From Dictyostelium discoideum (Eukaryota): a stretch of DNA of 64,000 bases. The stretch covers positions 1,248,001-1,312,000 of the forward strand of contig CM000153.2 in assembly GCA_000004695.1 (NCBI GenBank), read 5' to 3'. Each line of letters begins with the position of its first letter. Within the stretch, counting starts at the first letter, position 1. Of the stretch, positions 1 to 64,000 are shown in pieces. A program made the position numbers and the translations under genes. The notes beneath the pieces were generated by a model. That model ran no database searches. It had not been told where the DNA came from and worked only from the letters and a program-made list of their open reading frames with translations.

Positions 1-360
1 AGAACATATTAAAAAAAAAAAAAAAAAAAAAAAAACCAATAACCAAAAGACAATTAAAAATAAATAAAATTTTCTTTTTTTTATTTTTTAATTTATTTTT
101 TATTATTATTTATTTTTATTATTTTTTTATTTAATTAAAAAAATAATTATACACTTCTTACAACCATTACTCACACTTTTTTTTTTTTTTTTATAATTTT
201 ATTTTTTTCATACAACTTAGAAAATATTGGAGTTTTAAAAATAAATAAAATATAACATAATTAATATAAAATAAAATATAAAATAAAATAAAATAAAATA
301 AAATAATTTAATAAAACAAAATTTAAAATTATTATTAATATAGAATTAATACAAAATAAA

Positions 361-368
361 TAAATAGA

Positions 369-447
<79 letters not shown>

Positions 448-450
448 ATA
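361..450. repeat. (AAAT/TAAA)n microsatellite, about 22 units, followed by A45 tract (467-510)
   Basis: Direct reading: aaataaataaataaat... uninterrupted. Confidence 0.9.
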
Positions 451-464
451 TAAAGAAGAAAGGG

Positions 465-507
<43 letters not shown>

Positions 508-574
508 GTAATAATAGTAAAAAAAAAAAAAAAAAAAAAAGTTATTTATTTTATAAATAAATACTTTAAATAAA

Positions 575-3382
575 ATGGCCTCTTTAATTGGAAGTGCTAA
601 ATTACCTTTTAATGTAAGTTTTTTTTTTTTTTTTATTTGAAAGCAAAAAAAAAGAATTCTAATTTTTTTTATTTTTATTTTTTTATAATAGAATGAAGTT
701 GAATTAATATCAGATGAAATTGAAAAAGGATTAAATGATTCAACAACAATTAGAAAATTTTTTGAAAAAAGGGCACAAATAGAGGAAGAATATGCAAAGA
801 ATTTACAAAAATTATGTAAAGCTACACCAATTTTATTGAAATCAGGAGGTACATCAGATGCATTTTCAATGATAGTAGAGAGTACTAATCAATTTTCAAA
901 TCATACAATATCAACAATTCAAAGATTTAATCAAGATGTTAATGATCCATTAGCAGGGTTTATAAAAGATCTTAGAGGAGAGTTAAAACAATACTCTTTG
1001 GAAGGTCAAAATTTAGCAAAAGAGAGGAAACAGGCATTCGATTCATTGAAATCCTCGAAAGCATTGTATGAACAAATGTGTAATAATCCTGAATCTGATG
1101 TAATGAAAGTTCAACAATCCGAAGAGGAATATAAACTTCAAGTACAAGCATGTAATCAATATCATTCACTCTATCATCAAGAAAAGTTACCAAAGATTCA
1201 AAATGAAATCATTAGATTAGAAACTGTTAGAATGCAAAAAATGAAAACAAATCTAAAGAAATACATTACAGAATTTGAAAGTATACCACAAAAACAACAA
1301 CAATCAATTAAAGATTCTGAAGAATTAATAAATTCAATTGATACAAAACAAGATATTCAATCTTTTACAAACTTTAATAAAACTTTAAATACACCAACTC
1401 CAGATTTTCAATTTGAATCATGTGAATCAATTAATGGTGGTGGCGGTGGTGCTGCTGGTAGAAAATCAAAAAAGGGTGGTTGGAGACAAACCATTTCTGT
1501 ATTAAAAATTGGTAATGCTTTTATGAAAGATGATGGCACAATTGTTAATGGTAATTCTTCTTTAAATTCAAGTAGCAGTAATATAAATATTTTAAATAAT
1601 CCTATAGTTTTTAAAATACCAATTGAAGAGATTATGTTTAAACAAAAGTCAAAATTCCCAAATTTAGATATACCTTATATATTGGTATTATTGGTTAATC
1701 TTATAAAGAAATTAGATAATGGTATGGGTATGAAAACTGAAGGTATCTTTAGAATTCCTGGTCATACTAGTGAAGTGAATGCTTTGAAAAAGTTAATTAA
1801 TGAACAAGGTGAATATCAATTCCCACCTGACCTATACTCAATTCATCCAATTGCTTCACTTTTAAAACTTTGGTTACGTGAAATGCCTCAACCATTAATT
1901 CCAAATTACGTTTATGATAAATCATTAGAATGTCAATCAATAGAAGAGTTTATAGTTTTTTTCAAATTTTTACCAGCTTCAAATCAAAAGATTATCACTT
2001 ATTTAGCAGGTTTCTTAAATGAATTGGTTCAGCCAGATAATGTAGTCACTAGTAAAATGAATTTAGATAATGTTGCTATGGTTTTCGCTCCTTCTTTCTT
2101 AAGATGTGATAGTCAAGATATGATTTTAGCAAATGTAGATAGAGAGAAAACTTTAGTTAAATTAATAATTGAAGGTTATTTAAAATTATCTGATGTTTGT
2201 CCAATACAATTGGATGATATTGATTCAAAAATTCAAATTCCATCATTTAGTAATAATAATAATAATTCTACAACAACAACTACAACAACTACAACTACAA
2301 CAGTACCATCATCAACTTCAACAAATATAACAACTAATGGTGCCTCGGCACTAGGTGCTGAAAGTTCAACAACACCTTTACCATCATTAACAACTTTTTC
2401 ACAATCACAATCTAGTTCACCACCAAATCAACCATCACCATCTATAACTCCACAACAAGTTTCAAATTTACCACCATCATATCAACCACCACAACCACCA
2501 CCGACCATGGCACCACCACCATTATTTAATATTCCACAACAACAACAACAGCAACAAGTAACAAATAACAACAACAGTGGAGGTTATACACCACCACCAT
2601 TACAATATACCCAATCTTCTTCAAATTTACCACCAATTCAATTAGGTGTAACTAATTCACCTTCAAAACCACAATTATCAGATAAACAAAAGGAAAAAGA
2701 AAAAGAAAAAGAAAAAGAAAAAGAAAAAGAAAAGGAAAGAGAAAAAGAAAAAGAAAAAGAAAAAGAAAAAGAAAAAGAAAAGGAAAAAGAAAAAGAAAAG
2801 AAGGGACATAAAAAGTCATCATCATCAACATCACCAAATTCTTCCAGTTTATCAATTTCAAACTTTTTATCAAGTAACAAGGATAAGGATAAAGAAAAAG
2901 ATAAAGAAAAAGAAAAAGAAAAAGAAAAAGAAAAAGATAAAGAAATATTAGCGACTAATTCAACACCAGAAAAACCAGTTTCAAATCGTATGTCATTAAT
3001 ATTTAGTCAACAATTACAACAACAATTACAGCAACAGATTCAACAACATCAACAATTACAACAACAAAGTAATGGGTCACCAACATCACCAATTTCACCT
3101 TCATCTGCAAATAATTCACCATCAATGTCGCCAAGTATGGTGAAAAGAACAATTCGCCCAAATTTACCACCACTTCAATCTGGTACATCTGCCACAACTT
3201 CATCTTCTTCTTTAACTTCATCATCTTCACCAACTCTCACATCTTCAAAAGACAATATTCAAAAACAACAATTACCTGAACTAAACCAACAACAACAACA
3301 ACAATCACCTCAAGCCGAACTTAAATCATCAGGTATTAAAAGCTTATTACAAAGAGTCCCTCCACCACCATCACAAAGTTAA
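575..3382 (+). CDS. F-BAR (FCH) + RhoGAP domain protein; join(575..613,692..3382)
   Basis: ATG at 575 (MASLIGSAKLPFN), GTAAGT donor at 614, 78-nt AT-rich intron, acceptor AG at 690-691. Exon 2 is in frame with track ORF 836..3382. The N-terminus ...FFEKRAQIEEEYAKNLQKL is an FCH/F-BAR signature. EGIFRIPGHTSEVNALKK...LLKLWLREMPQPLIP...MVFAPSFLR is a RhoGAP with an arginine finger. The C-terminal half is low complexity (poly-T, poly-Q, (KE)n, PQ-rich). Confidence 0.7.
2686..2940 (+). repeat. Coding (AAAGAA/GAAAAA)n hexamer repeats giving (KE)n and DKEKEK tracts inside the RhoGAP gene
   Basis: aaggaaaaagaaaaagaaaaag... x~20 at 2690-2810 and again at 2881-2940, in frame. Confidence 0.85.
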
Positions 3383-3489
3383 GAAAAAAAATAAAAACAA
3401 AACCAAAAACTATGTATCACTATAAAAAAAAAAAAACAAAACATATATCATATAAGTGTTAAACACTCATCATAAAAAATATATATATA

Positions 3490-3638
3490 TATAGATCCCT
3501 CCACACAACTCAATATAGAAAAAAAAAAAAAGAAAAAAATTATATATAATAAAGGTTAAATTTTTTATACCTCTTTTTTTTATTTTTTATTTTTGTAAAA
3601 TAATAATTATCAATTTTTATTTTTGTATTTCCAAAAAC

Positions 3639-3675
<37 letters not shown>

Positions 3676-3830
3676 CAAATAATTCCCGAGCAATCAATAG
3701 TCATTCTTTGATCAACTTGTAATAGTAGCAATACCATTCATCTGCAAATTAATGATTTATCATAATTCTTCTACTGGCAATACTATAATCCCATTCCATT
3801 GGTTTTTTGAATAGGTAACTATTTATTTTT
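3490..3830. repeat. Segmental duplicate of 5005..5290 (3' flank + last exon of the downstream minus-strand phosphatase-like gene)
   Basis: 3497-3625 (cctccacacaactcaatatagaaaaa...ttatacctctttttttt attttttatttttgtaaaataataattatc) matches 5010-5125. 3686-3826 (gagcaatcaatagtcattc...ataattcttctac.ggcaatactataatcccattccattg) matches 5165-5290 at about 85% identity. Confidence 0.8.
3690..3830 (-). pseudogene. Decayed copy of the terminal exon (HCx5R-phosphatase-like gene); frameshift plus in-frame stop
   Basis: Reverse complement reads ...MEWDYSIASRRIMINH*FADEWYCYY.., against ...MEWDYSIAGRRIMINHQFAAQWYCYYLQ in the intact exon at 5142..5355. A 1-nt deletion (gtaatag vs gtaaatag) and cattaa stop are present. 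Confidence 0.7.
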
Positions 3831-5141
3831 TATTGTTGTTTTTTTCTTTGAAAAAGAAAAAAAAAAAATTATTATCAAATTAGTTTATATTGGTTTTATA
3901 AAAGAATATTTTAAAATAAAAATAATAAAAAAATAATACAAGAATCAAACCAAGATCATAGAGAAACCTAATTTCTATCCATTATTTTTTTTACTAATTG
4001 AATTATCATTAAAAGTTTTTGAATCACCAAGATCATAAAATATGTTGTTAGTGTTTAAATTTACAATACCAGTATAAATAGTTTTATTAACTTCATTACC
4101 AATTTTATCACCAGTATAAATAATTTGATCTCCATAATTTAAAAAAGAACTAATTTTTTCTTTTATATTTGTCACCAGGGGTTGATTTGGATTTTTGTTA
4201 AAATTGGTGTTGATATTGTGGTGGTTGTTGGTTTTAACTACATAGTATTAAAAAAATTAAATTGACCAGTAGATGAATTACAACCATTTGAAAAATAATC
4301 CCAATTTTTTTTTTTTGTTTTATTGGGGTTGGTTTTTGGTGGAGGTAGGAATGGAAGAAGTGGAGGATAATCACTTAGATTTGTATTATCCTTAAATCTA
4401 ATTTCACCAATAGATGTACCAAAGTTTTCCTTCAATGAAACTGATCCATCATCTTTAATATTTGATTCTTCAATTTTATTTAATTTTTAATTCTACCATT
4501 ATAAAATAAAAGTAAAAAAATTCAAAATAAAATTAATATTTAAATAAAATATTAATTTTTAATTTTTTTTATTTGTTATGAAAAATAATAATTTAAATCT
4601 TACCATTTTTTAATAATACAAGAATAGTTATTTCTTGATATATTGTTTAATAATTTAAATATAATGAATTTTTCATCTTTTATAGATTTTTATAACAAGT
4701 GTCTAAGAAATATAATCACATTTTATTTAGAATTTTTTTTTTTTTATTTTTTATTTTTATTTTTTTTATTTTTAAAATAAATAATAAAAAAAATAATTTT
4801 TTATTTTAAAATTTAAAATTATGTCAAATTAATAACCAAACAAAAAACAAAAAAAAAAAATATAAAATAAAAATGTTTATTAGAATCAACTGGTAATTCT
4901 GATTTGTGACCAAAAATTAATTTAATATTAAAAATTTCAAATGTGTCTGAGAATTTAACATTTAAACTTGCCGAATTTTTATTAAACAGTTTATTAATTC
5001 ACCATAGACCCTCCACACAACTTAAATAGGAAAAAAAAAATTATATTTAATAAAGGTTAAATTTGTTATACCTCTTTTTTTATTTTTTATTTTTGTAAAA
5101 TAATAATTATCTTTAATTTTTATTTTTAAAAATTTCTTTTT

Positions 5142-5377
5142 TTATTCAAATAAAGGTGGTGCTGAGCAATCAATAGTCATTCCTTCAGCAACTTGTAAAT
5201 AGTAGCAATACCATTGAGCTGCAAATTGATGATTTATCATAATTCTTCTACCTGCAATACTATAATCCCATTCCATTGCTTCTTTAAATGAATAACCTAA
5301 ATATTTCATGGCATATGAAGCAAATACCTCTCCAGTTCTATCACAACCACATTCACTATTTATTTATTATTATTAAT

Positions 5378-5408
<31 letters not shown>

Positions 5409-5413
5409 AATTA

Positions 5414-5444
<31 letters not shown>

Positions 5445-6007
5445 AATTATTAAATAAATATTTTTACATACCAATGAATATATAAAACTAAAGGTAAATC
5501 ATTTTCAGAATTTAAAATATTACGGTAGAATGGGATTCTATATGGTAAATTGTCATGTTGCCAGTCTGATAAATTTAAAGCCCAACTTTTAACATCATGT
5601 TCAGGTAAAAAGTTTGGATCCCAAAGATCGCCCAAAGTAACATTTGTACCAAATTCACCAAATTGTGGATTTGCATTAAAGAAAGTTTGCTCCAATTCAA
5701 TATCTGACTCTTCATCTTTTAATCCATAGATAAGTTTGATATCGACAATAATAAATTGAGGTGGTAATTTGACACCTGTTGTTAATGAATTGTTTACCAT
5801 ACATTTTATTAATTCTTCATATGCAAAGTAATTTTCACCATTAACTAATATTTTTGGCTCGTTACCTCTGAAGATATAATTTGTATTTCCATTTGATAAT
5901 GAAACTTGGTCAACTAAATGAACCTTTTTATATTCTAAATAATCACCATTAATTAAAACTATGGAAATTGATAATATTAAAATTATCAAATTTAAAATTA
6001 TTTTCAT
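5142..6007 (-). CDS. Signal-peptide protein with C-terminal HCx5R(T)G phosphatase P-loop (atypical PTP/DSP-like, Siw14/PFA-DSP flavour); complement(join(5142..5355,5472..6007))
   Basis: Track ORF 5450..6007 has an N-terminal hydrophobic leader (MKIILNLIILILSISIVLING). A GTATGT donor follows ...YIH at 5471-5466. After the AT-rich intron the acceptor ..aaatag precedes exon 2, giving ...IH|CECGCDRTGEVFASYAMKYLGYSFKEAMEWDYSIAGRRIMINHQFAAQWYCYYLQVAEGMTIDCSAPPLFE*. HCECGCDRTG fits HC-x5-R-(S/T)-G. Total 750 nt = 249 aa. Confidence 0.6.
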
Positions 6008-6072
6008 TTTTTTTTTTTTTTTTTTTTTTATAAAATATTTATTTGTATGTATCTAATAAAATATAAATAATT

Positions 6073-6086
6073 TATGTGTGGGTTGT
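6073..6086. promoter_or_regulatory. G-box-like TGTGTGGG motif about 70 bp upstream of the minus-strand phosphatase-like gene; second copy GTGTGGG at 6451-6457
   Basis: tttatgtgtgggttg and attagtgtgggtttt. They resemble G-rich GBF-type boxes described for Dictyostelium promoters. This is an inference only. Confidence 0.25.
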
Positions 6087-6495
6087 TTTTTTTTTTTTTT
6101 TTTTTCTCAATATACTTTTTTTTTTTTTTTTTTTTATTTTTTTCTTTTTTTTTATTTTTCTTTTAATTGGGGGTTAAAAAATAAAAAAAATAAAAAAATA
6201 AAAAAATAAAAAATAAAATAAAATTGAAATTGAATGATGGGATCCCAATAAAATAAAAAAAATAAAAAAATAAAAAAATAAAAAATAAAAATGAAAATAA
6301 AAATATCTAAATAAAATTTTTAGTGCAAAGATTAATCTTTGGTAATATAAAATTTATTTCTTTTTATATTATCATCTAGTGATAATGCCTCTTTGTTAAT
6401 TTTACTAAATTTGAAAAGTAATAAGAAAAAAAAAAAAAAAAAAAAAATTAGTGTGGGTTTTATTATTATTTATTATTTATTATTATTATTTATTA

Positions 6496-8100
6496 TTAAA
6501 ACACATACTCTAAGAATGTTTTCCCTCTATCTTCTAAAGATTTTGGAACATAGTCCTTTTCATCTTCATCATTCTTTGATTTTTTTAATCTTTCTTCCTC
6601 TCTTTGTAAACCACTTTGTTTCATTTCTTCAATTCTTTTTCTTTTTTCTTCTTCACTTAAACCACCATTTGATGGACGATTTTCATAATCATTTCTATCT
6701 CTTTTTTTATTTGGAGAATCATTATGATCTCTATCCCTGTATCTTGAGTCTTCTCTTTTTTTATCAATATGATGATCTTTTTCATCTCTTCTATTTCTAT
6801 CATAATATCTATCGGAATGGTCTCTATCTCTGTATCTATCATCTCTTCTCTCTTGATGATGATGATGATGATGATGATAGGTATCTCTATCTTTATCATC
6901 TCTTCTATCTCTATCATCTCTTCTGTCTCTATCCCTATCATAATGATGATCTCTATTTCTTTCTCTATCCCTATCATCTCTTCTTTCTCTTTCATCTCTT
7001 CTGTCTCTATCCCTATCTCTATCCCTATCTCTATCATCTCTTCTATCATAATGACTATCCCTATTTCTTTCTCTATCTCTATCTCTGTCATCTCTTCTTT
7101 CTCTTTCCTTTTCTTTTTCACTATCTCTATTTCTGTCATCCCTTCTATCGGAATGATCTCTATCCCTATATCTATCATCTCTTCTTTCATCATCAACACG
7201 ACCACCATTATCATTATAATTTTTAGGTTTTTCTGTGTGACCATTTGAGTTTTGAATTTTTTCATTATTTTTATCTTTATCTTTATATTTATCTTTTTTC
7301 TTTTCAGTTTTTTCTTTATCATTTTCACTATCATTATTATCATCATCATCATCATCATCATCGTCACTACTGTAATTTTTATCTTTTTTCTTTTCTTTCT
7401 TTTCTTTCTTTTCTTTCTTTTCTTTTTTCTCTTTTTTTTCATTTTTTTCTTTTTTTTTTAATTTCTTTAAAATTTTATCAGATTCTTTTTTCTCTTTTTC
7501 AAGTTTTTTCATTTGTAAGGGATTATTCATAATTTTATCAAGTGCTTCTTGTTTCTTTCTTTCAATTATCATTAATGGGTCTTCTCTAACGAGGCTTTTA
7601 ATATCTTGAGGGTTATCATTACTATTTGAATGAAGAAATAATGCACCAGGTAATTGAGCCGCTTTCTTTATAATATCTTCTGCTGAATCATCTATTTTCT
7701 TACCTAATAAATAATCATCAACTGTTTCTGTTTTTTTCATTGATAATTGAAATGCACCTTCATACATCCAATCCATTTTATTATCTGGTTTTCTATAAAA
7801 ATAAAAATAAAAATAAAAATAAAATAATAAAATATAATAAAATAAAAAAAAGAGAGTTGGTATTTTAATAGTTTTATTAATTTTAATTTTTTTTCAATTT
7901 ATTTCTCACACATACTTGCCTGAAGCTTCATTAAATTGATTTTTTAAGTCCCTTATTTGCTCTTCTTCTCTCATTTCTTTTTTTAATTGATCTATTTTCT
8001 TTTGTTCATCTTCTTTTTCTTTTTCAGCTTTCCATATCCTTTCTTGATTTTTCATAGTAGAGACATGCCAACTCTTTTTTGAAAGAAATGATTTACTCAT
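6496..8100 (-). CDS. cwc25: Pre-mRNA splicing factor Cwc25-like (Cir_N + CWC25 domains, RD/RE/RS-like tail); complement(join(6496..7792,7916..8100))
   Basis: Exon 1 (track ORF 7906..8100) MSKSFLSKKSWHVSTMKNQERIWKAEKEKEDEQKKIDQLKKEMREEE is the Cir_N motif (KSWHP..N.E.VWKAE). A GTATGT donor overlaps the last codon (ggcaa|gtatgt), and the acceptor ttttatag is at 7794-7793. Exon 2 ...KKPDNKMDWMYEGAFQL...DDYLLGKKID carries the CWC25 'DWMY...YLLG' motif. It continues with the (KEKKEKKEKK), D9, (RDRD/RDDR)n, H8 low-complexity tail. Sum 1482 nt = 493 aa. Confidence 0.6.
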
Positions 8101-8574
8101 TTTCTATCGTATATGATGTATAATATTTTTTTTTAAAAAAAAAGAAAGTAAAAAGGTATTTATTTTGGTATAATATTTAGTATTGGTATTATCTTTATCT
8201 TTTTTTTTTTTTGTTTTTTTTTATTTTATTATTATTATTGTTATTATTGTTATTATTGTTATTATTATTATTTTATTATTATTATTTTATTATTATTATT
8301 ATTAGGATTATTATTGGTATTTATATGTATATTTCAATATATAAATATTTATAAATATTTGTGTATTTTGTTGGCACCAAATAAACGTTTTTAATTTTAA
8401 TTTTTAAAAAATTTTTGTCTTTTGAAAAACATTTTTGTTTTTTTTTTTTTTTTATTAAAAATTTAATTTTATTAATTTCAACCATTGTCAATTGGCGAAA
8501 ATCACACAAACGACAAATAAATAAATTGAATAAATGAAATTTTTAAATATATAAATAAAAAAATAAAAAAAGAA

Positions 8575-8606
<32 letters not shown>

Positions 8607-9079
8607 CAAAAATGTTATATAGGTTAAGATTAATAAATAGATTAATAAAAAAAATAAATTATATATAAATATATATATTTTTTTTAATTTAAATAACGAA
8701 TAAAAACGGTTAAAACTAGAATACAATCAATTAAATGATAAAAATATATTGCTAATAGCTAATTAAAGCAATTTATACTACTTGTATAATTTGATTTTAT
8801 AGTTTTAAATAGTAATAAAAAATAATAATAATAATAATAATTTTTTTTTTCCAATTAAATAAATTTTAAATAAAAATAATAAAAATAAAATAAAATAAAA
8901 AAAAACTGTTTCTGATAATGGAATTCAGTTTATATACATATTTATATTGAATGTATAAAAGATATTAATAATTGAAAAGACAAACACAAATAAAGCCATT
9001 GATTATTCAATTACAATAATAACTACTTTTTAATATTCTTTATAATAAATCAATTAACAATCACTGTAGATTATTTAAT

Positions 9080-9130
<51 letters not shown>

Positions 9131-9478
9131 AACCTTTTTTTTAATTTTTTTTTTCTTTTCTCTTGTTTCCCTTTATATCTTTGTTCAATTAAAATGTCGA
9201 TTTACAAAAATAGTCAATATAGTCAACAGTTTCAAAACAATAATCAAGTAAAAAAAAAAAAAAAAATTTTATCCCATTATTTTTTTTCTTTTCTTTTTCA
9301 TTTTTTAAATAAATGATGTATATGTATATATATTTATATATATAAATAACAAGGTGAACCAATGATAATTAATCAGACACAACACACACAAGTTGGAAAG
9401 AGCTTTTTTAAGAAAAAAAAAATATTAATTTAAATGAATAAAAAAATAATAATAATAATAGTAATAATAATAATAATT

Positions 9479-9578
9479 NNNNNNNNNNNNNNNNNNNNNN
9501 NNNNNNNNNNNNNNNNNNNNNNNNNNNNNNNNNNNNNNNNNNNNNNNNNNNNNNNNNNNNNNNNNNNNNNNNNNNNNN
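9479..9578. other. Assembly gap (100 N)
   Basis: Run of exactly 100 n characters. The flanking ORFs containing X in the track are artefacts. Confidence 0.99.
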
Positions 9579-9629
9579 TTCCATAAAATAAAGATAAAAA
9601 TAATAAAAAAAACAATTAAGGTAAAAATA

Positions 9630-9669
<40 letters not shown>

Positions 9670-10894
9670 AATTCCAATAACCCAAATAGGGCAATATAAA
9701 AATAAATTAAAAATAAAAAATAAAAAATTTAAAAAAAATAAAAAAAAGGTAAAAATTTTGAAAATAGGGGAATAGAATTTTTTATTTTTATTTTTTTTAT
9801 TTTTATTATAGTATTACCATATAATATCTATTTATTACTACTAGTAATTTTATTTTATGCATATATATTTACATATATTTATAAATATATTTTAAAATCC
9901 GAGGGAGAAATAAAATATTAGAAGAAATAAAGAAACAATCGAATGATAAAAATGGTAATTAATTTATATTTGTTGTCAAAAATTATTTCTTTGTTTTTTT
10001 TGTTGCATTGTTATATTGTGTTTACACTTGAAAATTTTTTAATTTTTTTTTTTTTTTTTTTTTTATTAATTTTTTTTCTTTTTTTTTTTTTTTTTTTTTT
10101 TGTTTTAAAATATTTTTTTATTTTAAAAATACAGATATAACAAGATTCATATTAAAAATTACATATAAATCAATTTTAATATGTAGATCTTGGTTTTTTT
10201 TTTTTTTTTTTTGTTTTTTTTTATTTTTGGTATTTTTTTTTATTTTTTTTTTTTTTCCTTTTTTGGTCGTTTATTTAAACTTTTTATTTATTTTATTTTT
10301 TCATTTTTTTTTTTTAATATTGGTCAATTGACAAAGTTAAAAAAAACTATTGGATTTAATTATTTAATCCCTCTTTTTTTTTTTTTTTTTTTTATTTATT
10401 TATTGCTTTGTTAATTTTAGTTTCACAATTAAAAAATTGTCATTTATGTTAAATTTGTATGTATAGTTGAAATCGCTTTATAATAATAGGTTTAAAAAAA
10501 AATTTAAAAAAAAAAAAAATATGTTCAATATCTTTGTAAACCATAATAATTTTATTTTAAAATTAAATTCTTTTTTTATGGATTATCACATCGAAATAAC
10601 AATTAATAGAAAAAAATAAAAATAATAAATTTGGATTTTTTTTAGTGGAAAAAAAAAAAAAAAAAGATTAACCCAAAATTGATCTCAAAAAAAAAAAAAA
10701 AAAAAAAAAATCTTTCTATAAAAGAATTGTGGGGATTTTTTTTTTTTAATTTTTTTTTTTATATTTTTTTATTTTATTTTGGTTAAATGTGATATTTTTT
10801 AATTATAAAACTTCAAAGAAGTACACATTGATACTTTTTTTTGTTTTTTTTGGAATTTTTTTTTTAAATATAAAAAAAAAAAAAAAAACCACAC

Positions 10895-11105
10895 TTCACC
10901 AAACATAGACACATAACCACATTCACTTTTTTTTTTTTATTATTTTCATTTTTTTTGGATATCACAGATTCATATTATTTTTTTATGTTTACCACACACT
11001 ACCCAATAAACAACAAAATTTTTATTTTTGTTTATTTTTTAAAAAGTGTGCATGTGTGTTCCAATAAAAAATTAGATAACAAACCCACCCTTTATCACTT
11101 TTTTT
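10895..11105 (+). promoter_or_regulatory. CA-rich (C-A element-like) tracts 230-430 bp upstream of the 11328 gene
   Basis: ccacacttcaccaaacatagacacataaccacattcac; accacacactacccaataaacaac; gtgtgcatgtgtgttcc...aacaaacccaccc. These are locally GC/CA-rich islands in an otherwise greater than 90% AT spacer. Similar CA-rich islands lie upstream of the PP2C gene (27120-27190) and at 26410-26440. Confidence 0.3.
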
Positions 11106-11327
11106 TTTTTTTTATTTTTTTTATTTTTTTTTTTTTTATTCTAATTTCAGTAATAGAAAATTTAAACTTTAATTTTAATGATAAAAAAAAAGTAGTTTAA
11201 AATTTTTAATTTTTAATTATTTTTTTTTTTTTTTTATTATTTTTTTTAATTATTATAAAATATTAATATTTTTTTCTTTAAATTAATATTACATCAATAG
11301 TTTGACTTCTTTTTAAAAGATTCAAGT

Positions 11328-11549
11328 TTGATGAGCGGGGAGAATTCTTGGTTTGATTTAGTTTTTTTAAAAAACAACGAATTTTTTGCCAATAATAATT
11401 ATCAAATTAATTTATTCCTATTATTATTAAATATTTTATTAGCCATTTCAATTTTAAAATTAATAATCAATATGTTTAATTTGAATATTTTTGGAATAAG
11501 TAATTTAATTAATAATTCAAATAATAATAAAAATAAAAATAATAATAAT

Positions 11550-11613
<64 letters not shown>

Positions 11614-12851
11614 GCAATAATAATAATAGCAATAATAATAATAATAATAGTACCAATACAAATAGTAGCATTATAAATATTAATAGTAATAGTAATAGTA
11701 ATAATAGTCAAATGGAATTAATAAATAATAATAGTTTAATAAATAGTAGCGAATCATTTTTAGTTTCAAAGAAAAAAGAAAATATGAAAAGTTTATCAAA
11801 TGATAGAATTGGTAGTGGATTATATTCAATTGTATCGGGAAATGGTATAGTTGGAAATATAGGTGATGTTGGAGAGGATTTTTGTTTTCAAGTATCATCA
11901 TATCATAAGAATGGTGTTAGAAAGAAACAAGGTGGTGATATTATATCAGTGAATATTCAAGGTTGCGATTATCAAAATATAGAAGAGCAAATTAAATCAA
12001 GAGTAATCGATAGAATGAATGGTTGTCATTTAGTTTATTACAACGTTTCAAAGAGTGGAAATTATTTAATTTCAGTTTTTGTTAATCAAGTACCTGTTGT
12101 TGGTAGTCCTTTTAAAGTTTTTGTTTCACCAATTCCATATTCTATTTGTATTAAACAAAAATTATCATCTCCATCTTCTTCATCTTCTTCATCTTCTTCT
12201 TCTTCATTTTCATCTTCTTCTTCTTCATCTTCTTCTTCTTCTTCATCATCTTCATCAACATTAAATAATCAAATTATTGCAGGTAATCTTATAACTTGTG
12301 AGATTTCACCGACAAGAGTATCATCACATATTATAAATGATAAAATTGATTTAACAATTTTTATAAAAGAGAATGGAGTTTTAAAGAAAACAAATGTTGA
12401 AATAAATTCTGAAATATTAAATTCAATAAATAGTAGTGGTAGTGGTGGTGGTGGTGGTGATCCATCATCTTCATTATCATCAAATAGCAATAATAGGATG
12501 ATTAGTGATTTCGAGTCAATGATGATTTCTAAATTTAGATTAACAAAAAGTGGTGAATATGTTTTAGAGGGATCAACAACTGGAGTATTAGTTTTTAGTA
12601 AAATAATCACTGTTATTCCAGGTCCTGTCTCTAGTAAATATTCACAATTAATTTGGGATGGTAAAGAATTAATTTCAGAGAATAAATTATTTATTTTAAA
12701 GGATAATCAAAATAATGATCAATCAAATTCTTCACCAGATTTTAAATTTATAATTGAAACTAAGGATAAATTTGGTAACAATAATCAAAATTCAAATAGT
12801 ATTAATGATTTCAAATTTTATTTAAAAAAATCATTATCACCAATTTTATTA

Positions 12852-12900
<49 letters not shown>

Positions 12901-12914
12901 GTAATATTAATAAT

Positions 12915-12947
<33 letters not shown>

Positions 12948-13376
12948 AATGAAGAAAATGAAAAAGAAAAAGAAAAACAAAAATTAGAATTATCTTCTGA
13001 TGAAAATAATAATAATAATAAAAATAAAAATAAAAATAAAAATAATACTAATAATTGTGAGGATTATGAAAAAGATTTAATTGAAATTTTACCAAACTCG
13101 ATATATTATAATAACCAAGGTAATATTTCATTTACATTTAATGGCGATCAACAAAATCAAGTTGGATGGTATTGTATTTGTGTGAAAATAAATGATGAAC
13201 CAATTTCAAATAGTCCATTCATTTTAGCAATGATTAAAGAAAAAGACTTTCAATCACTTTCGAATTATTATACAAATGGTAAAGCTTCATTTAATTGTCA
13301 AGTTGAAAAAAATGGTAAATTAACTAACATATCTTTATATTTAACACAAAATGTAACTACTTCCATTTTTAAGTAA
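11328..13376 (+). CDS. Membrane-anchored protein with at least 2 filamin/ABP280-type Ig repeats, poly-N and poly-S tracts
   Basis: Track ORF 682 aa. N-terminal hydrophobic segment (LFLLLLNILLAISILKLIINMF). Filamin-repeat signatures YLISVFVNQVPVVGSPFKVFVSP and GWYCICVKINDEPISNSPFILAM. Internal (AAT)n, (TCT/TCA)n and N/K-rich stretches. Confidence 0.55.
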
Positions 13377-13414
13377 ATCTTTTAAAAAAAAAATAATAAT
13401 AAATAATTAATAAT

Positions 13415-13472
<58 letters not shown>

Positions 13473-13542
13473 AAAAGAAAGAATAATCAATTAATTATTA
13501 TTTTTATTTTAGAAAATTGAAATTATTGAAAATTATTATTTT

Positions 13543-14994
13543 ATGAATATAAAACTATATGAATTTATAATAAATCCAACAGTCCAAATTTTATTAGTTA
13601 ATGGTGGTGAATTAGTTATTCAAGATAATAATAGTAAAGTTTATTTAAAAGGTATATCAATGGATCAAAGTTTTTTAATACTTTTAACAAGTTTTTACTT
13701 TTTTGGATATACAACTCAAAGTGAACCAAAATTCGATAGTAAAGTCAAATGGTTAAAGGGTAAACTATGTAAGATTCAAAAGAAAATGATAACCTTAAAA
13801 TTAAATATATCAAGTAGAAGTCAAATCCTAATGGAATCAATTCAGGTTTTAAAACAAATAGATCCAAACGATTTAGTATTAAGTAGATTATTCGTTAAAT
13901 TTAATGATGAAGAAGGAATTGATATTGGAGGAATTTCAAAAGAATGGTTTTCAAATTTTAGTGAAGAGTTGGCCAATACTCCATTAAATGGTTATCATTT
14001 ATTTCAAGAATATTCAAATAGTAATAAATACCATCCATCACCTTTCTCAAATTTAATACCAGACTATAGATCAATCTTTAAAACTTTGGGTAGAATTACA
14101 GGTAAATCTATTATAGATAGTATCACCAAAGCTGATAGACACTTTTCACTTAGATTCACCCCAATCTTTTATAAAATGATCTTGGGTGAAAAAATAACTT
14201 TAGATGATTTAGAATTAATTGATCCAGAACTATATAATAATAAAGTCAAATTAATTTTAAATACTCCAATGAATCAAGTTAATGAAATATTAGGTGAACC
14301 ATTATGTTTTGTTTGTGATATTTATAATCAAAATGAATTATTAAAAAGATCATTAAATAATAATAATAATAATGATGAAGATAATAATAAAATTGAAAAT
14401 AATAATAATAATAATAATAGTGAATTTAAAATTCAAATTATGAAAACTATAAATTTAAAACCATTTGGAAATTTAATTAGAGTTACAGATGATAATAAAT
14501 TAGAGTATTTAGAATTATGGGTAAATAGTTTATTTTATAATGGTGTTAAAACTCAAATCGAAGAATATAGAGAAGGTTTATTTCAAATGATACCACATTC
14601 AATTTTATCAATTTTCAATTGGAAAGAATTAGAAATGTTAATTTGTGGAAGAGAAAGAATTAATTTAGACGATTTGAAGCAACATTCTTCATTCACTGGT
14701 TACTTTAATCAAACACTAATCGATGAATTTTGGTTAATTGTTAACGGTTTCAATGAGGATGAAAAGAAATCATTAATTAAATTTGTCACTGGTTCTTCAT
14801 CGGTTCCATTGGGTGGTTTCTATCAACTTTGTCCTCATTTCACTATTAATTTAACACCACCAATTCAAAATGGTGTAAATAGATTACCAATATCTCACAC
14901 TTGTTTCAATAGATTAGATATTCCAATTAATTGTTTATCTTTTAAAAATTTAAAACTAGCAATCACTGAAGGAGATGGTTTCTCTTTGGTTTAA
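13543..14994 (+). CDS. Small HECT-domain E3 ubiquitin ligase (about 130-aa N-terminal part + HECT)
   Basis: Track ORF 483 aa. ...FNDEEGIDIGGISKEWFSNFSEEL...LIRVTDDNKLEYLELWVNSLFYNGVKTQIEEYREGLFQMIP...KFVTGSSSVPLGGFYQL...LPISHTCFNRLDIPINCLSFKNLKLAITEGDGFSLV* is the canonical HECT domain. The catalytic Cys is in HTCFNRLDIP, and the protein ends a few residues after (A/G)F. Confidence 0.75.
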   Translation: MNIKLYEFIINPTVQILLVNGGELVIQDNNSKVYLKGISMDQSFLILLTSFYFFGYTTQSEPKFDSKVKWLKGKLCKIQKKMITLKLNISSRSQILMESIQVLKQIDPNDLVLSRLFVKFNDEEGIDIGGISKEWFSNFSEELANTPLNGYHLFQEYSNSNKYHPSPFSNLIPDYRSIFKTLGRITGKSIIDSITKADRHFSLRFTPIFYKMILGEKITLDDLELIDPELYNNKVKLILNTPMNQVNEILGEPLCFVCDIYNQNELLKRSLNNNNNNDEDNNKIENNNNNNNSEFKIQIMKTINLKPFGNLIRVTDDNKLEYLELWVNSLFYNGVKTQIEEYREGLFQMIPHSILSIFNWKELEMLICGRERINLDDLKQHSSFTGYFNQTLIDEFWLIVNGFNEDEKKSLIKFVTGSSSVPLGGFYQLCPHFTINLTPPIQNGVNRLPISHTCFNRLDIPINCLSFKNLKLAITEGDGFSLV

Positions 14995-15092
14995 ATTAAT
15001 TTTATAGATTTAAAAAAACAAAAGAATAAATAAATAAATAAATAAATAAATGGAAAAAATATTATTATTATTTTTTAATTTGGTTTAAATCT

Positions 15093-15133
<41 letters not shown>

Positions 15134-15488
15134 TTTAAAAAAGATCATGATCAGTATTTGAGATCAATATTTCTGATTGAAATTTTTATATCTTTTTTTT
15201 TATTTTTTTTTTTTTTAAATTATATTTCTCTCTTGGATTTTATTTGTTATTATTTTCATTATTTACTTTGTCCTGGGCAAAAAAAATAAAAATTTAATTT
15301 TTTTTTTTTTTTTTTGGTTGTGGGTGAGATATTTTTTTTTTTTTATTTTAATATTAAAATAATAAAATTTATTTTTTTCGATTTCTTGACTTTTTTTTTT
15401 TTTTATTTTTTTTTTTTATTTTTAAACATTTATATATATATATATTTTTTTTTTTTTTTACAATTTGTCATTTGTTATTGTTTAGTTT

Positions 15489-17251
15489 ATGGCATTAAAA
15501 TATAATGATATTGAAGAAAGGGAAGAAATCAAGGATGATTTAGATAGATATGTTGATGGTGCATCTAGTGAAAATAATAATAATAATAATGTAATAATAA
15601 CATCTTCAGTAGAATATAAAGATATAAATGATAATTATCAAGATGTTAAATTAAATGATATAAATAATAATAGTAATAATAATAAAAGTAATAATAATAA
15701 TTATAATAATAATAGTGATGATTATTATATAAATAAAAGTATAATATCAAGATTATATTATTTTTTTAAAGATCAACCATCATCATTGTATAATACAATT
15801 CATTGTGCAATTGGTTTTCTTTTTATATTTTTAGGTTATTCCCCAACTCAAAGTTTAATAACAAATTTACACGAAAATAATGGTTCTATTGGGTTAGGAT
15901 TACTATATTTTTCATTTGCAATTGGTTGTTTTATAGCACCAGTAGTTTTAAAGAAAATTGGGTTAATGTAAGTAAGAAAAGAATAATATCTTTATTTTTT
16001 TTAAATTTATTTAAGTTTTAAAATTTTTTAACATATGTCATCTGATGAAATTAAAAAATAAAAGTAAATCTTTAACAATAGCAGGAATAACATATGCAAT
16101 TTTTATATTTTGTTCAATTACAGGTGTGAGTGTATTGGAAGGATTGTTTTTACCAGCATCAATATTGATTGGATTCGGTGCTGGTTTATTATGGACAAGT
16201 CAACCAGTTTATGTTTCAAGAAATGCACCAACTGAAAAAGAGTTGGGACTTTATTCAGGTATGTTTCAAACGGTTTATTCAATGGGTTCAATCGTAGGAA
16301 ATGCTATTAGTGGTACCTTACAAAATCAAGATGTAGATCCAACAATCATTTTATTGATTTTAGGTTCTTCCACACTTTGTGGTTGTATTTTATTAGCATT
16401 CTTAAGAAGAGTTGACCCAATTGTACCAACACCAAGAAAATCTTTCTCAAAAACATTTACTGGTGCATTTATGGTATTTAAAGATAGAAAATTTCTATTT
16501 TTAATTCCATTATTAATTGTACAAGGTCAATCGTAAGTTTTTTTTTTTTTTTTAAATTTTATAGTATATACTAATTTCTTTATTTTATAGTCAAAGTTAT
16601 TTTTATGAAACATTTAATGGTATAATAGGATTAGGTAGAATTGGTTATATTAGTGTTACAATGGGTATTGTTTCAGTTATTGGTTCAAGCGTTTGGGGTA
16701 GAGTTCATGATAAATTGAAAAATGGTAAAAGAATATTAGCATTGATAATGGGTGTTTTATATTTATTATCATTGACATTATTATCAGTGGCATACTACTT
16801 TGATGAAATTCCAATGTTTTATGTAATAGCTGCATTGAATGGTTTATTTGACTCTTTGCAAACAATTTTAATTTTTGTTACAATTGCTTCTCTTTATCCA
16901 AATGATAATGTTTCTGCATTTTCTGCATCAAGATTTTTAATGTCAATTTCAACGGGTATTGCTTTCTTTGTTTTCCATTATCTCAATTTCTTTGTAGTAA
17001 TATTTTGGATTTTAGCTTTATTAATTGTTGCTGAAATTTGTTTCCATAATTTACTTCAAGATATAAAATCAATAGTTAAATTACCAAATGATGATGATTA
17101 TGATACTCATACTGATATAAATAAATTTAATCTTCCAAATCAAAATTACAAAAACAATAATAACAATAATAATAACAATAATGAAGATGGTTATGAATTA
17201 GAATATGATGATACTGAAAGTAATTTATCATATGATGATAATAAAATTTAA
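15489..17251 (+). CDS. Polytopic membrane protein, UNC-93-like / MFS-type; join(15489..15967,16065..16532,16591..17251)
   Basis: Three track ORFs share one reading path. Exon 1 ends ..GL(M) with GTAAGT at 15968. Exon 2 (acceptor aaaataaaag at 16064) ends ...IVQGQS with GTAAGT at 16533. Exon 3 follows the ttattttatag acceptor at 16590 (tatactaat branch-like motif upstream). Multiple hydrophobic helices (GLGLLYFSFAIGCFIAPVVL, AIFIFCSITGVSVLEGLFLPASILIGFGAGLLW, ...). Tail is acidic and N-rich. Exon 1/2 phases fit only with the 16064 acceptor. Confidence 0.5.
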
Positions 17252-17346
17252 TTTTTTTTAATTTTTAATTTATTTTATATATAAAAGAGTTTTTTTATTT
17301 TTGATATGTATTTTTACATTTCTTTTTTTTTTTTTTTTTTTTTTTA

Positions 17347-19125
17347 TTACTCAATTAATTTAAATGTGAAACATAATACACCTTTTTCTAATACTACTTC
17401 TGGGTTCTTTGGATGATAATTGTTTGGAATGTTGAGTATGAGTTCAAATGAACCATCACGTCTTTGATTATTTGAAAGGTATAATGATGTTTCTTCACTT
17501 GGGTAGCCACTTTCTGAATTTTTCATGTCAAATTGTAACTTTTTAACACCTTTGACAATTAGATTCCATTTTGTATTTTCATACTTTGTTTCATGGAAAA
17601 TTTCATCCAATACCATTTGAGGAACTTCAATAAGGTAACGTAAATCACTACCAACTTTTACAATATCATAGTTTGGTCTGAATCCATTCCAAAATACCAT
17701 TTGTAAACCAATAAATTCAACTTTGTTATCTATTAATTTAAATTCATTTTCCCTATTACTATCATTTTCTGGATATATTTTGAAAACTGGTATTTGAGAA
17801 ATTGTAGTTTTATGTGGAGTAACTTTTTCATAAATTTCTGTAAGTTCTTTTAAGTGCACTGAAAATTCACCAGATTCTTTGTCAAATAAGATTTTACCAT
17901 TTTCTTTATTGCAATTTTCAATGATTTTATCATCTTTTGTAAATTCGCTAATCTTTAGTTTTGATGGTGATTTACAATATGAAACCATATTATTTTGAAG
18001 TCCACTTAATAAAACTTTATCAAAATCCAATTTGTCATTATATTCTTTATTTGTTGATCTGATTTTTTCAATTGTTAAATCATTGTATTTTTTACCAAAT
18101 TCTGAATTATCATTACATAAAAAGAAATGATAACTATTGTTTACAGATTCTGTAAAAAATAATACAACTTCATCTTTACTTTTGATTGTTTTAAAATCAA
18201 TTTGATGGTGAAAAGTTCCATTAAATGGGTGATCCATATATGTTTTAATTTCAACCAATAGCTCCTCCATTGAATTGATTTTTGGATAGTTATGAACAAT
18301 TATTAATGTTTTGTTTATTTTTTGTTCTGTTCTTAATGATTGAATTTTTGATTGAAGTGCCAAGATAAATCTTTGATCAGTCCATGTGAGTTCATTTAAA
18401 ACATAAACAATGGTATTTGCTAATGAAAATGACATATCACGAATAAACATTTCAGTGGATTCTTTTCTTGCCAATTGTTCCTCTGATCTATTTTCACCAA
18501 CTTTTAATGAAGTATTTGAACCGGCTGTATCAATTGTAATTGTTTCATTATTGTGGCAAATTGAAAGTGATAATCCAATGGTTTGTGATTGAGTTCCACT
18601 TGGTAAATATGAATTATTGTATTTATTGATAAAGAATGTTTTACCAATATTAAAACAACCTAAACATGCAAGAGTTGAGTATTTTTTAAATTCTGCAAAT
18701 AATGAATTAAATGGTTCTAAAGGGTTAAAACCATTTGGTCCATTCATTTTTTCTTTTAATTTTTGAGAAAGAAAAATTAACCATGCTGTTTCTTTTTGTG
18801 AAAAATAATCAACTGCTGGAATATCAATAATTATATCATACTCCTTAATACCATTTTCTGGAATTGTAGTTTTGCCAATGTAACAATTTAATTTCTTTGA
18901 AAGTTCATTATTATGTTTTTCCAATTGTTCAATAATTTTCAAATATTCTTCCTCTTTAACTCTATGATTTTTAATATCATTTTCTAAATTTTTATTTCTT
19001 TTATATACCTTTGCCGATTCTTCCTGGTTTTTTTTTAAAATAACCTCAAGTTCTTTTCCACTAAGTATATAACCAAGTATTGATGGTAAACGAATGTCCT
19101 GAGGAACTAATAAATTTGATGCCAT
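17347..19125 (-). CDS. P-loop GTPase-like protein (N-terminal coiled coil, G1 GCFNIGKTFFINKY, G3 DTAG, about 250-aa C-terminal domain); tandem paralog A
   Basis: Track ORF 592 aa, single exon. ...LACLGCFNIGKTFFINKYNNSYLPSGTQSQTIGLSLSICHNNETITIDTAGSN... matches the TRAFAC-class G1 (G..N.GK[ST]..IN) and G3 (DTAG) motifs. No clear NKxD is seen. The N-terminus is lysine/glutamate-rich heptad-like. Confidence 0.6.
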   Translation of the reverse strand: MASNLLVPQDIRLPSILGYILSGKELEVILKKNQEESAKVYKRNKNLENDIKNHRVKEEEYLKIIEQLEKHNNELSKKLNCYIGKTTIPENGIKEYDIIIDIPAVDYFSQKETAWLIFLSQKLKEKMNGPNGFNPLEPFNSLFAEFKKYSTLACLGCFNIGKTFFINKYNNSYLPSGTQSQTIGLSLSICHNNETITIDTAGSNTSLKVGENRSEEQLARKESTEMFIRDMSFSLANTIVYVLNELTWTDQRFILALQSKIQSLRTEQKINKTLIIVHNYPKINSMEELLVEIKTYMDHPFNGTFHHQIDFKTIKSKDEVVLFFTESVNNSYHFFLCNDNSEFGKKYNDLTIEKIRSTNKEYNDKLDFDKVLLSGLQNNMVSYCKSPSKLKISEFTKDDKIIENCNKENGKILFDKESGEFSVHLKELTEIYEKVTPHKTTISQIPVFKIYPENDSNRENEFKLIDNKVEFIGLQMVFWNGFRPNYDIVKVGSDLRYLIEVPQMVLDEIFHETKYENTKWNLIVKGVKKLQFDMKNSESGYPSEETSLYLSNNQRRDGSFELILNIPNNYHPKNPEVVLEKGVLCFTFKLIE

Positions 19126-19502
19126 TATTTTTTTTTTTTCAAATTTTTTTTTTTTTTTTTTTATTTTATTTATTAAATTTAATTCAATATAGTTTTTGTT
19201 TATTTTTTTTGTTTTATTTGATTTGATTTTTTTGTTTAAATTAATGAATGAATTTTTAAATATTTATTTTTTATTTAAATTAAGAAAAAAAAATAATGTT
19301 TTTTTAAAAAAAAAACTTAAAAAAAAAACTTAAAAATTTTTTTTAAACAAAACTTAAAAAACTAAATAACACCCTCAACTTAAAAAATATAAGTCAAGAA
19401 AACCTATTTTTTTTTTTTTTTTTTTTTTTTACAAATCATTAATTAAGCAAATAATTATCTCCACCAAAGAGCTTTTTTTTTCAAAAGAAGAACAAAAAAC
19501 CC

Positions 19503-19533
<31 letters not shown>

Positions 19534-19680
19534 AACAAATGATTAATCATTAATTAAGCAAATAATTATCTTGAATTAAGAAAAAAAAAAAAAAAATAAT
19601 ACTATAAGAAATCTATTTTAATTTTTTATTTTTATCTTTATTTAATTTATACCAGTAACTGTGTATATATTTTGATTCAA

Positions 19681-21684
19681 TTATCCTATTTTTTCAAATT
19701 TGAAAGTAATAACGCCTTTATCTAAAGAAACAGCTGGTTTAATAGGTAAATACTCGGTAGGAATTGGTAGTGAGAATTCAAAGAGACCATCACGTCTTTG
19801 ATTTTGAGAAGGACATAATGATGTCAAATTACTTGGATAAACGGTTGTTTGATCATTTGAATCATATCTTAATTTCTTTATTCCTTTTATATTGAGATAC
19901 CATTGGCTACCTAAATGTTTTGTTTCAAATTCGATATCTTCCATTTCTAATTGAGGTACTTCAATGATATATCGTAAATCGGAATTAACTTTAACTATAT
20001 CATGAAATGGTTTGAAACCAGATGAAAAAACCATATTTAAACCAATAATTTCGATTCTATTAGCTATTAACTTAAAATCATTTTCTCTATTACAATCAAT
20101 CTCTGGAGAAATTGTAAATGCTGGTATTTGTTTAATTGAACTTCTATGTGGTGATACCATTTGATGTAACTTACACAATTCCTTTAAATGTTTTGAATAT
20201 TCATCAGTACCAAATGATGTGAACAATGGTTTATATTTTAAACTTGTATTAGCTTCATCAGATTTATTTTCAATATTATCATCCTTTTCATCTTTAATAA
20301 TTGGTTGCAATGGTGATGATGACGATGATGATATTGTTGGTGTTGATACCTCACTACCAGATTTATCATTATCTTGTATAGTATCATCGATGGATGGATG
20401 TAAAAACGATTGAGTTTGAAAAAGACTATCTGCTATTGGTCTTTCTTCAAGCTGTGATTTATTATTACTACTATTATTATTATTAATTTGATTAATAGTT
20501 GGTTCATGTTCAGTAATTTTTAATTTTTTTGGTGATTTACAATATGGTATCATGTTATTTTGAAGTGAAGTTAATAAAACTTTATCTAAATCCAAGTTAT
20601 CATTATAGTTTTTATAAGTTCTAATTTTTTCAATTGTTAATTGATTATATCTTTTACCAAATTCTGAATTATCATTACATAAAAAGAAATGATGGGTTTT
20701 ATTTACAGATTCAACGAAAAATAAAACTATCTCTTCTTTTGATTCTATTTTTTTAATATCAACATGATGATGATGAAAATTACCATTGAATGGAGACTCT
20801 ATATAGGTTTTAATTTCAGATAAAAGTTCTTCTTGTGAATTGACTTTAGGATAATTGTGAACGACTAATAGTTTTTTTATAATATTACTTTCAGATCTTA
20901 ATGATTGAATTTTCGATTGAAGTGCTAAAATAAATCTTTGATCATTCCAAGTTAATTCATTTAAAACGTAAACGATGATACTAGCTAATGAAAATGACAT
21001 ATCACAAATAAACATTTCAGTGGATTCTTTTCTTGCTAAATGCTCTTCGGTTTTATCTTCACAAACTTGTAAAGCAGTATTTGAGCCGGCTGTATCGATA
21101 GTGATGGTTTCGTTAAGACTTGATATTGAGAGTGATAATCCAATGGTTTGTGCTTGAGTTCCACTTGGTAAATAGGTACCATTGTATTTGTTGATAAAGA
21201 ATGTTTTACCTTTATTGAGTACACCTAAACATGCAAGAGTTGAAAACTTTTTATACTCTTTCAATAAGGAATGTAATGGTCTTTTTTTATTGTAGTTTGA
21301 ACTACCCATCTTTTGCTTTAACTGATTTGAAACATAAATTATCCACGATTTACGAGATTGTGATAAATAATCAACAGATGGAATATCAATGATAATATCA
21401 TACTCTCTAATACCATTGGCTGGAATTGAACTATCACCAATATAACAATTCAATTTCTTTGCAAGTTCAATTTTATCTTTATTTAATTTTTCAATCTCTT
21501 TCTTTAGATCTCCAACTTCAACTCTCTTTTTTGTTAATAACCCTTCAAAATTTTTACGTTCATTATCTTGTTTTTTTTTTTTGCTTTCTTTAAGATTTAA
21601 TTTTTCTTTTTTCCTTTTTAAAATTTTTTTAATAATAATGATCAATGTCGTGCATATAATAATGACCAATGTACCAACAAACAT
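19681..21684 (-). CDS. P-loop GTPase-like protein, tandem paralog B with N-terminal TM anchor and Ser-rich insert
   Basis: Track ORF 667 aa. Collinear with 17347..19125 (...AKKLNCYIGDSSIPANGIREYDIIIDIPSVDY..., LACLGVLNKGKTFFINKYNGTYLPSGTQAQTIGLSLSISSLNETITIDTAGSN, C-terminal ...FSSGFKPFHDIVKVNSDLRYIIEVPQ...). It additionally has MFVGTLVIIICTTLIIIIKK as a putative signal anchor and an about 100-aa S/N-rich insertion (NNNSSNNKS...SSSSSSPLQP). Confidence 0.6.
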   Translation of the reverse strand: MFVGTLVIIICTTLIIIIKKILKRKKEKLNLKESKKKKQDNERKNFEGLLTKKRVEVGDLKKEIEKLNKDKIELAKKLNCYIGDSSIPANGIREYDIIIDIPSVDYLSQSRKSWIIYVSNQLKQKMGSSNYNKKRPLHSLLKEYKKFSTLACLGVLNKGKTFFINKYNGTYLPSGTQAQTIGLSLSISSLNETITIDTAGSNTALQVCEDKTEEHLARKESTEMFICDMSFSLASIIVYVLNELTWNDQRFILALQSKIQSLRSESNIIKKLLVVHNYPKVNSQEELLSEIKTYIESPFNGNFHHHHVDIKKIESKEEIVLFFVESVNKTHHFFLCNDNSEFGKRYNQLTIEKIRTYKNYNDNLDLDKVLLTSLQNNMIPYCKSPKKLKITEHEPTINQINNNNSSNNKSQLEERPIADSLFQTQSFLHPSIDDTIQDNDKSGSEVSTPTISSSSSSPLQPIIKDEKDDNIENKSDEANTSLKYKPLFTSFGTDEYSKHLKELCKLHQMVSPHRSSIKQIPAFTISPEIDCNRENDFKLIANRIEIIGLNMVFSSGFKPFHDIVKVNSDLRYIIEVPQLEMEDIEFETKHLGSQWYLNIKGIKKLRYDSNDQTTVYPSNLTSLCPSQNQRRDGLFEFSLPIPTEYLPIKPAVSLDKGVITFKFEKIG

Positions 21685-22078
21685 TACTAAAAATTTATAA
21701 ATACTTTCTCTTATTTTACTTTTCTACTAACGAAAATATAAAAAGAAATAAAAAAAAAAAAAATTTATTTCTTTATTTATTTATTTTTTTTTTTGGCGAT
21801 TTCAGTTTATTTTAAGTTCTCTTAAAAAACAACTTAAAAAAACAAAGTTTATTTTAATTTCTTAAGTTGCACGTCTAGAAACTAAGGGTGGTAGGATGCA
21901 AAAATTTTAACATAAATTGTGAAAGTAATTTTATCCGCTGGTGGTTTGTTGCATTTTATTTTTTATTTTCTATCCTTACTAGAAACTTTAAATAAATTTT
22001 TTTTAAAAAAATAAGTTTTGTGTTTCGTCAAAAAAAAATAAAAATAAAAATAAAAATAAAAATAAAAATAAATTTTCA

Positions 22079-22237
22079 TACACGCTGTTCAGTATCGTCA
22101 CCAACATTTTCTAAAAAAAAAAAATTTTAATTTGCACCTGATAGATGGCAAACTGTCCAAGAATGTATGAAAATTTTTAATTTGTATTTGGTTAGTGCAA
22201 ATTTTATACACTTTTCAGTATCGTCACCAACATTTTC
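22079..22237. repeat. Two direct copies of a 31-33-bp element (TACAC..TTCAGTATCGTCACCAACATTTTC) 126 bp apart in the divergent spacer between 21684(-) and 22973(+)
   Basis: 22079-22111 tacacgctgttcagtatcgtcaccaacattttc and 22207-22237 tacacttttcagtatcgtcaccaacattttc. Both are followed by an A10 tract. Confidence 0.8.
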
Positions 22238-22972
22238 CTCAAAAAAAAAAACATTGGTAAATTATAAACTTTGTGTGATTAATATTTTTTTTTTTTAATA
22301 ATCCTATTTCAAAATTTGGATTGTCAAAATTTGTACCATATTTTTTTTATTTTTTTTTTATTTTTTTTTATTTTATTTTATTTTTTGAACCTATTAATTT
22401 AATTTTATGTTTTTGTACTATAAAAAACGACAACATTTATTTTGTCATTTTTACATCATTTTTTTAATCATTTTTTTTCGTTGCCAACAAATTCTTTTTA
22501 TATTTTTCACAACCTTTAATTTTCAAAAGGCATTTTTTTTTTTTTCACAAAACAACCAGAAAATTTAAAAACCATCAGCTTTAATTTATTTTTATTTTGG
22601 ATATGAAATTTTTTTGTTTTTTTTTGTTTTTTTTTTAAATTTCCAATAAGAATTCCATTAATAAAATTTGTGAAAAAAAAAAAAAGATTTATTCGCTTCG
22701 TTTTTTATTCTTCTTTATTATTAGTATTAGATTTTTTTTTTTATTAACAATGGTTCTATTAATTGCCACGTCGACAAATTTCCCACCACAGTGACCATCA
22801 AAACAGATTTTTTGTTGAAAAAAAAAAGATATTTTATTTAAAAAAAAAAAAAAAAAAAAAAAACGATGATGATCTTTTTGAAAATTTTTAAAAAGTTATT
22901 AAATTAATTTTTTTTTTTTTTTATTTTTTTATAAAAATTTTTAAAATCTAAATACAAATAAATAAATAAATA

Positions 22973-23674
22973 ATGGACGTTATTAATGATCATTTAACAA
23001 TTGTACTCTGCCATGGATCTTTTACAGGTGCACTTGTATGGCAAAGTGTTATCCCATTCTTAGTTAAAGAAGGTTATAATGTTGTTGCAGTTGATTATCC
23101 AACTAGAGATTTTAATGAAGATGTTGAATACACTAGAAACTTAATTGATCGTCAAGATGGAAATGTATTATTAGTTGGCTATTCATATGGTGGTGCAGTT
23201 GTTACTGAAGCTGGTAAACATGAAAAAGTAGTTGGTATTGTTTATATCGCTGGTTTTGCACTTGATGAAGGTGATAGTTTAGGTAGCATCCTTGGCAGAA
23301 GAGAAGATCAAGGTGCCAATAGCAGAATTCTCGATAGTAAGGGTTTCCTTTGGGTTAAACCAGAAGATTTCAATAAATGTATTTGTCAAGATCTTAGCCA
23401 AGAAGAATCATTAGCAATGTCATTATGCCAAAAACCATTACATCTTTCCATTGTCACCCATACAATGGGTCCAAATCCAGCTTGGAAAAATAAACCAACT
23501 TGGTATCAAATCTCTGATAACGATAGAATGATTCCACAAGAAACTCAAATCGAAATGGTTAATAACATTAAACCAAAGAAAACCATTCATTTAAATTCAA
23601 ACCATGCTTCAATTTCTTCTCATCCAAAAGAAGTTACAGCTTTCATTATTGAAGCTGCTTCAACATTTAAATAA
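22973..23674 (+). CDS. alpha/beta-hydrolase fold protein (esterase-like)
   Basis: Track ORF 233 aa. ...TIVLCHGSFTGALVWQSVIPFL..VVAVDYP...VLLVGYSYGGAVV (GxSxG nucleophile elbow) ...VYIAGFALDEGD... is the typical AB_hydrolase_6-like layout. Confidence 0.6.
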   Translation: MDVINDHLTIVLCHGSFTGALVWQSVIPFLVKEGYNVVAVDYPTRDFNEDVEYTRNLIDRQDGNVLLVGYSYGGAVVTEAGKHEKVVGIVYIAGFALDEGDSLGSILGRREDQGANSRILDSKGFLWVKPEDFNKCICQDLSQEESLAMSLCQKPLHLSIVTHTMGPNPAWKNKPTWYQISDNDRMIPQETQIEMVNNIKPKKTIHLNSNHASISSHPKEVTAFIIEAASTFK

Positions 23675-24109
23675 AAAAAAATAATAAAAAATAAAAAAAT
23701 TAATTAAAATAAAATATTTAATATTCACATAAATTTTCTTTTTTTTTATTTTTATTTTTTTTTTGAGATTCTTGTTTTAAGAAAATAAAATAAAATTAAT
23801 CAGTACAATTATAATTATAATTATTTCAATAAATAGAATTCATGTGATATTTTTGGAAAAAAAAAAAAAAACTTAAATATATTGGTTGGGAAAAAAAGAA
23901 AAAAAAAACAGAGCCACTTTGACTGTCATCCCAGTCAATCGCAAATTTCTCACTTTTTTTCCAATTTAAAAATAAATTTTTTTTTTTTTATTTTTTATTT
24001 TTTTTATTTTTTATTTTTTTTTTATTTTTTTATTTTTTATTTTTCAGCGTGTTTGTTAAAGATTAATCTTTTATCGTATTTATATAAAAAAAAACAAATA
24101 ATAAATTAA

Positions 24110-24265
24110 ATGTACGCAGTGAATCCAATTGAATGTATACATTTAAAAGATGAGTATGATACATGCATAAATAAATCAATATTTGATAAAGATTGTATGT
24201 AATTTTTTTTTTTTAATATTTTTTAATTAAAAAACCTTAATAAATAAACTAACACACCAACCAAA

Positions 24266-24299
<34 letters not shown>

Positions 24300-25864
24300 T
24301 TTTTTTTATATTTTTTATATTTTTTTTTTTAATATTAGTAAAAATAACAAAATGTCATGCATGTAATGATGAGAGTGAAAATTGGATATGTATGACATGT
24401 GGTGTTGTATCATGCTCAAGACATGTCAATGGACATGCAGGTGAGCACTTTGAAAATACCAAACATCCAATATCAGCATCATTTTCAGATCACTCATTTT
24501 GGTGTTACACTTGTGATACCTATGTACATAATACTCCATTATTTGATATTTGTGAAATTTTAGAAAATATTAAATCATCAAATAAAAAAGATAAAATTGT
24601 ACCAAAAAAAGACCAAAAAGAAGAAGAAGAAGAAGATCAAGTTGTACCATCAGCCTCAATTACTACATCTTCAACAACAACTTCAATTTCAAAACAAACT
24701 ACTGTAAATAACACAACAACCACATCATCATCATCAACTACAACAACAACAACCACAACATCAACAACTATTAATAATAATGAAGAAGAAGAAGAATCAG
24801 AATCAGAAACAGATGAATCATCATCAGAAGGTGAAGAAAGTTTATCATTAATTCAAAGAATGAGAGAAATGATATTTGGAGTTGGTAGAGGACCAAAAAT
24901 TGTAGCACCATCAGAACAAGAGGAATCAGAAGAGGATGAATCTTGTGTATTAAAGAAACCAACCATTGAAGAGATTGCAAAATATATAAATTCAGCTAAA
25001 TGTAAAAATATCATTGTAATGACTGGTGCTGGTATCAGTGTTGCTGCTGGTATTCCAGATTTTAGATCCCCAAAAACTGGTTTATATGAAAAATTGGATA
25101 AATATGATCTTCCATATAGAGAAGCCATTTTTGATATTGAATATTTTAAAAAGAATCCAAAACCATTTTATGTTTTATCAAAAGAATTATTCCCTGGTTC
25201 ATTTAATGTAAATTGAAATATAATTTATTATTATTTACATATTATATATATATATTTTACTAATATTTTTTTAAAATAGCCAACAACAGTTCATTATTTT
25301 ATTAAATTATTATCAGATAAAGGGTTGTTATTAAGAAATTTCACACAAAATATTGATACATTGGAGAGAATTGCAGGTATACCAGCAAATAAATTGGTTG
25401 AAGCACATGGTTCATTTGCAACTAGTCATTGTGTATCATGTAAGAAAGAGTATAGTACAGAATATGTAAAGGAGAGAATATTCAAAGATGAATTACCAGA
25501 ATGTACAGAGACAAGTGGTTGTAAAGGTATTGTTAAACCTGATATTGTATTCTTTGGTGAATCATTGCCATCAAGATTCAATGATTGTGCACGTGAGGAT
25601 TTCACAAAATGTGATTTACTTTTAGTTATTGGTACTTCCTTAAAGGTACATCCATTTGCTTCATTAATTAATTTTGCAAAAGGTTGTCCAAGAGTTTTAA
25701 TTAATTTCGAAGAAGTTGGTACTAATCCATATGGTGGTTTCAAATTTAATCAACCTTCAAATAAATTAGATGTTAAATGTATTGGTGATTGTCAAACTTT
25801 AGTTTTGGATTTAATAAAATTATTAGGTTGGGAAAATGAATTTAATCAAATAGTTAAAAATTAA
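24110..25864 (+). CDS. sir2A: NAD-dependent deacetylase (sirtuin) with N-terminal UBP-type zinc finger; join(24110..24194,24339..25207,25280..25864) = 512 aa
   Basis: Exon 1 [28 protein letters not shown] ends at a GTATGT donor (24195). Exon 2 (acceptor aatattag 24338) continues ..[60 protein letters not shown]. Together exons 1-2 give a complete zf-UBP (C.H..C..C...W.C..C...H..H...WCY.C). [21 protein letters not shown] is the sirtuin Rossmann motif. Exon 2 ends ..ELFPGSFN|GTAAAT (25208) and exon 3 starts after ttaaaatag (25279) with [33 protein letters not shown].... Total 1539 nt. The length equals what I recall for Dictyostelium Sir2A (512 aa, zf-UBP). The symbol is from memory and is not verified. 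Confidence 0.6.
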
Positions 25865-26951
25865 TAGTATTAAATGGTAAAAAAAAATAAAATAAAATAA
25901 ATAAAAAAATTAAGTAAATAAATCTAAAAAAAAAAATAATAATAATAATAATAAAAAATCTATTCTTTGAAAAAAAAAAAAAAAACATATTGTAAATATC
26001 CAAAATAGTTCAAATAAATTATAAATCTTTGAAATCTCAAAAAATAATTTTTTATTTTTTTTTTTTTTTAAATTTTTTTTCTTTTTTTATTTTTTATTTT
26101 TTTTTTTTTGGTCATCTCTTTTCGTTTAAAAGTTCAATATTTATAATTATTAACCCCTATAAAAAAAAAAAAAAAAAAAGGGTAAGAAAACAATAGTGAA
26201 TAAAAAAAAAAAAAAAAAAAGAGAGTTCACACGTGATTGATGGGGTTATTTAATTCTTTAAAGAAGTGTGATTCAGTTAATTAAACCACTAGTGGTTTCC
26301 ACATTTATACAAATTATTGTCATTTTTTTTTTTTTTAATTTTTTTTTTATTTTTTATTTTTTATTTTTTTTTCAACTATAATTTATCATCAAATAATTCA
26401 GTCAATGTGTAAAAATTTTAATACCACACTCACACAATTTTGTGTTTATCAATTATTTATTTTTATTTTTATTTTAATTTTTTTTTTTTATTTTTTTTTT
26501 ATTTTTTTTTTTACATTGTTGAGTTTGCAGTATTAATAATAATATGTCCACCTCAAACCCATCTACCACTATCCTAAATATAAATGTGAATATATTTTAT
26601 TTTTATTTTATTTTTTTATTTTTTTATTTATTTTCTTTTTATTTTTTTTTATTTATTTTTATTATTATTTTTTTTTTTTTTTTTTCATTCTCTTTTTTAT
26701 TATTGTTATTATTATTATTATTATTATTTTTCCTAAACTCTTTTCATTATTATTTTTCACTTTGACAAAATAATAAAAAAAAAAATTTTCTTATTTTTTT
26801 TTTTTTTTTATTTTTAATTTTTTTTTTTTTTTTTTAATTTTTTTTTTTTTTTTTTTTGATTTTAAATTTTTATTTTTTTTTTTATTACCATATTTTATTT
26901 TTTATTTTTTATTTTTTTATTTTTTATTTTTTTATAATTTTTATCCTCAAT

Positions 26952-26991
<40 letters not shown>

Positions 26992-27552
26992 CATAATCAC
27001 CACCCCAAAACTTATTCAAAATTATGTACGTTTAACAAATATTGCTCCTATATCAATTTTCATATTTTAGATTTAACAAAAAAAAAATAAAAAAAAAATA
27101 AAATAAAAAAAAAAAATAAAATAAAAAAATCACACACAAACGGATTTAATCATCATCTCTTTGATTTAATCAACCACAACACCTCACTATTTATTTAAAA
27201 AGAAACCAAATGGTTTGATTTTAAATTGTAAAAAAAAAAAAAAAAAATTAAAAAATAAAAAATAAAAAAAAAAAAAAAAAACGTTTTTAACTCGCTCACC
27301 CCCTCTAAAAAATTATTGATAAATAAAATTTTATTTTAATTAATACTAACTAATACATTAAAAAATAAAAAATAAAAATAAAAATAAAAAAATAAAAAAA
27401 ATTTTCAAATTCATTAGTTTTTTTTTTTTAATTCATACATATACATATATAATTTCATTTTTATTTAATATAAATATATAAATATATAAATATATATATA
27501 TATATTATATATATATATATAAGTATATATAAGTATATTTATTAAAAATAAT

Positions 27553-27969
27553 ATGGAAGAAATAACTCAACAATCAACTCATTTTATTGAGTTAAATGAA
27601 AGTAATAATACAATTAAGGAACAACCACCACTACCACCTTCAATAAAATATGAACAACAACAACCACAACAACAACAACAATATAATGATTATAATGATG
27701 AAGATACAGAGTCAGGATCAACATCAGAAGAAATCGATTTATCAGACCAATATACAGATTCAAGTAATTGTCCTGATTGTAGAGCGTTCAATGAAACATG
27801 TAGTTGCAGTAATACAAGTTGTTCGAATAGACATTATACAAATTCAACATCTTCAATATCTGACCTTTTAAATAATAATAACAATAATAATAATAATAGT
27901 AGTAGTAATAATAATAGAACAATAGTTTTAGAATCTAAATTAAATAATAGTTGTAATAATAGTAATGAA

Positions 27970-28038
<69 letters not shown>

Positions 28039-28317
28039 ATTAATATTAGTAATAGTGTTAGTAGTGGTAATTTAACAGCAAGTTATAGTAATAGTAATAT
28101 AAATGGATTAGCACAATCAAGAAGTAGACATGTTTATAGAAATCCAATAACATTGGTAGAGGAATTTACAACCTCCTCTTTATCAGAATTTGGTGAAACT
28201 GAATGTTCATTATCAACTGAAAATATATTTTCAATCATTAAAGATATGGAAGAAACTATATTACCAATTGAAAATATGTTAAAATCTTCACAACGTAATA
28301 ATAATCTTAATCTTAAT

Positions 28318-28370
<53 letters not shown>

Positions 28371-29341
28371 AACAACAACTACAACAACAACTACCACTAC
28401 ACAAGTAGATAATAGTAATAATACCAATTCGAATGATAATAATATTAATAATAATAATAATAATTTAAAGACAAGTAAGGAAATAGAATCAACAACAACG
28501 CCAACTACAACAACACCACCAAGGAAATTATCAATTTCAGCGTCATCTATACCAATTCCACCGCCACCACCTGATGATGCTGTTTCACCAATTGCTTTAT
28601 CTTGTTCTGCTCCTTCTTTTCCTGGCATTTTATCGCAACAAGATAATATTGATAGTTTAGAGAGTACTAACACTACAAACATCACCAACAACAACAACAA
28701 CAACAACAACACCACAACAACAACTACTACACAAAACACAACAGATCCAACCAATACAATTGATCAAAATAAAACAACAGAATCATCCACAACACCCTCA
28801 TCATCATCAAACTCAATTACATCAAAGACTAAAAAACTATTACACTCTTTTAAAAATAAACATCATCATCACAATAAAGGTGAAAAAATGTCAGATTCAC
28901 CGTCAAAGAAAGAAAAACATTCAAAGAAAATTAAAAATTCACCATCAACTGAATTTGTAAATGTACCAAAAGATCAACAAACTCAAACACCTGTAGAAAA
29001 TAATAATAACACCAACACCACCAACAACACCAACACCAATGAAAATAATAATGTAGATAGAACCAACAGTAATAATACTAACAACAATAATACCAATAAT
29101 AATGGCAATAATACCAATAATACAAGCGGAAGTGGAGGCAATGACGATAATAATAACAATAATAATAATAACAATAACAACAACAACAATAATAATAATG
29201 GTAAAGATCAAGATAAAAAAGAAGAAAAAGATAATAAAAAAGAAGAAAAGGAAAATAATATAATAGAAGAGAAATCTATTATTGTACCAAATTTAAATTT
29301 AGAAAATGTATCAACAAATATAATTGTATCAAAACCATTAA

Positions 29342-29373
<32 letters not shown>

Positions 29374-30795
29374 TCTACTACAACCACCACCACCACAACA
29401 ACTTCTTCAATACCACCAACACTTAGTTCCCACTCTTTATCCCAAGTATTTACAAAAGAGGAGGATGAAAACCCACCTGTATTTGTTTCATCTTCATTAC
29501 CAGCATTCCCAATTTCAGAGTTATTGGGTGGTGAATCAAGTAACCCTGATGAAGAAGAATTACCAAGAGGTGGTAGAGGAAGAAGTAATGCCTTCTATAT
29601 GAGAGGCCCACCAGTTCTTGAAAATGGTGATTTTAAGATTCAAACACCAAAAACACCTTCTGTACAAATTCAAACTCAAATCCCAGCTGTTTTACCAAAA
29701 GAATCGAATTCATTAATTTCAAAACCAATTGGTTTATTATCAAAACTAAGAAGACGTCATCATCACCATCATCATCACCATCATCACCATCATAATAAAA
29801 ATAATAATAATAATAGTAACGGTAAAGAATCAACAACAAATAGTAAAGACTCATCATCATCATCGTCCTCATCATCATCATCTTCTTCTTCTTCAACAAC
29901 AACGACAACAACAACCTCAACAACTGCAACACCAACAAAAGAATCATCTAAGAAATCATCAACAACATCAAATATTTTAAGTAAAGTAGTTAAAGGTAAC
30001 TCATCAAGATTTATAGTTGGATTTGCAGATACAATTGGTAGAAGATCTACAATGGAAGATGAATCTGTAATCTATGGTACTTATAGAGGTAAGCATGATG
30101 AAGATTATTTCGCTTTATTTGATGGTCATGGTGGAAATGATGCAGCCAAAGCTGCCTCTGAAGAGTTGCATCGTATATTGGCTGAGAAATTAAAATTAAA
30201 TCATGCAAACCCTGTTAAATGTTTAAAGGAATCATTTTTAGCAACTCATACACTAATTGGTGAACGTGGTATTAGATGTGGTACCACTGCAGTGGTAGCA
30301 TTATTTATTGGAAAGAAAGGATATATAGCAAACGTGGGTGATAGTCGTGCAGTACTTTGCAGGGATGGTATAGCGGTACGTGTTTCATTGGATCACAAAC
30401 CAAATCTACCAAAGGAGGAGGAGAGAATTAGGGCACTCGGTGGTAACGTTGTAACAACAACTAGTTCTGCCGGTGTTGTCACCTCGCGTGTCAATGGTCA
30501 ATTAGCAGTCTCAAGAGCATTGGGTGATTCTTTCCTTAATCCGTTTGTCACCTCTGAACCCGATATTCATGGTCCAATAAACTTGGAAACTCATATCAAA
30601 AATCAATTTATGATCATAGCTTGCGATGGTATTTGGGATGTTATCTCTGATGAAGAGGCTGTTAGTATTGCCGCTCCAATTGCTGATCCTGAAAAAGCAT
30701 GTATAAAATTAAGAGATCAAGCTTTCAGTAGGGGTAGTACTGATAACATTTCTGTAATTGTAATTAGATTTCCACCATTTTTAGAAGGTATTTAA
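27553..30795 (+). CDS. Protein phosphatase 2C (PPM family) with about 800-aa low-complexity N-terminal extension
   Basis: Track ORF 1080 aa. C-terminal ...RRSTMEDESVIYGTYRGKHDEDYFALFDGHGG...GTTAVVALF...NVGDSRAVLCRDG...SLDHKPN..EE.RI...GG.V...RVNGQLAVSRALGD...IIACDGIWDV is canonical PP2C motifs 1-11. Upstream are poly-N, poly-T, poly-S and H12 tracts. Confidence 0.8.
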
Positions 30796-30846
30796 AAAAA
30801 AAATAAAAAAAATAAAAAAAAAAAAATAAAAGAAATAGAATTAAAC

Positions 30847-30877
<31 letters not shown>

Positions 30878-31043
30878 AAATAAAAATCAACATAATAACA
30901 ATAAAAAAAGGTAAAAATATATTTTTTTATTTTATTATTAAACTAAAAATAACTATTTTATTTTGTTTTGTTTAGTTTAAGTTCTTTTCTTTTTTTTTTT
31001 TAATTTTTATTCTTTTTCTTTTTTTTTTTTTTCTATACACATT

Positions 31044-31074
<31 letters not shown>

Positions 31075-31392
31075 CTAAAAAAAGGATAATGAAGATTCAC
31101 CACTAAACCAACGATTTTTAATAATTGCAAAAAAAACAGTGGCAAAACCACCAAGTATTCCATTTCCAAATGAAAAGATAAAGGTTTTTAGAAATGTTTC
31201 TTGTGTTTTTTGAATTGATTTTGATTTTGATTTGGAAGATGATTTTTTCTTTTTTTTTATTTCAAATATATTATCAACTTGTGATCCTATTCCTGTAGAT
31301 AGATTTTCGATATCTATATCAACTTCTGTATTTATTGATCCATATCTATTTTCTTGTGATCTTAAAAATATTTCATAATCTTCATTATTCAT
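31075..31392 (-). CDS. Small (about 105 aa) putative tail-anchored membrane protein
   Basis: Inside track ORF 31075..31539, the first plausible ATG after the poly-F artefact is MNNEDYEIFLRSQENRYGSINTEVDIDIENLSTGIGSQVDNIFEIKKKKKSSSKSKSKSIQKTQETFLKTFIFSFGNGILGGFATVFFAIIKNRWFSGESSLSFF*. There is a single C-terminal hydrophobic helix. Codon usage is coding-like but there is no domain I recognise. Confidence 0.35.
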   Translation of the reverse strand: MNNEDYEIFLRSQENRYGSINTEVDIDIENLSTGIGSQVDNIFEIKKKKKSSSKSKSKSIQKTQETFLKTFIFSFGNGILGGFATVFFAIIKNRWFSGESSLSFF

Positions 31393-32147
31393 TTTATCTT
31401 TTTTGGTAACCCTGAAGGTATTGTTGAACTGAAAATTTTTTACAAAAAAAAAAAAAAAAAAATAAATAAAAATAAAAAATTCAAAAAAATTCATAAAAAA
31501 AAAAAAAAAAAATAAACAAAACAAAACAAATTTAATCAATAACTAAAAAATTAAATAAAAATAAATTCTTTTAAAAGTGTTTAAATATTTGTTTGAATTT
31601 TTTTATTTTATTTTATTTTTTCATTTTTATTTTTTAAAAATTAATAAAAATTAATTTGTTTAAAAATATATTTGTGATGATCTTTTTTTTTTTTTTTTTT
31701 TTTTTATTGAGGGTTTATTATAAAAAAAAAAATAAAAAATAAAATATTTTTGTAAGTAATGTAATTATTTTCGGTGTTAGTTGAAATTGTTATTTTTAAT
31801 TTATTTGACCTTCATAAAAAATCTCGAAAATCGTAAAAAACGTTTCATTTCTTTTTTTTAAAAAAAGTGTAAATCCCGGTATAGGCTCATCGGCACTAAT
31901 TAAAAAAAAAAAAATAAAATTTTTTTTTTTTTTTTTTTTCTAATTTTAATAAACACATTGCTTTACTTTTTTTTTTTTTTTTTTATATATTTTTTATTTT
32001 TTATTTTTCACTTTTTATTTTATTTTAATTTCATTCACACATCTCACCCTATTTTTTTTTAGTACTTTTCACATAACATAAACTTCATCTTTTTAAAAAA
32101 AAAAAAAAATAAAACAAATAAAGAAAGAAATTAAATAAATATTAATA

Positions 32148-32455
32148 ATGACAACAGCAATAAATAATAATATTGTAAATAAAGAGTTTGACTTAAAAGA
32201 TAAAACTTTTTTAGCATCTGGTAAAACCAAAACCATTTATCAATTAAATAAAGAAGATCAATATGTTTTAATTGAATCAAATTCAGCAATTACAGCTGGT
32301 GACGGTGCAAAAAAGGATATTTTACCAAATAAAGACATTTATTCAACAACTACAACCGTTAACAATTTCAAAGTATTACAATTATCTGGTATTAATACCC
32401 ATTTTGTTAAACAAGTAAGTTTTATTATAAAATAAATTAAATTAAAATAAATAAT

Positions 32456-32504
<49 letters not shown>

Positions 32505-33256
32505 AAATTATTAATAATTTTTTTATTTATTTTCATCTTTTTAAAAAATTTAAGGTTGAACCAAATGCATTCATTGCAAAGAAATGTTCAATGATTCCAT
32601 TGGAAGTAATTGTTAGAAGATTAGCAACTGGTAGTTATTTAAAAAGAAATACACATGTTACAGAGGGTACTAAATTCAATCCACCATTAATCGAATTTAC
32701 ATTCAAAGATGATGTTCAACATGATCCATTAGTTACTGAACAAGATATTTTAGAGATGAATTTAAAGATTGGTGGCGTTCCAATCACTTCAAAATTATTA
32801 TCTCAAACTAGACATATTGCAACTTTATCATTTGAAGCTTTAGAAAGAGCTTGGCAATCACTTGATGTAACTTTAGTTGATTTTAAAGTAGGTTTAAATA
32901 TATATATGTCTCTATACATTTAAAAAGAAATATTAATACAAATTTAATCTATATTATTTTTATTATTTTCCTAGGTTGAATTTGGTATTACATCACAAGG
33001 TGAATTAATTTTAGCAGATGTTATTGATAATGATTCATGGAGAATTTGGCCAAAAGGTGATAAAACATTAATGAAAGATAAACAAGTTTATCGTAATCTT
33101 CCATCTGCACTCAATACACCAGGTGCAACACCAACAACACAATCTGGTCCATTACTTAATACTTTATCAGATCAACAATTAAAAATGATTGAAGATAATT
33201 ATGCTTGGGTTGCAACTTCCACTGAAAAATTAGTTGAATTCACTGCTGCAAATTTA

Positions 33257-33287
<31 letters not shown>

Positions 33288-35703
33288 GTAATAATAATAA
33301 TAATAATACAAGTTCTACATCAGTATAATATCATTATTTATATTACTTCATTCCTCCTCCCCATCATCATCGTCATCATCATGTATATAAAATACCCTCT
33401 TTCACACTACCATACCCTTTCTTAATCAATAACAACACATATTTGTGTTTTTTTTTTTTTTTTTTATTCTTTTATTTTTTATTCCTTTTTTTTTTTTTTT
33501 TTTTTTTATCATTTGTTTTTTTTATTCTTAAAATTATTTCAATTGTTTTTTTTTTATAATAATGAGAAAGATATGGAAAAAGAAAGAGGTATATTTTATA
33601 TTTTTTACATTATTTATATACTAATATAAATATATGAAATTATTATTATAATTATAGAGATCAAATAGTTTACCAAATGTACCATCAATAACTACAACAC
33701 CAACTCTTCACCATCATCATCATCATCATCAACAACAACAAAGTGGTGTTGGTAATAATAATAATGTTAATTCAGGATTTCAAGTTCAATTAAATCAACC
33801 ATTAGTTGGAATTATTATGGGTAGTCAATCAGATTGGGAAACTATGAAATTAGCAGCAAATACATTAACAACATTAGGTGTACCATTTGAAACTAGAATT
33901 GTATCAGCACATAGAACACCTGATAGATTATTTGAATATGCAAAAACAGCAAAGAGTAGAGGATTAAAAATTGTGATTGCAGGTGCTGGTGGTGCTGCTC
34001 ATTTACCTGGCATGGTTGCTGCATTAACTCCATTGCCTGTATTTGGTGTACCAGTGCAATCCAAAGCATTGAGTGGTGTTGATAGTTTATTATCAATCGT
34101 TCAAATGCCTGCTGGTATTCCTGTTGGTACTGTTGCAATTGGTGCTGCTGGTGCTACAAATGCTGCTTTATTATCTGCTGCTGTTTTGGCTCCTTATTAC
34201 CCTTCAATCGAGTTAAGTTTAGATTTATATAGAAAGAAACAAACTGATGCAGTTGCTGAAATACCTGTTGATAATCCAACATCAACATCAACTACTACTA
34301 CTACTACAACTACATCAAATGCAACATCAATTTTATCAGCAATTCATACTTCAACAATTAATAGTAATACATCATCACATAATAATAATCAACAACAGCA
34401 ACAACAACAACAAACAATATTACCAACACAACCAACTATAATTAATACACCAACACCAGTTAGATCATCAGTATCAAGATCACAATCACCATTACCATCA
34501 GGTAATGGAAGTAGTATTATATCACAAGAAAAGACACCATTATCAACATTTGTACTTTCAACATGTAGACCATCAGCATTGGTATTGCCACCAGGTTCAA
34601 CCATTGGTATTTTGGGTGGCGGTCAATTAGCAAGAATGATGGCTATTGCAGCAGCACAATTAGGTTATAAGACTCATATTTTCTGTCCAGAGAATGATCC
34701 ATCCGCTTCACATGTTGCAACCTATACCACTAAATCAAACTATAACAACTATTCAGCATTGGACATTTTCGCAAGACAAGTCGATGTTGTAACCTATGAA
34801 TTTGAAAATATTATGGTTGAACCAGTTGAATATCTAACCAAACAAGTTGCAGTATTCCCAGATCCAAAGATTTTAAGAACTTGTCAAGATCGTGTTTTAG
34901 AGAAAACATTCATTCAATCATTGGATATACCAACAGCACAATTCCAATCTGTCGAATCATTTAACGATTTAAAGAGTGCAATTGAAAAGATTGGTTATCC
35001 AGCAATTCTTAAATCAAATACTATGGGTTATGATGGTAAAGGTCAAGTTAAATTAACCGATCAAGTCGATCTTGAACAAGCTTGGAAAAAGGTTACCTCT
35101 GAAACTTGTGCAACCAAAGCAATACTTGAACAATATATAGAGTTTGAATCAGAAGCATCAGTTATTGTAGCACGTGCTTTAGATGGAACAGAGTTAACCT
35201 TCCCATTGGTTACCAATAAACATCGTAATCATATTTTACGTCAAACCATTGCACCAGCTCAATTGCCAGAATATATTCATAAACAAGCCAATGAAATTGG
35301 TTTAAAGATTGCTCGTTCCAATGGTTTGGTTGGTATTATTGCCGTCGAATTATTTGTAGTGAAAAACAATGAAACAGGTCAATACTCTTTAATGGTAAAT
35401 GAATTGGCACCAAGACCACACAATAGTGGTCATTGGACCATCGAAGGTTGTGTAACCTCTCAATTTGAACAATTGATTCGTTGTGTTTGTGGTTTGCCTT
35501 TGGGTTCAGTCGATTTCACTAAACGTATAAGTGAAGCTGAATTTATTCAACAACAAATTCCACCAATTGTAATGACAAATCTTTTAGGTCAAGAAGTTAA
35601 CGGTTGGGAAAAAATACTTCAAACTAAAGGTTCACATCTTCATATCTATGCTAAAGGTGATGCAAAAGAAGGTCGTAAAATGGGTCATGTTACTCAACAA
35701 TAA
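32148..35703 (+). CDS. purC/E: Trifunctional purine-biosynthesis protein: SAICAR synthetase (PurC) + AIR carboxylase PurE + N5-CAIR synthetase/ATP-grasp PurK; join(32148..32414,32555..32887,32975..33322,33658..35703) = 997 aa
   Basis: Exon 1 ...[11 protein letters not shown]..; GTAAGT at 32415. Exon 2 (acceptor tttaag 32554) ..[19 protein letters not shown].. (PurC). GTAGGT donor at 32888. Exon 3 (acceptor ttttcctag 32974) [30 protein letters not shown]...(N)n..TSSTS. The only way to reach the downstream domain is a GTATAA donor at 33323 and acceptor ataattatag at 33657, both phase 0. Exon 4 ...[29 protein letters not shown]...VPV (PurE), poly-T/Q linker, ..[27 protein letters not shown]...DGKGQ...[17 protein letters not shown].. 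(PurK ATP-grasp). The spliced length is exactly 997 aa. This matches my memory of the Dictyostelium purC/E product length. Confidence 0.65.
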
Positions 35704-35819
35704 AAAAAAAATTAAAAAAAATAAAAATAAAATTTAAAATTAATTTTTAGATATTTTCCAATTAGACTACTTTTATAATTTTTTTTTATTTAAAAATTTA
35801 GCAGTTTAATAAAGTATTT

Positions 35820-36060
35820 AAATTTCCCAATAAAAAAAATAAAAATAAAAAAAAAAAAAACAGATTCATAAATTTAAATCTGTTTTTTTTTAAGGTTTAA
35901 TAAAAATATCATCTTTTTGTTTTTTTTTTTTTTTTTTTTGTTGGGAAATTTAAATAGTTTATTAAAATCTTTATTTAAATTAAAAAAAAAAAGTTTTTTT
36001 ATTTTTTATTGGGAAATTTAAATAGTTTATTGAAATCTTTATTTAAATTTAATAAAAAAG
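35820..36060. repeat. Composite repeat downstream of purC/E: inverted copies of aaatttcccaataaaaaa and a tandem about 70-bp duplication (ttgggaaatttaaatagtttatt[a/g]aaatctttatttaaatt), plus a 6-bp-stem hairpin (cagattcataaatttaaatctg) followed by T9
   Basis: 35821-35840 aaatttcccaataaaaaaaa versus 35938-35955 and 36008-36025 tttgttgggaaattt / ttattgggaaattt (reverse-complement relationship). 35943-35990 and 36013-36058 are near-identical. 35858-35888 is a palindromic stem + T-run. Confidence 0.7.
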
Positions 36061-36280
36061 TTTTTTTTATTATTTATTTTTTAAGATATTAATAAAGGAA
36101 AATAAAAAACCTTTAATATTTAAATTTAATAAAATAAATAATATATAAAAAACCTTTTTTTTTTTATTATTTTTTTATTTTTTTTTTTTTTTTATTTTTG
36201 TTTTTTTTTTTATTTTTCCAAAAAAAAAAAAAATTAAAAATAAAAAAAAAATAAACCACACAAAAGATTTAAAAAAAAAA

Positions 36281-39103
36281 ATGATATCATTAAAATTAAT
36301 AATTTTAAAATTTTTTATTTTAATTAAATTAATAAATTCATTACCATCAGAATTTAATGTTATTGGACCATTTCCAATTGGAGAAAGAGAGGAAGGATTA
36401 GATAGTTTAAAAGCATATGGTGGTATTTTTGAAATACCAATTGGAGATGATACAATGTATCCATCAGAATTGGGTACAAATGGAGTTGTTGGATGGGAAA
36501 AAGTACAATCAACAAGTGGTGGATATTTATCAATTGATTGGAGTGATATTGTTGATTGGTCATTTTTACAACAAACTTGGGGTTGGTCAATTTGGTTATG
36601 GTATGGATATGCCATTGGTTCATTCAATGTGGAAAATTCTGGTTCATACATTATCAATTGTTCAGGTACTAGACAATATTTCATTCAATCAACAACAACA
36701 ACAAACACCAACAATCAAATATTTGAATTCTCTGGTGATTTTTATGGATATGGTACAGGTCAACAATTAATTCACCTAAATCAATCAACAACTTATAATT
36801 TAATAGTTAGAATGCAAAGCTCAGTTAGATTATCACAATCACCTAATTCTCAATTTTCATGTTCTTTGACGCCAATTCAAAATAATCAATATATTACAGT
36901 TTTAAATTCTGAAACTTTAATTTCAGATTTAATAAATGGTGAATTAGCAACACCTTTTGCAACAATTACAATTTTTAATAATGGAATTTATAGTAATGAT
37001 AATAATGATAAAAATAATAATATTATTGATTTAATTAATGTTACAGTTAATAATAATACTCAATCAATAATTGATGTCAAATTATTAAATAATTCAAATT
37101 TAAATATATTAGCAGGTCAGAAAATGTCATTACCATTAGAGATTACAATTGGTTCACAAATTAATTGTCCATTTAATTTAACATTAAATATTGAATCAAA
37201 TGGAGAGATTATTGGTGAAACAGTAATTGAATTTAATTGTACAGAATGGGGTAATCCATATTTATATACATTTTTAGATTATGATAATACTGTTCAATAT
37301 GCAATTGCTATACCACCAACAGAATCATGTAGTGATAGTGAAGGTGAAACTATTTGTGGGGTAATGTTAGCAACACATGGTGCTGGTGTTGAAGCATCTT
37401 CACCATTTTGGATGAACGCTATACCACCACAACAATCATTATGGATTATTTTACCAACTGGAAGAAGATCATGGGGATATGATTGGGAATCATCTTCAAG
37501 ATTGAATGTAATGAGTTCAATTGACTACTTGGTAAACAATTTACCTGGTGTTCCAAATCAATTGAAATCACAATATCAAGTAAATGGTGAGAAAATCTTA
37601 TTCGTTGGTCATTCTTGTGGTGGTCATGGATGTGTTAGTCTTTTATCAAGATTTGGTGATATGGCAATTGGTGGAATGTGTGCTGCAGGTTTTGTTAAAC
37701 TTCAATTCTATGTTTTCTACAATACAAGACCTGGCTTCTCTTATATTGACCCTTCCCTACAGGGTTTATTAATGGCATCGATTGCAGAGAATGATAATGA
37801 TCTTTACACTTCAAATATTGTTGGTATACCATTGATGGTAAGGTATGGTGAAAATGATACCAATGTAAATCCTTGGCATAGTCGTAGAATTGCAAGAATG
37901 GTTGATGAACAATCCAATCAACTTTCATCAGTCACCATTAGTGAAGTACCAAACTCTGGACATTGGTTTGATGGCATATTGAATGACCAATATGTATTGA
38001 ATTGGTATAATCAATTGACAGAGAGTTCATTGTTTTCTCAACCACCAATACCAAAGGTGATAACAGTGACTAGTCATAATCCTTCATCATCAGGTTCAAG
38101 GGCAAATATTAAAATACTTCAAACTATAAACCCATCACGTGTTGCAAAGATTCAAATTGTTCAGATCAATAACGAACAAGGCGAGTTGGTTTGGATTTTA
38201 TCAACTCAAAATGTACGTAGATTTGGGTTTCAATCAACACCAATTCGTACCCAAGGTCTACCAATTAGTGTCACTATTGATGGTCAGCCATTTACAACTG
38301 AATTTTTACCAACAACTCATTTCGCAAGATTAGATAAATGGTTACCTGATTGGAATACAACCACCGATACAACTTGGACTCAAACTGAACGTTCACCATT
38401 AACCAGTGGTCCAATTCGTCAAATCTTTGAAAAACCATTTACAATTATTTATGGTACAAATTCAACAAATATTGATTTATTCCAATGGGGTTCAGTTTTT
38501 ATTTCAAACTTTTATAATACCTATGGACGTGGTTCACCAAATATTTTAGCAGATATTGATTTCGTTGAACCAGAGATTTGTTCCTCAAATGATAATTACA
38601 TTTTGTTGGGTAATAGTTTTCAAAATTTAGTTACCTCAAAATATCAATCATTATTACCAGTGGTTTTTAATTGGGATAACTCTTTTTCGGTGGGTCCATC
38701 CTCTCCATACTCTTATCCTGGTACTGGTATTTTATTTTTAGCTCCAAATCCATGTGGTCAAGGTTTAATTTTAGTAGTTGCTGGTTATGATGATCAAGGT
38801 TTTAATAATGCATTACATTCAATTCCACAACGTTCAGGTGTTTTAGTTCCTGATTTTATGGTAGTTGGTAATGATATTTGGAAAGGTAATTATTTATTTA
38901 TTTTAATTATTATTTTTATTTTTATTTTTTTTACTTTTAATTTAAAAACATACTAATCAATTATTTTTATTATTTTATTTTTTTTTATTTTTTTTATTTT
39001 TTTTTTAAAAAAAGGTGCTGGTGGTATCATTTCAACTGGCTTTTGGGATCCAAATTGGTTTGTTTCTTTAGATTCTTCTTATTTCGGTTTTACTCCATTT
39101 TAA
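36281..39103 (+). CDS. Large secreted alpha/beta-hydrolase-like protein (GHSxGG nucleophile motif); join(36281..38885,39015..39103)
   Basis: N-terminal signal peptide MISLKLIILKFFILIKLINSLP. Central ...GVMLATHGAGVEAS...KILFVGHSCGGHGCVSLLSRFGDMAIGGMCAAGFVK resembles GHSxGG esterase/lipase-type elbows. GTAATT donor at 38886 splits the G codon. A 128-nt AT-rich intron and acceptor aaaaaaag (39014) follow. The last exon is GAGGIISTGFWDPNWFVSLDSSYFGFTPF*. Confidence 0.5.
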
Positions 39104-39652
39104 AAAAAAAATAATAAATAAATTGTAAATTTTAAAATTAAAAATATCTAAATCAATTTATTTTATTTTTTTGTTTTATTTTATTTTATTTTATTTCATT
39201 TTTATTTTATTTTATTTATTTTATTTTTTTTTATTTTTTTTTTTTTTTATTTTTTTTTAGTTTTTTTTTTTTACATAAACAAAAAAAAAAAATAACTGTT
39301 TTTTCATTTCCATGATTCGATTTTTAAATTTAAATTTGGAACACTTTTTTTTTTAAAATTTTATTTACATTCGTTCCATTCGTCTTTTTGAAATAAAGAT
39401 ATTTTCAATGGAAGCAAAAACAAAAAAAAATAAAATAAAATAAAATAAAAACTTAAAAAAAAAATAAAACAAAAAAAAATAAAAATTAAAAAAAAAAAAA
39501 AATATAAATTAAAAAAAAAATCTTTTTTTTTTAATTTTTTTTAATTACTTTTCAGTTTCAAACTCATCGACCCCACTATTGTTTTTTTTATTTTTTTTAT
39601 ACTTTTTTCTGTTTTAGATATATAATTTTTTTTTTTCAGATATTTTAAAAAA

Positions 39653-40744
39653 ATGGTTGAAATAAAAGATAAAGAAATTAATAATAATAATAATTATAGT
39701 AAAAAAATTATATTAGCCGTTGGTGGTGTTACAGTTGGTAGTATCTTTGGATATGCATTACAAAAAGGTAATGTTTATTTACCAAGTGTAATTCAAGGAC
39801 AAATGAATTTTACCAATTTTACAATGTTAAAAATGTTTATGACAGCATCTTTAACATCATCATTGGCAATAACATTTTTAAAATCTCAAAAATTAATTGT
39901 ACTTGAAAAGTCTTCAACAATGTATAAAAGAAATATAATTGGTGGATTTATAATGGGATCTGGTATATCATTGACTGGTGCATGTCCAGGCACTGTTTTA
40001 GCTCAAATACCACAAATCAATGGTACTTTATGGACTTTATTGGGTGGTGTTGTTGGTGCAACTCTATTTGGTTTTGTCAATAGTTACATTTCAAAATTAT
40101 TACCATCAACTCAACCAACTTCAAAATCCTCAACCACTGTTTATGAGAAATTTAAGATTTCAATGTCAAAAGCAACAATACCATTCTCAATTATGATTGC
40201 ACTTGTACTCTATTTAATTGAATCTAAATTTCCATGGCAAGTTGATAGTGGTGTATCAAAGAGTATCTCAATATTTGGTTCTATCAGTGAGAGTAAAGTT
40301 TGGTCACCTTATGTTGCTGGTATCACTATTGGCTTATTACAAATCCCAAGTTTCTTGATTTCAAATACGGGTTTAGGTTGTAGTTCTGCATATGTTACAG
40401 TTGGCTCAAAAGTTTGTAATGCCGTTAGTTGTACCGTAGATTACTTTAAAAGTTTTAATACAACCGTTCGTTCAATTTATGGTCCACTATTAAATTTAGG
40501 TATCATTGGTGGTGCTTATTTGGCTTCTCGTTCAAATCCTGCTCCTTTAATTGAACAACTCAATAATCAATCAACTCTAAATCACTTTTTAGGTGGTTTT
40601 GTTTTATTATTTGGTGCTCGTCTTAATGGTGGATGTACTTCAAATGGTTTAACCTCGATGGGTAAATTAGAATTTAGTAGTTTCGTTACAATGGCCTCAA
40701 TGTTTGCTGGAGGTGTTTTAACCTCTTATTTTTTGAATAAATAA
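39653..40744 (+). CDS. YeeE/YedE (TsuA-like, Sulf_transp/DUF395) family polytopic membrane protein
   Basis: Track ORF 363 aa. Two internally repeated halves each carry the family's Gly-rich Cys motif: GGFIMGSGISLTGACPGTVLAQI and GGFVLLFGARLNGGCTSNGLTSMG. The protein is highly hydrophobic throughout. Codon usage is AT-rich host-like. Confidence 0.5.
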   Translation: MVEIKDKEINNNNNYSKKIILAVGGVTVGSIFGYALQKGNVYLPSVIQGQMNFTNFTMLKMFMTASLTSSLAITFLKSQKLIVLEKSSTMYKRNIIGGFIMGSGISLTGACPGTVLAQIPQINGTLWTLLGGVVGATLFGFVNSYISKLLPSTQPTSKSSTTVYEKFKISMSKATIPFSIMIALVLYLIESKFPWQVDSGVSKSISIFGSISESKVWSPYVAGITIGLLQIPSFLISNTGLGCSSAYVTVGSKVCNAVSCTVDYFKSFNTTVRSIYGPLLNLGIIGGAYLASRSNPAPLIEQLNNQSTLNHFLGGFVLLFGARLNGGCTSNGLTSMGKLEFSSFVTMASMFAGGVLTSYFLNK

Positions 40745-40795
40745 AAAAATAAAATAAAAAATAAAATAAAAAATAAAAAAATTAATTAATTAAAA

Positions 40796-40945
40796 AAAAT
40801 ATATTCTTTTAACAGATATTATTTAATACTCATAGATATCATATAAATAATTAAATAAAATAAAAAAATTAAAATAAATTTGATAATTAAAAAAAAAAAA
40901 TATATTAATAGATATTATTTAATACTCATAGATATAGGGATGATA
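40796..40945. repeat. Direct repeat (about 45 bp: ..atat[t/a]..agatattatttaatactcatagatat..) x2, 100 bp apart, just 3' of the YeeE-like gene
   Basis: 40797-40845 aaaaaatatattcttttaacagatattatttaatactcatagatatc. 40896-40945 aaaaaaaaaatatattaatagatattatttaatactcatagatatag. Confidence 0.8.
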
Positions 40946-41222
40946 AAAATAATTTCAAATTAATTAAAAAAAAAAAAAAAAAAAAGGAATCTACAAAATC
41001 TGATCTGATTATAAAATTTTATTTTTTTAAAAGAAAAAAATTCGTTCAATGTAGTTAAAACAAAAATAAAAATTGAGGTATTTAACCGAAAAAAAGAGGT
41101 TTTTTTTTTTTTTTTTTTTTTTTTATTAAAAATAATTTTTTTAAATTTTTTTATTGTTTTCTTATAAAAACGATTGGTTTTAGAATCAATCAGCATGCCC
41201 AAAAAAAAAAAAAAACCTTTTG

Positions 41223-41258
<36 letters not shown>

Positions 41259-41306
41259 CTTTATTTTATTTTATTTTTTTTTTGTTATGTATTATATATA
41301 TAAAGA

Positions 41307-44300
41307 ATGAGTATAATAAAATTTAATAATAATAGTTTATTTTTATTAATATTTTTATTATTCCATGTTTCATTATCTCTCTCGGCTTTTGACCAACAAC
41401 AACGTAACCAATCAACACTCACTTTCGTTTTTTCAATTTTCTTTTTTCAATTTTTTCTAATTTTTATTTTTTTTTTATTTTTATTTTTAGAAATATCTAT
41501 CGATACACTTATAGGTGTTTATAATTTACCTCCTATAGAAAATAATAATTATTGTGGATTACCAGATAATTTCAAATGTGATATAAATCAAACCACTATA
41601 TTATCAATGTTTGTATTTAAATTATTCTTAGATTTAATTTCATTAAATAATTATTAATTATTGATTATTAAAAAAAAAAAAAAAAAAAAAAGAAATTTAA
41701 GTGGTTCTGAAACAAATAAACCAGTTTTTCCCGATCAAATAATCGGAACATTTAAAAATGTTTCTGAAATTAAAATTTCAAATTCTAATGTCTCATTAGA
41801 TTTTTTTAAAGAATACCCAAATACTTTGTCTACTTTGACATTAGAAAGTTGTGGTATTCCAAATTTCCCACCATCACTAAAAACTTTAAAAAATTTATAT
41901 ATGTACGATTTACTTTTTAGTGGTAATATAACAACAACTTCAATTAATTTTTTAAGTATATTGTAGGTTATTTTTTATTATTTTTATTATTATTTTTTAT
42001 TTATTATTTTATTTTTTTTTTCCTTTCCTTTATCGTTTATTTATTCTAATGAGGAAATAAACTTTTAATATTTTTAATAAATTTTTTAATATTATTTTAT
42101 TTTTTAAAAAATAAATTATCATTTATACTAATAATAACTCTTTTTTTTAAATAGTAAATTAAAATATTCATCAAGTGATCTAATAAGTGATTACCAATTT
42201 ATAAATGATGGTAATAGTGGTGCTACAAAAACCCAAGTAATTTATGAAATAACGATGAACAATATTCATAAATTTTCTAAAAATTCTTTTGCTGAAGTGT
42301 ATGTTCTTTATTTTCTTTTATTTACTACCAACTACTACTATCATTACCAATTATTAATATTATTAAATATAATTTAGAACAATTATTTTAGGAAAATATT
42401 TCAATCCTGATGGTTTAGTAAATTTACAAACAATAAATTCAGCAAAGTTAACAATGATTGATATTGGTCATTTTAATATGCCTATGAATGTGGATGGTCT
42501 TTTCACTTTTAATGGAGCTCAATTAAATTTTAAAAATATTCATTTTAATTTACCAAATGATAAAGATAATTTAGATTTCACAAATAGTACAAAACTATTT
42601 ACTCAAATGGAAATTAATAATTGTACTGGTTTAATAAATTCAACTGGTGATTTAAGAGTTTTACTTAGTAGTGGTATTAAATTTTTGTAAGTTTCTATAT
42701 TTATTATTTTTTTATATATTTTATTTTTTTAAAAAAACTAATTAATTATTATTATTATTATTTAGAGGAATTATAAAGTCAAATTTAATTAAATTACCAC
42801 CATTATCATTTTATTATGGTAAATTAAATGTGTTTGGATTAAAAGGTAATAGAATTACTGGATCATTACCAGATATACCAGAACCAAATGATAAACAACA
42901 AACCATTACACTTGATTTCTCTGAAAATTTATTTACAGGTTCAATACCGCAAAATTATTGTTATCATTATGTGAATATTTCAAATAATTTTTTAGATGGT
43001 CAATTACCAATGTGTTTTATTTGTATATTAAATGATTATTATTTAAGATCGATTGTTGATAATAATGATTTCCCAAATTTTAGCAGAGGTTCAATTAGTA
43101 ATTTCCCACAATGTACTGGTATATCATTTTCAAGTAAATTACCAATTACATCGGGTGGTAATAGTATTGTAAATGGTACAAATTTTGGTTGGAATTCTTT
43201 AAATCCTAAATATTCTCCATATTCAATTACATCAAATCCAAATTTAGATTTATTACTATCAATTCCAAATAAACAAATTTCCATTGGTGTTGTATCATAT
43301 GAAGAATTTGAAATTTTTAAAAAAACAAATTTCACAAGTAATGTTTTCTTTTCAATTCCAAACATTACAATTAAAGTAGAATTGGATGTTTTAAAGCCAG
43401 TGATTAAAGAAGTTCGTTCTTATCCATATTTTAATTCAGGTTATGGTTTTATGATTCTTGGTACTGGTTTCTCTTATCAATCAGAATCTTCATCACAAAC
43501 TATTGTAACATTTGGTAATTATAAATGTTCTTTGGTTTCATCTAGTGGTAATTTCATTGAATGTATAGTTTATGAAAAACAATTGGCCGAAAGAGTTTAT
43601 ACCATTACAGTGAATAATAATCAAACTTTTCTATCTGGTGATTATCAATTTAAATTCCAAAGAACTTATCCATACATTACTGCTATTAATCCACCAACTA
43701 CCAATGGTGGTGTTGTAGTGGTTTTTGGTAGTTATGGTCCAAATCATACAGTTGTTGATCTATTGATTGGTCAACAACAATGTAATATAGAAACTATGAA
43801 TTCATCGGTTATCATATGTTCAATTGGTGGTGGTTCAGGTGTTCAAAATATAAGTTTAACAGTTGATGGTGTAAATTGGTTTGGACTTGAATATTTTAGA
43901 TATAAAGATCAAGAATTGACATGTCCAGGTACACCTCCTTGTAGTGGTAATGGTGATTGTTTAAATGGTTATTGCGTTTGTGATGGTGGTTTTGGTGGTG
44001 AAATTTGTAAACAACTTTTCACTGATGATCCTGTAGTTAGAAGGAATGATACCCTAACACAGATGATTAAGAATGGTTATTCATTTGGTTTTTCAATTAC
44101 AGATATTAGAGAAATTGATTTCAATGGTAAAACAGTTAGACAACATAATTTCACAAGTTGGTCATTAACGCCAGATTCAACCATTTTGAAATGGACTTAT
44201 GTAAATTACTATAGTGGTGGTGGTGAACAAAATTCAATCATTTCATATACAATTGAACAAATTACAGGTACAGCAAAAACTTTTACATTTGCAGGTGAAC

Positions 44301-44881
44301 AATTTACACTTCAACCTGGTTCTTTAAAATTATCAGCAAACATTTCAAATTGGGAATATTTAGGACCACTTAATACTCTACAACTTCAAATTCAATCATC
44401 AGTTAAAGTAGATGCAGCACAAGATGAGAATGAATGTCATCAAAAATCAAATATCAATTCAAATGGTGATGGTGTATCATTAAATTATATTACTATTCAA
44501 AAAGATAAAAATGTATTCAGTGGTAGATTCATTGATAAGGTACTCTCTGATGGTAGACCTACCTTTTCAAAAGTTTCAATCTCTGAACAAACAGAAGATT
44601 CAATCACAGTTTCAATATCATTACCTTATTGTAAAGAATGTTTAATTGACCCTGATTTCTCTGTACTTTTATCTCAAGATGATTCAATCAATTCTTGTGG
44701 TGGAAGCTCTTCAAGATTAAAATGGGTAATACCAACAAGTATTATCTTGGGTTTATTAGGTATCATTGGTATTGCAATTGGTGCTTATTTCTTACTAAGA
44801 AATAGACTTTATGTATCTCGTTCTGGTGTAATTGTTTTAAAAAAATCAACAAAGAGTTCTTCTGATTCTTCTCGTGCTTAA
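41307..44881 (+). CDS. Type I membrane receptor-like protein: signal peptide, leucine-rich repeats, TIG/Ig-like beta-rich region, EGF-like module (CSGNGDCLNGYCVCDGGFGGEIC), TM, short tail; multi-exon (tandem paralog A)
   Basis: Exon 1 MSIIKFNNNSLFLLIFLLFHVSLSLSAFDQQQ (donor gtaacc). Exon 2 ISIDTLIGVYNLPPIENNNYCGLPDNFKCDINQTTILSM (donor gtttgt). Then LRR exons (..KISNSNVSLDFFKEYPNTLSTLTLESCGIPNFPP.., ..LDFSENLFTGSIPQNYCYHYVNISNNFLDGQLPMCFIC..). The large last exon 42830..44881 ends ...KWVIPTSIILGLLGIIGIAIGAYFLLRNRLYVSRSG.. Internal exon boundaries were not all resolved. Confidence 0.5.
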
Positions 44882-45217
44882 AAAAAAGACAAAAAAAAAA
44901 AGATAAAAATAAATAGATATTTATTTCAATCACCCAAATCGATTTTGTGGTATTTTTTTTTTTTTTTTTTTTGGATAAAAAAAAAGTAGAAATTTCTAGC
45001 TCGGAATAGTGAAAAGTTTTTTTTTTTTGCATTGTTCTGTATAACCTTTAAAAAATGTTTGGAGGTTTTTTTTAAAAAATTCCAATAAACAAATAGATAT
45101 TTTCTTAGATATTTTTTTTTTTTTTTTTATCGAAAAACAAAATATTTTTTTTTTTTTTTTTTTTATTCTCTATTTTCTTTTTTTTTTTTATTTTTTTATT
45201 TTTTTTTAAAACACAAA

Positions 45218-45540
45218 ATGAAATTTGGGACTTTCTTTTTATTTTTATTTTTGTTTATTTCAATTTCATCATGTGAATTACCTTTAAAAGAAAGTAAGAT
45301 TTTTTATTTCACCAACATTCCCCAAAAAAATTATTCTAATCACAAAAAAAAAAAAAAAAAAAAATTTAAAAATTGATAGAGCAAGCAATAGATACTTTAT
45401 TACAAATATATGGTTTAAATTTAATAAACGGTGATTATTGTGGTTCACCCCAATATTTTGTGTGTAATTTTGAAAACACAACGATTACAGAAATGTATTT
45501 ATCAATTTTTAATTTTAAATAATTTAATACCCATCATCCC

Positions 45541-45572
<32 letters not shown>

Positions 45573-46138
45573 CTTTCAATAGTTCATTAAGTGGTAATGA
45601 AATTAATAAAACTATTTTCCCAGATGGAGTAATTGGTAATTTTAGTTTTATAAATAAAGTAAAATTATCAAATTCAAATATCTCAAATGCTTTTTTTAGT
45701 GAATTACAAACCACAAGAAATTTTCAATTTGATAATTGTTTTATTCCAAAATTTCCAACATTCCTCCCCTATGTCCAAGTATTATATATGAATGATGTAT
45801 TTTTTAATGGTAATATAAATTATTCATCATTTTCAGCTATCGGTAATTTGTAATTATTATTATTATTATTATTAATATTATTATTTATTAAAATTATTGT
45901 TTTAGATTCCTAACATTTTTTTTTAATTTTTTATTATTTTTTTTTTTAAAAAAAAAGTACATTGATTTATTCTTCAGGTGATTTAATGACAGATTATCAA
46001 TTGATTGATGATTCACCACTTTATTTTGTTATTTCAAACATTAAAATCGTATTAAATAATATTATAGATTTTCAGTATTCACTTCAAAAAATGTAAATAT
46101 TTAATTATTATAAATAACAACTATTTTATTCCTTTTTT

Positions 46139-46176
<38 letters not shown>

Positions 46177-46573
46177 AAAAAAGAGAAATTTATTTAGGAA
46201 AATATTTTAATAATAGTGATAGTTTTAGAAATATGAGCTTCACTGGTGGCCCAATTTTCATTAGTGATTTGTACTATAATAAACCTATCGAAATTACAAA
46301 TTTAATTGGTCAAAGTGTAATATTAAATTTTGCTAATGTCCAGTTTAGTTTACCGGATAATAGCTACATGGATTTTACTTTCCATTTGGTTAGTTCTTTG
46401 TTTGTATTATTATTTTATTATGGTTATTTTGTTTTTAAATTTTTTTTTTTTATTTTTTTTTTTACTAATAATAAAACCACATCAGAATTTTTACTAATTG
46501 CTCAGGATTAACAAATTCAAATGGTGATTTAATGATAAAAATAGGAAGTGTTAAAACTTTGTAATTATTATTA

Positions 46574-46643
<70 letters not shown>

Positions 46644-46648
46644 TTTAA

Positions 46649-46679
<31 letters not shown>

Positions 46680-48843
46680 AGAACAATAACCAATTCGAAA
46701 TTAAAAAAGATACCTCCATTTTCATTTTATAAAACTTTATCTTCATTGGATATTAGTAAAAATAATATTATAGGTCAGATACCTGAATTATATGAACCAA
46801 TGAATGCATCACAAATAATTGGTATTAATTTAAGTGGAAATAAAATAAGTGGTGAATTAAATCAAAATCATTGTTATCACAATTTAAATATATCCAATAA
46901 CCAATTAACAGGTAAACTTCCAATGTGTTTTATATGTCAATTAAATGATCCACTATTAAGATATAGAATAAATGGAAATAATTTTGAAAATTATATTAGT
47001 AATAGTGAAAATAATTTTCCAATTTGTTCAGGCATATCATTTATTGGGGATGCTTTGATAGAAGTTGGAACAACTAATTCATTTATTAATGGAACTAATT
47101 TAGGATGGGAATCTATATATTATAGTATTCCAGGACAAATATTAAGTGATCCATTGGGATTATTTTTTTCAGTGGAGATTCCAAATAAAGTTTTAAGAAT
47201 TTCAGATCCAAAAAAATTATTCCCAATTGATAAAGCAATTGTGAATTTCGCAATTCCAAATATAAATGTTACAATGCATTTTAAATACTCTGAACCAAAA
47301 GTATATGCTATTACAGTGTATCCATATTATAATCTTGGTTATTTATTTTTAATTAATGGTGCTTCATTTCCATCCCAAAATAGCACTTCCTCAAGAGTTT
47401 CTGTAAAATTTGACAATTTTGATTGTGAACCAACAATAGTTGCCGGTATTGTTATTGAATGTATTGTATATAAATCTCAGTTAGCTGAAAAAATCTATAC
47501 AGTATCGATAACCAATGAACAAACTAGAAAAACTGGTTTTTCTAAATATAAATTTGAAAGAGTTTATCCTTTTGTTTATGCATATAGCTCACCAACGAAA
47601 ATTGGTGGTGTTGTAACATTTTTTGGAAGTTATGGGTCAGTCTTTACCAATGCAACTATTAAAATTGGAAAAGGTACATGTGAAATTATCAATATAAACT
47701 CAACAGTAATTACATGTAACCTAGCAGGAGCTAATTCAATTGGTCCAAGTCCTGCAAATGTTAGTATAACAATTAATCAAGTTAATTGGTTTGTAAATGA
47801 TTATTTCATTTATAATGAAGATAATATATGTCCAGGAACACCAGAATGTAGTGGCAATGGTATTTGTTTTAGTGGTTATTGTGCATGTTCAAATGGTTAT
47901 TCTGGTATTAAATGTGATAAAAGTAAGTAGTTTATTTAATTAATAATTAATAAATAATTAATATAATAATAATAAAAATAAATATTAATTTTTATTTATT
48001 TATTTAATAGTTTTTACAGGCGATATAGAGGTTAAAAAGAATGATACTTTAACAGAAATGATAAAGAATGGTTATTCATTTGGTTTTTCAATTAGAGATA
48101 TTAGAGAAATTGATTTCGATGGTAAAACAGTTAGACAACATAATTTCACAAGTTGGACATTAACACCAGATTCAACGATTATGAAATGGACTTATGTAAA
48201 TAAATTTGAAAATTCAATCATTTCATATACAGTAGAACAAATTACAGGTGCACCAAAGAATTATACATTTGCAGGTGAACAATTTACACTTCAACCTGGT
48301 TCTTTAAAATTATCAGCAAACATTTCAAATTGGGAATATTTAGGATCACTAAATACTCTACAACTTCAAATTCATTCTTCAGTTAAAGCTCAACAAGAGA
48401 ATGAATGTGAACAAAAATCTGAAATTCAATCAAATGGTAATGGTGTATCATTAAATTATATTACTATTCAAAAAGATAAAAATGTATTCAGTGGTAGATT
48501 CATAGATAAGGTGGTTTCAGATGGTAGACCTACCTTTTCAAAAGTTTCAATCTCTGAACAAACTGAAGATTCAATCACAGTTTCAATATCATTACCTTAT
48601 TGTAAAGAATGTTTAATTGATCCTGATTTCTCTGTAATGATCAATCCAAATCCAATATTTAATCCATGTGACAATGATCAACCTTCTAATTTAAAATGGA
48701 TTATACCTGTTAGTGTAATATTAGGTTTGTTAGGTTTGTTTGCTATTTTTGTAATAGTTTTCTTTTTAGCACGTGATCGTATTTATATCTCTAAAAAAGG
48801 TGGAATTATTTTATTAAAAAAACAAAAAAAAACATCAACATAA
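45218..48843 (+). CDS. Tandem paralog B of the LRR + TIG/EGF-like receptor-like gene; multi-exon, last exon 48010..48843
   Basis: MKFGTFFLFLFLFISISSCELPLKE|GTAAGA; ..EQAIDTLLQIYGLNLINGDYCGSPQYFVCNFENTTITEM|gtattt; LRR exons at 45580..45851 and 46685..47930 (..LDISKNNIIGQIPELY..NISNNQLTGKLPMCFICQLND.. EGF-like CSGNGICFSGYCACSNGYSGIKC). The C-terminal exon is about 90% identical in protein to paralog A (MIKNGYSFGFSI[TR]DIREIDF[ND]GKTVRQHNFTSW...), whereas the N-terminal parts are only 30-40% identical. A 30-unit (TTA)n lies in an intron at 46571-46650. Confidence 0.5.
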
Positions 48844-49287
48844 AATAAATAAATAATTTTTTAAATTAAATTTGAATTAAATACAATTTATTGATTTTAT
48901 TATAATAAATAAAAATCTTTTTTTTTTTTTTTTTTGTGGATATCACGATTGTTGATCTTTATAAAATTTTTTTATAATAATTAAATTAAAAAATCCTTTT
49001 TTTATTTTATTTTTTTTTTTATTTGCAGTGTTTATAAAAAATCTTTTTTTGTTATGGAATTATCAAGAGAACAATTTTTTTATTTTTTTTTTATTTTTTT
49101 ATTTTTTTTATTTGTGTTTGAAAATTCAAAATGGAAAAGTCAGTAGAAATTTTATTTTTATTTTTATTTTTATTTTTATTTTTTTTTTTTAGTCCATTTT
49201 TTTTTTTTTTTAAAAAAGATTTTTTTTTTTTTTTTTTTATTTTCATTTTCTGCAGTAATAATAAAATCAAATAAAAAAAAATATAAA

Positions 49288-50315
49288 ATGAGAGTATTAT
49301 TATCATTAGTTGTAATTTTATTCATTATAAATTCAGCCTTTGCTGTAAAGATTAATATTGGTCGTCCAACCAAATCACATAAAACTATCCATCACGAAAC
49401 TTGGGTAGAAGAACAAACTGATCAATTCGATAATATTAAAGTTGGCCAATTATTAGGTTTCAAGAGAAGTCCAAACAGACCAAAACTTCAAATTAAATCT
49501 TATGATCCATTAGGAGTTCAAATTCCAACTTCTTTCAATGCTCAAACCAACTGGCCAAATTGTACTACCATTAGTCAGATTCAAAATCAAGCAAGATGTG
49601 GTTCTTGGTATGTTTTTTCATTTATTTTTATTTTATAAAAAAACAACAACAAAAAATATATATGCTAATATTTATTTACATTTAAAAAAAATATTTTAGT
49701 TGGGCTTTTGGTGCTACAGAATCAGCTACTGATCGTTTATGTATTCACAATAATGAAAATGTTCAATTAAGTTTTATGGATATGGTTACTTGTGATGAAA
49801 CTGATAACGGTTGTGAAGGTGGTGATGCCTTCTCTGCATGGAATTGGTTAAGAAAGCAAGGTGCTGTATCAGAAGAATGTCTTCCATATACAATTCCAAC
49901 TTGTCCACCAGCTCAACAACCATGTTTAAATTTTGTCAACACTCCATCATGTACTAAAGAGTGTCAATCAAATTCCTCTTTAATTTATTCTCAAGACAAA
50001 CATAAAATGGCTAAAATTTATTCTTTCGACTCTGATGAAGCAATCATGCAAGAAATTGTTACTAATGGTCCAGTCGAAGCTTGTTTCACTGTCTTTGAAG
50101 ATTTCCTTGCTTACAAATCTGGTGTTTACGTCCACACAACTGGTAAAGATTTAGGTGGTCACTGTGTTAAACTCGTTGGTTTCGGTACCTTAAATGGTGT
50201 TGATTACTATGCCGCTAACAACCAATGGACAACTTCATGGGGTGATAATGGAACTTTCTTAATCAAACGTGGTGATTGCGGTATCTCTGATGACGTTGTT
50301 GCTGGTTTACCATAA
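49288..50315 (+). CDS. Cathepsin B-like papain-family cysteine protease; join(49288..49607,49700..50315) = 311 aa
   Basis: Signal peptide MRVLLSLVVILFIINSAFA. Exon 1 ends ..QARCGS with GTATGT at 49608 splitting the active-site Cys codon. Acceptor attttag (49699). Exon 2 CWAFGATESATDRLCIH... with occluding-loop-like Cys-rich segment, ..GGHCVKLVGFG..NQWTTSWGDNG (His/Asn region). Confidence 0.75.
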
Positions 50316-50442
50316 ATAAAAATAAGTTTTAAACATTTTGTAATTTTAATTTTTTTCTTTTTTCTTCTTTTTTATTGTATTAGCATTGGAATTTTTTTTT
50401 TTTTTTTTTTTTTTTTTTGACTTTAAAAAAAAGAATATATTC

Positions 50443-53400
50443 ATGGATAATTTGAAAGAAATATTATTTTGGAAAGTGTTTCATAATAAACCATTAAGGA
50501 ATTTGATTTTCTATCATATTCAAATAACAGAATGGGTAGAATATACAGATCCAATACAAATTAAACCAAATAATAGATTGAAATTTAAAGAAATAACTTC
50601 ATTAAAATTTTTATTAATGAATAAACTATACAAATTATTAAAATGTAAATTAGAACATGATGAATATATTGAAATTGGGGTAAAATCAGTTTCATTATTA
50701 TTTGAAAAAATTGAAAATTCAACAACAACAGAATCAATAACAGAATCAAAAACAACAACAACAGTAATAGAAGAAGAATAATAATAATAAAAATAAAAAA
50801 GATGAAAAGTTAAATTCAAATCTTAAGAAATTGCCAATTAAAATATTTAATTCATTTAAAAGTTTAAAAACAAAAAAAGAATTATTAAATTTAAAAATAC
50901 TTTCTTCATCTGGAATATCAGAGAAAGAATCTTTTAATCAATATTATAGTAAAGAGTTTAGTATTGATATTGAATATGAAGAGTTATTATTACAAATCTA
51001 TTATAAATATTATAAATATAATGAAGCAAAGGATAATATTGATTATAGTATTAATAAAATTGTAAATAGTGATAGTAACACCGATAAATTAAGAGAACTT
51101 CAAAAGTTGGTTATTATATCAACATTACTCAGTCCATTATATCAAGATTATTTTTTAAAGTATAGCGAGATTTAGAAGATTTTCACACTTTAAAACATGG
51201 AGTTGCGTCACCAATTGGCATTGATGCTAGTTCAAAGTTTATTACTCTTTACAAATACTTTTCAATATATGAAGGTAATGAAATTCTATTAGAAGAGATT
51301 AAAAATTTAATAAGTTCTAAAAATGTCAAATATTTCCCATTGATAGATTATATTGAATCAGATAGTGGCCACCAGGTGATATTTTGGTTTTTAAAGATAC
51401 ATTAATAATTGATTGGATAATAGAGTATAATTCACATATAAAGAATTTTTTAGCTCTATTCTCAGAATCATAGATTTCAATCAATCCAAGTACTAGAGTA
51501 TTTTGTTAGCTATAAATCAAAGGATAATCTTTATGGATTTACTTTAGAAAACTCAAGTTTATTTACATTTATCAATGCAATTTCTCAATGCAATATAGAG
51601 GAGTTACAATTTATTGATAGTTTAAATAGTAAATTATGTGGTGTTCCAAATGATCATAAATTCTTATCAACAAATTGTTCATTTCAACAACACCATGATT
51701 TACTAGTATACTTAAATTTAACTGGTTTCCATAGTTTTTCAAAACTAAATTTTACAAAGATTTGTAAAGAGTTTTTAGAAATTAATCAACTAGAATTTAA
51801 AAAAGTAAATTTAGAAGGGTTTTCTATTTTTGAAATAAATGAAATTTTTACTATTGCCTTGAAAAACTTGGATTTCAAATTTTTACATTTGATGGTAAAT
51901 TGCATGGATCCAAATTATTTTTCTGTAGATTTTCCGTATGGTTTAGAATCTACACCAAGAATAATTTTTAATAAACAGGGTGAAATTTATCAAATAGTTG
52001 GTGATTGTATTACTTCAATAATAAAATTAATGGAAATGTTTATAAATAAATTTATTGAGATACTAAATAACAATAATAATAACAATGGTAATCAACAAAA
52101 AAAAAAGAAAAAACCCTTTCAAATTCACATTTGGTATAATTTTAAATTTATATTATCAATCTACCAGTCATTTGGATCATCATCATCACTAAATGATGCA
52201 CAAGAGTATTATGACTGTATTAGAGATGATGATGATGATCCAAATGACTGGTAGATTGATAATACTGTATTAGAGACTGTGATTCTACTACTCACGGATT
52301 TAATATATTAAATCTCATATATTTAGTCTTGATTTTATTATTGGTTGTGGTCAAGAAGGTATATTTAAAAATTCATTTTACAATATTATCAATACGTTAA
52401 TTCATTGGTTATCAAATGAAAAATTTAACGATTTATCAAGTACAACTTTTCTTGGTCATTTTACAGTTATAAACAATGCAGTTCTAGAATTTTGTTTGAA
52501 TATTAAAAGAGTTGATTTATTTTTTGAACAGTTGGATTATATACAAGGTTACATAGATTTGGCAAATAAAAGTTATGGCTATAGATTAGATAGATCATTT
52601 CCTCATTATTCATTCACATATAGCTCACCCTCAACAACATTATTACCTTCTAGTTCATTAGTAATTCCTCAACAGGTATTGGAAAGAGTTTCCCATTTTA
52701 GTGAAAACCAAACAGCATTTCCAAAAGTCATCAATTCATTTAAATATTCAAAACAGGTGATTAGATTAGCAGGTGAAGTTTTAGGGTTAGAGTCAACTCA
52801 AAGGTTTATAGAGTACAATTTTTTAATATCTAAATTTCAGAAAAAATTATATAAAAGTACTATGGATAGTTGTAGATTGGATATAGCTAGTTTTTTATTA
52901 GAAAATTATGATATTCAAGGATTAAATTTCTCTTTAGGTAAATATAGAAATAATTCCTATTGTATCTATAGAGAGGTGCAATATTTACTTGAAAATCATT
53001 TTGATAAGGTCAAACATCTACATCTCGTTGATTCTCATAAATCACTTTCCAAGTTTCAAGATTTCAAATATAAATGTTCTATCTTTTTTCATATTAAATC
53101 AGATTCAATCCAATTTACTACACAAACTATTTAATTCTAATTCAACACAATCATTAAATGATATACTTAAAACAACATTTCCTCAAATTAAAAAATTATT
53201 TTATCAAACTGGTGTAAATGGTTATGAAAAAAGTGAACAAGATTTTTTAGTTTTTATCAATTCAACAAAAATCAAAAAGCAAAGAGAATCAATTGAAAAA
53301 TTAGAGTTATTTTATAATAATAATATTAAAGAGATAACAAAGATCTTGGATTCATTATTCGATAAATCCTACAAACAAGAAATATTACCAATTTTAAAAA

Positions 53401-53543
53401 AAGAAGAAAATAGATACGTTGACAAAAAAAATAATCTATTTGCAAAACATTTTAGTAGAGGTGAAATTGTATTATGTGAACTCATTTTAAAACACTATCC
53501 AAATCAATTCAAGATCTCAAATTATTTAATCAAAGTGCATTAA
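50443..53543 (+). pseudogene. About 3.1-kb array of coding-like ORF segments in shifting frames (at least 6 frame changes or in-frame stops, no intron-like AT islands between them): probable decayed paralog of the adjacent 53821..58170 gene
   Basis: Segments: 50443..50781 MDNLKEILFWKVFHNKPLRNLIF..; 50831..51175; 51178..51420; about 51480..52254 (...FKFLHLMVNCMDPNYFSVDFPYGLESTPRIIFNKQGEIYQIVGDCITS...); 52496..53134; 52989..53543. Base composition is exon-like throughout. The N-terminal LFWKVFHNKPL resembles EKLFWKIFRNSKL in the neighbouring intact gene. The C-terminal ..LFAKHFSRGEIVLCELILKHYPNQFKI resembles its ..AARYGHIDIFKHLYFNHYKI. Confidence 0.45.
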
Positions 53544-53820
53544 AATATAAAAATAACCACAGTTAATAATATTAGATCTGATAATCAATTATCACAAAAT
53601 TTAAGTGATTTATTTGATGTTTTATGAAATTTCATCAAATAATAAAGATTTTACCAAAAAAATAATCTTTATTAAAATATAAATTTTTTATTATTATTAT
53701 TTATATCTCTGCAAACTAGATTCTGACAAATGGGGTATGAATCCACCATTTAGTGCATTTAATTAGATAATTAAAAAAAAAAAAGGTATAGTTTCGAACA
53801 CTAAACATTTATTTATTTAT

Positions 53821-58170
<4,350 letters not shown>

Positions 58171-58467
58171 TTTTTTTAATAATAAAATTTTTCATATTTT
58201 CAATTTCCTTTTTAGTTTTTTATCTTTTTTTTTGTCTTTTTTTTTTTTTTATCTATTTTTTATTTTTTTTTTTTATTTTTTATTTTTTTTTATTCGTTTT
58301 TCGGTTTTGAAAAGATAAAAAAAAAAAAAAATAAAAAAATAAAAATAAAAATAAAAAATAAAAATGAAAAAAAAAAAAGCTTTTATATGAAAATCATTTT
58401 AAAACAAAAGAAAAAGATATTTTATGGTTAGGAAAATAAAAAAAAAAAAAAAAAAGATTTTTCCTGG

Positions 58468-58505
58468 TCTAAATTTAGCGGCCCCGATGTGTCCCACGCT
58501 TCTTG
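58468..58505. other. Isolated GC-rich island with hairpin potential (gtCCCACgcttcttgaaaGTGGGg) in AT-rich spacer; candidate small ncRNA or cis-element
   Basis: agcggccccgatgtgtcccacgcttcttgaaagtggggtaaaa is about 60% GC, whereas surrounding DNA is under 15% GC. cccac/gtggg form a 5-6-bp stem with an 11-nt loop. Confidence 0.3.
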
Positions 58506-58680
58506 AAAGTGGGGTAAAATAAATAGTATGATTTCTCTGGATATTTTGAACTGAATTTTTTTTTTTTTTTTTTTTTTAATTTTAAATTTTTTTTTTTTTT
58601 TTTACAATGAATCTTATTACATTATTAATTTTTATTTTTTTTAATTTTTTTATTTTTTTATTTTTTTTTTTACAATATAT

Positions 58681-59045
58681 CTAATTTTTGATATTATTTT
58701 TAATTGTTTCTCTGACTCTCATTAAAGTTTTACCTAATTGATTTCTACCTGAACCATCACCACCATCACCCCAATAACTATCATTTCCAGTATGTTCGAC
58801 AAGTGTGGCGTCACCTGTTTCTAATAAAACTAAAATAATTTACAATAAGTTAGTTTTATATTTTTTTAAAAAAAAAAAAAAATTTAAAAAAAAAAAAAAA
58901 AAACAAAATTCATACTTTTTTGAATATCTTTATGTTGAGAGAATTTTGCTAAACAAATTTCATACATGAGTTCATCTTTAACACCTTCCCAATCTTTTCT
59001 CAATGGACGTTTACGATCTCTACCTAAATTATTAAAAAAAAAAGG

Positions 59046-59078
<33 letters not shown>

Positions 59079-59437
59079 AAATTAATACTACACAGAAAAA
59101 AGATAATATCATTTTTGAAGAAAAGAAAAAAAAAAAAAAAAAATATCTACCCATTTTAGCACTATCACCAGGGGTTTTGGTGTTTAAAACATCATTAAAA
59201 TGTTGTGTGCCTTCGAATTTCATAGCCTGAAAAATGTGTTCTGATGTTTTTGCCACTAATAATAATAATAACAATGAAATTTTATATTAAAAAATATTCA
59301 TTTTTTTTTTAATTCATATATAATAGATACTAACAAACATTATTATAAAAAACAGTATGACGAGAGAAATTTGAAAATGGGCCATATGGAATCTCGTTTG
59401 GTCTATAAAAGTTTATAACATGTTCATCGTCTGACAT
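58681..59437 (-). CDS. NADAR (YbiA/DUF1768) domain protein; complement(join(58681..58829,58916..59024,59151..59255,59335..59437)), boundaries +/-1-2 nt
   Basis: Exon 1 MSDDEHVINFYRPNEIPYGPFSNFSRHTVFYNNV (FSNF motif), donor GTTAGT. Exon 2 (track ORF 59077..59274) ..AKTSEHIFQAMKFEGTQHFNDVLNTKTPGDSAKMG (EH..QA.KF motif), donor GTAGAT. Exon 3 (acceptor atttag) GRDRKRPLRKDWEGVKDELMYEICLAKFSQHKDIQK, donor GTATGA. Exon 4 ILLETGDATLVEHTGNDSYWGDGGDGSGRNQLGKTLMRVRETIKNNIKN* (W.DG.G.N.LG..LM.VR motif). The order and motifs match E. coli YbiA-type NADAR domains. By my character-level reading exon 3 contains one extra A (tttaaac vs expected tttaac), which would shift the frame. This needs checking against the real sequence. 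Confidence 0.5.
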
Positions 59438-59486
59438 TTTATTATTATTTTGTTTATTTTCTTTATGGATTGATTAAATTGAAATG

Positions 59487-59518
<32 letters not shown>

Positions 59519-59684
59519 TTTAAAATAAAAAAAAAAAAGGGAATTTAAAAGGAAAAAAAAATAAAAAAAAAATAAATAAAAAATAAAATAAATTAATTTA
59601 TTTTTCAAAGAAATCAAAAAAATTAAAGAAAATGACTATTTTTATTTTTATTTTTATTTTTATTTTTATTTTTATTTTTATTTT

Positions 59685-59907
59685 TTAATATTCGTTATTC
59701 GTATTTGTAAAGGCAGATTGTTTATTACTTAAATAATTATAACATTTTGAATAGGTTTTCCTATCTTTTCCCTCTAATTTACTACGAACTAATTCAATTA
59801 ACATTCCATCTGTATCATAACAATAATTATCTAAATTAAAACCTAATTCAACTGATACTTTTTTTAAAACATTATAATTCACATTATTATTTATATTATT
59901 ATTTTTA

Positions 59908-60002
<95 letters not shown>

Positions 60003-61325
60003 GTTATTATTATTATTATTATTATCATTATTATTATTATTATTATTTTCCAATTTTTGAGGTGATTGTTGTTGTTGATTTTTATTAATATGATTAGTAT
60101 CAAAAGCTTTCATTCTATCTTTCATTTCTTGCATTTTTGTAAAAATGAATTTATGTTCTAAATTATCTTTTTCTTCTTTTGTTAAATTTAAACCAGCCAA
60201 ATTTAATTTCTTTGAGATAACTTTAAAAATACCATCTATACTAAAGTTAAATCTTTTATAGAAATCAACCATATGATTCTCAATAAATTCTCTAATAAAA
60301 ACTTGTTCTAAAATTTGTTGAGTTGAAAATCTTGATTCTGGATTCTTATTTAATAATTTAAATAATAATGAACTTAATTCTTCATTGGGACTGAATTTTA
60401 TTTTTTAAAAAATAATATCAGAATGTATTAATATTAAAAATAAAAATAATATTAAAATAGTTGAAAAAAACACACTTACTGATTAACTGGTTTAAATATA
60501 GTAGATTCAGTTTGAATGTTTCTCATTACAGTTTCTTTTCTACCATCAAATGGTAATGATAAGGTCATTAATTCATATAATACGACGCCTAAAGACCAAA
60601 TATCCGTTTTGTTAGTGTATGGTTTTTTATTACATATTTCGTAGGAAACATATTGTGGAGTACCAGCAGTTGTATTTGCGTATAGATCAGTTTCAGACAT
60701 TAATTTTGAAACACCAAAATCTGCAATCTTTAATAACGGTATTGAATCATTACTACTACCACTACCACTACCACTACCACTACCACTATCACTACTTGAT
60801 AAAACTATATTCTTTGGTTTTATATCCCTGTGAATTATATTTTGTGAATGAATATAATTTAATGCAATAACTAATTGACAAAAGTAATGCATAATTTCAA
60901 AATCTGAAAATGGTTTACCACTTCTTTTTTGATTTTCAATTTTTTGAAATAAATCTCCATTCTCTGCAAATTCCATTATAATTACATAATTACCATTCTC
61001 AAAGAATGAATCATTCAATTTAACCACATTAACATGATCCATCACTGTTAAAATTTTACCTTCTTCTAATACTTTTTCAATATTCTCTTGATTATTTACT
61101 TGTATTGATTTTTTACAAAATACTTGACCACTTTCTTTGTGGGTAACTATTATTATTTTAATTTTGATTTTTTAAAATTAATTTAAAATACTAGGGAGAA
61201 AAAAAAAAAAAAAAAAAAAATAGTTTCTAAACACACAAACCTTTAAATGTATTTCCATATGATCCTGATCCAATTTGACTTTTTATTAGGTACTTATCTG
61301 CTGGAGAGTTCTTTTTTTTAATCAT
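59685..61325 (-). CDS. Ser/Thr protein kinase, NEK-like catalytic domain + C-terminal domain with 50-residue poly-Asn; complement(join(59685..60390,60480..61146,61241..61325)) = 485 aa
   Basis: Exon 1 MIKKKNSPADKYLIKSQIGSGSYGNTFKG (GxGxxG), donor GTTTGT. Exon 2 (acceptor aataatag 61147) VTHKESGQVFCKKSI...MDHVNVVKL..HRDIKPKNIVL..(SG)n insert..KIADFGVSKL...GTPQYVSYEICNKKPYTNKTDIWSLGVVLYEL (NEK-type activation/P+1 region), donor GTAAGT at 60479. Exon 3 (acceptor aaattcag 60391) HPNEELSSLLFKLLNKNPESRFSTQQILEQVFI... then (AAT)n. Confidence 0.7.
59911..60047. repeat. (ATT)n, about 45 units, imperfect (coding poly-Asn on minus strand of kinase gene)
   Basis: Direct reading. Confidence 0.9.
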
Positions 61326-61697
61326 TGTTTTTTTTTTTTTTTTTTTTCAAAAACAAAAAAGCCAAAAAAAAAAAGCGAAAAATCTTTTTAACCAAAAAAA
61401 AAAAAAATAAAAAAACAATTCAATTTGGCGAACTCGATTACTGAGAGAAAACAAAAAAAAAAGAAAACTGTTTTATTTATTTTTATATTTATTTATTTTT
61501 TGATATTTATATTTATATAATTTTATCAACACCAATTTTTGAATTTAAAATTTCTAATCTATCCTTAAATCTTTCTTTTCTTATTTTGTAATTTTGAGTA
61601 AAACTATATATATTAAAAAAAAAAATATATATATATATTTATTAATAACTTTTAAAATAAAAAATAAAAAATAAAAAAATTAAAAATTAAATTATAA

Positions 61698-63425
<1,728 letters not shown>

Positions 63426-63759
63426 TTTTATTTATTTTGTTATTATTTTAAACTTTATTACTATTTTTTATTTTTTTTTTATTTGTTATTTAATATTAAA
63501 AGATATAATTGTTTTATGAATTTATTTTTATTTACTTTAATTATTATTGTTATTATTTTTTTTTTTATATACAAATGTTATTAAATAATATTTATTAAAA
63601 AGAGATGAATTGAAATTATTATTATTTTTTTTTTTTTATTATTTATTTAATTTTATTTTTAATTTTATTTTTTATTTTTTTGTAATTTATTGTTTTTGGT
63701 AAGTTGTTAATTAATTTATAAATTTACAGCTATTGTTATTTGCTACCCAACATTACAAA

Positions 63760-63797
<38 letters not shown>

Positions 63798-64000
63798 TTT
63801 TTTTTTTACATTTTTTATTTTTTTGCGATTTTGGGCGGCAAATTTTCAATTTAAATAACACAACCCCAAACCATTTATTAAAAAATATTAAAAAAATAAG
63901 ATGAAAATTCAGATATTAGATTTATTAACTTTCCAATTTGTTTAAATAGATTTATTAAAAAAAAAACAAAATAAAAAATAATAATAAATAATAATTTGAA

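Follow-up and report, generated by a model that had tools for sequence, protein, structure and literature searches.

The two tandem genes described here, designated A and B, lie on the minus strand of a 64,000-nucleotide stretch of Dictyostelium discoideum DNA (the window), and each specifies a protein in which a P-loop NTPase domain is joined covalently to an alpha-crystallin (Hsp20) domain (ACD). Both products consist of four parts in the same order: a coiled-coil helix (preceded in B by an anchor), a beta-hairpin motif, the P-loop NTPase (G) domain and the ACD. The best explanation, which we hold with about even confidence, is that A and B are expressed and maintained NTPase-ACD paralogues in which the ACD would be gated by nucleotide. 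The following features were delimited.

17347..19125, minus strand: gene A, single-exon CDS, 592 aa (uninterrupted ORF)
18877..19059, minus strand: A residues 23-83, long N-terminal helix, presumed coiled coil (AF2 model)
18769..18840, minus strand: A residues 96-119, family-specific pre-G beta-hairpin motif (conservation and model strands)
18046..18678, minus strand: A residues 150-360, G domain of GBP/atlastin/SMG9 type
18637..18660, minus strand: A G1/P-loop, G156-CFNIGK-T163 (motif)
18568..18606, minus strand: A switch I/G2, L174-PSGTQSQT182-IGLS186 (motif)
18520..18531, minus strand: A G3, D199-TAG202 (motif)
18289..18294, minus strand: A H278-N279, end of strand 5, G4 position (conservation)
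17356..17670, minus strand: A residues 486-590, ACD
19681..21684, minus strand: gene B, single-exon CDS, 667 aa (uninterrupted ORF)
21628..21681, minus strand: B residues 2-19, N-terminal hydrophobic anchor FVGTLVIIICTTLIIIIK (hydropathy)
20611..21243, minus strand: B residues about 148-358, G domain (67% identity to A, motifs, HMM)
21202-21225, minus strand: B G1, GVLNKGKT (motif)
20209..20508, minus strand: B residues 393-492, low-complexity Ser/Asn/Asp-rich linker insert (gap between BLASTP HSPs, alignment)
19690..20004, minus strand: B residues 561-665, ACD

Gene A is DDB_G0283911 of D. discoideum AX4 (Q54QE9), for which the name hsp69 is used in PMC6584373, and gene B is DDB_G0283913 (Q54QE8); their products are exactly identical in sequence to XP_638795.1 and XP_638796.1/Q54QE8, respectively. 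The AX4 annotation describes hsp69 as "HSP20-like chaperone domain-containing protein" and the product of gene B as "Heat shock protein DDB_G0283913". As the original prediction had it, the genes are paralogues arranged head to tail, and both ORFs are intact. BLASTP aligned residues 33-394 of A to B with 67% identity (E 7e-168) and residues 418-591 with 54% identity (E 1e-58); on sequence, the paralogy is far beyond chance. The antisense ORFs to which attention had been drawn (18410..18592 and 20975..21157) do exist, and overlie the most conserved A/B stretch (A codons 178-239, switch I to helix 2). Since A/B differences in these codons number 9/6/18 at sense codon positions 1/2/3, the conservation of the antisense ORFs is a by-product of that of the sense strand.

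Residues 23-83 of A were modelled by AF2 as a single helix (pLDDT 76-96), in agreement with the coiled coil expected at the N-terminus. The hairpin motif that precedes the G domain has the family pattern YD.(V/I)(I/V)DI.S....GW.I.; its strands occupy residues 98-101 and 115-119 in the AF2 model of A, and Y96, D97 and W115 are kept in 102, 97 and 82 of 112 family sequences, respectively. The anchor of B is an 18-residue hydrophobic segment (Kyte-Doolittle mean 2.54 over 19 residues) followed by the basic cluster KKILKRKKEK. This is the one predicted anchor in B and A has none, which bears out the distinction between an anchored and a soluble copy. The accompanying idea that B had acquired its helix did not hold: the anchor is kept in the B orthologues P0007 and P0008, and the sister dictyostelid subfamily (P0010, P0011) likewise starts with a hydrophobic anchor, so that loss in A is about as parsimonious as gain in B.

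The G domains carry intact G1, G2 and G3 motifs, as had been noted. The Walker A pattern GxxxxGK[ST] of TRAFAC-class P-loop GTPases appears as GCFNIGKT in A and GVLNKGKT in B; LPSGT...T.GLS and ITIDTAGSN, which do not vary among orthologues, occur in both. Among the 112 family sequences the counts are 109 for G156, 110 for G161 and 110 for K162 in G1, 112 for T182, 108 for G184 and 107 for S186 in switch I, and 112 for D199 and 111 for G202 in G3; the conserved residues of catalytic type are the G1 Lys, T182, D199 and N279. The AF2 model (pLDDT 89.2, pTM 0.81) displays a large G-domain fold of the GBP/atlastin/Sey1 kind, and its fold neighbours are SMG9 (the best), GBP, atlastin, RNF112 and Sey1.

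Taken alone, A and B gave no significant Pfam or PDB sequence match. Neither reaches the Pfam thresholds for GBP, MMR_HSR1 or HSP20; neither matched Pfam GBP, and 37 of 80 relatives matched it at E <= 1e-3. Profiles were more informative. The full family profile matched GBP2/5/1 (E 4.5e-10 to 3e-8), and the G-only profile matched GBP5 at 1e-10, the next family being Der at 2.7e-6. GBP1/2/5, whose G domain is of the GB1/RHD3 type of the dynamin superfamily, are the best sequence-profile match of the family G domain (E 1e-10 to 5e-9), a match confined to the G1-G3 region, where it covers the pre-G1 strand, the P-loop (GLY..GK[ST]-hLhN-L), switch I (.T.G[IL]) and G3 (LLD[TS].G); for the half that follows G3, no similarity in sequence to a solved protein could be detected. 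Within that limit, these matches of about 1e-10 tell against the view that the proteins resemble no nameable family, GBPs included. When an HMM was trained on ciliate, haptophyte and chlorarachniophyte members alone, it found A at E 4e-37 and B at 1e-35, and their G domains at i-E 9e-28 and 3e-30. The G domain is classifiable as a P-loop NTPase of the GBP/atlastin/SMG9 branch.

The C-terminal part is conserved as described originally; its length is about 175 aa rather than 250 (a linker with short strands, then an ACD of about 105 aa), and it is no novel domain. In the model it takes the alpha-crystallin fold, with a predicted long loop between strands 5 and 7 as in non-metazoan small heat-shock proteins (sHSPs). 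The sHSPs, of which X. axonopodis HspA, wheat Hsp16.9 and S. pombe Hsp16 are examples, are among the nearest known counterparts. The full family profile matched sHSPs at E 7e-17, and the family retains the sHSP signature P..D....D.PG...I.G.R...R..G.F....P......GVL. Pfam HSP20 gave no match to the C-termini of A and B even at E <= 10, and matched 18 of 80 relatives; the HMM of non-dictyostelid members placed the ACD at i-E 3.8e-6 in A and 0.029 in B. The Ser/Asn-rich insert ascribed to B was confirmed, with about 100 residues versus 23 at the equivalent place in A. Both proteins end two residues past the last ACD strand (...CFTFKLIE and ...ITFKFEKIG), and a C-terminal extension with an IxI motif is absent from A and B; canonical sHSP oligomers are unlikely because this tail is lacking. 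A heat-shock element (GAANNTTCNNGAA, with at most 1 mismatch) was not found upstream of either gene. Further differences from sHSPs are size (12-43 kDa, versus 69 and 77 kDa for the two proteins), the replacement of the N-terminal region by coiled coil and NTPase, and the covalent attachment of an NTPase to a domain whose usual bearers are by definition nucleotide-independent.

The proteins may instead be GBP/atlastin-like membrane-acting GTPases serving cell-autonomous defence or tethering and remodelling, with the ACD as an oligomerisation or cargo-adaptor module, like CS/p23-type domains, and no chaperone. We consider this unlikely. Profile and fold do place the G domain nearest to GBPs, atlastins and Sey1, and membrane anchors recur frequently across the coiled-coil/G-domain/ACD family. 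What follows the G domain in the AF2 model, however, is a short linker, beta-strands and the ACD, with no helical middle/effector domain and none of the helical stalk or GED domain that GBPs, atlastins and Sey1 use on membranes. The family also differs from GBPs in having Asn or Asp at the P-loop Arg finger position, and in possessing a coiled coil and an ACD instead of the C-terminal helical domain and CaaX box. Similarly, atlastin/Sey1 (RHD3) and RNF112 have a C-terminal TM hairpin, helical bundle or stalk, whereas the product of gene B carries one anchor, at its N-terminus, lacks a stalk and ends in an ACD. Copy A is unanchored, and the ACD profile match is to true sHSPs, with their signature retained.

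Expression bears on the same question. Published data show that both genes are induced when autophagy is blocked, which answers the call for evidence of expression and co-regulation: the B transcript rose 5.9x in cells lacking ATG9 and 6.2x in those lacking ATG16, the A transcript rose 3.8x and 3.2x, respectively, and the hsp69 protein, detected by proteomics, was also raised (PMC8204557). The genes rising with them in these autophagy mutants include trafH, trafL, T4-like lysozyme genes and agnB (PMC8204557), company that would suit a membrane-acting GTPase, as would the full-length fold matches to Pandoravirus proteins, which suggest a role at the host-pathogen interface.

The G4 of GBPs is an RD motif, T[LV]RD. 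In the present family this T(L/V)RD is replaced by an invariant VVHN: strand 5 ends in His-Asn (H278 in 111/112 and N279 in 112/112 sequences), the next residues in both A and B are YPK, and the consensus for the family reads HN[FLY][KR][DNE]. Neither [NT]KxD nor RD was found at the end of strand 5 in A or B; RD dipeptides occur elsewhere (A 229 and 556, B 631), and the sole [NT][KQ]xD strings, TKDD396 in A and NKSD473 in B, sit in the non-conserved linker. The absence of an NKxD G4 had thus been read correctly, and A and B did not prove to be ordinary members of a named family with canonical G4/G5, G4 being non-canonical throughout their own family.

SMG9, a G-fold subunit of the SMG1-SMG8-SMG9 complex of nonsense-mediated decay, a pathway to which nothing links A or B, is an ATP-binding and apparently non-cycling scaffold. 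It is the best structural match to the modelled G domain, but it is missing from the match lists of both the full family and the G-only profile, and it carries neither an ACD nor a coiled coil nor a TM anchor; the combination of sequence homology and SMG1/SMG8 association that marks SMG9 was not found for A or B. Because His-Asn replaces NKxD or RD, and SMG9 binds ATP, the candidate nucleotide could be either GTP or ATP. A decidedly improbable reading, though one that fits the lack of both NKxD and RD, makes the G domain a constitutively nucleotide-bound dimerisation scaffold, possibly with ATP as in SMG9, and A and B enlarged constitutive sHSPs with no nucleotide cycle. It would also accord with the present annotation as plain Hsp20-domain proteins and with P-loop position 160, where A has Ile in place of the basic residue (Lys/Arg) of 85/112 family members. 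Nevertheless, 98-100% of the 112 very divergent sequences keep the Thr of switch I, the Asp-x-x-Gly of G3 and the Lys/Thr of the P-loop, a degree of conservation that fits an active NTPase better than a pure scaffold, and the sequence profiles detected GBPs, not SMG9.

By their sequences A and B belong, as divergent members, to a large family that is uncharacterised and found mainly in protists. The coiled-coil, G-domain and ACD architecture is common to 383 representative clusters, and the family occurs in amoebozoans, ciliates, haptophytes, euglenids, rhizarians and cryptists. Both domains are present in 96 of 106 near-full-length representatives, and precomputed Pfam architectures of relatives comprise PF02263 + PF01926 + PF00011. 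No earlier description or study of a GBP-like NTPase fused to an ACD was found in the literature. This breadth across many eukaryotic supergroups speaks against a novelty at the level of Dictyostelium, that is, a TRAFAC GTPase that defies classification, has a C-terminal domain of 250 aa not seen before and, in B, recently gained a TM helix and an insert. Such a reading could draw on the lack of significant matches for A and B alone and on the non-canonical G4, but the domain at the C-terminus is an ACD, GBP, atlastin and SMG9 form the group into which the G domain falls, and TM anchors also occur in other members, the sister subfamily among them; its strong form is refuted and the remainder is very improbable.

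Comparison of A with B gave dN/dS values of 0.24 for the G domain and 0.37 for the ACD, and on this sequence evidence both genes are under purifying selection. That one of the two genes is decaying after duplication, as a pseudogene or without being expressed, is the least probable reading of all, for although dN/dS is ~1 in the coiled-coil region and the gene model of the B orthologue P0008 (464 aa) lacks the ACD, both ORFs are intact, the folded domains are constrained, and the detection and regulation of both mRNAs, together with the finding of hsp69 protein by proteomics, contradict it.

For A and B as NTPase-ACD paralogues with a nucleotide-gated ACD, the following sequence of events may be envisaged. 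Binding of NTP would cause the NTPase domains to dimerise through their nucleotide face, by analogy with GBPs, atlastins and SMG8-SMG9. Because the chains would already be paired by the coiled coil, we propose that dimerisation alters the spacing and valency of the ACDs, and this may switch self-assembly or the capture of non-native clients, a step suggested by the domain fusion alone. A would do this in the cytosol and B on the cytosolic side of a membrane, and the two may form A-B hetero-oligomers. A bolder and rather doubtful extension posits a pan-protist, nucleotide-switched "GBP-ACD" class, captured by pandoraviruses, in which an NTP-driven dimerisation cycle would control a holdase or sequestrase, partly at membranes, A and B being a soluble and anchored duo for overload of autophagy or cell-autonomous defence.

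Small heat-shock proteins are textbook ATP-independent chaperones, and GBP/atlastin-type GTPases are nucleotide-driven assembly machines of immunity and membrane dynamics. The Hsp20-domain label of both genes was already known; what is new is its joining to a GBP-like NTPase domain, the larger and better conserved half, of which the names "heat shock protein" and "hsp69" give no hint. The invariant His-Asn at G4 bears on how G domains switch base specificity, as in the case of the ATP-binding SMG9. With soluble and anchored paralogues and a known inducer (loss of ATG9 or ATG16), Dictyostelium is a tractable test system. The conserved covalent NTPase-ACD fusion suggests an undescribed mode of alpha-crystallin domain regulation and, if the proposed class is real, "GBP-ACD" proteins would for the first time bring nucleotide regulation into a class of chaperones defined as nucleotide-independent.

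We are highly confident that DDB_G0283911 (hsp69, termed A here) and DDB_G0283913 (termed B) belong to a family in which a coiled coil and a P-loop NTPase domain (G domain) are followed by an alpha-crystallin (Hsp20) domain (ACD). The window is very AT-rich (GC approximately 13–32% in 2-kb windows), and the two genes and their neighbours are arranged as follows.

15489–17251, plus strand: three-exon MFS/UNC-93-like transporter gene (Pfam MFS_1, 1e-14; UNC-93, 2e-11), convergent with A
17347–19125, minus strand: A, an uninterrupted ORF of 592 amino acids
19681–21684, minus strand: B, an uninterrupted ORF of 667 amino acids, head to tail with A
22973–23674, plus strand: alpha/beta hydrolase gene, 233 amino acids (Abhydrolase_6, 1.5e-20), divergent from B

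The predicted tandem of head-to-tail paralogs was borne out: both ORFs are intact, BLASTP gave 67% identity over A residues 33–394 (E-value 7e-168) and 54% between A residues 418–591 and B (E-value 1e-58), and the motifs quoted in the original prediction were all found. The window contains no further copies, and no functional link of the flanking transporter and hydrolase genes to the pair is evident. The two proteins are identical in sequence to those of D. discoideum AX4. A (Q54QE9) is annotated as "HSP20-like chaperone domain-containing protein" and B (Q54QE8) as "Heat shock protein DDB_G0283913"; the NTPase half, which is the larger one, is missing from both names. Two antisense ORFs of 60 codons each sit above A codons 178–239, the most conserved coding stretch. 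They were rejected as features of their own and are considered a by-product of sense-strand constraint, since the A/B differences in these codons number 9/6/18 at sense codon positions 1/2/3. Between the B stop and the A start lies a perfect 25-bp direct repeat, GATAATTATTTGCTTAATTAATGAT (19435–19459 and 19546–19570, minus strand, 111 bp apart), approximately 310 and 420 bp upstream of the A ATG. It has no other copy in the window, where none is expected by chance, and may act in cis to regulate A or belong to the 3' end of B.

HMMER, run exhaustively against 1.84 billion cluster representatives, was used to delimit the family: 383 relatives pass E ≤ 1e-3, most of them aligned over A residues ~145–360, and 112 pass E ≤ 1e-10; a word-indexed homolog search with the G-domain alignment recovered only three proteins. 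The members are found in dictyostelids (Dictyostelium, Acytostelium, Synstelium and Tieghemostelium among the named sources), other amoebozoans and relatives (Thecamoeba, Lithocolla), chlorarachniophytes (Gymnochlora, Amorphochlora, Bigelowiella), a foraminiferan (Bolivina), euglenids (Ploeotia, Rhabdomonas), Goniomonas, the haptophyte Prymnesium and, in large numbers, ciliates (Tetrahymena, Paramecium, Blepharisma, Pseudocohnilembus). All carry automatic names, such as "SHSP domain-containing protein", "50S ribosome-binding GTPase" or "HSP20 family molecular chaperone IbpA". The G domain and the ACD occur together in 96 of the 106 near-full-length representatives, so that their fusion is the rule. 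The precomputed Pfam architecture of the canonical branch is PF02263 (GBP), PF01926 (MMR_HSR1) and PF00011 (HSP20), and among the 80 members scanned at E ≤ 1e-3 these domains were detected in 37, 67 and 18 proteins, respectively, with Dynamin_N in 10.

A itself has no Pfam match at this threshold, its best hits being MMR_HSR1 (Pfam; E-value 0.012) and Arl6 (PDB; E-value 0.84), and B shows no G-domain or HSP20 match in Pfam at E ≤ 1; single-sequence Pfam and PDB searches of A are uninformative without the family alignment. Within the family, the Dictyostelium pair is a divergent offshoot. To avoid circularity, an HMM was made from 64 non-dictyostelid members only. It matched A (E-value 4e-37; i-E 9e-28 for the G domain and 3.8e-6 for the ACD) and B (E-value 1e-35; ACD i-E 0.029), collinearly in both cases.

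An AlphaFold2 model of A from nine mostly dictyostelid sequences was unusable (pLDDT 57.9), and that from the 112-sequence alignment (pLDDT 89.2, pTM 0.81) was employed instead. The modelled elements and the positions conserved family-wide are, in A numbering:

23–83: one long helix
98–101/115–119: beta-hairpin; pre-G hairpin motif Y96-D97-x-(V/I)(I/V)-D-I-x-S...G-W115
~150–360: alpha/beta NTPase domain
G1: G156-(L)(F/Y)(N/D)(K/R)-G161-K162-T
switch I: LPSG....T182-x-G184-(L/I)-S186
G3: D199-(T/S)-A-G202-..-(S/T)-P
helix 2: T224-E225
after strand 4: V-V-N244-x-L-T247-..-D250-Q251
end of strand 5 (G4 position): V-V-H278-N279
later conserved positions: H333, S341-x-A-G344, N348
361–485: linker with helices and short strands
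486–590: beta-sandwich

P-loop residue 160 (window 18646–18648) is Ile in A and its closest orthologs (GCFN-I-GKT) and Lys or Arg in 85 of the 112 family members, B included; judging from this substitution, the catalytic competence of the paralogs may differ.

Searches with the G-domain profile returned GBP5, GBP2 and GBP1 (E-values 1e-10 to 5e-9), then Der (2.7e-6), followed by Arl6, HflX, Era, IF2 and Sey1. The GBP alignment spans the strand before G1 through G3; the profile of the half beyond G3 finds no GBP, no other GTPase and indeed nothing in PDB, so that a GBP-like N...T...Q motif after strand 4 is not claimed. In fold comparisons EngB (11.7), Era (11.2) and GIMAP7 (11.1) all rank behind SMG9, GBP, atlastin, RNF112 and Sey1, and Foldseek agrees. 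Sequence profile and fold together place the domain in the GBP/atlastin/Sey1/RNF112/SMG9 neighborhood. The G4 position is occupied by NKxD in other G domains and by RD in GBPs. The absence of an obvious NKxD, remarked upon in the original prediction, is correct and holds family-wide, since the G4 position is an invariant His-Asn and neither NKxD nor RD occurs within the domain. The GBP resemblance would suit a membrane or immune GTPase of GBP type on which the ACD is only an adaptor, a reading considered doubtful. The domain lacks both the RD motif and the helical effector domains of this neighborhood, for which reason it is not filed as GBP.

In its functional form SMG9 is paired with SMG8, also a G-fold protein, in a heterodimer. 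That property, together with its binding of ATP through rearranged G4/G5 motifs (PMC7334022), makes SMG9 relevant to A and B. A non-cycling, perhaps ATP-bound scaffold joined to a constitutive small heat-shock protein (sHSP) would fit such a precedent and is judged unlikely. T182 (switch I), D199 (G3) and N279 (G4 position) are invariant in 112/112 sequences.

The C-terminal domain has the ACD fold (Foldseek TM up to 0.79), and the family profile matches Schizosaccharomyces pombe Hsp16 (E-value 7e-17). What had been taken for a new module of about 250 residues is therefore not new, and the annotation of A and B had already recognized it as Hsp20-like. The strong version of the original prediction, an unclassifiable GTPase pair with a novel C-terminal domain, has in its favor the failure of single-sequence searches and, set against these profile matches, is very improbable. 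Canonical sHSP oligomers are built through an IxI-bearing C-terminal extension, which is absent from A and B since both chains end directly past the last ACD strand. Both component domains are known, and full-text literature searches of incomplete coverage found no description of a family fusing a GTPase to an ACD, which is undescribed as far as could be found.

An 18-residue hydrophobic segment opens B and precedes a Lys/Arg cluster, and residues 393–492 of B form the predicted insert, approximately 100 low-complexity residues where A has 23. A putative membrane anchor is present, as predicted; its acquisition by B is less secure. In a neighbor-joining tree A, B and their orthologs form a 100%-supported clade, both D. 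firmibasis copies grouping with B (97%), and the sister dictyostelid subfamily (P0010, P0011) also starts with a hydrophobic anchor. As some 15–20 further representatives also have hydrophobic segments, at the N-terminus or elsewhere, the anchor is a recurrent family trait, and its history may involve gain in B or loss in A. P0006, a gene model from another assembly (MFV/DNERK...), reads B codons 4–39 (~21568–21674; 108 nt, in frame and bounded by GT..AG) as an intron. Such splicing would delete the anchor, and a soluble form of B might in theory arise by alternative splicing; conservation of the hydrophobic N-terminus in the B orthologs P0007 and P0008 argues that these codons are coding. P0008 (D. 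cf. discoideum ACTFIZ_008644) has only 464 residues, with a poly-Asn end and no ACD; either the copy of that strain is truncated, or the assembly or the annotation breaks at the low-complexity insert.

RNA-seq of AX2 versus the autophagy mutants ATG9- and ATG16- (PMC8204557, Table S1) confirmed that both genes are expressed and co-regulated: B rises 5.93-fold and 6.24-fold, and A 3.82-fold and 3.19-fold, respectively. hsp69 is one of the few entities that increase in protein as well as in RNA, and the genes up alongside include trafH, trafL, T4-like lysozyme genes, agnB and a patatin-family gene (PMC8204557). Pairwise dN/dS between A and B is 0.36 overall, 0.24 in the G domain and 0.37 in the ACD. 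With these values and with transcripts and hsp69 protein detected, pseudogene status of either copy was rejected as extremely improbable. The coiled-coil segment (18877–19059 vs 21439–21624) has a dN/dS of ~1.07, which could reflect constraint relaxed to heptad character only or divergence disfavoring A-B coil heterodimers. A scan found no heat-shock element upstream of either gene, window-wide counts lying below chance expectation; the two genes owe their "heat shock" names solely to domain content.

The preferred reading is that two chains would be paired by the coiled coil, and that the GBP/SMG9-like domain would bind an NTP (GTP or ATP) and dimerize across the nucleotide face, as its structural relatives do. 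Dimerization would alter the geometry of the attached ACDs and their valency, and in this way how these domains self-associate or capture clients. Because the positive cluster comes after the anchor, B would work on the cytosolic side of a membrane; A would act in the cytosol, perhaps jointly with B. This coupling of NTPase to ACD is inferred and offered as a tentative possibility.

Foldseek comparison of the full A model with BFVD revealed three Pandoravirus proteins, far ahead of any single-domain viral match:

P. macleodensis A0A2U7UG16: E-value 1.9e-27, 584 columns, near full length
P. neocaledonia A0A2U7UBR9: E-value 5e-24, 594 columns, near full length
P. inopinatum A0A0B5IZ16: E-value 2.4e-18, ~500 columns

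These fold matches suggest that Pandoravirus may have acquired the complete architecture by capture from an amoebal host. We rate the family as a GBP/SMG9-like NTPase subfamily that is distinct and widely distributed, in which G4 is an invariant His-Asn and an ACD is obligatorily attached. As the fold matches imply, this combination of G domain and ACD would also be encoded by giant viruses of amoebae.

Follow-up and report, generated by a model that had tools for sequence, protein, structure and literature searches.

PurK converts AIR, bicarbonate, and ATP into N5-CAIR, PurE converts N5-CAIR into CAIR, and PurC converts CAIR, aspartate, and ATP into SAICAR. Two known eukaryotic architectures combine parts of this pathway on one chain. 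In animal PAICS (human 2H31 and silkworm 4JA0), PurC is N-terminal to PurE, but the latter is a class II enzyme (AIR carboxylase, with no ATP step) and there is no PurK. The class II motif in human PAICS is AGRSNGLGP, where class I enzymes have AGGAAHLPG. Fungal and plant ADE2/Ade6 proteins, on the other hand, carry PurK and a class I PurE and use the N5-CAIR route, in the order PurK-PurE (K-E), which is also that of Schizosaccharomyces octosporus Ade6 and of the plant enzymes, and they contain no PurC. The purC/E gene of Dictyostelium discoideum (DDB_G0283987), found in the 64,000-nt stretch of DNA that we analyzed (the window), mixes these two solutions: a PAICS-type PurC precedes PurE, and the chemistry is that which fungi and plants carry out with a class I PurE and PurK. 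It is very probably a single four-exon gene from which an intron at 33323-33657 is removed, yielding one 997-aa PurC-PurE-PurK (C-E-K) chain.

The spliced coding sequence of 2994 nt (Table 1) encodes 997 aa. Because the lengths of all four exons are divisible by three, every intron is in phase 0. The original prediction of a C-E-K fusion of exactly this size, with PurE before PurK, is borne out, as are the positions it gave for the TAA codon, the donor, and the acceptor. Indeed, the product is identical at every residue to the AX4 reference (XP_638800.1/Q54QE4), so that the reconstruction is correct but not new, the 997-aa model being already public in GenBank and UniProt. The Q54QE4 entry already lists the PurK Pfam domains, which the name "purC/E" alone conceals. 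A literature search on the gene, on N5-CAIR in Dictyostelium, and on the fusion returned only a proteomics table listing Q54QE4/DDB_G0283987.

Table 1. Features of the purC/E locus (positions are those of the window)
Feature	Position	Strand	Description
Exon 1	32148..32414	+	aa 1-89; ATG 32148; N-terminal part of PurC domain; donor AAACAA/gtaagt
Intron 1	32415..32554	+	140 nt; 3.6% GC; consensus GTAAGT donor
Exon 2	32555..32887	+	aa 90-200; PurC domain
Intron 2	32888..32974	+	87 nt; GTAGGT donor
Exon 3	32975..33322	+	aa 201-316; end of PurC domain, PAICS-like C-terminal helix, Asn-rich tail
Intron J (junction intron)	33323..33657	+	335 nt; phase 0; longest of the gene; acceptor ...aattatAG ends at 33657
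Donor GTATAA	33323..33328	+	in frame Val-stop; TAA 33326-33328
C-rich run	33353..33383	+	CCT/CAT, microsatellite-like; varies among close relatives
Candidate mini-exon	33562..33588	+	ATGAGAAAGATATGGAAAAAGAAAGAG (MRKIWKKKE), then gtatat; start of 690-aa PurE-PurK in some 2025 strain annotations
ACTAAT	33620..33625	+	branch-point-like; ends 32 nt 5' of acceptor
Exon 4	33658..35703	+	aa 317-997 and TAA; low-complexity linker, PurE, second linker, PurK
Class I PurE (N5-CAIR mutase) domain	33805..34260	+	aa 366-517; motifs GSQSD, SAHRTP, AGGAAHLPG
PurK (N5-CAIR synthetase, ATP-grasp) domain	34582..35697	+	aa 625-996

Pfam analysis of the protein identifies SAICAR_synt (aa 22-242), AIRC (366-513), preATP-grasp (631-726), ATP-grasp (734-919), and PurK_C (954-995). 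The PurC domain matches PF01259 with 203.4 bits (cutoff 20) and scores 147 bits against the NCBIfam equivalog TIGR00081, under its cutoff of 189.9, which fits a PurC of the PAICS type rather than the bacterial type. PurE belongs to class I, with 205.5 bits against NCBIfam TIGR01162 (cutoff 149.6); its motifs are unvarying across 11 dictyostelid sequences and its best PDB matches are N5-CAIR mutases. PurK is full-length, exceeding the cutoffs of both NF004676 (453.9 bits, cutoff 387) and TIGR01161 (362.9 bits, cutoff 318.4), and all three of its Pfam parts are present. Judging from family biochemistry and the invariant catalytic motifs, the protein would catalyze three consecutive steps, AIR to N5-CAIR to CAIR to SAICAR. 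With the three enzymes joined by two low-complexity linkers in a single polypeptide, it probably assembles, by analogy with PAICS, around a PurE octamer, and in this predicted octamer the labile intermediates N5-CAIR and CAIR would stay near the next active site.

Alignment with the described families, which the original prediction had proposed as a check, agrees with a class I PurE plus PurK and with a PAICS-like PurC. The closest solved relatives of the PurC domain are those of PAICS (216 and 196 bits versus at most 135 bits for prokaryotic PurC), and the helix that follows it aligns with human PAICS LQMVKKNFEWVA... Although its PurC half is PAICS-like, the protein is not a PAICS member, because it has a class I PurE and also carries PurK; its linkers, long low-complexity runs, also differ from PAICS. 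The E-K order likewise places it outside the ADE2 family. Among the 120 best database matches, in which we counted domain orders, 90 are K-E, 16 E-K, and 14 C-E-K, and identity to the purC/E PurK is 32-40% for K-E proteins and 40-51% for E-K proteins. The E-K order is shared by other amoebozoan and transcriptome or metagenome sequences (P0012-P0021, P0017 being Planoprotostelium fungivorum). Three of these, P0012-P0014, are full C-E-K proteins of 804-824 aa with compact linkers, encoded on ∼2.5-kb contigs from other organisms, so that the fusion extends beyond the dictyostelids. P0012 and P. fungivorum share 57% identity over their E-K parts, and a search for PurC at the P. fungivorum locus found none. 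One MMETSP transcript, P0079 (924 aa), encodes all three activities in the order PurK-PurE-PurC, and this opposite order makes it evidently an independent fusion. The mixture of PAICS and ADE2 features makes purC/E a useful data point for the origin of animal PAICS. One evolutionary reading, of low probability, is that the amoebozoan protein, with its PAICS-type PurC and class I PurE, preserves a state that gave rise to PAICS when PurK was lost and PurE changed class.

The PurC reading frame ends in ...ACA TCA GTA TAA, so that the stop codon is built into the donor of the junction intron. That the frame meets a stop exactly at this donor was counted against the fused model. In other respects the sequence is that of a U2-type intron, with GT at 33323, AG at 33657, ACTAAT near the 3' end, and a phase-0 joint. 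A U12-type intron was rejected, as GTATAA does not fit the GTATCCTT donor consensus of that class and its TCCTTAAC element is absent near the 3' end. ACTAAT is the commonest branch-point hexamer in D. discoideum (PMC2483917). The original prediction that the intron is long for this genome holds in part: its 335 nt exceed the published median of 103-104 nt and mean of 133-143 nt, but with a standard deviation of 158 (PMC2483917, PMC4683709) it is long, not extreme. It comprises 100 A, 175 T, 42 C, and 18 G (18% GC). GTATAA departs from the other donors of these genes: outside the junction intron, 15 of 17 donors have G at +5.

Searches for a D. discoideum transcript or protein spanning the joint gave nothing: no contig in the JGI metagenomes and metatranscriptomes scanned matched the start of exon 4 exactly, a 209-aa junction-centered protein search was overwhelmed by matches to bacterial PurE and yielded no D. 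discoideum junction, and a 90-aa linker-only search produced no scoring hit. We therefore infer splicing of the junction intron from relatives. In the seven dictyostelid genomes compared (D. discoideum, D. purpureum, P. violaceum, H. album, A. subglobosum, T. lacteum, and C. fasciculata), an intron lies at this exact position in all seven. Fused orthologues are annotated in the six relatives and in D. citrinum, and our own exon maps reproduce the annotated protein exactly in the former six. In addition, two Polysphondylium-like contigs of 3.0-3.3 kb (L002 and L001) contain a single uninterrupted 971-aa C-E-K ORF, intron-less and mRNA-like, that aligns block for block with the five exons of P. 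violaceum. They contain CCAACTTCATCG joined directly to AGATTAAATGTAAAT, the P. violaceum exon ends that flank a gtataa...ctag intron. It is conceivable that L001/L002 represent a gene without introns rather than mRNA; a scan for an unspliced form in the same organism gave back only the spliced contig. It is this conservation and the spliced contig of a relative, and not arithmetic alone, that indicate that the joint between PurC and PurE is real rather than a chance match of frames, and they lend the originally proposed GTATAA donor comparative support.

The novel and puzzling element is the donor itself, which reads GTATAA or GTATAG (GTATAR), with an in-frame stop, in six of the seven species, the exception being A. 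subglobosum, which has a plain 83-nt GTATGT intron. In the six GTATAR species the junction intron exceeds the gene's other introns in length and is C-rich and G-poor, its counts being C178:G54 as opposed to C110:G124 for the remaining introns (Fisher p = 3e-11). All six species use GTA for the donor "Val" codon, although GTA makes up just 19-34% of Val codons in those genes, which fits a constraint on the A at +3 of the donor.

One account of these features, to which we give a low probability, is that the locus has a dual output. In this scenario spliced mRNA would encode the trifunctional enzyme, transcripts that retain or end within the junction intron would encode a stand-alone PurC, and the weak donor would set the ratio. 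If true, a single locus would determine how much of the last enzyme is made relative to the complete three-step unit. The GTATAR donor is retained across the major dictyostelid groups and its sole variation, A or G at +6, keeps a stop, whereas positions +4 to +6 of the orthologous intron-2 donor take six forms in the seven species. Positions +7 to +11 of the junction intron are similar too, the length and composition bias accompany the stop-bearing donor, and the only species with a consensus donor, A. subglobosum, has none of these features. However, the species are related, and their shared ancestry inflates the apparent conservation of the donor. A retained AT-rich intron would halt translation within a few codons anyway, which makes an immediate stop unnecessary for a PurC-only product, and no AATAAA signal is consistent across species. 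It is doubtful that the stop in a weak GTATAR donor, together with a long C-rich, G-poor intron, represents a selected switch between PurC alone and the fused enzyme. The conserved stop-bearing donor poses a small puzzle in splicing control that is cheap to test.

Less probable still is that the locus comprises two genes, a purC of 317 aa ending at TAA 33326-33328 and a purE-purK of 690 aa starting at ATG 33562. The first exon of the second gene would be only 27 nt long (MRKIWKKKE), the intron behind it (33589-33657, 69 nt) would share its acceptor with the junction intron, and the T-runs at 33450-33555 would serve as promoter. The arithmetic is valid, the donor would be GTATAT and the intron short, at 7% GC, and the junction intron does hold T-runs and an ATG mini-exon that a second gene could use. 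The stop right behind PurC is retained in six species, and GenBank entries from a 2025 pipeline for several other D. discoideum strains list precisely such a pair (KAM9943182.1, 317 aa, and KAM9943181.1, 690 aa). In a protein cluster table, the identical 997-, 317-, and 690-aa products are all found on genome assemblies only. Yet the mini-exon is not maintained in the closest relatives checked: its frame differs in "cf. discoideum" (annotated MEKERG, donor GTGTAT), and its first ATG is missing in D. citrinum, for which the same project gives a fused gene. The junction intron contains no ATG at all in D. purpureum, P. violaceum, and T. lacteum, and in H. album and C. fasciculata every ATG that it holds either lies in another frame or is cut off by stops. 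The A. subglobosum intron has no immediate stop, and in the Polysphondylium-like contig the exons are joined at the homologous site. Moreover, 33658-33816 is an open frame that runs into PurE with no start codon. The first in-frame ATG of exon 4 (33817) already lies within the PurE homology, and since that homology (PLVGIIMGS) precedes this ATG and the frame opens at the acceptor, an upstream exon is required. On this comparison the mini-exon is judged to be no conserved coding exon and the two-gene model is poorly supported. The comparative evidence thus favors keeping the fused reference model over the 2025 automatic annotations of wild D. discoideum strains that split the gene. Read-through of the TAA into exon 4 was rejected, because the 335 nt of the junction intron are not divisible by three.

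A permissive Rfam search for structured RNA in the region gave one chance-level match, within the PurE coding sequence. As for the C-richness emphasized in the original prediction, the excess of C over G across the whole junction intron is common to the six GTATAR species, but the C-rich run quoted as a candidate conserved element is not conserved. It is shortened in "cf. discoideum" and lost in D. citrinum, and was set aside as a variable microsatellite. Its repeat family (D8) is similar to the CAT stretch coding for His7 in exon 4.

The purC/E gene (DDB_G0283987, 32148-35703) lies in an extremely AT-rich window with Asn, Gln and His runs. When its four coding blocks were re-read and joined, they gave 2994 nt, encoding 997 aa.

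Coding blocks of purC/E
Feature	Position	Strand	Remarks
Coding block 1	32148-32414	+	length divisible by three
Coding block 2	32555-32887	+	length divisible by three
Coding block 3	32975-33322	+	length divisible by three; ends ...ACA TCA
Coding block 4	33658-35703	+	length divisible by three; opens directly after ...aattatAG

The donors of introns 1 and 2 are ordinary (gtaagt and gtaggt), and block 3 is directly followed by GTATAA, which in frame reads as Val-stop. The original prediction was correct in its coordinates, phase and protein length and in the 335-nt length of this third intron, here the junction intron. In the open frame from 33658, the PurE fold begins (PLVGIIMGS) ahead of the first ATG at 33817, so there must be an exon upstream. 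The 997-aa product is the same protein as XP_638800.1/EAL65481.1/UniProt Q54QE4 of D. discoideum AX4, so the finding rediscovers an already known reference gene model. Q54QE4, which a proteomics table pairs with DDB_G0283987 (PMC10252828), is named 'Bifunctional purine synthesis protein purC/E', and its precomputed Pfam list already holds PurK domains; the gene name alone understates the content. The value added here is modest: a conserved intron with a stop in its donor is flagged, an annotation conflict is settled in favor of the fused model, and a PAICS-type PurC is noted.

Pfam places a SAICAR synthetase at aa 22-242, an AIR carboxylase/PurE at aa 366-513, and PurK in three parts at aa 631-726, 734-919, and 954-995. 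The class I PurE and PurK (N5-CAIR route) that had been proposed both score above their NCBIfam cutoffs: PurE reaches 205.5 bits (cutoff 149.6) as a class I N5-CAIR mutase equivalog, and PurK 453.9 bits (cutoff 387) as an N5-CAIR synthase equivalog. All 11 dictyostelid sequences compared carry SAHRTP and AGGAAHLPG, the class I motifs, unchanged. Among solved structures, these two domains come closest to bacterial N5-CAIR mutases and PurK, but the PurC domain to PAICS of silkworm (216 bits) and human (196 bits), with prokaryotic PurC far below (≤135 bits). In addition, the helix preceding PurE in human PAICS aligns with the helix after the D. discoideum PurC domain. This helix and the PAICS-like PurC (exons in 32148-33322) hint at a C-E ancestry shared with animals, despite the differing class of PurE.

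The best 120 database matches comprise 90 PurK-PurE (K-E), 16 PurE-PurK (E-K) and 14 PurC-PurE-PurK (C-E-K) proteins, and the order in Dictyostelium is indeed unlike both fungal/plant ADE2 (K-E) and animal PAICS (PurC and class II PurE, without PurK). The K-E proteins in this set belong to fungi, plants, algae and some bacteria. Closest to the PurK part of the Dictyostelium protein are the E-K proteins, at 40-51% identity versus 32-40% for K-E. C-E-K fusions lacking long linkers exist as well, as compact proteins of 804-824 aa encoded on ∼2.5-kb contigs. Planoprotostelium fungivorum has E-K, with PurC absent from the locus. There, the annotated 826-aa 'PurK' protein (3001-6707 of locus L011) carries an unrelated hydrophobic N-terminal 260 aa ahead of E-K, which is probably a merged neighboring gene. 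In P0079, a 924-aa MMETSP marine protist transcript product, PurK-PurE-PurC stand on one chain; given the opposite order, this is an independent triple fusion of the same three activities. Our literature searches found no paper discussing the C-E-K architecture.

The three families catalyze consecutive steps with unstable intermediates. From family chemistry, PurK would convert AIR, bicarbonate and ATP to N5-CAIR, class I PurE would rearrange this to CAIR, and PurC would ligate aspartate to yield SAICAR. Because PurE and PAICS are octameric in solved structures (2H31, bacterial PurE), the likeliest assembly would be a PurE core to which flexible tethers rich in Asn, Gln and Thr attach PurC and PurK.

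The comparison covered D. purpureum, P. violaceum, H. album, A. subglobosum, T. lacteum and C. fasciculata: at each orthologous locus the annotated protein was mapped onto its own DNA, and in all six the resulting exon set reproduces the protein exactly. With D. discoideum included, an intron interrupts the gene at an identical position, immediately past the PurC tail, in 7/7 species; that of A. subglobosum is unremarkable (83 nt, GTATGT). A protein from a Polysphondylium-like species (P0004, 971 aa, 70% identical) is encoded by a single uninterrupted ORF on two contigs of 3.0-3.3 kb with short AT-rich flanks (JGI 3300028164 and Logan SRR8446436), which are identical in sequence and possibly derive from the same data. 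Against P. violaceum genomic DNA, the contig aligns in five blocks that equal the five annotated exons, with all four introns absent, and it contains CCAACTTCATCG joined to AGATTAAATGTAAAT, the exact exon ends flanking the gtataaatc...ctag intron of P. violaceum. Most simply, this contig would be a mature mRNA in which a GTATAA donor was used; less simply, the gene could lack introns in that species. We infer that 33323-33657 is very probably spliced in D. discoideum. The original observation is confirmed and its interpretation supported.

Annotations from 2025 for D. dimigraforme and wild D. discoideum strains break the locus up into a PurC of 309-317 aa and a PurE-PurK of 684-690 aa, with mini-exon frames that vary from strain to strain (KAM9943182.1 and KAM9943181.1, beside entries P0121, P0128, P0005, and P0126). 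Whether there are two genes, a 317-aa PurC ending at the TAA and a separate 690-aa PurE-PurK starting from a mini-exon at 33562-33588, is a fair question. The candidate (ATGAGAAAGATATGGAAAAAGAAAGAG followed by gtatat) is a possible 9-codon first exon that splices via a 69-nt intron (7% GC) to the acceptor of the junction intron, long T-runs stand ahead of the 690-aa start, and exactly this 317 + 690 aa pair is deposited as KAM9943182.1 and KAM9943181.1. However, the closest relatives do not keep the mini-exon as coding sequence: in D. citrinum, from the same annotation project, its first ATG is lost and the gene is annotated fused, and in 'cf. discoideum' it is annotated in a different frame (MEKERG, donor GTGTAT). 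Moreover, D. purpureum, P. violaceum and T. lacteum have junction introns free of any ATG, and the ATGs within the junction introns of H. album and C. fasciculata either lie in another frame or run into stops. By these comparisons, the 2025 two-gene models are probably mis-split.

The exon-intron joint reads TC(A/G)/GTATA(A/G) in six of the seven species, keeping the in-frame Val-stop; the sole change among GTATAR donors, A/G at +6, preserves the stop, and positions +7 to +11 are alike. G occupies +5 in 15/17 other introns of these genes, and the orthologous intron-2 donor takes six forms at +4 to +6 across the seven species. The donor 'Val' codon is GTA in 6/6 GTATAR species, against a GTA share of only 19-34% among the Val codons of these genes (product 2.4e-4 with species treated as independent), which fits constraint on the donor. 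In the same six species, the junction intron is the longest of the gene and its sense strand is C-rich and G-poor (C178:G54 versus C110:G124 in other introns, Fisher p = 3e-11); A. subglobosum, with its consensus donor, has none of these features. Only the skew is shared: the C-rich run originally quoted (33353-33383), a CCT/CAT microsatellite resembling the His-coding CAT run of exon 4, is not a conserved element, being shorter in 'cf. discoideum' and absent in D. citrinum. The junction intron and its orthologues are not alignable across groups. Upstream of purC (about 32020-32080) and in the 5' flank of one P0004 contig (L001), the sequence likewise looks C-rich and G-poor. A dual output, in which the weak donor with its stop would allow stand-alone PurC to be made from the locus as well, is unlikely, because any retained AT-rich intron would soon halt translation, the species show no poly(A) signal in common, and they share ancestry.

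Repeats in the intergenic region downstream of purC/E are a tandem duplication of 68 nt (35926-35993 and 35994-36061, 90% identical) and, surrounding a small hairpin (CAGATT...AATCTG), an imperfect inverted repeat of 88 nt (35779-35866 and 35905-35992). The next gene is an 891-aa ORF (36281-38956, + strand), which likewise adjoins purC/E in 'cf. discoideum' and D. citrinum and whose orthologues in loci L009 and L010 have a weak Peptidase_S9 match.

What the first reader, a model, noticed from the sequence alone, without database searches (positions are those of the whole stretch)
39653..40744. YeeE/YedE (TsuA-like) thiosulfate/sulfur-transporter family gene in an amoebozoan genome
The protein has the duplicated-half topology and the Gly-rich Cys motifs (LTGACPGT / LNGGCTSNG) of the Sulf_transp/DUF395 family. 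To my knowledge that family is overwhelmingly bacterial/archaeal. Codon usage and AT content are fully host-like, so if horizontally acquired it is ancient. It sits between a secreted hydrolase and LRR-receptor genes and is followed by a 45-bp direct repeat pair.
Basis: partly seen in the sequence, partly recalled or inferred. Interest (0 to 1): 0.5.

Follow-up and report, generated by a model that had tools for sequence, protein, structure and literature searches.

The report
Eukaryotic YeeE-family sulfur channel gene
This is the already catalogued but unstudied Dictyostelium discoideum gene DDB_G0283991, an ordinary vertically inherited member of a eukaryote-wide branch of the YeeE/YedE sulfur-transporter family, and it is not a true copy of the bacterial thiosulfate importer TsuA or a recent bacterial import.

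Summary
Window 39653-40744 (+) is one intact 363-codon ORF that matches Pfam PF04143 (Sulf_transp) end to end (E=5e-62). An AlphaFold model (pLDDT 89) matches only the YeeE/TsuA crystal structures in the PDB. Both Cys motifs are real.

The protein is 100% identical to D. discoideum DDB_G0283991 ("hypothetical protein").

- It is not a TsuA equivalog: about 50 bits against a cut-off of 645.
- The third TsuA cysteine, the loop Arg and the YeeD-docking residues are missing.
- The family is not rare in eukaryotes. Homologues occur across Amoebozoa, fungi, animals, Heterolobosea, labyrinthulids and foraminifera. Dictyostelid copies are monophyletic and syntenic.

The nearest prokaryotic relatives found are two-gene split pairs, mostly in Alphaproteobacteria. 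They are 35-47% identical and encoded in permuted order (C-half gene, then N-half gene). The clade shares its Cys motifs with the PmpAB/YedE1E2 sulfane-sulfur importers.

Most likely function (inferred): a two-cysteine relay channel for a reduced inorganic sulfur species, either sulfane sulfur or thiosulfate.

The downstream repeat is a D. discoideum-specific local duplication.

Interest is modest: a known family in an uncharacterised eukaryotic branch.

The parts
39653..40744 (+). Complete single-exon CDS (363 aa plus TAA) of D. discoideum DDB_G0283991, a YeeE/YedE-family (PF04143) membrane protein.
   Evidence: AF2 model pLDDT 88.8. Foldseek to 6leo: E=7.5e-9, TM 0.69/0.76.
39653..39712 (+). 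Non-conserved N-terminal tail (residues 1-20, Asn-rich). It has no presequence-like character.
   Evidence: pLDDT is below 50 for residues 1-10. The tail is not aligned in homologues. It contains acidic residues.
39713..40102 (+). N-terminal half (residues 21-150; TM1-TM4 plus two short re-entrant helices). It is homologous to bacterial split gene g2 and to PmpB/YedE2.
   Evidence: 35-47% identity to g2.
39776..39778 (+). Tyr42 codon. This is the position of the third, cytoplasmic, YeeD-facing cysteine of TsuA (St C22/Ec C25). It is not a cysteine here.
   Evidence: The eukaryotic column holds Y/F/N/A, while TsuA and the other full-length bacterial proteins have C.
39971..39994 (+). Motif LTGACPGT (residues 107-114) with invariant Cys111 (39983-39985). 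It is equivalent to St C91/Ec C94 and to the essential Cys of PmpB/YedE2.
   Evidence: PMC11582611; PMC10812762.
40163..40228 (+). Central transmembrane helix (residues 171-192, the H7 equivalent) ending in the conserved E..(F/R)PW motif. The helix and motif are present at the C-terminus of bacterial g2; the helix is not covered by the ~141-146-aa Sphingobium YedE2 sequences and is reported absent from PmpAB.
   Evidence: Helix 171-192. The motif appears in the consensus and in the g2 representative. PMC11582611 reports that PmpAB lack H7.
40289..40741 (+). C-terminal half (residues 213-363; TM6-TM9 plus two short helices). It is homologous to bacterial split gene g1 and to PmpA/YedE1.
   Evidence: 34-42% identity to g1.
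40379..40381 (+). Cys243 codon in the LC-loop motif GLGCSS. This is an extra cysteine found in only some Eumycetozoa (the D. discoideum group, the close D. purpureum orthologue, Cavenderia and Physarum). Its role is unknown.
40622..40648 (+). Motif LNGGCTSNG (residues 324-332) with invariant Cys328 (40634-40636), equivalent to St C293/Ec C302 and to the essential Cys of PmpA/YedE1. It is preceded by invariant Arg323. The D. discoideum group has NG where other members have GHG, which makes the motif one residue shorter.
40792..40839 (+). Copy 1 of the 3'-intergenic direct repeat (exact 26-nt core 40814-40839).
40889..40935 (+). Copy 2 of the direct repeat (exact 26-nt core 40910-40935), 96 nt downstream of copy 1. 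It is absent from the orthologous spacers of D. citrinum and D. firmibasis.

Best explanation
The ORF is D. discoideum DDB_G0283991. It encodes a single-chain membrane protein of nine transmembrane helices with the hourglass YeeE/YedE fold.

**Lineage.** It belongs to a eukaryote-wide subfamily that was inherited vertically at least within Eumycetozoa. The nearest prokaryotic relatives found are split two-gene pairs, mainly alphaproteobacterial. In those pairs gene 1 is the C-half and gene 2 is the N-half plus the central helix. The clade shares Cys-motif signatures with the PmpAB/YedE1E2 sulfane-sulfur importers. It is a distant paralogue of TsuA, not an orthologue.

**Mechanism (inferred).** A reduced inorganic sulfur species passes the thin central constriction by being handed between the two invariant loop cysteines, Cys328 and then Cys111. 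It is released to a soluble thiol acceptor such as glutathione. No third cysteine and no dedicated TusA/YeeD partner are involved.

**Substrate (my estimate).** Sulfane sulfur/polysulfide about 0.4, thiosulfate about 0.35, anything else about 0.25.

**What is shown and what is inferred.** Shown here: gene integrity, family, fold, conserved residues, phyletic spread and the split bacterial relatives. Inferred: substrate, direction of transport, membrane location and evolutionary polarity.
For: **Family and fold**
- PF04143: E=5.4e-62 over the full profile.
- AF2 model: pLDDT 88.8, pTM 0.88, with a 13-helix pattern.
- Foldseek finds only YeeE/TsuA entries in the PDB (6leo, 6lep, 8k1r, 8j4c): probability 1.0, TM 0.68-0.77. 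The next hit has E>0.02.

**Catalytic residues**
- Cys111 and Cys328 are invariant in 18 diverse eukaryotic homologues.
- They align with Ec C94 and C302. Those cysteines are essential in TsuA (PMC7449682), and the equivalent ones are essential in YedE1E2 (PMC10812762).

**Vertical inheritance**
- Orthologues occur in nine dictyostelid species and in Physarum, and in Phalansterium.
- Bootstrap support: Dictyostelia 100%, Amoebozoa 81%.
- The gene order purC/E, hydrolase, Sulf_transp, ComC-like is conserved in D. citrinum and D. firmibasis.
- GC3 is host-like.

**Eukaryote-wide spread**
- Searches find fungi, molluscs, rotifers, echinoderms, a bryozoan, Heterolobosea, labyrinthulids and foraminifera.

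**Bacterial relatives**
- All 80 loci retrieved carry two adjacent ORFs.
- They match Pfam positions 171-309 and then 1-154.
- They are 35-47% identical to the Dictyostelium halves, 95-122 bits, against 39-48 bits for E. coli TsuA halves.
- About 64 of the 80 loci are Alphaproteobacteria, by my count of the record titles.

**Trees**
- Eukaryotic N-halves plus g2: 94% bootstrap. Eukaryotic C-halves plus g1: 75%.
- [Eukaryotes + split pairs + YedE2/1] against [TsuA + another full-length bacterial type]: 100%.

**Shared motifs**
- C-P-G and R-x4-C-T-S-G-H-G are shared with YedE2 and YedE1 and are absent from TsuA.
Against: - No experiment exists for any eukaryotic member, and no paper mentions this gene.
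- Pairwise BLAST scores to classical short YedE1/YedE2 (23-27 bits) are lower than to TsuA halves (39-48 bits). The PmpAB affinity therefore rests on neighbour-joining trees with few outgroups and on two short motifs.
- Gene-neighbourhood support for a role in persulfide metabolism is weak.
  - The 80 split pairs have no conserved neighbours.
  - Only one of five distinct fungal neighbourhoods examined (L002 and L003 carry the same protein and the same neighbours) has an adjacent persulfide-dioxygenase-like gene.
- The sulfane-sulfur function of YedE1E2 itself rests on one heterologous over-expression study (PMC10812762).
- The D. discoideum group has altered the otherwise conserved CTSGHG motif to CTS-NG.
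- The bacterial scan used a single peptide pattern. Both the alphaproteobacterial bias and the apparent absence of fused bacterial relatives depend on that pattern.
Confidence: 0.7

Rival explanations
1. It is a genuine TsuA-type thiosulfate importer that feeds thiosulfate into cysteine synthesis.
For: - It has the same fold as StYeeE, and the two indispensable TsuA cysteines are conserved.
- The TsuA NCBIfam models are its best NCBIfam hits.
- NCBI names an echinoderm homologue 'TsuA-like'.
- StYeeE C22A still complements growth (PMC7449682), so the missing third cysteine is not decisive on its own.
Against: - Scores of 50 and 46 bits fall far below the cut-offs of 645 and 400.
- The C22 equivalent is Tyr.
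- The YeeD-docking residues R28, R98 and E101 are Q, Q and Q here, and the R98 equivalent is an invariant Gln across eukaryotes.
- The LC-loop Arg segment is deleted.
- YeeD is reported to be essential for TsuA-dependent growth on thiosulfate (PMC11073785), and no TusA-like ORF lies in the window.
- The trees separate the clade from TsuA.
Confidence: 0.3
2. It is a relatively recent horizontal acquisition from bacteria into the Dictyostelium or amoebozoan lineage.
For: - The family is numerically dominated by prokaryotes (established knowledge; PMC11582611 treats only Bacteria and Archaea).
- Bacterial split pairs are as similar to the amoebozoan proteins (mean tree distance 0.57-0.61) as other eukaryotes are (0.60-0.62).
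- Amoeba-associated bacteria carry the pair: Candidatus Odyssella (L040) and a Chlamydiia MAG (L066).
- Eukaryote monophyly is not recovered.
Against: - Orthologues occur in all sampled dictyostelid genera, in Physarum and in Phalansterium. Support is Dictyostelia 100% and Amoebozoa 81%.
- Synteny is conserved among three Dictyostelium species.
- GC3 is host-like.
- Fused homologues are present in at least five eukaryotic supergroups.
- Every bacterial relative found is split and in permuted order, unlike the fused eukaryotic gene.
Confidence: 0.07
3. It transports a selenium species, like YedE/FdhT, and serves the Dictyostelium selenoprotein machinery.
For: - There is a weak hit to NF033796 selen_YedE_FdhT (34.6 bits).
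- From my own knowledge, D. discoideum uses selenocysteine. Sulfur and selenium chemistry overlap.
Against: - The score is ten-fold below the cut-off of 350.
- E. coli YedE could not be aligned in register with the family alignment.
- Homologues are abundant in Pezizomycotina fungi, which from my own knowledge lack selenoproteins. The phyletic pattern therefore does not follow selenium use.
Confidence: 0.05

Closest known systems
TsuA/YeeE thiosulfate transporter (E. coli, Spirochaeta thermophila; PDB 6LEO, 8K1R)
   Same: - Same Pfam family and same fold: TM 0.69-0.77, the only PDB match.
- Single chain with N-half, central helix and C-half.
- The two indispensable loop cysteines (St C91, C293) are conserved.
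   Different: - About 19-25% identity.
- Fails the NCBIfam TsuA cut-offs by more than ten-fold.
- Lacks the third cysteine (Tyr42), the LC-loop Arg and the YeeD-docking residues.
- No YeeD/TsuB partner is adjacent.
- Falls in a separate clade in the trees.
PmpAB / YedE1E2 half-size heterodimers (Serratia; Cupriavidus pinatubonensis; S. meliloti), a reported zero-valent sulfur importer
   Same: - One essential cysteine per half, at the same positions.
- Shared motif signatures: C-P-G in the N-type half and R-x4-C-T-S-G-H-G in the C-type half.
- Groups with the eukaryotic clade against TsuA in the concatenated tree (100%). YedE1 joins the C-half clade at 74%.
   Different: - PmpAB are two separate proteins of about 140 aa that lack the central helix (PMC11582611), whereas the Dictyostelium protein is fused and has that helix.
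- Pairwise similarity is very low: 23-27 bits.
- The PF20398 (DUF6691) hit is below threshold: 18.5 bits against 27.
- PmpAB usually sit in BigR/ArsR-PDO operons. No such context exists here.
Uncharacterised split YeeE-like pairs, mainly of Alphaproteobacteria (Xanthobacter, Tepidicaulis, Ferrovibrio, Parvibaculaceae, Pseudovibrio and others; loci L005-L084)
   Same: - The closest prokaryotic sequences found: 35-47% identity over both halves, including the central helix and the E..PW motif.
- The same Cys motifs, GACPGTVLAQ and GARxxxGCTSGHG.
   Different: - Encoded as two genes in permuted order: about 172 aa for the C-half, then about 205 aa for the N-half plus central helix.
- No experimental data exist, and there is no conserved gene neighbourhood.
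SoxT1A/SoxT1B of Hyphomicrobium denitrificans (YeeE-like sulfane-sulfur importer and signal transducer)
   Same: Full-length YeeE-family proteins proposed to move sulfane sulfur rather than thiosulfate (PMC11582611, PMC12423496). They show that the fold is not restricted to thiosulfate.
   Different: SoxT proteins keep three conserved cysteines and are tied to sox/shdr gene clusters. They were not compared by sequence here.

Membership tests
Pfam PF04143 Sulf_transp (YeeE/YedE, DUF395) | Score above the curated gathering threshold across the domain. | tested here: met
   210.5 bits against a cut-off of 27, E=5.4e-62, profile positions 1-309 of 310.
Pfam PF04143 Sulf_transp (YeeE/YedE, DUF395) | YeeE hourglass fold: 9 TM helices, 4 short helices, pseudo-symmetric halves. 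| tested here: met
   The AF2 model (pLDDT 88.8) has the matching helix pattern. Foldseek finds only YeeE structures, TM 0.68-0.77.
TsuA/YeeE thiosulfate transporter (NCBIfam NF041049, NF052577) | Score above the curated equivalog or exception cut-off. | tested here: not met
   50.2 bits against 645, and 46.5 bits against 400.
TsuA/YeeE thiosulfate transporter | Three conserved loop cysteines (St C22, C91, C293; Ec C25, C94, C302). | tested here: not met
   C91 maps to C111 and C293 maps to C328, both conserved. C22 maps to Tyr42 and is never Cys in eukaryotic homologues.
TsuA/YeeE thiosulfate transporter | Conserved Arg in the LC loop at the outer, positively charged thiosulfate site (St R215). 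| tested here: not met
   The E. coli LC-loop Arg (R223 in 'ATGRMFGLG') falls in a 6-residue segment that is deleted in all eukaryotic sequences in the MAFFT alignment. The alignment of this loop is less certain than that of the Cys motifs.
TsuA/YeeE thiosulfate transporter | Partnership with a TusA-like YeeD/TsuB: adjacent gene or fusion, plus docking residues R28, R98, E101, E261. | tested here: not met
   - No TusA-like ORF lies in the 64-kb window.
- The R28, R98 and E101 equivalents are Q48, Q118 (invariant Gln in eukaryotes) and Q121.
- The rest of the genome could not be searched.
TsuA/YeeE thiosulfate transporter | Thiosulfate transport activity. | not testable with these tools
   Requires complementation or a proteoliposome assay.
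PmpAB / YedE1E2 sulfane-sulfur importer | Two half-size (~130-145 aa, 4-TM) subunits encoded by adjacent genes. | tested here: not met
   The Dictyostelium protein is one 363-aa chain with a central helix.
PmpAB / YedE1E2 sulfane-sulfur importer | Exactly one conserved, essential cysteine per half, at the C91 and C293 positions. | tested here: met
   C111 and C328 are the only invariant cysteines. Their equivalence to the PmpB and PmpA cysteines follows PMC11582611.
PmpAB / YedE1E2 sulfane-sulfur importer | Closer sequence relationship to PmpAB than to other YeeE subfamilies. | tested here: inconclusive
   - For: NJ trees (100% and 74%) and shared motifs.
- Against: BLAST gives 23-27 bits, compared with 39-48 bits to TsuA halves.
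- PF20398 is below threshold.
YedE/FdhT selenium-metabolism membrane protein (NF033796, TIGR04112) | Score above the curated cut-off. | tested here: not met
   34.6 bits against 350.

The most novel reading that the evidence does not exclude
The fused eukaryotic YeeE-like family, including this Dictyostelium gene, may descend from the two-gene split pair of an alphaproteobacterium, possibly the mitochondrial ancestor. The origin would be a permuting fusion of g2 and then g1. It would have been present in early eukaryotes and then lost many times. On this reading it is the still-unidentified eukaryotic membrane conduit for sulfane sulfur or thiosulfate in sulfide detoxification. Dictyostelium would be a genetically tractable system in which to define it.
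Probability: 0.2. Interest if true: 0.55.

Novelty: new member of a known kind. Interest (0 to 1): 0.3.

Why it matters
No eukaryotic member of the YeeE/YedE family has been characterised, yet the family is present in many protists, fungi and marine invertebrates. Several of these, as far as I know, live in sulfidic habitats, for example the foraminifera Nonionella and Bolivina. How eukaryotic cells move thiosulfate, persulfide or polysulfide across membranes is poorly defined. A single-copy, intron-less gene in a haploid organism that is easy to knock out would be a convenient entry point. The split, order-permuted bacterial relatives also add a third architecture to the YeeE family, alongside fused TsuA/SoxT and the short PmpAB pairs. 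That bears on how the fold evolved. None of this is surprising to a specialist. The gene and its domain are already in public databases.

Tried and rejected
1. **Conserved neighbours of the 80 bacterial split pairs.** I clustered all ORFs across the loci. No family other than the pair itself was present in more than 10 of 80 loci, and one of those was another full-length YeeE-like gene. There is no guilt-by-association signal.
2. **Fungal clustering with persulfide dioxygenase.** Contig L004 has a type-II PDO-like MBL gene divergent from the Sulf_transp gene. It was absent in Aspergillus, Capronia, Umbelopsis and a second fungal contig type. I treat it as anecdotal.
3. **TusA/YeeD partner in the window.** tblastn with E. 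coli TsuB and YedF gave only 26-29-aa chance matches without a CPxP motif.
4. **Fused accessory domains.** The N-terminal extensions of 100-200 aa in animal, labyrinthulid and foraminiferal homologues have no Pfam domain.
5. **Plasmid collection.** The Dictyostelium protein hits only TsuA C-halves weakly. The split g2 protein hits nothing.
6. **Literature.** The gene identifier appears in no indexed paper, nor in the supplements of the Dictyostelium sulfur paper PMC7969356.
7. **Eukaryote monophyly or an alphaproteobacterial sister relationship.** The NJ backbone support is too low (0-55%) to decide.
8. **E. coli YedE as an outgroup.** It did not align in register and was dropped.
9. **Mitochondrial presequence.** The N-termini are heterogeneous, mostly short and partly acidic. 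No localisation claim is made.
10. **Function for the downstream repeat.** It is absent from all other loci, including the orthologous spacers.
Full report
**1. The observation**

The window is extremely AT-rich (GC 0.229). Positions 39653-40744 (+) hold one uninterrupted ORF of 363 codons, from ATG to TAA.

- Its translation is 100% identical over its whole length to the annotated D. discoideum AX4 protein DDB_G0283991, named 'hypothetical protein' (P0001).
- The window is therefore D. discoideum nuclear DNA, and the ORF equals the public gene model.
- The protein matches Pfam PF04143 (Sulf_transp) at E=5.4e-62, 210.5 bits against a gathering cut-off of 27, across profile positions 1-309 of 310.
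LTGACPGT is residues 107-114 and LNGGCTSNG is residues 324-332.

An AlphaFold2 model built on an 18-sequence eukaryotic alignment is confident (mean pLDDT 88.8, pTM 0.88). It shows the alternation of long and short helices that is typical of YeeE. A Foldseek search of the PDB returns only the Spirochaeta thermophila YeeE/TsuA entries (6leo, 6lep, 8k1r, 8j4c) at probability 1.0 and TM 0.68-0.77. The next match has E>0.02.

**2. Context in the window**

- Upstream lie a PP2C gene, a purC/E-type gene (AIRC plus ATP-grasp) and an ORF with a weak Peptidase_S9 hit.
- Downstream lie TIG/EGF/ComC_SSD genes. Their orthologues carry an LRR_ComC domain.
- None of these is related to sulfur metabolism.
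- tblastn with E. coli TsuB and YedF finds no TusA-like ORF in the 64 kb, and there is no second Sulf_transp copy.
- GC (0.309) and GC3 (0.157) are in the range of the neighbouring genes. The RSCU correlation with the neighbours is lower (0.80, against 0.91-0.97), and I did not follow this up.

The downstream direct repeat is real. It has a 26-nt exact core at 40814-40839 and 40910-40935, where none is expected by chance. It reaches about 45 nt only across an indel. It is absent from the orthologous spacers of D. citrinum and D. firmibasis, which are shorter. It is therefore a species-specific local duplication in an AT-rich spacer, with no sign of function.

**3. It is not a TsuA equivalog**

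The NCBIfam models for TsuA score 50.2 and 46.5 bits against cut-offs of 645 and 400. The YedE/FdhT model scores 34.6 bits against 350.

The features that define TsuA come from PMC7449682 and PMC11073785:
- Three loop cysteines: St C293 (outer), C91 (central) and C22 (cytoplasmic, facing YeeD Cys17).
- A conserved Arg in the LC loop.
- YeeD-docking residues R28, R98, E101 and E261.

In a MAFFT alignment with E. coli TsuA, and in the HMMER alignment to 6leo, the mapping is:

| TsuA residue | Dictyostelium residue | Pattern in eukaryotes |
|---|---|---|
| St C91 / Ec C94 | Cys111 | invariant Cys |
| St C293 / Ec C302 | Cys328 | invariant Cys |
| St C22 / Ec C25 | Tyr42 | Y/F/N/A, never Cys |
| St R98 / Ec R101 | Gln118 | invariant Gln |
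| St R28 / Ec R31 | Gln48 | variable |
| St E101 / Ec E104 | Gln121 | variable |

The E. coli LC-loop Arg is R223 in my numbering, although the paper prints R233. It sits in a six-residue segment that is missing from every eukaryotic sequence. Family membership is therefore met, and TsuA subfamily membership is not.

**4. It is not a eukaryotic rarity**

- The word-indexed search of 5.8 billion proteins gave 252 hits. Every named protein among the best 120 is eukaryotic. They comprise:
  - nine dictyostelid species (93% down to 47% identity) and Physarum;
  - the mollusc Lymnaea and the rotifer Adineta;
  - the labyrinthulid Hondaea and the heterolobosean Willaertia;
  - several chytrids, Umbelopsis and many Pezizomycotina.
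- Unnamed hits on long contigs also look eukaryotic, with sparse gene calls and Pkinase, HET, Anp1 and ferric-reductase neighbours.
- The exhaustive phmmer scan of 1.84 billion cluster representatives found 1554 proteins at E<=1e-3 and 134 at E<=1e-30. The best 150 are all fused, full-length-type proteins.
- Of 20 that I looked up, every one with a name was eukaryotic. They comprise:
  - a second, divergent D. purpureum paralogue, and Phalansterium;
  - a chytrid with a tandem double domain;
  - the foraminifera Elphidium, Nonionella and Bolivina;
  - Aplanochytrium and a second Hondaea copy;
  - the echinoderms Amphiura and Holothuria, and the bryozoan Watersipora.
- NCBI already labels the Amphiura protein 'thiosulfate transporter TsuA-like'.
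- The abstract of PMC11073785 states that YeeE-like proteins occur in eukaryotes.
- In neighbour-joining trees Dictyostelia are monophyletic (100%), and Amoebozoa including Physarum get 81%.
- The local gene order is conserved in D. citrinum and D. firmibasis.

A recent transfer into Dictyostelium is therefore very unlikely.

**5. The nearest prokaryotic relatives are split and permuted**

I scanned one genome per GTDB species with the conserved N-half peptide pattern [LVI][TSA]G[AS]CPGTV[LF]. The scan gave 174 relatives, of which the best 80 were fetched.

- By my count of the record titles, about 64 of the 80 are Alphaproteobacteria. These include Xanthobacter, Tepidicaulis, Ferrovibrio, Parvibaculaceae, Rhodospirillales, Pseudovibrio, Elioraea and Magnetospirillum.
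- The rest are Beta- and Gammaproteobacteria, Desulfobacterota, one Brocadiia MAG and one Chlamydiia MAG.
- In all 80 loci the homologue is two adjacent same-strand ORFs:
  - an upstream gene of about 172 aa that matches Dictyostelium residues ~213-363 and Pfam positions 171-309;
  - a downstream gene of about 205 aa that matches residues ~25-200 and Pfam positions 1-154.
- The downstream gene includes the central helix and its E..(R/F)PW motif.
- Identity to the Dictyostelium halves is 35-47% (95-122 bits). The E. coli TsuA halves give 22-25% (39-48 bits).
- No gene family other than the pair itself recurs in more than 10 of the 80 neighbourhoods.

The same order, C-type gene and then N-type gene, is seen in the classical short pairs. 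In two Sphingobium plasmid operons the order is ArsR, MBL-fold persulfide-dioxygenase-like gene, YedE1, DUF6691/YedE2, a sulfurtransferase-oxidoreductase and TauE. PMC11582611 independently aligns PmpB to the N-half (Cys = St C91) and PmpA to the C-half (Cys = St C293). It also notes that PmpAB lack the central helix.

The family therefore has three architectures:
- short split pairs;
- long split pairs that include the central helix;
- fused proteins.

**6. Phylogenetic placement**

In an NJ tree of separate halves (111 columns, 100 bootstraps):
- Eukaryotic N-halves group with g2 at 94%.
- Eukaryotic C-halves group with g1 at 75%, and YedE1 joins that group at 74%.
- The bacterial split genes are monophyletic (95% and 89%).
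- Eukaryote monophyly is not recovered.

In a concatenated tree (341 columns):
- The partition [eukaryotes + split pairs + YedE2/1] against [E. coli TsuA + another full-length bacterial YeeE-like type] gets 100%.
- The backbone inside the first group is weak (0-55%).
- The Dikarya/Mucoromycota group (97%) is pulled towards the YedE pair (74%).

Two motif-level characters agree with the tree:
- Cys-Pro-Gly in the N-type half.
- Arg-x4-Cys-Thr-Ser-Gly-His-Gly in the C-type half.

Both are shared by YedE2/YedE1, the long split pairs and the eukaryotes. TsuA has GGCA(T/S)G and GASIAGGCSIGNG instead.

Against this, pairwise BLAST scores to the short YedE proteins are lower than to TsuA. I conclude that the Dictyostelium gene belongs to a distinct clade made of eukaryotes and long split pairs, which is clearly not TsuA. 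Its affinity to PmpAB is likely but not secure. The polarity of fusion versus fission, and the ultimate origin (endosymbiotic, other transfer, or ancestral), are unresolved.

**7. Mechanism**

Shown:
- The YeeE fold.
- Two invariant cysteines at the tips of the LB and LD loops. These are exactly the two that cannot be replaced in StYeeE (PMC7449682) and that are essential in YedE1E2 (PMC10812762).
- An invariant Arg323 five residues before Cys328.
- No third cysteine and no YeeD-docking surface.

Inferred:
- The protein conducts a reduced inorganic sulfur species through the thin centre of the hourglass by successive interaction with Cys328 and Cys111.
- It hands the species to a diffusible thiol, such as glutathione, rather than to a dedicated TusA-type partner.

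The characterised relatives import thiosulfate (TsuA) or sulfane sulfur (YedE1E2, SoxT1A; PMC10812762, PMC11582611). I rate sulfane sulfur/polysulfide slightly above thiosulfate. Direction of transport and membrane location are unknown. The N-termini of homologues are heterogeneous and show no consistent presequence. Extensions in animal homologues carry no recognisable domain.

Lineage-specific details of unknown meaning:
- The D. discoideum/citrinum/firmibasis group has CTS-NG instead of CTSGHG.
- Several Eumycetozoa carry an extra Cys243 in the LC loop.

**8. Verdict**

The finding is a correct domain call on a known but uncharacterised gene. The reading as bacterial-type TsuA and possible horizontal transfer is only partly supported. 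The gene is ordinary for Dictyostelium and for many other eukaryotes.

What is mildly new here:
- The whole eukaryotic branch lacks the TsuA-specific features.
- Its closest bacterial relatives are order-permuted two-gene pairs, mostly alphaproteobacterial. I found no description of these in the papers I read.

Interest is modest (0.3). The classification is a new member of a known kind.

Noticed in passing
L005-L084 (for example L006 4983-5540 and 5553-6131; L019 4986-5501 and 5514-6131): All 80 closest bacterial relatives encode the YeeE-like protein as two adjacent genes in permuted order: the C-half first, then the N-half plus central helix. This long split architecture differs from both fused TsuA/SoxT and the short PmpAB pairs. 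It has no conserved gene neighbourhood.
   Followed up: yes
L004 4272-5183 (-), next to the Sulf_transp gene at 6001-7011 (+): On a fungal metagenome contig, a 303-aa MBL-fold gene lies divergent to the Sulf_transp gene. It is 44-48% identical to proteobacterial plasmid genes annotated 'MBL fold metallo-hydrolase'. Its best PDB matches are 9g8t, 4ysk/4ysl and 4efz, which from memory are type-II persulfide dioxygenases. This echoes bacterial blh-yedE1E2 operons. It was not seen in four other fungal neighbourhoods (L002/L003, L089, L090, L091).
   Followed up: partly
window 40814-40839 and 40910-40935: A 26-nt exact direct repeat lies 96 nt apart in the 3' spacer. It is absent from the orthologous, shorter spacers of D. 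citrinum (L092) and D. firmibasis (L093), so it is a D. discoideum-specific local duplication.
   Followed up: yes
window 40634-40648 (residues 328-332); P0002, P0003: D. discoideum, D. citrinum and D. firmibasis share CTS-NG, one residue shorter, where most other members (eukaryotic homologues, the bacterial split pairs and YedE1) have CTSGHG. This may be a lineage-specific change in the substrate pathway.
   Followed up: partly
P0121 (D. purpureum DICPUDRAFT_158192): D. purpureum has a second, divergent paralogue: 345 aa, 41% identical to the D. discoideum protein, with motifs GACPGIALPQ and DGCTSGS. No D. discoideum counterpart appeared in the searches.
   Followed up: no
P0122 (Phlyctochytrium, 689 aa); P0152, P0154, P0166, P0241, P0258 (echinoderms, a bryozoan, unnamed): A chytrid protein carries two tandem Sulf_transp domains. 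Animal and some protist homologues have N-terminal extensions of 100-200 aa with no Pfam domain.
   Followed up: partly
L040 (Candidatus Odyssella MAG) and L066 (Chlamydiia MAG): MAGs assigned to lineages that I recall as amoeba-associated (Candidatus Odyssella, Chlamydiia) carry the split pair. The Chlamydiia pair branches at the base of the bacterial split clade in the NJ trees. This could bear on any transfer between amoebae and bacteria.
   Followed up: no
window 38880-39105: The upstream 891-aa ORF (weak Peptidase_S9 hit) ends in a hydrophobic, low-complexity tail. A short in-frame coding-like stretch follows at about 39015-39103 (…GAGGIISTGFWDPNWF…). This suggests a 3' intron and a final exon. 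The D. citrinum orthologue is called at 900 aa.
   Followed up: no
window 39653-40744 compared with six neighbouring ORFs: The codon-usage (RSCU) correlation with neighbouring genes is 0.80, against 0.91-0.97 among the neighbours themselves, even though GC3 is the same. This may reflect expression-linked codon bias or the amino-acid composition of a membrane protein.
   Followed up: no
P0136, P0255, P0125 (Nonionella stella, Bolivina argentea, Elphidium margaritaceum): Benthic foraminifera carry fused homologues. As far as I know, these taxa live in low-oxygen, sulfidic sediments. That ecological association would fit a role in handling reduced sulfur.
   Followed up: no

Follow-up and report, generated by a model that had tools for sequence, protein, structure and literature searches.

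The ectodomains of tgrB1 and tgrC1 consist essentially of IPT/TIG repeats, without LRRs or a supersandwich domain (SSD), and these genes show exceptional intraspecific polymorphism with positive selection. Plant clusters of Cf-9/Hcr9-type LRR receptor-like proteins combine variable N-terminal LRRs with a near-identical C-terminal part. A third group, the comC family, is defined by the Pfam models ComC_SSD (PF22933), LRR_ComC (PF24141) and Beta-sand_ComC_2nd (PF24143). The comC protein has EGF domains and a signal peptide plus TM segment, and is restricted to group 4 dictyostelids (PMC4931340). A table entry for comC, 'communication mutant C', gives aberrant aggregation as the mutant phenotype (PMC2873529 Table 1, citing Kibler et al. 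2003).

The window, a stretch of 64,000 nucleotides of the Dictyostelium discoideum genome, contains two comC-family genes arranged head-to-tail on the same strand. Both are annotated as hypothetical proteins, and they are referred to here as A and B.

41307..44881, + strand: gene A (DDB_G0283993), 1017 aa, type I membrane protein of the comC family, GT..AG model
41307-41403, 41491-41608, 41693-41962, 42155-42298, 42378-42686, 42766-44881, + strand: exons of A (5 introns)
45218..48843, + strand: gene B (DDB_G0283995), 985 aa, type I membrane protein of the comC family, GT..AG model
45218-45293, 45380-45494, 45583-45849, 45958-46092, 46184-46399, 46486-46560, 46682-47922, 48011-48843, + strand: exons of B (7 introns)

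The A model translates exactly to the deposited protein KAM9943178.1 (P0008), and the B model exactly to DDB_G0283995 (P0020). With respect to AX4 DDB_G0283993 the A model is the same apart from the choice of exon 1/intron 1, where the AX4 model is likely in error. The pair is also present in five other genomes, and projecting the A exon structure onto these returned their deposited proteins exactly. The six genomes compared comprise two of D. discoideum, one of D. cf. discoideum, two of D. citrinum and one of D. firmibasis.

Judged by their Pfam matches, A and B belong to the comC family. In both, a signal peptide is followed by LRR_ComC, TIG/beta-sandwich, EGF and ComC_SSD regions, a TM helix and a short tail; the hydrophobic N-terminus and the single hydrophobic helix after the SSD correspond to a type I topology. 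ComC_SSD is matched over nearly its full profile (A 1.3e-46, 159.5 bits; B 1.8e-46, 159 bits; cutoff 24 bits). LRR_ComC is matched by B at 28.3 bits (cutoff 27), from profile position 6 to 288 of 288; A lies under the reporting threshold, but precomputed PF24141 matches exist for its orthologues P0004 and P0005. TIG matches were obtained in both proteins, at 40 and 27.5 bits (cutoff 20.9) and in two stretches per protein, while EGF_Teneurin reached 25 bits in B (cutoff 24.3) and A also has an EGF match. Together with the clean GT..AG models, these matches uphold the original prediction of tandem paralogs with LRR, TIG, EGF and beta-rich domains and a TM segment; the IPT/TIG domain search that it proposed was positive. 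The LRRs are of the plant-specific type, with FLS2 (7.8e-08) and TOO MANY MOUTHS as top PDB sequence matches. The SSD is a membrane-proximal, galactose-mutarotase-like supersandwich domain, whose likeness to GLMP (PDB 8r8q_B) and to glycoside hydrolase/phosphorylase supersandwich domains is at the level of fold only (5-12% sequence identity).

Domain set and order are common to ComC, A and B. However, A and B are separate paralogs, and their domain-limited concerted evolution and the introns found only in B are features of the pair not described for the family; the domain-limited mosaic itself was also found in one D. purpureum pair. From homology to comC only, A and B would be putative developmental cell-cell communication or adhesion receptors, and family membership suggests paralog-specific ligand-binding heads on a common membrane-proximal module. 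A literature search found no paper naming DDB_G0283993 or DDB_G0283995, nor any phenotype or expression data for them.

Like tgrB1 and tgrC1, A and B are adjacent paralogs encoding type I surface proteins with IPT/TIG domains, both coming from a family of exposed proteins whose expansion is lineage-specific (PMC4931340 Table 4), and the ectodomain of B is relatively fast-evolving. However, the ectodomains of A and B are not composed of TIG alone, having LRR, EGF and SSD regions and matches to the ComC models; the genes run head-to-tail on one strand, omega is below 1 in each segment, and divergence between the two D. discoideum genomes compared is about 2-3 times that of the neighbours. Assignment of A and B as tgr genes was rejected, as ComC_SSD and LRR_ComC dominate the Pfam profile in proteins with two matched TIG stretches each. 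A resemblance to polymorphic allorecognition receptors had been raised from the sequence; tgr family membership is not supported, given ComC_SSD E-values of about 1e-46, the LRR_ComC match, the head-to-tail arrangement and the modest strain divergence.

Divergence between A and B is strongly mosaic, with the following parts distinguished.

44036..44665, + strand: homogenised block in A, coding for A aa 737-946 (ComC supersandwich domain; blastn, repeat families D9, D11, D12)
48031..48636, + strand: homogenised block in B (B aa 716-917; blastn, dS, trees, site patterns)
44666..44881, + strand: stalk, TM helix (about 44723-44800) and cytoplasmic tail of A, paralog-specific, not converted
48637..48843, + strand: stalk, TM helix (about 48697-48775) and cytoplasmic tail of B, paralog-specific, not converted

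The two blocks form the sole strong nucleotide match between the genes (89.1% over 632 nt, blastn). Outside them identity is 48-66% at the nucleotide and 25-56% at the amino acid level, with 38-45% aa identity in the upstream LRR, TIG and EGF parts and about 43% aa and 57% nt identity (dS 0.89) in the stalk, TM and tail. In the nucleotide alignment the block breaks off abruptly at both edges, and each of the six genomes has these edges at the same residues. The block ends at ...LIDPDFSV; in B it begins 20 nt past the 3' splice site of intron 7 and ends upstream of the stalk and TM. Mosaic rather than uniform divergence had been anticipated and was found in the nucleotide comparison. The further claim of a C-terminal exon about 90% identical through the TM holds for the SSD block but not for the stalk, TM and tail, which are as diverged as the LRR part. 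A parallel with the Cf-9/Hcr9 clusters may be drawn, both having tandem paralogs in which the LRR head varies and the membrane-proximal part is homogenised. However, the homogenised module of A and B is the supersandwich domain rather than LRRs, the TM and tail lie outside the block, the organisms are unrelated, and A and B are without evidence of an immune role.

Across the six genomes, A and B of the same genome show a synonymous divergence (dS) of 0.12-0.35 in the SSD and of 0.83-1.70 in the N-LRR, TIG/EGF and tail segments; within the window the values are 0.166 for the SSD against 0.85-0.96 for the flanks. By species the SSD value is 0.17 in D. discoideum, 0.13 in D. citrinum and 0.35 in D. 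firmibasis, whereas orthologous SSDs of D. discoideum and D. firmibasis differ by 0.50-0.64, more than A from B within a genome. All three flank-segment trees place A and B in separate clades with 98-100% bootstrap (98% for the tail). In the SSD tree, A and B of D. firmibasis group together (100%), as do those of D. citrinum (90%), while the A+B clade of the D. discoideum group receives just 17% and retains separate A and B sub-clades. Site patterns in the SSD are 45 concerted against 8 paralog-specific, compared with 47 against 419 in the flanks (tail, 1 against 56). At 27 sites concertedness is complete, A and B being identical within each species group and the state differing between groups. 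Because of the 17% bootstrap value and six paralog-fixed sites that remain within the block, homogenisation is considered patchy, and partial in the D. discoideum lineage.

Strain comparisons revealed differences carried in parallel by A and B: three in D. discoideum (window vs L001) and six in D. citrinum (L003 vs L004), against about 0.2 and 0.5 expected under independent change. All are located in the SSD, seven of the nine are at third codon positions, and none was found in about 2,300 flank sites. Additionally, a second mosaic was identified in an unrelated tandem comC-family pair of D. purpureum (L009 9482-11140 vs 13692-15569), with an SSD block 93-100% identical in nucleotides and an upstream part of 45-60%. 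Paralogs closer to each other than to orthologues at silent sites, over a delimited tract whose trees conflict with those of the flanks, are the pattern by which gene conversion is recognised. The low SSD dS, the species-wise SSD trees and the parallel strain differences confined to the SSD therefore strongly support recurrent, ongoing gene conversion between A and B limited to this domain.

The history that we propose as a whole is very probable. A and B are type I surface receptors of the comC family that arose by an old tandem duplication, and synonymous divergence between them has become near-saturated everywhere except in the ~630 nt coding for the SSD. This block has been swapped repeatedly between the genes through short-tract interlocus gene conversion; the swaps took place separately in the lineages leading to D. 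firmibasis, D. citrinum and D. discoideum, and they continue today among strains. Constraint on the SSD may have preserved sufficient identity for conversion to continue, while the faster head (omega 0.3-0.7) and the TM/tail would have dropped under the needed identity and escaped, setting the tract limits at domain borders. The 88-nt intron found only in B introduces a heterology just 20 nt outside the block and probably sharpens the 5' border. Introns 5 and 7 of B were most likely gained in that gene between the A/B duplication and the split of D. discoideum and D. firmibasis.

If the SSD were merely the most conserved part, with no exchange of DNA between A and B since duplication, its lowest orthologue omega of all segments (0.09-0.22, against 0.28-0.71 for the LRR and TIG segments) and its recognisable conservation across the comC family would not be unexpected, and the SSD is indeed the most constrained part of the protein. 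Yet selection at the protein level cannot cut dS five-fold (0.17 vs about 0.9), leaves the clustering of A with B of the same species unexplained, and does not predict parallel synonymous strain differences in both paralogs, so that purifying selection alone is extremely improbable. A single SSD swap before the species split, by conversion or exon replacement and with independent evolution since, would fit block borders that are the same in every genome and the A and B sub-clades that persist among D. discoideum-group SSDs. However, monophyly of the SSDs within D. firmibasis and within D. citrinum, the 27 fully concerted sites and the parallel strain differences contradict this as the sole explanation, and each of the three demands exchanges after speciation. 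We regard it as very unlikely by itself; a founding swap followed by later conversions is possible.

If the mosaic were driven by diversifying selection acting on the LRR/TIG head, in the manner of a polymorphic allorecognition receptor, the SSD would look similar only by contrast. In its favor, omega of the head is several times that of the SSD and reaches 0.64-0.71 for the B head between the two D. discoideum genomes (dN 0.043-0.054, dS 0.06-0.085), mismatch of the B ectodomain between these genomes is 4.5-7.8% compared with about 2-3% in neighbouring genes (about 2-3 times), and a few 60-codon windows exceed an omega of 1. The high windows are, however, inconsistent across species pairs, no segment has omega above 1 in the orthologue comparisons, and several downstream genes are as diverged as B between strains. 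As dS of the flanks is also near saturation, divergence of the head would largely reflect age and not only selection, and the low SSD dS and species-wise clustering stay unexplained. This reading is thus unlikely. The original prediction had offered gene conversion or diversifying selection on the LRRs; dS, trees and strain differences in the SSD favor conversion, whereas dN/dS, proposed per exon and calculated per segment, is below 1 throughout and does not demonstrate diversifying selection.

As such, the pair is a clean example of gene conversion, a familiar process, and not a new kind of system. SSD-restricted homogenisation could instead be a selected trait of comC-family tandem arrays, the SSD serving as a 'constant region' matched between neighbours, although we think this quite doubtful. 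If it were so, neighbouring receptors would pair through the SSD or dock onto one common partner, specialisation would be left to the LRR/TIG heads and the TM/tails, and social amoebae would own a conversion-maintained receptor system of variable head and constant stem. The D. purpureum mosaic and the identical tract borders in three lineages fit selected homogenisation and passive identity-dependent conversion equally. Under recurrent conversion, the tracts have kept to a protein-domain border since before D. discoideum and D. firmibasis separated, conversion is still active among strains, and comC-family trees built on the SSD would be misleading. The SSD appears as a constrained module, probably of common function, in a receptor family of group 4 dictyostelids. 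The value of these findings is modest and mainly evolutionary and annotational, and alters no pathway understanding.

Two introns are found in B only.

47923..48010, + strand: B intron 7, 88 nt, GTAAGT...AATAG, phase 1, at the EGF/SSD junction (annotated acceptor)
46400..46485, + strand: B intron 5, 86 nt, GTTTGT...ATCAG, phase 2, in the LRR region (deposited DDB_G0283995 model)

The splicing logic of the sequence and the deposited gene models indicate that both are genuine. The point homologous to intron 7 lies within codon L730 of A (44015/44016) and is uninterrupted. Retention of intron 7 would lead to a stop after two codons, and with the annotated acceptor B CDK-IFTG-DIEVKK aligns gap-free to A CKQ-LFTD-DPVVRR. 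An intron at this junction, with A reading through, had been proposed; it is real, but its coordinates are 47923-48010 rather than 47930-48015. Comparison with other strains and species, also proposed, found introns 5 and 7 in all six B orthologues and in none of the A orthologues (0 of 6 for intron 7; six genomes for intron 5). The presence/absence difference thus stands, but its fixation in all six genomes shows that it is not recent and predates the D. discoideum/D. firmibasis split.

Since none of the outgroup paralogs examined has intron 7 (its site is uninterrupted in six outgroup comC-family genes), a gain in B is most likely, and the same holds for intron 5, whose site is uninterrupted in the closest outgroup, P0006 (L006 2499-2795). 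Losses in Dictyostelium (441+202) far exceed putative gains (98) (PMC4683709), and the prior therefore disfavours gain. If A had instead lost the introns precisely, through recombination with reverse-transcribed mRNA, this would follow the dominant Dictyostelium mode, which is biased away from the 5' end (PMC4683709), and the intron 7 site falls in the 3' third of the gene. However, A retains an intron (A intron 5, equal to B intron 6) between the two sites, whereas losses by the cDNA route tend to take adjacent introns together. P0006 lacks introns 5 and 7 and has the other intron positions in common with the pair, and five more family members lack intron 7. Outside the SSD, A and B are sisters (bootstrap 99.5%) with P0006 as outgroup, and loss would then need at least two events for intron 5 and at least three for intron 7, against one gain each. 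Loss in A is accordingly somewhat unlikely, and with gain in B two polarised candidates are added where confirmed gains are few (PMC4683709).

The intron at 46400-46485 was absent from the original prediction; its homologous site in A is read through in exon 5 (about 42600). Intron 7 also has a second in-frame acceptor AG, which ends at 48019, 9 nt downstream of the annotated one.

Genes A (DDB_G0283993) and B (DDB_G0283995), comC-family receptor genes that are annotated but uncharacterised, show concerted evolution restricted to one domain; the case is real and can be demonstrated cleanly, and the two introns that distinguish them are old. Both genes lie on the + strand within 41307-48843, which holds two genes, in Dictyostelium DNA with a GC content of around 22% across the window.

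41307-44881, + strand: gene A, six exons (41307-41403, 41491-41608, 41693-41962, 42155-42298, 42378-42686, 42766-44881), encodes 1017 aa
45218-48843, + strand: gene B, eight exons (45218-45293, 45380-45494, 45583-45849, 45958-46092, 46184-46399, 46486-46560, 46682-47922, 48011-48843), encodes 985 aa
46400-46485, + strand: intron 5 of B, private to B
47923-48010, + strand: intron 7 of B, GTAAGT...AATAG, phase 1, exactly at the junction of the EGF region and the ComC supersandwich domain (SSD)

The translation of B is exactly DDB_G0283995 of D. discoideum AX4 (P0020), and that of A is exactly KAM9943178.1. A also equals the AX4 model of DDB_G0283993 (P0011, 994 aa) except that the AX4 model, by using another first donor within 41307-41490 (exon 1 and intron 1), splices out residues 10-32, where the signal peptide has its hydrophobic core. 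When the exon structure of A was carried over to the five other genomes it gave the proteins deposited there, residue for residue. Because the 1017-aa model, which includes a signal peptide, agrees with the deposited models in all five, the AX4 model is probably mis-spliced at intron 1. Word-indexed protein searches for comC-family members returned few hits (7, 6 and 9). A PDB sequence search gave no match to the SSD, the only hits being plant-type LRRs and reelin EGF, and literature searches on DDB_G0283993, on DDB_G0283995 and on comC with lagC found nothing.

The A and B proteins and coding sequences were compared by sliding window, which divided them into three zones.

Identity between A and B by zone
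N-terminus through EGF: amino acid 25-56%, nucleotide 48-71%
SSD: amino acid 80-98%, nucleotide 89-95%
After ...LIDPDFSV (stalk, transmembrane segment, tail): amino acid 45-48%, nucleotide 57-59%

The sole strong nucleotide match joins A 44036-44665 to B 48031-48636, with 89.1% identity over 632 nt and two in-frame indels, and is abrupt at both edges. The mosaic divergence of the original prediction is thus real, but the near-identical part is the SSD alone and not a beta-rich domain plus transmembrane segment, given the low identity of the stalk, transmembrane segment and tail. An assembly artefact was rejected as the cause, since six independent assemblies show this mosaic and keep the paralog-specific differences.

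The orthologous tandem pair was taken from a second D. discoideum genome, D. cf. discoideum, two D. citrinum genomes and D. firmibasis, and with the window twelve coding sequences were built. In all six genomes dS between A and B is 0.12-0.35 in the SSD, versus 0.83-1.70 in the N-LRR, TIG/EGF and tail segments. The SSD dS of the paralogs of one genome is lower than that of D. discoideum and D. firmibasis orthologues (0.50-0.64). Neighbour-joining trees of the three flanking segments set the A clade apart from the B clade with 98-100% bootstrap, whereas the SSD tree places A and B of D. firmibasis together (100%) and likewise those of D. citrinum (90%). Among variable sites in the SSD, 45 are concerted, with a species-specific state common to A and B, and 8 are paralog-specific; the flanks have 47 concerted and 419 paralog-specific sites. 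Between strains, A and B change in parallel only within the SSD, at three sites in D. discoideum and six in D. citrinum, where chance would give about 0.2 and 0.5 respectively; the roughly 2,300 flank sites contain no such change.

These dS, tree, site and strain patterns are all produced by recurrent interlocus conversion in short tracts, limited to the SSD and still ongoing. Neither purifying selection alone nor one ancient swap can yield them, and the partial gene conversion proposed originally is borne out by the agreement of all four results. Homogenisation is incomplete, as six paralog-fixed sites survive in the block and the node uniting A and B of the D. discoideum group in the SSD tree is weak (17% bootstrap). 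Processes of this kind are well known, and databases already contain both the family and the genes; the novelty lies in documenting domain-restricted concerted evolution for the comC family and in its recurring in D. purpureum. A literature search on gene conversion among Dictyostelium tandem paralogs returned no relevant paper.

Constraint is strongest in the SSD, where omega between orthologues is 0.09-0.22 as compared with 0.28-0.71 in the head (the LRR/TIG part) and 0.10-0.44 in the tail, and the six genomes agree on the residues at which the block begins and ends. Constraint on the SSD may preserve the identity that conversion requires, with conversion in turn upholding that identity, while the faster-evolving flanks would drop below the identity threshold and escape. 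At the 5' end, 20 nt separate intron 7 of B from the block border; this intron is an 88-nt heterology with respect to A and probably sharpens the edge. In D. purpureum (L009, GL871187.1) an unrelated tandem comC-family pair, 9482-11140 and 13692-15569, carries the same SSD-centred mosaic, so this homogenisation is not unique to the A/B locus. There the SSD block is 93-100% identical in nucleotides, including about 480 nt without a difference, and the upstream part 45-60%; the junction has no intron and identity falls off more gradually through the EGF region. A third SSD gene lies directly upstream of that pair, at about 5236-7092.

The original prediction had reported a recent intron gain or loss at the EGF/SSD junction and had missed intron 5. 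Presence in B and absence in A hold for both introns, but since they are found in six of six B genes and none of six A genes, the difference predates the split of D. discoideum and D. firmibasis and is not recent. Retention of intron 7 would give a stop after two codons; the length of the intron differs by genome, not always being divisible by three, and its splice sites are conserved. With the annotated acceptor, CDK-IFTG-DIEVKK of B aligns without gaps to CKQ-LFTD-DPVVRR of A, so that in comparison with A intron 7 is a clean insertion or deletion. An acceptor at 48019 would give 982 aa; in the deposited models splicing is to the AG at 48010, 9 nt upstream, and this choice makes the alignment with A gap-free. 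Two in-frame acceptor AGs, 9 nt apart, are present at 48002-48019 (AATAG/TTTTTACAG/G) in all six genomes. Both D. firmibasis differences within these 9 nt affect the third base of a codon in the annotated frame, an indication that the upstream AG is the one in use; switching acceptor would add or drop three residues (K-IFTG-D to K-S-D).

The site of intron 7 is uninterrupted in six outgroup comC-family genes (P0006, P0007, P0015 and three D. purpureum copies). P0006, the closest outgroup protein, is also uninterrupted at the site of intron 5 and shares the other intron positions, and with it as outgroup A and B are sisters outside the SSD (99.5% bootstrap). One gain per intron is therefore more parsimonious than losses, and we consider it likely that both were gained in the B stem lineage. 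Loss from the other genes would accord with the general tendency in Dictyostelium, where losses are several-fold commoner than putative gains (PMC4683709), but it requires at least two events for intron 5 and at least three for intron 7, and A retains an intron lying between the two sites, which is a poor fit to a cDNA-mediated model. As to the source of the gained introns, inspection by eye recognised none, such as duplicated flanking exon sequence, and repeat and tandem-repeat scans gave low-complexity AT-rich matches only; the source is probably unrecoverable given the elapsed time.

The head of B evolves about twice as fast as that of A, with omega of 0.64-0.71 between the two D. discoideum genomes. 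Diversifying selection on the LRR part, as first proposed, is not upheld by the head omega values, and the 60-codon windows in which omega exceeds 1 are inconsistent across species pairs. The pattern in the B head is consistent with relaxed constraint, perhaps together with positive selection at some sites, and does not count as evidence of an allorecognition-type system; judged by domain content and by arrangement, A and B are not tgr genes. Over the whole 23 kb about 2-3% of aligned coding positions differ between the two D. discoideum genomes; the mismatch rate is 4.5-7.8% in the head of B versus about 2-3% in the upstream neighbours of B, and several genes downstream of B reach 5-6%. For strains of a single Dictyostelium species such differences are large, and the second genome may therefore represent a divergent lineage.

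About 400 bp upstream of the A start codon, 40752-40935 holds 1.9 tandem copies (84% match) of a 96-bp unit that includes the core ACAGATATTATTTAATACTCATAGATAT, which is not of low complexity; the unit may represent a duplicated promoter element or a remnant. An (ATT)30 microsatellite at 46564-46653, followed by a T25 run, takes up most of intron 6 of B, and this intron varies from 70 to 199 nt across the six genomes. All genomes retain the synteny upstream of the pair (purC/E, S9 peptidase, sulfur transporter), and directly downstream of B (about 48850-49300) it is broken. The pair is followed by a Peptidase_C1 gene in D. discoideum and D. cf. discoideum (window start about 49289), by cytochrome P450 and polyketide synthase in D. 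citrinum (17587-19198 of L003 and L004), and in D. firmibasis (L005, 19448-23595) by an inverted segment that matches window 59951-63774.
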